Assembly: GCF_006345805.1 (NCBI RefSeq)
Contig: NW_021825151.1
Coordinates: forward strand, 1-16,784
Length of the DNA stretch: 16,784 bases
Source: Octopus sinensis
Lineage: Eukaryota
Direction of reading: 5' to 3'
This document shows, one piece after another, positions 1-16,784 of the stretch. The number at the start of each line of letters is the position of its first letter. Position 1 is the first letter of the stretch. The notes beneath the pieces were generated by a model. It was given only the letters and a program-made list of their open reading frames with translations, searched no databases and was not told the origin of the DNA. The position numbers and the translations under genes are program-made.

Positions 1-870
1 CTGCCGTCGCTCGAACGCAAACCAGGGATCCCAACAAGTCGAGCGACGACGATTGACCAGGCTCAATCGATCGGCGAAGGTTCGCCACGGAACCCAGAGA
101 GGAGGGAGATAACAACAACAATAACAGCAGGAAGAGATACAGAGAGAGACACACAGAGGCAAGGCAATCGGCTTACATTTAACCCACTAGTTTATAACAC
201 TTTATAATTGTTACAACATCAAATAAATCAAGATACATATCAGGTACATCAAAGGGGAAATACATGCAAGAAACAACACATCAAAGCATTCGGGTACAAT
301 AACAGTTCAGATTGATGCAATATACAGTCCGGAGACAACAGTTGTTTCAAATCACATTAAAACCATATACAGTTCAATGTTCATTTAAAGACTACAACAG
401 AGTCTTTCTCCTCTCTTCAACACATCGATTATTTCTCCTTTTTTTCCCCTTCTTTCTCTTTTTAGTTCAACACATCAATTCAAAGCATAAATAAACACAT
501 ACCGTACAGTTCCTACTATAATAGCTGTGCCTTCCCTCCGCCGTAATCTCCCTCACTTCCTTAATCTTCTCTGCCTGACTTCCTTTGTCACAGCAGAACA
601 ACCATTACTAAACTCGCTGTATCATCCCAACTGTTGCCTGTCTCTCACAAACTCCCAATTGCCAACTGCTTGCCTTGAATCCCAAAATGCTGACTGCTTC
701 TCACAAACTGAACTGCTTATTTAAGGGGGTAGCCTTCAAATGAACCTTAATTCACCCGAAAGGGTCGGGGGCGGTCCCCAGAGCTAATTAATCTACCCGC
801 ATCTGGATGAACAATGGATTCATTCCCAAAAGTAGGTCGCCAGCTCTGTCGTTAAGTTGAACTCACAACA
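1..870. mobile_element. Solo-LTR-like element, copy 1 (left end just outside the window)
   Basis: Ends in ...CACAACA followed by ATAT (871-874). Colinear with 5452-5957 apart from 367 extra bp (143-509). Interrupts a flank that is continuous in type-D introns (cagcatcaaatattactttc). Confidence 0.65.
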
Positions 871-898
871 ATATATTACTTTCAGAAATTATTATCAA

Positions 899-916
899 GA
901 AACTGAACGAACTTAC
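899..916 (-). promoter_or_regulatory. Extended 5' splice-site motif GTAAGTTCGTTCAGTTTC after all 9 type A/C/D exons
   Basis: Plus-strand gaaactgaacgaacttac ending at 916, 3270, 6003, 7857, 11095, 14388 and 15863; one substitution in the copy ending at 10401 and a 1-nt deletion in the copy ending at 15072. Splice-donor role is supported; any role beyond +6 is inference. Confidence 0.6.
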
Positions 917-988
917 ATTGTCGTCAACTTCGAAAGCCCGTTGAATATACCTTGTTTCATGGTTGAAATTTTGTTGCCGTCAAGATTT
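917..988 (-). CDS. LRR exon E12 (type A): NLDGNKISTMKQGIFNGLSKLTT(I/M)
   Basis: Acceptor cttctatAG, donor GTAAGT (911-916), 72 nt, open. Confidence 0.92.
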
Positions 989-3647
989 CTATAGAAGTAA
1001 AGAAAGAGTAAAATAGATTATACGGAAAGTGTTTGTGATAGAACATCAAACAATATGGCTTTAGAATGAAAGGAAGAAAAAGGAAGACATATACCGTAGA
1101 AGAAGAAGAAGAAGAAGAAGAAGAGAAGAAGAAGACGAAATAAGAAGAGGGGGAGGAGAGGAAGGGAGAAGAAAGGGAGGAGGAATAAGAGAAGAAAATG
1201 AAGGAGGAGGAGGACGAAGGGGTGGAAGAGGAGAATGCGGGGAGAAGGAGTAAAGGAGGGTGAAGGAGGAGAGAAGAGAGGAGATGCAGAATAGGCAAGA
1301 GGAGGAGGCGAATGAGAAAAGGAGAAACAAGTAGAAGAGAAAGAAAAAGGAGAAAATTGACGAGATAAAAGTACAGGAGCAAGTTTATAAAAGATGAAGA
1401 AGAAGAAGAAGAAGAAGAAGAAGAAAAAAGAAGGAGAAAAAATGAGGAGGAGGAGGAAGAGAAGAAGAAGAAGAAGAAGAAGAAGAAGAAGAAGGAGACG
1501 AAGGAGAAGAAGACGCATGAGAAATAAGAGGAGGAGGGGGAAGGAAAAAGAAAGGAAGAAGGAAAAGGAGAAGAAAATGAAGGGTGAGGATGGGGAGCAT
1601 TAAGAGGCGGAAGATCAGAATGCGGGGAGAAGGAGATAATGTAGGGTGAAGGAGGGGAGGCGTGGAGGAGAGAGGAGGAGTGAAGAGACGAGGGGCAGAA
1701 TGGGCAGGAGGAGCAGGCGAATGAGAAAAGGAGAAACGTATAGAAGAGAGAGAAAAGAACGAGAAAATTGACGAGATAAAAGAACAGGAGCAAGTTTGAG
1801 AAAGATGAAGAAGAAGAAGAGGAAGAAGAAGAAGGAGAAGAAGGAGGGGAAGAAGAAGAAGAAGAAGAAGAATAAGAATAATAATAAGAAGGAGGAGGAG
1901 GAGGAGGAGAAGTAGATGGAGGAGGAGGAGGAGGAGGAGAAGAAGGAGGAGAAGGAAAAGAAGGAGGAGAAGGAAAAGAAGGAGGAGGTGGAGGAGGAGG
2001 AGGAAAAGAAGAAGGAGAAGAAGAAGCAGAAAAGCAGAAGAAGAAGAAGGAAAATAATAAGAAGAAGAATCAAGAGAAAATTATTTCGGTGGAAGTGTGG
2101 ATAAATAACCACAAGGCACCACAAAATAAAGAGAACAATGTGAAACAAAAAATAGTAGAAAAACATAAGTATTATATTAACACTGCAGACACACTCATAC
2201 ATATATGAACATACACGTTTTCAGGAATAGAATTTTGCTGCAATCAATTATCATTGATAGTCATTGTCATGTTCAGACACAATCAAATAAATATAGCACG
2301 AATATGAAAAGTGATTATGACTTCAAGTAATAGGGAGTGAGAACAAATAGAAATCAGGGAATATTTAAATTAAAGACACATTATATTCCTCATGTATAAA
2401 CGACAACATTGAAAGGACTTACAGATATTGTAAGCTGTGAAGGTCTTGAAACATTTCTTCTTCAATACTCGAAATTTTATTCTCCTGAAGATACCTGAAG
2501 CAGGAAAAAATGTTGCTTATTTTGACGTAGTATGGAATTGCAATAAAAGATGAAATATTGTTCTTTTTGTATAGGAGGAAACCATAGGAAAATAAAATGA
2601 TAAGAAGTAGAAGAAGAAGAAGAAGAAGAAGAAGAAGGAGAAGAAGAAGGAAGAGGAGGAGTAGGACTAGAAGAAGAAGAAGCTGGAAGAGGAGAAGAAG
2701 AAGACGAACGAGGAGTAGAAGAGAAGGTAAAGGAGAAGGAGGAGGGGGATGATGCGAGGTAGAAGAAGAATGAAAAGAAGAAGGGGAAGAAGAATCAGGA
2801 GAAGAAGAAAACTAGATGAACAAGAAGAAGAAGTATTAGACGAAGAAGAAGAAAAAGAGATGAGAGGAGGTAAAGAACAAGAAAAAGAAAGAAGAGAGAA
2901 AGCGAGAAAAATAATATAATAATAAATAAGAAGAAATGACAAGAAAGGTCTTATAAGAAGAAGAAGAAAAACAGATGAGATGATGTAAAGAAGAAAAAAA
3001 AAACTAAAGAAGAAGAAGAAGAAAGAAGAAAAGAAGAAGAAAACAAGAAAGAAAACAGAGAAAAAAGAATAAAAAGAGAGAAAAGAAAAAAGACAATAAA
3101 ACAGAACAACAACAACAGCATCAAGATCAAGTAGAACAAGATTAAGAAGAAGAAGAACATGAACACGAAGAAGATAGTGCACTCTGAAAGTTTATTCGTT
3201 TCTGAGAGAAAATATATCAGCATCAAAGTATACATTCAGATAATAGTATTAAGAAACTGAACGAACTTACAATGTTGTTAAATTCGAAAGCTTCGTGAAG
3301 GTCCCTTCTTTGATGGTTGCAATGTTGTTGTGGCCAAGATCTCTATAACAGTAACGAAAGATTAAAATAGATTATATGGAAAATATTAGTGATACAACAT
3401 CAAACACAGGAGCTTTACAATGAACGAAAGAAAAAGAAATGAGATAACAAAGTAGACGAAGAAGAAGAAGAACAACAACAACAAAAACAACAACGAAAAC
3501 GAAAAGAAGAACAAGAACAAGAAGATGAATGAAAAGAGGAATAAGGAGGTGGAGGAGGGGACGAGAAGGGGAGAAAGTGGAAAAGAAGAAAAAGAAAAAT
3601 AGCAGTGCTAGGGGGACAAACAGAGACACACAATCACACACACATAC

Positions 3648-3686
<39 letters not shown>

Positions 3687-3978
3687 CATATATACGACAG
3701 GCTTCTTTCAGTTTCCGTCTACCAAATCCACTCACAAGGCATTGGTCGGCCCGGGGCTATAGCAGAAGACTTACCACACAGCTACTTACCACACAGCCAC
3801 TCCTGCAGGCGCAGTAGTGGCTGTGTGGTAAGTAGCTTGCTAACCAACCACACGGTTGCGGTTCAGTCCCACTGCGTGGCATCTTGGGCAAGTGTCTTCT
3901 GCTATAGCCCCGGGCCGCGACAATGCCTTGTGAGTGGATTTGGTAGACGGAAACTGAAAGAAGCCTGTCGTATATATG

Positions 3979-4028
<50 letters not shown>

Positions 4029-4887
4029 ATTGTGTGTCTGTGTTTGTCCCCCTAGCACTGCTTGACAACCGATGCTGGTGTGTTTACGTCCCCGTCACTT
4101 AGCGGTTCGGCAAAAAGAGACCGATAGAATAAGTACTAAAAAGGTGGTGCACCAGCATGGCCGCAGTCAAATGACTGAAACAAGTAAAAGAGTAAAGAGA
4201 GAGTAAGGGGAATTTGAGGAAAAAATATATCAGAGGATGAAGAAAATAAGGGCGTAAGTTGATGAAAAAGAAGCAGAAGAATGAAGAATAAAGTGACGTG
4301 AGAGGAAGAGGGGCTAGGAGACGGTAGGGGAGGAGGGAGTGATGTAGGAGAGGGTAGGGTATGAGAGAGGTGGTGCATGAGCAGGAACAGGGGGACAAGT
4401 AGAATAGGAGGAAGATGCTGAAGAGAAGGAAAAAAGAAATGTGATAAGCAGAAATACCTGGAGTAAGTTTATGAAAAATGAGAAGGAGAGGAAGAAGAAG
4501 AAGAAGAAGAGGAAGTTTAAGGAAAAGAAAATGAAGGAGGAGATGAAGGAGGCAGAGGAGGAAGGGGAAGTAGAAGAGGAGAAGAAGAAGACGACGACGA
4601 AGAAGAGAAAGATATGGAAGATGAAGAAAAAGGAGATGTAGATTAGAAGAAGAAGAAGAAGGAGAAGAAGAAGAAAAAAAGAAAGAAGAAGAAAGAGAAG
4701 GAGGTGGATGAGAAGAAGAAGAAGAAGACGAGGAAGAAGACGAAGAAGAAGAAGAAGAAGAAGTAGAAGATGAAGAAGAAGAAGGAAAAAAGAAGAAGAA
4801 GGAGAAAAAGAAGAAGATGAAGAAAAAGAAGAAAAGAAGAACATGAGTAAAAAGCAGAAGAAGAAGAGTAAAAAGCAGAAGAAGGAG

Positions 4888-4925
<38 letters not shown>

Positions 4926-7258
4926 GGAGAAGAAGAAGAACAAGAACAAGAATAATTCGATGTTGAATGACAATATCGAAAGGCGAAGGAGAATATTGAA
5001 ATAAGAAATGAAGGAGGAGACAAATTATAAAATAAAGGAAGTACATAGTCACATTTCACACGAAACTACACTTATATATGAACATACACATATACTTCAG
5101 CTGAAAATATTTGAGGCAAACATGTAAACTCACACACGTAATCATTTTTGATGAAAATTCAAATAAAAATCATTGAAATTTGAGGATGAAAATTGATTTC
5201 GGTTGACCTGAAGTGAAACAAAGCAACTGCAGTAAAGGAACATTAAATTTGTCCTATTATTTCACGTTCTCTCTCAATTTTTCACACATTGTCTCGCTCT
5301 CTTACTCCCACTTTGCATCTTCCAAACTCCTGTTCGGTCCCCAAATTTATATTGATTTTGCTTATTGCAGTCTGAATGTTCATACATTTGTGAGTATATA
5401 TATCAGCATCATATTGTTACGGAATCCCCGAAAGTTGTTACGGAATCCCGCCTGCCGTCGCTCGAACTCGAACCCGGGATCCCAACAAGTCGAGCGACGA
5501 CGATTGACAAGGCTCGATCGATCGGCGATTGTTCGCCACGGAACCCAGAGAGGAGAGAGATAACCACAACAACAACAGCAGCAGGAAGCGATACAGTTCC
5601 TACTACAATAGCTGTGCCTTCCCTCCGCCGTAATCTCCCTCACTTCCTTAATCTTCTCTGCCTGACTTCCTTTGTCACAGAAGAACAACCATTACTAAAC
5701 TCGCTGTATTATCCCAACTGTTGCCTGTTTCTCACAAACTCCCAACTGCCGACTGCTTGCCTTGAATCCCAAATGCTGACTGCCTCTCACAAACGGAACG
5801 GCTTATTTAAGGGGGTAGCCTTCAAATGAACCTTAATTCACCCGAAAGGGTCGGGGGGGTTGCCCCAGAGCTAATTAATCAACCCGCATCTGGAAGAACA
5901 ATGGATTCATTCCCAAAAGTAGGTCGCCAGCTCTGTCCTTAAGATGAACTCACAACAATATATTACTTTCAGAAATTATTATCAAGAAACTGAACGAACT
6001 TACAATGTCGTCAAATTCGAAAGCCCGTTGAATATTCCTTGTTTCATGGTTGAAATATTGTTGCCGTTAAGATCTCTATTGAAGTAAAGAAAGAGTAAAA
6101 TAGATTATACGGAAAATATTTGTGATAAAGCGTCAAACAATATGGCATTAGAATGAAAGGAAGAAAAAGGAAGACATATACCGTACAAGAAGAAGAAGAA
6201 GAAGAAGAAGAAGAAGAAGAAAAATAAGACGAAATAAGAAGAGGGGGAGGGAGGAAGGGAGAAGAAAGGGAGGAGGAATAAGAGAAGAAAATGAAGGAGG
6301 AGGAGGACGAAGGGGTGGAAGAGGAGAATGCGGAGAGAAGGAGTAAAAGGAGGGTGAAGGAAGAGAGAAGAAAGGGATGCAGAATAGGCAGGAGGAGGAG
6401 GCGAATGAGAAAAGGAGTAACAAGTAGAAGAGAAAGAAAAAGAAGGAGAAAATTGACGAGATAAAAGTACAGTAGCAAGTTTATGAAATATGAAGAAGAA
6501 GAAGAAGAAAAAGAAGAAGAGGAAAAGAAGAAGAAGAAGAAAAGAGAAAAGAATGAGAAGGAGGAGGAGGAGAGAAGAAGAAGAAGAAGAAGAAAAAGAA
6601 GAAGAAGAGGAAAAAGTAGAAGAAGAAGAAGAAGAAGGGGAAAAGAATGAGGAAGAGGAGGAGAAGTAGAAGAACAACAACAACAATAACAGGATGCAGG
6701 AGAAATAAGAGGCGGAGGGGGAAGGAAGAAGAAAGGAAGAAGGAAAAGGAGAAGAAAATGAAGGAGGGGGATTAGGAGGATGTAGAGGCGGAAGATCAGA
6801 ATGCGGGGAGAAGGAGAAAATGTAGGATAAGGAGGGGAGGCGTGGAGGAGGGAGAAGGAGTGAAGAGAGAAAGGGCAGAATGGGCAGGAGGAGCAGGCGA
6901 ATGAGAAAAGGAGAAACGTATAGAAAAGAAAGAAAAAGAAGGAGAAAATTGATGAGATAAAAGAACAGGAGCAAGTTTGGGAAAGATGAAGAAGAAGAAG
7001 AAGAAGGAGGAGAAGAAGGAAGAAGAAGAAGAAGAAGGAGGTGGAGGAGGAGGAGAAGTAGATGGAGAGGGGAGGAGGAGGAGAAGTAGAATAATAATAA
7101 TAATAAGAAGAAGAAGAAGTAAGAAGAAGAAGAAGAAAAAGAAAAAGTAGAAGAAGAAGAAAAAGAAGAAGAAGACAAAGAAGAAGAAGAAAAACGAAGA
7201 AGGAGAAAAAGAAGAGGAAAAGAAAAGAAGTGGCAGAAGAAGAAGGAAAAGAAGTAGT

Positions 7259-7289
<31 letters not shown>

Positions 7290-9926
7290 GAAGAAGAAGA
7301 AGAAGAAGAAGAAGAAGAAAAAAAGAAGAAGAAGAAGAAGAAGGAGGAGGGGGAGGAAAAGAAGAAGAAGGAGAAAAAGAAGAAGAAAAAGAAGAAGAAG
7401 AAGAAAATGAAGAAAATGAAAAAGAAGACATTAATAATCATGGTGTTCAAGAAGATGAAATGTAGTCAAAGAAATAACAGGAGATATTTTAGGGAGAGGG
7501 AAGAAACGTTTCAAGGAGAGAACATGGCTGAAAACTCAGGGAATATAAATTTAATACAAATTTAAATACAAATCGTTGAAATTTGGGAATCAAAAATTAG
7601 TTAAAGTGTCAAGAATTGAAACAAAGCAACTGCAATAAAGGAACATTAAATTTGTCCTTTTATTTCACATTCTCTCTCAATTCCTCCCTCTTTCTCTCAT
7701 TGTGTCTTGCTCTCTTAATCACACTTTGTATCTTCCTAAATCATGTTCGGTTCCCGATTTTGTTTAGTGCTGTCTGAGAGTTTATACGGTTAAGAGTGTA
7801 TTTATCAGCATCAAATATTACTTTCAAACAGAGTATCAGGAAACTGAACGAACTTACAATGACTTTAAATTCTTAAGCCCCATGAATACACCATGTTTGA
7901 TGGTTGAAATGTTGTTGGCGCCAAGATACCTGTTGCAATAAAGAACGAGTAAAAATTATTAGATTGAAAATATTTGTGATGCTACATAAAAAATAAGAAG
8001 AAAAAGAAAAAGACAAGTAAAAGAAGACGAAGCAGAAGATGTAACCGAAAAAGAAGACAAAATGGAAAAAACAGAAAAGAAGAAGAAGAAGAAAAGAGGA
8101 AGAGGATGAGGGGGAGAAGGAGGATAAAAAGAAGGGGGAGAGGAGAAGAAAAAAGGTGATGAAGAAGAAAAAGGAGAAGGAAAAGTACAAGAACAAGAAT
8201 AACAAGAATTACAAGAAGAACAAGAAGGAGAAGAAGTACAAGAAGAAGAAAAAGTAGGAGAAGAAAAAGCGGAAGAAGAGGTTGAAGAGGAAAGAAGAAG
8301 AACAAAACCAAGAAGAAGTAAAAGAAGAAGAAAATGAAGAAGAGGAAGAAGGAGAGAAAACAGTAGAGGATAAGAGGGAAGGTGGAAAAGAGGAGGAGGG
8401 GTAAAAGGCAAAATGGCGAGGGCGGGAAGAAGAAGAAAAAGGTGCGTAGATAAGGAGAGGCGAGGTGAGAAGAGAGGATGAGAAGGATGGGCAAGAGGAG
8501 AAGGAGAATGATAATAGGAGAAAGATATAGAAAAGAAAGAAATAAAAGAGAAAATTCACAAGGAGAAAGTGTGGTAGTAAGTTTATGACAGAAGAAGAAG
8601 AAGAAAAAGAAGAAGAAGAAGAAGAAGAATAAGAAGAAGAAGAAAAAGAATAAGAAGAAGAAGAAGAAGAAAAAGAGAAGAAGACTAGGATAAGAAGAAG
8701 AAAAGAAGAAGAAGAAAGGTGTAGAAGAATAAGAGTAATTAGAAAAGAGAACTAGAAGAAGAAGTACAGAAGAAGAACTAAAGAAGAGAAGAAAAGAAGA
8801 AAAAAAGATCAGGGGAAATATTTCGTGAAGTGTGGATAAATAACCACACGGAACCACAGAATAAAGAGAACAATGTGAAACAAAAATAGTAGAAAAACAT
8901 AAGTATTATATTAACACTGCAGACACACTCATACATATATGAACATACACGTTTCCAGGAATAGAATTTTGCTGCAATCAATTATCAACAGATAGTCATT
9001 GTCATGTTCAGACACAATCAAATAAATATAGCACGAATATGGAAAGTGATTATGACTTCCAGTAATAGGGAGTGTTAATAAATAGAATTCAGGGAATATT
9101 TAAATTAAAGACACATTATATTCCTCATGTATAAACGACAACAGAGAAAGGACTTACAGATCTTGTAAGCTGCGAAGGTCTTGAAACACAACTTCCTCAA
9201 TCCTCGAAATTTTATTGTCCTGAAGATACCTGAAGCAGGAAACAATGTTGCTTATTTTGACGTAGTATGGAATTGCAATAAAAGATGAAATATTGTTCTT
9301 TTTGTATTGGAAAAAAACCATAGGAAAATAAAATGACAAGAAGAAGAAGAAGAAGAAGAAGAAGAAGAAGAAAAAGAAAAAGTAAAAGGAAAAGAATAAT
9401 AATAATAATAATAATAAGAAGAAGAAGAAGAAGTAGAAAAATAAGAAGAAGAAGAAGAAGAAGAAGGAAAAGAAAAAGAAGAAGAAGAAAAAGAAGAAAA
9501 AAAGAAGAAGAAGTAGAAGAAGGAAAAGAAGAAGAAGAAGAAAAAGAAAAAGAAAAAGATAAAGAAGAAGAAGAAGAAGATGACGAAGAAGAAGAAAAAG
9601 AAGAAGAAGAAGAGGAAAAAGAAGAAGGAAAAGAAGAAGAAGAAGGAGGTGGATTAGAAGAAGAAGAGAAAAGAAGAAGAAGGAGAAGAAGAACAGGAAG
9701 AAGACAAAGAAGTTTAAGGAAAAGAAAATGAAGGAGGAGATGAAGGAGGCAGAGGAGACGTGGGAGAAAAATAAGAAAAAGACGAAAAAGAGAAAGGTAT
9801 GAAAGATGAAGAAACAGAAGGAGAATGAGAATTAGAGAATAAGTAAGTATTAGTAGTAGTATAGTATAGTGTAGTAGTAGAAGAAGAAAAGAAGAAGAAG
9901 AAGAAGGAGAAGACGAAAAGAAGAAG

Positions 9927-9958
<32 letters not shown>

Positions 9959-10610
9959 AAGAAGAAGAGACATTATAATCATAGTGTTCAAGAAGATGAA
10001 ATAGAAAATGTAGTCAAAGAAATAACCGAGATATTTTAGGGGAGGGAAGAAACGTTGAGGGAGAGAACATGGCTGAAAACTCAGGTATACAAATTTAATA
10101 CACAATTAAATACAATCTTTGAAATTTGGAAAATCCAAAATGAGTTAATGTGTCAAGAATTGACACAAAGCAACTGCAATAAAGGAACATTAAATTTGTT
10201 CTTTTATTTCACATTCTCTCTCAATTCCTCCCTCTTTCTCTCATTGGATCTTGCTCTCTTAATCCTACATTGTATCTTCCTAAATCATGTTTGATTCCCG
10301 AGTTTGTTTAGTGGAGTCTGAAAGTTTATGCGGTTAAGAGTGTATATATCAGCATCAGATATTACTTTCAAACAAAGTATCAGGAAATTGAACGAACTTA
10401 CATTGTCTTTAAATTCTTAAGCCCCATGAATATACCATGTTTGATGGTTGAAATGCTGTTGGCGCCAAGATTCCTGTTGCAGTAAAGAACGAGTAAAAAT
10501 TATTCGATGGAAAATATTTGTGATACTACAAAAAGAAGAAGAAGACGAAGAAGAAGAAGAAAAAGACGAAGAAGAAGAAGAAGAAGAAGAAGAAGAAGAA
10601 GAAGAAGAAG

Positions 10611-10643
<33 letters not shown>

Positions 10644-13018
10644 AAGAAGAAGACATTAATAATCATAGGGTTCAAGAAGATGAAATAGAAAATGTAGTCA
10701 AAGAAATAACAGGAGATATTTTAGGGAGAGGGAAGAAACGTCTCAGGGAGAGAACATGGCTGAAAACTCAGGGAATACAAATTTAATACAAAATTTAATA
10801 CAAATCTTTGAAATTTGGGAATCCAAAATGAGTTAATAATGTGTCCGAATTGAAAGAAACAAAGCAACTGTAATAACGGATCATTAAATTTGTCTTTTAT
10901 TTCATATTCTCTCTCAATTCCTCCCTCTTTCCTCTCATTGTGTCTTGCTCTCTTAAACCCACATTGTGTCTTCCTAAATCATGTTTGGTTCCCGAGTTTG
11001 TCTAGTGCAGTCTGAGAGTTTATACGGTTAAGAGTGTATTTATCAGCATCAAATATTACTTTCAAACAGAGTATCAGGAAACTGAACGAACTTACAATGT
11101 CTTTAAATTCTTAAGCCCCATGAATATACCATGTTTGATGGTTGAAATGTTGTTGGCGCCAAGATACCTGTTGCAGTAAAGAACGAGTAAAAATTATTAG
11201 ATGGAAAATATCTCTGATACTACAAAAAGAAGAAGAAGAGAAGAAGAAGACGAAGAAGAAAAATACGAAGCAGCAGAATTAAACGAAAAGAAGACGAAAA
11301 AAGAAGAAGAAGAAGATGAAGAAGATAAAAAAACATAAAAGAAGAGAAGGAAGAAGCAGAAGAAAAAGAAGAGGAAAAAAGGAGAAAGATGATGAGGGGG
11401 AGAAGGAAGTGAGGAGAATAAAATAAGAAGGTGAGGAAGTAGAAAAAAAAGAAGTACAAGAAGAACAAGAACAAGAAAGAGAAGAAGTACAGGAAGAAGA
11501 AGAAAAAGTTGAAGGAGGAGAAAAAGTAGAAGAAGAGGTAGAAGAGGAAAGAACAGGAAGAACAAGGACATATATGTAGAAGAGGAAGTAGAAGCACAAG
11601 AAGAAGAAGAAGAAGAAGTAAAAGAAGAAGAAGAAGAAGAAGAAGGAGGAGGAGGAGGAAGAGTAGAAGAAGAAGATGGAGATGATGAAGAAGGAGAAGA
11701 AGAAGAGAAAACAGTAGGATGAGGAGAAGGAGGGTGGAGAAAAGGAAAGGATGAGGAGGGGTAAAACGGAGAATGGCGAGGGGGGAAGAAGAAGAAAAAG
11801 GTGTGTGGAGAATGAGAGTCGAGGAGAGAAGAGAGGATGAGAAGAATGGGCAAGAGTAGAAGGAGAATGATAATAGGAGAAGGAATATAGAAGAGAAAGA
11901 AATAAAAGAGAAAATTCACGAGGAGATAGTGCGGTAGTAAGTTTATGAAATAAGAAGAAGAAGAAGAAGAAAAAAAGGAAAAGAAGATGAAAATGCATAA
12001 TAATAATAATAATAATAAAAATAATAATAATATAATATAATAATAATAATGATAATAATAATAATGAAAATGTAGATAGAAGCCACACAACAATGCCTAA
12101 TAATATAAACACCAGGACTTACAAACACATATAACATACAGAAAATTGCACTACTAGGCACTGCACACATCCTACGCAGAACACTTTCCATACAATAACC
12201 ATCAGAGCATCACAACAAATCACAGCAGATACCTAAAACACACAGAGCTGCGCTCGGTAGTGAAGTGAAAGCACGCTATAAAAATAAAACTACTGAATAA
12301 TAATAAGAAGAAGAAGAAGAAAAAGAAAAAGAAGAAGGAGAAAAAGAAATAGAAAAGAAGAAGCAGGAAAAAAAGAAGAAGAAGAATAAAGAAAGAGGAG
12401 AAAGAACTAAAGAAAAGAAGAAGAAGAAGAAGAAGAGAAATAAAAAGATAGAAGAAGAAGAAGTAGAACGAAAAAGAAGAAGAGGGAGAAGGAGAGTACA
12501 AAGCAAAGAACTCTAGAAGAAGAAGCAGAAGAACAAGAAGAAGAAGAAGTAGAAGCAAAAGAAGAAGAAGAAGGAGAAGGAGATGAAGAAGAAGAAGGAG
12601 AAGAAGAAAAAGAAGAACTAGAAGAAGAAGCGGAAGAAGAAGAACAAGAAGAAGAAGAAGAGGAAGTAGAAGAAACGAAGAATATGTAGAAGAAGAAGAA
12701 GAAGAAGAGAAAACAGTAGGATGAGGAGAGGGAGGGTGGAGAAAAGGAGAGGATAGAGGAGAGGTAAAAGGGAGAATGGCGAGTGGGGAAGAAGAAGAAA
12801 AAGGTTTGTGGAGTGTGAGAGTCGAGGAGAGAAGAGAGGATGAGAAGAATGGGCAAGAGGCGACGGGGAATTATAATAGGAGAAAGATATAGAAAAGAAA
12901 GAAATAAAAGAGAAAATTCACGAGGAGAAAGTGCGGTAGTAAGTTTATGAAAGAAGATGTAGAAGAATAAGGAAGAAGAAGAAGAAGAAGAATGGCAAAA
13001 GGAAAGAAGATAAAATGC

Positions 13019-13054
<36 letters not shown>

Positions 13055-15407
13055 TATATTAATAATAATAATAATATACTAATAAAATAATGAGAAGAAG
13101 AAAGAAGAAGAAGAAGAAGAAGAAAAGAAAAGAAGATGGTTAGAAAAAGAAAGAGAAATAAGAAGAGAAAAGGAAAAGAATAAGAAGAGAAAAGAAAAAA
13201 GAAGAAGAAGAAGAAGAAAAGGAAAGAAGAGTAAGAAAAAAGAAGAACTAAAATAAGAAGATTAAAGTAGAATACGAAGAAAAAAGTAAGAAGAATGAAG
13301 AAGAAAAAGAATAACTAGAAGAATATAGAGAAGAGTAAGAACTAGAAAGAGAAGGAAGAAGAACGAAGAAGAAGAAAGAAGATCAGGGGAATTATTTCGT
13401 GGGGAAGTGTGGATAATAACCACACGGCCCACAGAATAAAGAAGAACAATGTTAAACAAACAACAGTAAAAAAACATAAGTATTTTATTAACACTGCATA
13501 CACACTCATACAGATATGAAACATACACGTTTTCAGGAATGAATTTTTTGATGCAGACGATTATCACTGCCATTCAATTTCTGTCAGACACCATCAAATA
13601 AATGGATGCACAAGATGAAAGTGGGATTAGTGTGTAATGTTCAATAATTTCAGACACAATCAAATAAATATAGCACGAATATGGAAAGTGATTATGACTT
13701 CAAGTAATAGGGAGAATAAATAGATATCAGGGAATATTAAAACTAAGACCATTATATTCCTCATGTATAAACGACAACATTGAAAGGACTTACAGATATT
13801 GTAAGCTGTGAAGGTCTTGAAACATAACTTTCTCAATCCTCGAAATTTTATTGTTCTGAAGATATCTGAAGGAAGAAACAATGTTGCTTATTTTGACGTA
13901 GTATGGAATTGCAATAAAAGATGAAATATTGTTCTTTTTGTATAGGAAGAAAACCATAGGAAAATAAAATGACAAGAAGATAAAGAAGGAGAAGAAGAAG
14001 AAGAAGAAGAAGAAGAAAGAATGAAAGAAGAAGTATTAGAAGAAGAAGAAGAAAAAGAGATGAAAGAAGGCAAAGAAGAAGAAAAAGTTAGAAGTAGAAA
14101 CGAAGAAGAGAAGAAAAAGAAGAAGAAGAAAACAAGGAGAAGAAGAAGAAAAAAAGGAGAAGAAGAAGAAAGCAAGGAGAAGAAGAAAGAAGGAGAAAAA
14201 GAAGAACAAGAAGAAGAACAACAACAATAGCAACAGCATCAAGATCAAGTAGAACAAGATTAAGAAGAAGAAGAACATGAACAAGAAGAAGATAGTGAAC
14301 TCTGAAAGTTTATTCGTTTCTAAGAGAAAATATATCAGCATCAAAATATACATTCAGATAATAGTATTAAGAAACTGAACGAACTTACAATGTTGTTAAA
14401 TTCGAAAGCTTCGTGAAGGTCCCTTCTTTGATTGTTGCAATGTTGTTACTTTGCAGATCTCTATAGCAGTAACGAAAGATTAAAATAGATTATATGGAAA
14501 ATATTAGTGATACAACATCAAACACAGGAGCTTTACAATGAACGAAAGAAAAAGAAAAGAGATAACGAAGAAGAAGAAGAAGAAGAGGAAGAAAAACAAC
14601 AACAACAACAAAAACGAAAAGAAGAACAAGAAGAAGAAGAAGAATGAAAAGTGGAATAAGGAGGTGGAGGAGGGCAGGAGAAGTGGAGAAAGGGGAAAAG
14701 AAGGAAAAAAAGAATAATGGATAGTGGAGGAAAAGAAATCAGAAGATGAAAAAAATAAGGGAGTAAGTTGATGAAATAGAAGAAGAAGAAAACAAGGAGA
14801 AGAAGAAGAAAACAAGGAGAAGAAGAAGAAAGCAAGGAGAAGAAGAAGAAGGAGAAAAAGATGAACAAGAAGAAGAAGAACAACAATAGCAACAGCATCA
14901 AGATCAAGTAGAACATTGGATCTTGCTCTCTTAATCCCACATTGTATCTTCCTAAATCATGTTCGGTTACCGAGTTTGTTTAGTGCTGTCTGAGAGTTTA
15001 TACGGTTAAGAGTGTATTTATCAGCATCAAATATTACTTTCAAACAGAGTATCAGGAACTGAACGAACTTACAATGACTTTAAATTCTTAAGCCCCATGA
15101 ATATACCATGTTTGATGGTTGAAATGTTGTTGGCGCCAAGATACCTATTGCAGTAAAGAACGAGTAAAAATTATTAGATGGAAAATATTTGTGATACTAC
15201 AAAAGAAGAAGAAGAAGAAGAAGAAGAAGAAGAAGAGAAGAAGAAAAAGAAGAACAAGAAGTACAAGAAGAACAAGAACAAGAAGTAGGAGAAGGAGAAG
15301 GGGAAATAGAAGAACAAGAAGAAGAAGAAGTAAAAGTAGAAGAAGAAGAAGGAGGAGGAAGAGGAGGAAGAGAAGAAGGAGAAGAAGAAGAGAAGAAGAA
15401 GAGAAGA

Positions 15408-15445
<38 letters not shown>

Positions 15446-15935
15446 AAGAAGAAGAAGAAGTAGAAGAAGAAAAAGAAGAAGAAGAAAAAGAAGAAGACAC
15501 ATTAAAAATCATGGTGTTCAAGAAGATGAAATAGATAATGTAGTCAAAGAAATAACAGGAGATATTTTAGGGAGACGGAAGAAACGTTTGAAAACTCAGG
15601 GAATACAAATTTAATGCAAATTTAAATTTGGGAATCCAAATGAGTTAATGTGTCAAGAATTAAAACAAAGCAAATTCTCTCTCAATGCCTCCCTCTCTCT
15701 CTCATTGTGTCTTGCTCACTTAATCCCCCTTTGTATCTTCTCATATTTATGTTTGATTCCCGAGTTTGTTTAGTGCAGTCTGAAAGTTTATACGGTTAAG
15801 AGGGTATATATCAGCATCAAATATTACTTTCAAACAGTGTATCAGGAAACTGAACGAACTTACAATGTCTTTAAATTCTTAAACCCCATGAATATACCAT
15901 GTTTGATGGTTGAAATGTTGTTGGCGCCAAGATTC
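917..15935 (-). CDS. Internal part of a multi-exon LRR protein gene: 12 x 72-nt exons giving about 288 aa of tandem typical LRRs (LGR/relaxin-receptor/GRL101- or Slit-like exon architecture); extends beyond the window on both sides
   Basis: Twelve AG..GT-bounded 72-nt segments, all stop-free in phase 2 and all matching LxxLxLxxNxIxxIxxxxFxxL. One 72-nt phase-2 exon per LRR is the established organisation of LGR4-6/RXFP and Slit genes; the family assignment is inference. Confidence 0.88.
989..1805. repeat. Type-A acceptor-side block (acceptor flank plus two purine-rich modules), duplicated at about 6076-6990
   Basis: Colinear blocks: ggaagaaaaaggaagacatataccgta, gaaaattgacgagataaaagtacag, taagaggcggaagatcagaatgcggggagaagg. 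Confidence 0.85.
2066..2422. repeat. Type-B donor-side intron flank (about 350 bp); other copies at 8807-9157 and 13381-13793
   Basis: Shared blocks such as ataagtattatattaacactgcagacacactcataca and cattatattcctcatgtataaacgacaaca. Confidence 0.9.
2423..2494 (-). CDS. LRR exon E11 (type B): YLQENKISSIEEEMFQDLHSLQY(L)
   Basis: Acceptor cctgcttcAG, donor GTAAGT (2417-2422), 72 nt, open. Confidence 0.92.
3107..3270. repeat. Type-C donor-side intron flank; copy at about 14219-14388 and an orphan fragment at about 14785-14915
   Basis: cagcatcaagatcaagtagaaca...; 4 mismatches over about 150 bp between the two full copies. Confidence 0.9.
3271..3342 (-). CDS. LRR exon E10 (type C): DLGHNNIATIKEGTFTKLSNLTT(L)
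   Basis: Acceptor ctgttatAG, donor GTAAGT (3265-3270), 72 nt, open. Confidence 0.92.
3601..3806 (-). mobile_element. Inverted partial copy of the same SINE, head-to-head, lacking the B-box segment and the 3' end
   Basis: 3601-3770 is the near-perfect reverse complement of 3894-4062; 3780-3801 is the reverse complement of 3816-3837. Confidence 0.85.
3808..4200 (+). mobile_element. tRNA-derived SINE of the octopod type (near full length, with internal (TA)n/(TG)n)
   Basis: A-box-like TGGCTGTGTGG (3818-3828), B-box-like GGTTCAGTCCC (3860-3870), CORE-like ttgggcaagt, 3' tail gactgaaacaagtaaaagagtaaaga. Absent from the paralogous C intron (about 14700-14760). Family recognised from memory, not by search. 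Confidence 0.8.
4888..4923 (+). repeat. (AAC)12 microsatellite
   Basis: Read directly. Confidence 0.95.
5415..5957. mobile_element. Solo-LTR-like element, copy 2, internally deleted; TGTT...AACA termini, 4-bp TSD ATAT
   Basis: ATAT at 5411-5414 and 5958-5961. TG...CA ends with a 4-bp TSD are typical of Ty3/gypsy LTRs (established); no internal gag/pol is present. Confidence 0.72.
6004..6075 (-). CDS. LRR exon E9 (type A): DLNGNNISTMKQGIFNGLSNLTT(L)
   Basis: Acceptor cttcaatAG, donor GTAAGT (5998-6003), 72 nt, open. Confidence 0.92.
7424..7857. repeat. Type-D donor-side intron flank (about 430 bp); other copies at 9969-10401, 10652-11095, 14914-15072 (truncated), 15496-15863; diverged homolog in the type-A flank about 5150-5414
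   Basis: Direct visual alignment, e.g. aaagcaactgcaataaaggaacattaaatttgt and tcagcatcaaatattactttcaaaca. Confidence 0.9.
7858..7929 (-). CDS. LRR exon E8 (type D, Y-start): YLGANNISTIKHGVFMGLKNLKS(L)
   Basis: Acceptor ttgcaacAG, donor GTAAGT (7852-7857), 72 nt, open. Confidence 0.92.
8340..8590. repeat. Purine-rich intronic module (about 250 bp); close copies at about 11700-11950 and 12700-12950; more distant relatives at 1105-1395, 1520-1805, 4200-4475, 6190-6490, 6700-6990, 14640-14775, 16080-16410
   Basis: Shared gaaaacagtag...atgggcaagag...gagaaaattcac(g/a)aggaga...gtagtaagtttatga. Confidence 0.75.
9158..9229 (-). CDS. LRR exon E7 (type B): YLQDNKISRIEEVVFQDLRSLQD(L)
   Basis: Acceptor cctgcttcAG, donor GTAAGT (9152-9157), 72 nt; peptide visible in supplied ORF 9154..9339. 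Confidence 0.92.
10402..10473 (-). CDS. LRR exon E6 (type D, N-start): NLGANSISTIKHGIFMGLKNLKT(M/I)
   Basis: Acceptor ctgcaacAG, donor GTAAGT (10396-10401), 72 nt, open; ends in AT, so the junction codon is ATG or ATA. Confidence 0.9.
11096..11167 (-). CDS. LRR exon E5 (type D, Y-start): YLGANNISTIKHGIFMGLKNLKT(L)
   Basis: Acceptor ctgcaacAG, donor GTAAGT (11090-11095), 72 nt, open. Confidence 0.92.
11998..12065 (+). repeat. Imperfect (TAA)n microsatellite; paralogous tract at about 13018-13090
   Basis: Both tracts follow gaagat(g)aaaatgca. Confidence 0.9.
12066..12303 (+). mobile_element. 5'-truncated 3' end of an RLE-type non-LTR retrotransposon (R4/Dong-like) inserted in a (TAA)n tract
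   Basis: 12109-12198 reads TPGLTNTYNIQKIALLGTAHILRRTLSIQ*, resembling the C-terminal QKxxLLGTAxILR motif of R4-group elements. It is followed by a 3' UTR and a TAA tail, with (TAA)n on both sides. Confidence 0.75.
13794..13865 (-). CDS. LRR exon E4 (type B): YLQNNKISRIEKVMFQDLHSLQY(L)
   Basis: Acceptor ttccttcAG, donor GTAAGT (13788-13793), 72 nt; peptide visible at the end of supplied ORF 13790..13975. Confidence 0.92.
14389..14460 (-). CDS. LRR exon E3 (type C): DLQSNNIATIKEGTFTKLSNLTT(L)
   Basis: Acceptor ctgctatAG, donor GTAAGT (14383-14388), 72 nt, open. Confidence 0.92.
15073..15144 (-). CDS. LRR exon E2 (type D, Y-start): YLGANNISTIKHGIFMGLKNLKS(L)
   Basis: Acceptor ctgcaatAG, donor GTAAGT (15067-15072), 72 nt, open. 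Confidence 0.92.
15411..15445 (+). repeat. (AGT)n microsatellite, about 11 units
   Basis: Read directly. Confidence 0.95.
15864..15935 (-). CDS. LRR exon E1 (type D, N-start): NLGANNISTIKHGIFMGFKNLKT(L)
   Basis: Acceptor cttcaacAG (ct at 15936-15937), donor GTAAGT (acttac 15858-15863), 72 nt, open; framework Leu replaced by Phe (TTT). Confidence 0.9.
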
Positions 15936-16784
15936 CTGTTGAAGTAAAGAACGAGTAAAAAAAGATTAGATGGAAAATATTTGTGATACTACATGAAACA
16001 CTGTGGCTTCAGAATGAAAGGAAGAAAAATAAAGACAGATAACAATGATGAAGGAGAAGAAAAAGAAGAAGTAGGATGAAAAGGTGGAGAAGAGGAAGGA
16101 GGGAGAAGAAGGAGAAAAAGAAGCGATCAAGAAGCGGAAGTGGAAGAGATGGGAGAAAAGTGACGAAGTAGAAAGTAAGGGATTAAATTGTTGAAACAGT
16201 AGGTTGTGAAAAGAGTCGAGGATAGCTGAGTCGAGATGAGAAGAGTTGAGGTCAAGATAATTGAGGGATGGAGAGTGAAGAAGGATGCAGGAAGGCAAGA
16301 GTAGGAGGAGCAGGAGGGGGAGGAGTAGATGAATGAGATAGAAAGGAAAAAGTAGAAGACAGAAAGAGAAGAAAAGTTCGAAGCAGAAAGTACGGGAGCA
16401 AGTTTATGAAAAAAGCGATGTAGGAGAAGAAGTAAAAAAAAAAGAAGAAGAAGAAGAAGAAGAAGAAAGAGATGACGAAAATGAAGAAGAAGAAGAAGAT
16501 AAACAAGAAGAAAAATAAGAAGAAAAAGAAGAAGGTGGAGGAGCCGGAGTAGGAGCAGCGGGGAGAGCTGGAGGAGGAGAAGAAGAAGATGAAGAAAAAG
16601 AAGTAAAAGAAGAAGAAGAAGAATATGTAGAAGAAGAAGAAGAAGAAGAAGAAGGAGAAGAAGAAGAAGGAGGATGAGGAGGAGGAGAAGGAGGAGGACG
16701 AGGAGAAGAAGAAAAGAAGAAGAAAAAGCAGAAGAAGAAAAGCAGAAGAAGAAGAAGAAGAAGAAGAAGAAGAAAGAGAATAAG

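What the first reader, a model, noticed from the sequence alone, without database searches (positions are those of the whole stretch)
917..15935. Array of freely interchangeable single-LRR exon cassettes: candidate combinatorial receptor-diversity locus (Dscam/VLR-like logic) in a probable cephalopod
Seen: 12 exons, each 72 nt and phase 2-2, of four types in the order D D C B D D B D A C B A. Every exon begins with A or G and ends in TT, CT or AT. Any exon joined to any other therefore keeps frame, never creates a stop, and always makes a hydrophobic junction codon (TTR/CTR = Leu, ATA/ATG = Ile/Met). All 24 splice sites are intact. Established: one-LRR-per-72-nt-exon genes exist (LGR/RXFP, Slit); Dscam diversifies by alternative exon choice; lamprey VLRs assemble LRR cassettes. 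Inference: recent, shuffled expansion of near-identical cassettes could give many ectodomains by exon skipping or copy-number variation. The plain alternative is one long, constitutively spliced LRR domain.
Basis: partly seen in the sequence, partly recalled or inferred. Interest (0 to 1): 0.88.

Follow-up and report, generated by a model that had tools for sequence, protein, structure and literature searches.

The report
Octopus leucine-rich-repeat exon array
This is part of an Octopus vulgaris cell-surface receptor-family gene in which twelve tandemly duplicated 72-base exons each encode one leucine-rich repeat; existing gene models use only some of them, so variable exon use is plausible but unproven, and the design has precedents in Slit, hormone-receptor and brown-alga genes.

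Summary
On the minus strand there are exactly 12 exons of 72 nt. Each has an AG acceptor, a GTAAGT donor and phase 2-2, in the order D D C B D D B D A C B A. All 144 ordered joins stay in frame and give Leu, Ile or Met.

The window is most likely Octopus vulgaris. Exons e1-e3 match CAI9744517.1 exactly, and e1-e3 plus e11-e12 match CAI9744518.1. These are two transcripts of one gene in the octopus-specific LRR / adhesion-GPCR-like expansion.

The array grew by tandem duplication of exon-plus-intron units. All 12 exons look maintained: none has an indel, against about 19 expected from the flanks, and D exons are better conserved than their introns. Yet e4-e10 appear in no retrieved protein.

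RefSeq models of O. sinensis paralogs show up to 13 isoforms that differ by whole 24-aa repeats. Variable cassette use is therefore plausible. It rests on annotation only, and repeated exons invite mapping, RT template-switching and copy-number artefacts.

The "interchangeability" follows automatically from phase-2 LRR exons (LGR, Slit, brown-alga ROCO). Dscam-like mutual exclusion is not met, and VLR-like assembly is only partly testable here and nothing points to it. Every intron carries a sense-strand (CUU)n tract, which is unexplained.

Verdict: new member of a known kind, moderate interest.

The parts
15864..15935 (-). e1, type D LRR exon (NLGANNISTIKHGIFMGFKNLKT), 72 nt, phase 2-2
   Evidence: AG/GTAAGT sites and open frame. 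100% identical to CAI9744517.1 and CAI9744518.1.
15073..15144 (-). e2, type D LRR exon (YLGANNISTIKHGIFMGLKNLKS)
   Evidence: Present in both annotated products.
14389..14460 (-). e3, type C LRR exon (DLQSNNIATIKEGTFTKLSNLTT). It is the last window exon used before the jump in both annotated transcripts.
13794..13865 (-). e4, type B LRR exon (YLQNNKISRIEKVMFQDLHSLQY). Intact, but in no retrieved protein.
11096..11167 (-). e5, type D LRR exon. It differs from e2 by 1 nt and is not in any retrieved protein.
   Evidence: Conserved beyond its flanks, P = 4e-4.
10402..10473 (-). e6, type D LRR exon (NLGANSISTIKHGIFMGLKNLKT). It ends in AT, giving a Met or Ile junction.
9158..9229 (-). e7, type B LRR exon (YLQDNKISRIEEVVFQDLRSLQD)
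7858..7929 (-). e8, type D LRR exon (YLGANNISTIKHGVFMGLKNLKS)
   Evidence: Conserved beyond its flanks, P = 2e-4.
6004..6075 (-). e9, type A LRR exon (DLNGNNISTMKQGIFNGLSNLTT)
   Evidence: It differs from e12 at 6 of 72 nt, where the flanks predict 2.2.
3271..3342 (-). e10, type C LRR exon (DLGHNNIATIKEGTFTKLSNLTT). The 5' part is D-like (mosaic). The last 45 nt are identical to e3.
2423..2494 (-). e11, type B LRR exon (YLQENKISSIEEEMFQDLHSLQY). Used in CAI9744518.1, joined directly to e3.
917..988 (-). e12, type A LRR exon (NLDGNKISTMKQGIFNGLSKLTT). Used in CAI9744518.1.
989..15863 (-). The 11 introns between the exons (523-2661 nt). Each holds a conserved exon-proximal segment and a sense-strand degenerate (CTT)n pyrimidine tract that ends 56-116 nt before the next acceptor.
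   Evidence: Duplicated units are 73-97% identical. The + strand of individual introns is 62-82% purine (73% over the whole window), with (AAG)n arrays across the introns. TCTT occurs at 69 per kb on the sense strand against 3 per kb on the antisense strand.
1..916 (-). Start of the intron downstream of e12. The next exons (C' DLQSNNIATIKEGTFTGISILTT, A' DLDGNKISTMKQGIFNGLSNLTT, the last LRR and the LRRCT) lie beyond the window.
   Evidence: Order inferred from CAI9744518.1. No cap exon in the window.
15936..16784 (-). End of the intron upstream of e1. Six more LRR exons, the LRRNT and the signal peptide lie beyond the window.
   Evidence: LRR layout of CAI9744517.1.

Best explanation
The window is an internal stretch of the ectodomain-coding region of one Octopus vulgaris gene, with products CAI9744517.1 and CAI9744518.1. 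The gene belongs to the octopus-lineage expansion of proteins with this layout: signal peptide, LRRNT, n x 24-aa LRR, LRRCT, a Cys-rich module and a hormone-receptor-like module. Several paralogs continue into GPS and a secretin-type 7TM, making them adhesion GPCRs.

Each 72-nt exon encodes one turn of the LRR solenoid. The phase-2 intron splits the codon of the conserved first Leu.

The array grew by repeated unequal tandem duplication of exon-plus-intron units, with some exon mosaicism (e10). Scaffold residues are invariant. Differences between copies fall largely on the x positions of LxLxxNxI, the concave face.

Shown:
- The anatomy of the array.
- The gene identity.
- Maintenance of all 12 exons.

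Inferred:
- Because all units are symmetric and carry equally strong splice sites, subsets of exons are skipped as cassettes. This would give ectodomains with different numbers and compositions of LRRs.
- The annotated transcripts are two such subsets. The unannotated e4-e10 would be included in other mRNAs.
- The skipping is most likely unprogrammed or tissue-modulated cassette skipping. It is not a one-of-N choice and not somatic assembly.
- The sense-strand (CUU)n tract in every intron may act as a PTB-type repressor platform that tunes inclusion.
For: Anatomy.

LRR identity.

Gene identity: exact matches of e1-e3 and e11-e12. The two products have consecutive accessions, CAI9744517.1 and CAI9744518.1, on one 21.16-Mb contig.

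Family:
- Paralogs P0242 and P0243 have LRR + GPS + 7tm_2, and P0243 also has a Death domain.

Duplication units.

Maintenance of all exons:
- Zero indels in the exons, against 0.033 gap openings per nt in the flanks. About 19 would be expected over 8 pairs (P about 5e-9).
- D exons, including the unannotated e5, e6 and e8, are more conserved than their flanks (P from 2e-4 to 0.05).
- A frame-broken 70-nt exon in the O. sinensis paralog L001 shows that unused exons do decay in this family.

Variable use:
- The two O. vulgaris transcripts differ by three LRR exons, and both omit e4-e10.
- The O. vulgaris annotation added alternative forms through PASA from Iso-Seq and RNA-seq.
- The O. sinensis RefSeq gene on L002 has isoforms X1-X13 of 409, 385, 361 and 337 aa. 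Eight of them are in-order skips of whole genomic exons.
- A second gene has X3-X9 of 525, 501 and 477 aa.
- The model on L001 skips two intact exons.

Pyrimidine tracts are specific to the LRR-array introns in three loci.
Against: - No read-level data could be examined. All isoform evidence is annotation.
- Both O. vulgaris jumps start at the C-type exon e3 and land on what follows another C-type exon (e10 then e11; C' then A'). The last 45 nt of e3 and e10 are identical. The e3-e11 junction could therefore come from multi-mapped reads, RT template switching between tandem repeats in the mRNA, or an allele shortened by unequal crossing-over.
- Five of the 13 RefSeq isoforms on L002 contain half-exon hybrids, linked to a 73-nt frame-broken exon. 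Part of that diversity is therefore artefact.
- Skipped and included exons have indistinguishable splice sites. e5 differs from e2 by 1 nt. This fits constitutive inclusion with incomplete annotation equally well.
- No protein from transcript assemblies contains e4-e10.
- The annotated products of this gene have no GPS or 7TM.
Confidence: 0.5

Rival explanations
1. Constitutive long LRR domain. All 12 exons, plus at least 9 outside the window, are always spliced together into one solenoid of 20 or more repeats. The shorter annotated transcripts and the RefSeq isoforms would then be artefacts of assembling and mapping reads over near-identical exons.
For: All exons are intact and under length and sequence constraint. 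Donors are identical GTAAGT and acceptors are equivalent in included and omitted exons. Both jumps join homologous exon contexts. Hybrid half-exon isoforms exist in RefSeq.
Against: Neither of the two transcript-informed O. vulgaris models, and none of 373 retrieved proteins, contains e4-e10. The e3-to-A' junction of CAI9744517.1 cannot be explained by shared 3' ends, because C' ends differently from e3. Eight RefSeq isoforms on L002 are clean in-order skips whose junction sequences are distinguishable at the amino-acid level.
Confidence: 0.3
2. Copy-number or structural polymorphism. The sequenced reference haplotype carries e4-e10, but the animals that supplied the transcript data carry shorter alleles produced by unequal crossing-over between C-type units. 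Their mRNAs then align as apparent skips.
For: The array clearly evolves by unequal duplication. The jumps coincide with homologous C-type units. The transcript data came from other projects and animals. Paralogs differ widely in LRR number.
Against: Units are 3-25% diverged, so the duplications are old rather than recent private events. Two different 'deletions' would be needed. There are no population data.
Confidence: 0.1
3. Programmed combinatorial diversity system in the sense of Dscam or VLR. This would mean cell-specific, regulated choice or somatic assembly of LRR cassettes that gives each cell a distinct receptor for immune or neuronal self-recognition.
For: Many interchangeable cassettes. 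Many annotated isoforms in paralogs. Nonsynonymous-biased differences: all six variable sites among the D exons are nonsynonymous, counting the TT/AT end of the exon that changes the junction codon, and pN/pS is about 1.1 in A and B. Ten of 18 within-type variable residues lie on concave-face x positions (own count). The family is expressed in nerve cord, suckers and skin, with reported positive selection.
Against: There is no mutual exclusivity, since e1 and e2 are used together. There are no docking or selector inverted repeats. All cassettes have ordinary splice sites in one orientation, so nothing suggests DNA-level assembly. There are no single-cell or protein data. The sample of substitutions is small.
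Confidence: 0.08
4. Assembly artefact: the array, or e4-e10, is a false duplication of collapsed or haplotypic sequence.
For: The region is highly repetitive, with microsatellite-rich introns.
Against: No two units are near-identical. The best flank identity is about 97% and most are 75-92%, with many indels. Every exon copy has its own diagnostic differences. Paralogous arrays in independent O. sinensis contigs have the same architecture.
Confidence: 0.02

Closest known systems
Octopus-specific adhesion-GPCR expansion ('group 3' of Ritschard et al. 2019, PMC6408891). NCBI labels its members 'adhesion G-protein coupled receptor G6-like', 'GPR126-like' or 'slit homolog-like'.
   Same: The products of the window's gene share the signal peptide, LRRNT, LRR types, LRRCT and Cys-rich region with paralogs that carry GPS and 7tm_2. 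P0243 has LRR, GPS, 7tm_2 and a Death domain, which fits the paper's description of group 3.
   Different: The two annotated products of this gene stop before any GPS or 7TM. The paper does not describe the one-LRR-per-exon arrays or LRR-exon isoforms (no occurrences of 'splic' or 'LRR').
Brown-alga LRR-ROCO genes (Zambounis 2012; Teng 2024, PMC11378527)
   Same: Each LRR sits in its own 72-bp phase-2 exon. Exon types are in shuffled order. There is diversifying change at x positions, and multiple splice variants carry different LRR combinations. The same 'repertoire' hypothesis has been proposed.
   Different: Those are cytoplasmic ROC-COR GTPases in a different eukaryotic kingdom, with a different LRR class and a proposed immune role. 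There is no homology beyond the repeat.
Slit and LGR / glycoprotein-hormone-receptor genes
   Same: One LRR per exon of about 72 nt, with all introns in phase 2 and modularity that permits exon skipping (LGR5 delta-exon-5 variant listed).
   Different: Their exon arrays are ancient, orthologous and fixed in number. They are not recent shuffled near-identical copies, and they lack (CUU)n-rich introns as far as I know (own knowledge).
NLRP3 and other NLR LRR-exon alternative splicing (Hoss 2019, PMC6642158)
   Same: Strict exonic modularity of the LRRs allows in-frame loss of a repeat unit, which changes function stochastically.
   Different: Those are RI-type LRR exons in a cytosolic sensor, with a single well-defined skipped exon.
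Drosophila Dscam1 mutually exclusive splicing
   Same: Tandem arrays of homologous exons that could multiply ectodomain variants.
   Different: Dscam picks exactly one exon per cluster through docking and selector RNA pairing, and its exons encode Ig half-domains. Here several same-type exons are used together, and no such pairing elements were found.
Lamprey and hagfish variable lymphocyte receptors
   Same: Diversity is carried by variable LRR modules on a conserved solenoid, with variable residues on the concave face.
   Different: VLRs are assembled somatically at the DNA level from flanking cassettes that lack splice sites. Here every cassette is an ordinary spliced exon inside the gene.

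Membership tests
Leucine-rich repeat domain (24-residue extracellular type) | Tandem repeats matching LxxLxLxxNxIxxIxxxxFxxLxx | tested here: met
   Pfam LRR_8 at E = 2.7e-122. Positions L3, N6, I8, F16 and L22 are invariant in all 12 units; L1, I11 and L19 show only conservative changes (M, M, F).
One-LRR-per-exon, phase-2 gene architecture (LGR, Slit, ROCO type) | Each repeat lies in a separate exon of about 72 nt, and all introns share the same phase | tested here: met
   12 of 12 exons are 72 nt with phase 2-2 and canonical sites. The O. sinensis paralog loci L001 and L002 show the same.
Octopus LRR / adhesion-GPCR-like expansion (Ritschard group 3) | Sequence membership: the shared signal peptide, LRRNT, LRR types, LRRCT and Cys-rich ectodomain | tested here: met
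   e1-e3 and e11-e12 are identical to CAI9744517.1 and CAI9744518.1. Those proteins are 58-82% identical to family members in O. vulgaris and O. sinensis.
Adhesion GPCR (class B2) | GAIN/GPS autoproteolysis motif followed by a secretin-type 7TM | tested here: inconclusive
   Not in the window. The gene's annotated 916-aa product has only LRRs and a sub-threshold HRM match (20.2 bits against a cut-off of 26.2). Paralogs P0242 and P0243 have GPS + 7tm_2. The downstream genomic sequence could not be fetched.
Dscam-type mutually exclusive exon cluster | Exactly one exon of a cluster is included per mRNA | tested here: not met
   Both annotated products contain e1 and e2 (both type D) in tandem. 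RefSeq paralog isoforms contain 0 to 2 of the variable exons.
Dscam-type mutually exclusive exon cluster | Docking-site and selector complementary intronic sequences | tested here: not met
   A minus-strand self-comparison at E < 1e-10 finds only one intronic palindrome, at 3601-4062. Short elements of less than about 30 nt were not searched exhaustively.
VLR-type somatic LRR assembly | An incomplete germline gene flanked by cassettes that lack splice signals and are copied in at the DNA level | tested here: not met
   All 12 cassettes are co-oriented inside the gene, each with AG and GTAAGT. Somatic DNA could not be examined.
LRR exon shuffling plus alternative splicing repertoire (brown-alga ROCO model) | Shuffled order of exon types, with mosaic exons | tested here: met
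   Order D D C B D D B D A C B A. e10 has a D-like 5' part. Units are duplicated in different combinations.
LRR exon shuffling plus alternative splicing repertoire (brown-alga ROCO model) | Several transcripts with different LRR-exon combinations | tested here: inconclusive
   Met at annotation level: 2 products for this gene and up to 13 for a paralog. No reads were examined, and some isoforms are hybrid-exon artefacts.
Functional (maintained) coding exons versus decaying pseudo-exons | Frame, length and splice sites preserved beyond the neutral expectation | tested here: met
   0 indels against about 19 expected. D exons are conserved beyond their flanks. Contrast: a 70-nt broken exon in L001 and a 73-nt exon in L002.

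The most novel reading that the evidence does not exclude
Octopuses may use stochastic or cell-type-specific skipping within tandem arrays of single-LRR exons to give individual neurons or sucker sensory cells different LRR ectodomains. This would operate across a lineage-specific family of LRR / adhesion-GPCR-like genes and might be tuned by the (CUU)n tracts in every array intron. It would be a third, independently evolved route to combinatorial cell-surface diversity, beside insect Dscam1 and clustered protocadherins.
Probability: 0.12. Interest if true: 0.85.

Novelty: new member of a known kind. Interest (0 to 1): 0.5.

Why it matters
Cephalopods lack a Dscam1-type splicing system. Their large nervous system has been linked to expanded protocadherins and lineage-specific GPCRs.

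If the LRR arrays of this octopus-specific receptor family really yield many ectodomain variants, they would add a splicing-based layer of surface diversity. That diversity would arise in tissues of special interest (axial nerve cord, suckers, skin). It would also be a tractable animal counterpart to the brown-alga ROCO hypothesis.

There is a practical side too. These loci are under-annotated: 7 of the 12 intact exons here are in no protein model. Some of their RefSeq isoforms are artefacts. Expression or evolutionary studies of this family therefore need long-read, repeat-aware re-annotation.

Tried and rejected
**Missed first search.** The first homology search with the 287-aa concatenate missed the true gene. 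The tool appears to list only proteins up to about 1.75 times the query length. A 1060-aa chimeric query was needed to find CAI9744518.1.

**Flanking DNA.** I tried to fetch the O. vulgaris DNA around the window through P0124, P0240, P0001 and P0121. None is on record. The caps, GPS and 7TM exons and the C' and A' exons could therefore not be examined at DNA level.

**Transcript-assembly proteins.** I looked for Logan proteins containing e4-e10. There are none; all Logan hits are at most about 40% identical and not octopus.

**Other negative searches.**
- Rfam and tRNA scans of the window: nothing.
- Six-frame ORFs: only low-complexity translations of the microsatellites, no transposon ORF.
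- Extra or relic LRR exons and cap exons in the window: none.
- Selector or docking-type inverted repeats: only one intronic palindrome.

**Misassembly or haplotypic duplication.** Rejected, because all units are diverged.

**Orthology of L001.** L001 is a paralog or related array, not the ortholog. DNA identity is 77-92% and the exon order differs.

**Isoform labels.** 'Isoform X2' in the O. vulgaris names is a similarity-transferred label from Blast2GO, not evidence of isoforms. RefSeq X-numbers for O. sinensis are real isoform labels, even though the base names differ.

**Literature.** I found no description of LRR-exon splicing in cephalopods.

**Not done.** I did not run structure prediction. 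The LRR assignment is already unambiguous.
Full report
**1. Observation**

In + coordinates they are:

| Exon | Coordinates | Type |
|---|---|---|
| e1 | 15864-15935 | D |
| e2 | 15073-15144 | D |
| e3 | 14389-14460 | C |
| e4 | 13794-13865 | B |
| e5 | 11096-11167 | D |
| e6 | 10402-10473 | D |
| e7 | 9158-9229 | B |
| e8 | 7858-7929 | D |
| e9 | 6004-6075 | A |
| e10 | 3271-3342 | C |
| e11 | 2423-2494 | B |
| e12 | 917-988 | A |

The gene runs on the minus strand. Every exon follows a pyrimidine tract plus AG and is followed by GTAAGT.

In phase 2-2 each exon reads as 23 codons plus a split codon, with no stop. Pairwise identities confirm four types in the order D D C B D D B D A C B A. A, C and D are related to each other, and B is distinct.

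First bases are A or G, and last bases are TT, CT or AT. All 144 ordered joins give Leu, Met or Ile.

A nucleotide profile of the exons and tblastn with the four unit peptides and both cap peptides find no further copy, relic or cap exon in the window. The concatenate is 287 aa of pure LRR (Pfam LRR_8, E = 2.7e-122).

**2. Identity of the gene**

The concatenate first hit only Octopus sinensis and O. vulgaris LRR proteins at 56-67% identity. The search tool appears to list only proteins up to about 1.75 times the query length.

A second search with the best hit showed a large octopus family. Members are labelled 'adhesion G-protein coupled receptor G6-like', 'slit homolog-like' and similar names. 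Among them, P0124 contains e1, e2 and e3 verbatim. P0124 is CAI9744517.1, O. vulgaris, 844 aa, on a 21.16-Mb contig.

A third search used P0124 with all 12 exons inserted. It found P0240, which is CAI9744518.1 (916 aa, the next accession on the same contig). P0240 is identical to P0124 except that after e3 it continues with e11, e12 and a further C-type exon. It then rejoins P0124 at an A-type exon, the last LRR and the LRRCT.

An exact-string check confirms the pattern:
- e1-e3 are in both proteins.
- e11-e12 are in P0240 only.
- e4-e10 are in none of the 373 proteins retrieved.

The window is therefore most likely O. vulgaris, or a very close relative.

The protein layout is:
- signal peptide and LRRNT
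- six LRRs upstream of the window
- the window exons
- three more LRRs
- LRRCT
- a Cys-rich module ending in CCxxxLCN
- a sub-threshold hormone-receptor domain match

Paralogs with the same ectodomain continue into GPS and 7tm_2, and one also carries a Death domain. That domain set fits the octopus-specific adhesion-GPCR 'group 3' of Ritschard et al. 2019. [quoted passage not shown]

The two annotated products of this gene end before any GPS or 7TM. Whether the gene is itself a GPCR is therefore open.

**3. How the array arose and whether all exons are alive**

Self-comparison shows duplicated exon-plus-intron units at 73-97% identity, in various combinations. This is tandem segmental duplication, not assembly duplication.

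Exon e10 is a mosaic. Its first codons (CTT GGC .. ACC) match type D and the rest matches type C.

I compared each exon with the 200 nt on either side, for eight same-type pairs:
- The flanks show 3-16% mismatches and 0.033 gap openings per nt.
- No exon has any indel. About 19 would be expected (P about 5e-9; the pairs are not independent).
- D exons, including the unannotated e5, e6 and e8, have 1-3 differences where 7.5-11 are expected (P from 2e-4 to 0.05).
- The A pair differs more than its flanks do (6 against 2.2, P = 0.02).

Differences are mostly nonsynonymous:
- In D, all six variable sites are nonsynonymous, counting the TT/AT end of the exon that changes the junction codon from Leu to Met.
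- pN/pS is about 1.1 in A and B.
- The numbers are small.

By my count, ten of 18 within-type variable residues lie on the x positions of LxLxxNxI, the concave face.

In the O. sinensis paralog L001 one A-type exon has decayed to 70 nt. In L002 one exon is 73 nt. Unused or damaged exons therefore do occur in this family.

I conclude that all 12 window exons are maintained as coding exons. This implies that e4-e10 reach mRNA at least sometimes.

**4. Is exon use variable?**

*Evidence for.*
- The O. vulgaris annotation added alternative forms with PASA from Iso-Seq and RNA-seq. It gives two transcripts for this gene that differ by three LRR exons, and both lack e4-e10.
- RefSeq for O. sinensis lists isoforms X1-X13 for the gene on contig VCDQ01004985.1 (L002). 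Their lengths are 409, 385, 361 and 337 aa, in steps of 24 aa.
- A second gene has X3-X9 of 525, 501 and 477 aa. Two more genes have equal-length isoforms that differ in which LRR unit is present.
- I mapped the units on L002. The genomic order is c*, a, b, e, d, f, g, h, i, j, plus two unused intact exons.
- Isoforms X1, X3, X5, X6, X9, X10, X11 and X12 are clean in-order cassette skips, mostly among the first five exons.
- The model on L001 also skips two intact exons.

*Evidence for caution.*
- Five L002 isoforms contain half of c* fused to the second half of another exon. c* is frame-broken by an A8 run. Part of the RefSeq diversity is therefore artefactual.
- In the window, both jumps start at the C-type e3 and land where another C-type exon would lead (e10 then e11; C' then A'). 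The last 45 nt of e3 and e10 are identical.
- Multi-mapped junction reads, RT template switching within an mRNA made of 72-nt tandem repeats, or a shorter allele in the animals that supplied the transcripts could each mimic skipping.
- Included and omitted exons have equivalent splice sites, so nothing local predicts skipping.
- No read-level data were available here.

**5. The claimed 'design' features**

The frame-neutral, stop-free, hydrophobic junction follows directly from a phase-2 intron that splits the codon of the first conserved Leu of each repeat. The same holds for gonadotropin-receptor LRR exons and for the 72-bp phase-2 LRR exons of brown-alga ROCO genes. For the ROCO genes, shuffling plus alternative splicing has already been proposed as a repertoire mechanism. 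Slit and NLR genes are cited for the same exonic modularity.

Dscam-type mutual exclusion is contradicted, because e1 and e2 are used together and there are no selector-type inverted repeats. VLR-type assembly does not fit cassettes that are ordinary spliced exons.

I found no paper describing this exon architecture or LRR-exon splicing in cephalopods.

**6. An unexplained feature**

Every one of the 11 introns has a sense-strand degenerate (CTT)n tract. CT-only runs total 125-893 nt per intron. Each tract ends 56-116 nt before the next acceptor. TCTT occurs at 69 per kb on the sense strand against 3 per kb on the antisense strand.

In the O. sinensis loci the same bias is confined to the LRR-array introns. 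Those are 73-74% pyrimidine, with 28-34% of bases in CT runs. The rest of the same genes is 46-53% pyrimidine, with about 1% in CT runs.

The tracts may simply have been co-amplified with the unit. Alternatively, since UCUU-rich tracts are the classic PTB binding context (own knowledge), they may be a platform for repressing or tuning exon inclusion. That is inference only.

**7. Verdict**

This is a modular single-LRR exon array in an octopus-specific LRR / adhesion-GPCR-like gene. It was built by tandem exon duplication, and all its exons are maintained. Annotation-level evidence shows transcripts carrying different exon subsets, in this gene and in its paralogs.

Cassette skipping that yields variable LRR ectodomains is the explanation I favour (about 0.5). 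Constitutive inclusion with incomplete annotation is the main rival (about 0.3). A programmed Dscam- or VLR-like diversity system is not indicated (about 0.1).

The thing is a new member of a known kind, the modular LRR-exon genes. It is of moderate interest, and long-read RNA data that already exist publicly could settle the main question.

Noticed in passing
window 989-15863 (all introns); L001 1-10000; L002 12900-32000: The introns of the LRR arrays are strongly strand-asymmetric. They carry long degenerate (CTT)n tracts on the sense strand, and TCTT occurs at 69 per kb on the sense strand against 3 per kb on the antisense strand. The other introns of the same O. sinensis genes lack this. 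It could be a PTB-type regulatory platform or simply co-amplified microsatellite.
   Followed up: partly
window 3601-4062: An imperfect palindrome (83% over 477 nt) lies in the e9-e10 intron. It consists of two inverted copies of a SINE-like element flanked by (TA)n/(CA)n. From memory only, its sequence resembles a tRNA-derived octopus SINE, but ARAGORN and Rfam found no tRNA.
   Followed up: partly
window 1-916 versus 5452-6003: The introns downstream of the two A-type exons share an unidentified repeat (1-142 matches 5452-5596 at 90%; 505-2069 matches 5592-7265 at 85%). A block of about 360 nt, at 143-504, is present only in the first copy, so it is an insertion or a deletion.
   Followed up: no
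window 3271-3342 (e10): The exon is a mosaic. Codons 2-3 and 9 match type D and the rest matches type C. This suggests gene conversion or recombination between exon types.
   Followed up: partly
L002 11131-11203: This O. sinensis LRR exon is 73 nt because of an A8 run, which is either a frameshift or a homopolymer assembly error. RefSeq isoforms X2, X4, X7, X8 and X13 of this gene carry half of it fused to the second half of another exon, which looks like an annotation artefact.
   Followed up: yes
L002 28668-28739 and 31667-31738: Two intact 72-nt LRR exons with good splice sites lie after the last LRR exon used. None of the 13 RefSeq isoforms includes them.
   Followed up: partly
L001 6370-6439, 3160-3231, 3745-3816: The O. 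sinensis paralog has a decayed 70-nt A-type exon. Its Gnomon model (XP LOC115230659) also skips two intact exons, one D-type and one B-type.
   Followed up: yes
proteins P0124, P0240, P0106, P0126, P0131 (C-termini): Several family members in two species end with the same '...DESSSTGNGTEDRAAETNF' tail, just where paralogs continue into GAIN and 7TM. This may be a conserved alternative terminal exon that gives secreted ectodomains.
   Followed up: no
proteins P0001, P0003, P0012, P0065, P0122 (N-termini): Genes on different contigs share a near-identical exon for the signal peptide and LRRNT (MFHHVVSYRRSLVLILCTILFLETQADSDICKICTCNSL...). This will cause cross-mapping of reads between paralogs.
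   Followed up: no

What the first reader, a model, noticed from the sequence alone, without database searches (positions are those of the whole stretch)
989..15863. Introns are chimeras: cassettes (acceptor flank-exon-donor flank) are re-joined through (GAA)n tracts
Seen: the donor half of each intron matches the type of the upstream exon and the acceptor half matches the downstream exon. The near-identical type-A acceptor block is joined to a B donor flank in 989-2422 but to a D donor flank in 6076-7857. The B acceptor flank joins a C donor flank (2495-3270, 13866-14388) or a D donor flank (9230-10401). Eleven junctions show seven different type pairs (DD, DC, CB, BD, DB, DA/BA, AC). Except at 14914, the switch falls within GAA-rich low-complexity sequence. 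Inference: same-orientation GAA tracts act as universal homology joints for unequal crossover, giving microsatellite-mediated exon shuffling instead of simple periodic tandem duplication.
Basis: partly seen in the sequence, partly recalled or inferred. Interest (0 to 1): 0.8.

Follow-up and report, generated by a model that had tools for sequence, protein, structure and literature searches.

The report
Octopus LRR exon cassettes joined at GAA tracts
This is part of an octopus gene in which each 72-base exon encodes one leucine-rich repeat, and exon-plus-flank cassettes have been duplicated, deleted and re-ordered with nearly all joins lying in GAA-rich intron centres; that fits repeat-mediated exon shuffling but does not prove it.

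Summary
The minus strand carries 12 intact exons, each exactly 72 nt, phase 1-1, with AG/GTAAGT sites, one 24-residue LRR each. They fall into four types (A, B, C, D). Each type keeps its own acceptor and donor intron flanks whatever its neighbour. Every intron is acceptor flank, then purine-rich core, then donor flank.

For it: about 10 of 12 junction events that I could separate, in the window and one Octopus sinensis relative, lie in GAA/TTC sequence. One is pinned to a pure (GAA)24 run. The tracts all have one orientation and occur only in the LRR-array introns.

Against over-reading it:
- The tract is an inherited part of the roughly 1-kb repeat unit. An O. vulgaris paralogue is a simple periodic array with a 75-114-nt tract at a fixed place.
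- The cores make up 57% of intron length.
- Blocks of several cassettes were copied whole.
- Two events have breakpoints in unique sequence.
- Same-type cassettes are mosaics, so exchange also happens inside cassettes.

Best reading: homology-limited ectopic exchange, in which GAA cores are the only sequence shared across cassette types. This is a new variant of known LRR exon shuffling. Interest is moderate.

The parts
917..988 (-). Exon A1 (72 nt, phase 1-1, one LRR: NLDGNKISTMKQGIFNGLSKLTT)
2423..2494 (-). Exon B2 (YLQENKISSIEEEMFQDLHSLQY)
3271..3342 (-). Exon C3 (DLGHNNIATIKEGTFTKLSNLTT)
6004..6075 (-). Exon A4
7858..7929 (-). Exon D5 (YLGANNISTIKHGVFMGLKNLKS)
9158..9229 (-). Exon B6
10402..10473 (-). 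Exon D7
11096..11167 (-). Exon D8
13794..13865 (-). Exon B9
14389..14460 (-). Exon C10
15073..15144 (-). Exon D11
15864..15935 (-). Exon D12
989..2069 (-). A acceptor block: 109-nt unique flank (989-1097), then a core with two purine-rich P units (1186-1400, 1568-1811). It is the paralogue of 6076-7265.
2070..2422 (-). B donor flank (other copies at 8816-9157 and 13390-13793). Over the first 238 aligned nt next to the exon it differs from the O. sinensis L001 copy at only 2 positions, 0 of them in the first 120.
2495..2600 (-). B acceptor flank (other copies at 9230-9336 and 13866-13972). All copies end at ...AAAATAAAATGA, directly followed by GAA repeats.
3100..3270 (-). C donor flank (other copy at 14223-14388; a partial third copy at 14877-14913)
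3343..3601 (-). C acceptor flank. It continues at 4200-4281 after the inserted palindromic repeat. Paralogue: 14461-14790.
4484..4636 (-). Purine-rich island on the far side of A/D-type donor flanks. The copy at 9681-9800 in I6 matches at 92% over 77 nt, with a 40-nt stretch at 100%. Three copies occur in L001.
4954..5420 (-). A donor flank, distal part. It is 80% identical to the donor flank of the O. vulgaris paralogue L002, and 5156-5414 is 74% identical to the D donor flank.
7418..7857 (-). D donor flank, about 440 nt (other copies at 9960-10401, 10644-11095 and 15489-15863)
10474..10537 (-). D acceptor flank, about 64 nt (other copies at 7930-7995, 11168-11231 and 15145-15207). It is cut at the same base in D7, D8 and D11 and in both L001 copies, whereas D12 (15936-16041) keeps about 40 more ancestral nt.
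10568..10639 (+). Pure (GAA)24, the whole switch interval of intron I7, lying between an I8-like acceptor-side start and an I6-like donor-side end
9364..9680 (+). GAA-rich switch interval of I6, between the B acceptor flank and the donor-side island. The C cassette is missing here compared with the B-C-X arrangement.
7100..7418 (+). GAA-rich switch interval of I4, between the end of the A acceptor block and the D donor flank. The left edge near 7100 is my reading of shared motifs (raw sequence); BLAST carries the A-block homology to 7265 and the last specific tile match ends near 7018.
15420..15497 (+). Approximate switch interval of I11, made of (GTA)n and GAA, between an I5/I8-like acceptor-side core and the D donor flank. 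The limits are my reading; the I5/I8 homology runs to about 15485-15496.
14761..14913 (-). Copy (95-96% identical) of I9 14110-14262, comprising core plus the start of the C donor flank, sitting inside I10. Its left join to C-acceptor-side sequence lies in a 19-nt GAA-like shared string near 14775-14790.
14913..14914 (.). Sharp join in unique sequence, with CA microhomology, between the C-donor fragment and a D donor flank truncated to its last 159 nt (14914-15072)
11288..13107 (+). Internal duplication in I8 (11288-12082 ~ 12305-13107, 79% identical). It contains a P unit and an (ATA)n run, and a dispersed repeat lies between the two copies.

Best explanation
The window is part of the LRR array of an octopus gene. 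It belongs to the family annotated in O. sinensis and O. vulgaris as 'slit homolog-like' or 'adhesion GPCR G6-like'. The gene is read from the minus strand, and each 72-nt phase-1 exon encodes one LRR.

The array descends from a tandemly repeated unit of about 1 kb: exon, then donor flank, then a (TTC)n tract, then a ~100-nt acceptor flank. The units diverged into four cassette types. Later, blocks of one to three cassettes were duplicated and deleted.

Exchange is limited by homology. Between cassettes of the same type it happens anywhere, giving gene-conversion mosaics within flanks and exons. Between cassettes of different types the only long shared sequences are the same-orientation GAA/TTC tracts and the purine-rich units embedded in them. 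Misaligned recombination, replication slippage or break repair therefore joins cassettes there. The known fragility of GAA/TTC tracts probably adds to this.

Shown: the cassette anatomy, the block copies, where the joins lie, the mosaicism, and the fact that the tract is inherited with the unit.

Inferred: that the tracts cause or channel the rearrangements rather than merely hiding the breakpoints.
For: - Exon anatomy and the open 287-residue array. Family assignment rests on Octopus hits at 56-67% identity.
- Flanks follow the exon type.
- Tracts have one orientation. In two relatives they occupy 13-62% of each 2-kb stretch across the LRR-array part but mostly 0%, and at most 12%, in 2-kb stretches of the remaining 36-62 kb of the same loci.
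- The ancestral-type unit is seen in L002: three units 96-97.5% identical over about 1.05 kb, each with one 75-114-nt pyrimidine run at the same position.
- Joins resolved to tract sequence: (GAA)24 in I7, a 19-nt GAA-like overlap in I10, and the TTC-like acceptor tract in L001.
- C-cassette loss with both ends in tracts is seen at two different places: I6 in the window and L001 6730-8668.
- By my count about 10 of 12 junction events lie in cores. The binomial P is 5e-4 if the chance that both ends fall in a core is 0.33.
- Mosaic same-type cassettes: B2 against L001 sB8774 differs at 3/105 (acceptor flank), 10/72 (exon) and 0/120 (donor flank), and informative sites conflict.
- GAA/TTC tracts form triplexes, induce double-strand breaks and undergo large contractions in yeast (PMC3681665, PMC6983365).
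Against: - Cores are 57% of intron length and are by nature unalignable, so breakpoints there cannot be placed and some enrichment is expected. P rises to 0.06 under the most lenient null.
- My event count is a judgement, and the events may not be independent.
- Tracts may have grown after the joins formed.
- The longest pure run is only 24 repeats, and most tracts are interrupted at 65-91% match. From my own knowledge, not checked here, this is below the lengths usually linked to strong fragility.
- Two events used unique sequence.
- Only one haplotype of one locus and two paralogous loci were available. No allelic structural variants were seen.
Confidence: 0.6

Rival explanations
1. Passive tract. 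The GAA/TTC tract is simply the fast-evolving centre of every intron, inherited with the unit. Duplications and deletions have breakpoints at random, or are ordinary unequal crossovers between whole homologous units. Microsatellite turnover then erases homology in the middle of each intron. Common descent plus gene conversion that cannot cross length-variable tracts keeps the flanks type-specific. In this reading the tracts are boundaries of homogenisation, not joints.
For: - The tract is present at a fixed place in a simple periodic paralogue.
- Flank-to-core boundaries are identical to the base in copies with different partners, so they are inherited.
- Cores are 57% of intron length.
- Multi-cassette blocks were copied with their introns intact.
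- Conversion patches stop within cassettes.
- Breakpoints outside GAA exist.
Against: - Heterotypic adjacencies (D-D, B-D, A-D) need a join between non-homologous intron halves. Random breakpoints should then leave ragged or hybrid flanks more often than the one case seen in the window.
- I7 is resolved to a pure (GAA)24 run, and two other joins show GAA-type overlap.
- Independent C-cassette losses both end in tracts.
Confidence: 0.3
2. The tracts are kept for RNA-level reasons. On the transcript they are long (UUC)n polypyrimidine runs upstream of every acceptor, and they may bind splicing repressors and allow skipping of individual LRR exons. Their position at cassette borders would then be a by-product. 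This reading does not exclude either of the others.
For: - All tracts have one orientation, pyrimidine on the RNA.
- The exons are symmetric, so any of them can be skipped in frame.
- Several O. sinensis hits annotated as isoforms share an identical N-terminus but differ in LRR content. I did not check that they come from one gene.
- The L001 gene model (P0021) skips the intact exons at 3160 and 3745.
- LRR exon modularity is a known basis for alternative splicing (PMC6642158).
Against: - No RNA data could be examined.
- Tract lengths vary from about 75 nt to more than 1 kb, with no conserved motif beyond composition.
- Orientation bias is equally explained by copying of a single ancestral unit.
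Confidence: 0.15
3. Assembly artefact. Mis-joined reads across GAA tracts in a repetitive array could create chimeric introns that do not exist in the animal.
For: Long low-complexity tracts and near-identical cassettes are hard to assemble, and the source and read support of the window are unknown.
Against: - An independent O. sinensis contig shows the same cassette types.
- That contig also shows four of the same intron arrangements: D donor next to C acceptor, C donor next to B acceptor, B donor next to D acceptor, and D donor next to P units and the A acceptor.
- All 12 exons and their splice sites are intact.
- Paralogous introns differ by many substitutions, not by clean swaps.
Confidence: 0.03

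Closest known systems
Tetrahymena LRR genes with arrays of exactly 90-bp exons (Xiong et al. 2019, PMC6564038)
   Same: - One repeat unit per exon, with fixed exon length and constant intron phase.
- Exon-plus-intron units are tandemly repeated.
- Exon number varies among paralogues.
- The paper proposes exon shuffling by unequal crossing over, with a LINE-like element sitting next to units. Here a truncated LINE lies inside the D donor flank of the O. sinensis relative and was copied with the cassette.
   Different: - The exons here are 72 nt with phase-1 introns, in an animal gene.
- The introns are about 0.5-2.7 kb and dominated by one-orientation GAA/TTC tracts.
- Joins between unlike cassettes map to those tracts, not to exons or to a retrotransposon.
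Exonic modularity of LRR domains in animal genes such as Slit and NLR families (Hoss et al. 2019, PMC6642158, citing Little et al. 2002)
   Same: Short LRR-encoding exons that can be skipped in frame, as described in that paper. The closest annotated Octopus relatives are named 'slit homolog-like'. That Slit LRR exons are themselves about 72 nt is my recollection; a literature search for it found nothing relevant.
   Different: Those reports concern splicing, not re-ordering of cassettes in the genome. They describe no microsatellite-rich introns and no type-specific intron flanks.
Repeat-mediated exon duplication and deletion by non-allelic recombination in introns (for example Alu-mediated events in human genes). 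This is textbook knowledge and was not checked here.
   Same: Dispersed same-orientation repeats in introns provide the homology for unequal exchange, which adds or removes whole in-frame exons.
   Different: The repeats here are microsatellite tracts and a purine-rich minisatellite-like unit, not transposable elements. They are also part of the duplicated unit itself.
GAA/TTC triplex-forming repeats as fragile, recombination-prone sites (PMC3681665, PMC6983365)
   Same: Homopurine-homopyrimidine GAA tracts. In yeast these are known to induce breaks, rearrangements and large contractions.
   Different: The tracts here are mostly interrupted and short in pure form (at most 24 repeats). No direct evidence of breakage exists for this locus.
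Schistosoma mansoni polymorphic mucins, SmPoMuc (PMC2576457)
   Same: A rapidly evolving gene family whose full text discusses exon shuffling and unequal crossing over.
   Different: It is a different protein fold, and as far as I recall no role has been described for a microsatellite joint.
Lamprey and hagfish variable lymphocyte receptors (own knowledge; one hagfish VLR-A appeared as a distant hit)
   Same: 24-residue LRR cassettes are recombined to vary a receptor's binding surface.
   Different: VLR cassettes are non-spliced donor fragments copied somatically into an incomplete gene through short coding homologies. The cassettes here are ordinary germline exons with splice sites.

Membership tests
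Modular one-LRR-per-exon gene (Slit-like exon modularity) | Each exon encodes exactly one LRR (72 nt, 24 residues) matching LxxLxLxxNxI | tested here: met
   All 12 exons are 72 nt, and their translations fit the LRR consensus. Pfam LRR families are precomputed on the relatives.
Modular one-LRR-per-exon gene (Slit-like exon modularity) | Symmetric intron phase, so that any exon can be added or dropped in frame | tested here: met
   All exons are phase 1-1, and the concatenation is open over 287 residues.
Modular one-LRR-per-exon gene (Slit-like exon modularity) | The exons are actually spliced into mRNA | not testable with these tools
   No RNA data were available. Canonical AG/GTAAGT sites are present. 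Exons of the same types in L001 are part of an NCBI gene model.
Octopus-specific adhesion-GPCR expansion with N-terminal LRRs (Ritschard et al. 2019, group 3) | GPS motif and adhesion 7TM domain in the same gene | not testable with these tools
   The window holds only LRR exons. One O. vulgaris relative is named 'adhesion GPCR G6-like' (P0106, 62% identity over 28% of the query). P0021 and P0106 carry long C-terminal regions after the LRRs, but I ran no domain search on them. The paper reports LRRs in 5 of 22 group members.
Exon shuffling by unequal crossing over in an exon/intron tandem array (Tetrahymena-type) | Exon and adjacent intron sequence are duplicated together as a unit | tested here: met
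   Type-specific flanks travel with the exons. The L002 units are 96-97.5% identical over their whole ~1.05 kb.
Exon shuffling by unequal crossing over in an exon/intron tandem array (Tetrahymena-type) | Variable number and order of units among paralogues | tested here: met
   The window holds 12 exons, L001 about 7 (two of them degenerate), and L002 at least 4.
Fragile, recombination-prone GAA/TTC repeats | Long uninterrupted homopurine mirror repeat (tens to hundreds of pure GAA units) | tested here: inconclusive
   The longest pure run is (GAA)24. TRF arrays reach 40 copies at 91% match and 90-310 copies at 65-80% match.
Fragile, recombination-prone GAA/TTC repeats | Rearrangement breakpoints are enriched in the tracts | tested here: inconclusive
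   About 10 of 12 events lie in cores, but cores are 57% of intron length. P ranges from 5e-4 to 0.06 depending on the null.
VLR-like cassette assembly | Cassettes lack splice sites and are copied into an incomplete germline gene | tested here: not met
   Every cassette is a normal exon with acceptor and donor sites, in one reading direction.

The most novel reading that the evidence does not exclude
The one-orientation (TTC)n tracts are not just tolerated. They are maintained as built-in joints that speed up germline, or even somatic, gain, loss and re-ordering of LRR cassettes in an octopus-specific family of neural and sensory surface receptors. Together with the faster-than-intron change of the exons, this would give a rapidly diversifying recognition repertoire.
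Probability: 0.1. Interest if true: 0.85.

Novelty: new variant of a known kind. Interest (0 to 1): 0.5.

Why it matters
Exon shuffling through intron recombination is a textbook idea, but there are few cases where the sequence that carries the exchange can be pointed to. This locus offers a concrete, testable case. It has symmetric single-repeat exons, type-specific flanks that mark each cassette, and a single kind of shared intron sequence where unlike cassettes meet.

If tract-mediated exchange is confirmed, it would explain how an octopus-specific receptor family varies its LRR number and order so quickly. It would also link microsatellite instability to protein-domain evolution. If it is not confirmed, the locus is still a clean example of how inherited low-complexity sequence can mimic recombination 'joints'.

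Tried and rejected
- **Rfam and tRNA scans of the window** found nothing, so the inserted repeats could not be named.
- **Gene look-ups for more relatives.** Exact-product look-ups for P0001, P0003 and P0007 returned no locus. Only two related loci could be fetched.
- **No annotated product for the window's own gene.** No annotated protein contains the window's own exon order, and the best hit is 58% identical. The same locus in another assembly or haplotype could not be reached, so the allelic breakpoint test was not possible.
- **L001 as the same locus.** I considered that L001 might be the same locus in a sister species, because the cassette order is roughly collinear. I rejected it. The C-type exon is only 85% identical while some intron stretches are 100% identical, which fits paralogues that exchange patches.
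- **A tandem duplication at 14913/14914.** I considered that this join came from a single tandem duplication. I rejected it because the sequence after the join does not continue like any upstream D unit. A C-cassette duplication followed by a deletion fits better.
- **Ungapped flank comparison.** Ungapped exon-versus-flank identities were distorted by indels, and I replaced them with gapped comparisons.
- **Literature.** A search for Slit genes with 72-bp exons found nothing relevant in the held library.

Full report
**What is there.** The window is eukaryotic. It is read from the minus strand as a run of 12 exons, each exactly 72 nt. Every exon has an AG acceptor and a GTAAGT donor, starts and ends in phase 1, and has no stop. 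Joined, the exons give an open 287-residue array of twelve 24-residue leucine-rich repeats.

The best protein matches are Octopus sinensis and O. vulgaris proteins named 'slit homolog-like' or 'adhesion GPCR G6-like', at 56-67% identity. These relatives have a signal peptide, an N-terminal cap, a variable number of LRRs, a C-terminal cap and a cysteine-rich region. Two of them carry long C-terminal regions after that. An octopus-specific expansion of adhesion GPCRs, some with LRRs and with signs of positive selection, has been described (PMC6408891). Whether this gene has the receptor part cannot be told from the window.

**The observation.** The exons fall into four types. Along the + strand the order is A B C A D B D D B C D D. 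Module searches and 80-nt tile painting show that each type has its own intron flanks:
- A, C and D acceptor flanks are 64-118 nt and about 80% alike across types. The B acceptor flank is 106 nt and distinct.
- The D donor flank is about 440 nt, the B donor flank about 350 nt and the C donor flank about 170 nt.
- The A donor flank is D-like and carries an inserted repeat.

The A acceptor block (989-2069 ~ 6076-7265) meets a B donor flank in one intron and a D donor flank in the other. The B acceptor flank meets a C donor flank twice and a D donor flank once.

Cores make up 57% of the length of the eleven complete introns, while strict microsatellite makes up 26%. The rest of each core is largely a conserved purine-rich unit that recurs in many introns. 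All tracts have one orientation: 56 runs of (GAA)5 or longer on the + strand and no (TTC)5 run.

**Where the tract comes from.** I fetched two related loci.
- **L001** is an O. sinensis contig carrying B, D, A-like and C-like cassettes whose flanks are mostly 85-100% identical to the window's (about 81-82% for the C-like acceptor flank).
- **L002** is an O. vulgaris paralogue. It has four 72-nt LRR exons at a regular spacing of about 1.05 kb. Three of its units are 96-97.5% identical over their full length. Each has one pyrimidine run of 75-114 nt at the same place, about 95 nt upstream of the acceptor.

In both loci the pyrimidine-rich tracts fill 13-62% of each 2-kb stretch across the array part. 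They fill mostly 0%, and at most 12%, of the 2-kb stretches in the remaining tens of kilobases. So the tract is an inherited component of the repeat unit, copied in one orientation with every duplication. Simple periodic duplication also occurs in this family.

In the window, the borders between flank and tract are identical to the base in copies that have different partners. For example, the D acceptor flank ends ...GATACTACA followed by aaaagaagaag in D7, D8 and D11 and in both L001 copies, while D12 keeps about 40 more ancestral bases. These borders were made once and then copied. They are not repeated independent breaks.

**History that can be read.** Several introns are copies of one another over their whole length, core included:
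- I1, I5 and I8: A- or D-type acceptor flank, purine-rich unit, B donor flank.
- I2 and I9: B acceptor flank to C donor flank.
- The A block: 505-2069 ~ 5592-7265.

This points to an older three-cassette period (X-B-C, where X is A or D) and to copying of multi-cassette blocks. L001 likewise shows 2-4-kb block duplications at 82-94% identity.

Six introns remain whose two halves come from different classes: I3, I4, I6, I7, I10 and I11. Three of them could be resolved further.
- **I7.** The acceptor-side start matches I8 and the donor-side end matches I6. What lies between is a pure (GAA)24 run, 10568-10639.
- **I6.** It keeps the B acceptor flank and, after about 316 nt of GAA-rich sequence, an island that otherwise lies next to the C acceptor side in I3. 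The match is 92% over 77 nt, with a 40-nt stretch at 100%. The C cassette has therefore been lost with both ends in tracts.
- **L001.** It shows the same kind of C-less intron at a different array position, keeping the islands from both sides. It also has a B acceptor flank whose exon was lost, with the break 10 nt before the AG, in the TTC-like polypyrimidine tract of the acceptor.
- **I10.** It is compound. C-acceptor-side sequence meets a 95-96% copy of I9 14110-14262 inside a 19-nt GAA-like string shared by both parents. That copy then ends at 14913/14914 against a truncated D donor flank, with only CA in common.

A second case outside GAA is in L001. There a 267-bp B-exon fragment sits inside a truncated LINE, with a short chance homology at one end.

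**How strong is the case for GAA joints?** By my count about 10 of 12 separable events have both ends in tract or core sequence. If the chance of that is 0.33 (0.57 squared), the binomial P is 5e-4. At 0.45 it is 0.008, and at 0.57 it is 0.056. The count involves judgement, the events may share history, and tracts may have grown after the joins formed. I therefore treat this as moderate support.

The mechanism is plausible on outside knowledge, since GAA/TTC tracts form triplexes, induce breaks and contract in yeast (PMC3681665, PMC6983365). The pure runs here are short, however: at most 24 repeats.

**Exchange inside cassettes.** Same-type cassettes are mosaics.
- Among D cassettes the acceptor flank groups D7 with the O. 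sinensis copies (97%, against 91% for D5). The middle of the donor flank groups D5 with them (97%, against 88% for D7). Informative sites conflict.
- For B cassettes, window B2 and L001 sB8774 differ at 3/105 positions in the acceptor flank, 10/72 in the exon, and 0/120 and 2/118 in the first two donor segments. Exon sites group the L001 copy with B9, while donor sites group it with B2.

So homologous exchange or conversion does occur in unique sequence, between cassettes that are alike.

**Best explanation.** Taken together, the simplest account is that exchange is limited by homology. Like cassettes exchange anywhere. Unlike cassettes share only the tracts and the purine-rich units, so those act as the de facto joints. 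It drops the claim that this replaces periodic duplication, and it does not require the tracts to be special beyond being shared and possibly fragile.

**Rivals.**
- A purely passive tract, with random breaks and homology erased afterwards, remains possible (about 0.3).
- A splicing role for the (UUC)n runs is not exclusive of the others and was not tested.
- An assembly artefact is unlikely. An independent assembly shows the same cassette types and four of the same intron arrangements, and all exons are intact.

**Comparison with what is known.** One-repeat-per-exon LRR genes and their in-frame modularity are known (PMC6642158). Massive LRR exon shuffling by unequal crossing over, with an associated LINE, has been described in Tetrahymena (PMC6564038). 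The new element here is that joins between unlike cassettes map to a one-orientation microsatellite inherited with the unit, in a cephalopod receptor family. I class it as a new variant of a known kind, of moderate interest.

Noticed in passing
window exons against their flanks (e.g. 2423-2494 against 2070-2422 and 2495-2600); L001 8668-9191: Exons differ more than the intron sequence right next to them. In seven non-overlapping same-type pairs the exon difference is 7.7% against 4.4% for flanks (Fisher P = 0.007). There are 30 amino-acid-changing differences against 5 silent ones, on about 55 and 14 sites. The extreme case is B2 against L001 sB8774: 10/72 in the exon and 0/120 in the adjacent donor flank. 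This suggests diversifying selection on the LRRs, or exon-sized conversion patches.
   Followed up: partly
window 3601-4062 (to about 4200): A 462-nt near-perfect palindrome (arms 83% complementary) with (TA)n runs is inserted in the C acceptor side of I3. Copies of the arm occur in L001 (29154-29567) and L002 (46407-46669), so it is a dispersed repeat present here as an inverted pair. Rfam and tRNA scans found nothing.
   Followed up: partly
window 12060-12300: An insert found only once in the window lies between the two copies of the internal I8 duplication, next to an (ATA)n run. It is 97.5% identical over 160 nt to L002 67676-67835 and 88-91% identical to two places in L001, so it is a young dispersed (SINE-like) repeat.
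   Followed up: partly
window 1-870 and 5452-5957: A repeat is inserted about 46 nt from the exon in the donor flank of both A cassettes, so the A duplication is younger than the insertion. The first copy has 362 extra bases (143-504). The A-like cassette of L001 lacks the insert.
   Followed up: partly
L001 3292-4596, 9569-10619 and 1-600: A 5'-truncated LINE, with a reverse-transcriptase-like reading frame and a (TAAC)n tail, sits about 58 nt into the D donor flank in the O. sinensis relative. It was copied three times together with the cassette.
   Followed up: partly
L001 3730-3996: A 267-bp piece holding an intact B exon with its splice sites (98.5% identical to L001 2534-2799) is inserted inside that LINE. 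The left end lies at an 18-nt chance similarity (tgtgtctgaac[a/g]tgtcaa) and the right end at a 4-nt overlap. The source copy at 2549 has indels and looks dead, so a live exon may have been rescued by the move.
   Followed up: partly
L001 exons 3160-3231 and 3745-3816: The annotated O. sinensis product P0021 joins exons 1249, 8774 and 9437 and skips two intact LRR exons between them. In addition, several O. sinensis hits annotated as isoforms share an identical N-terminus but differ in LRR content. This may reflect cassette-exon skipping or imperfect gene models.
   Followed up: no
window 1186-1400, 1568-1811, 6279-6496, 6749-6992, 8334-8600, 11681-11960, 12681-12960, 16273-16411: A purine-rich unit, at least about 215 bp long, ends in ...GCAAGTTTATGAAA and is followed by GAA repeats. 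It recurs in the acceptor-side half of A- and D-type introns, sometimes in tandem. It behaves like a minisatellite embedded in the tract, and its origin is unknown.
   Followed up: partly
window 15413-15445, 11997-12065, 13019-13091, 4886-4925: Other trinucleotide runs are embedded in the GAA cores: (GTA)11, two (ATA)n runs of about 24 units, and (CAA)13. They look like local offshoots of the GAA tract.
   Followed up: no
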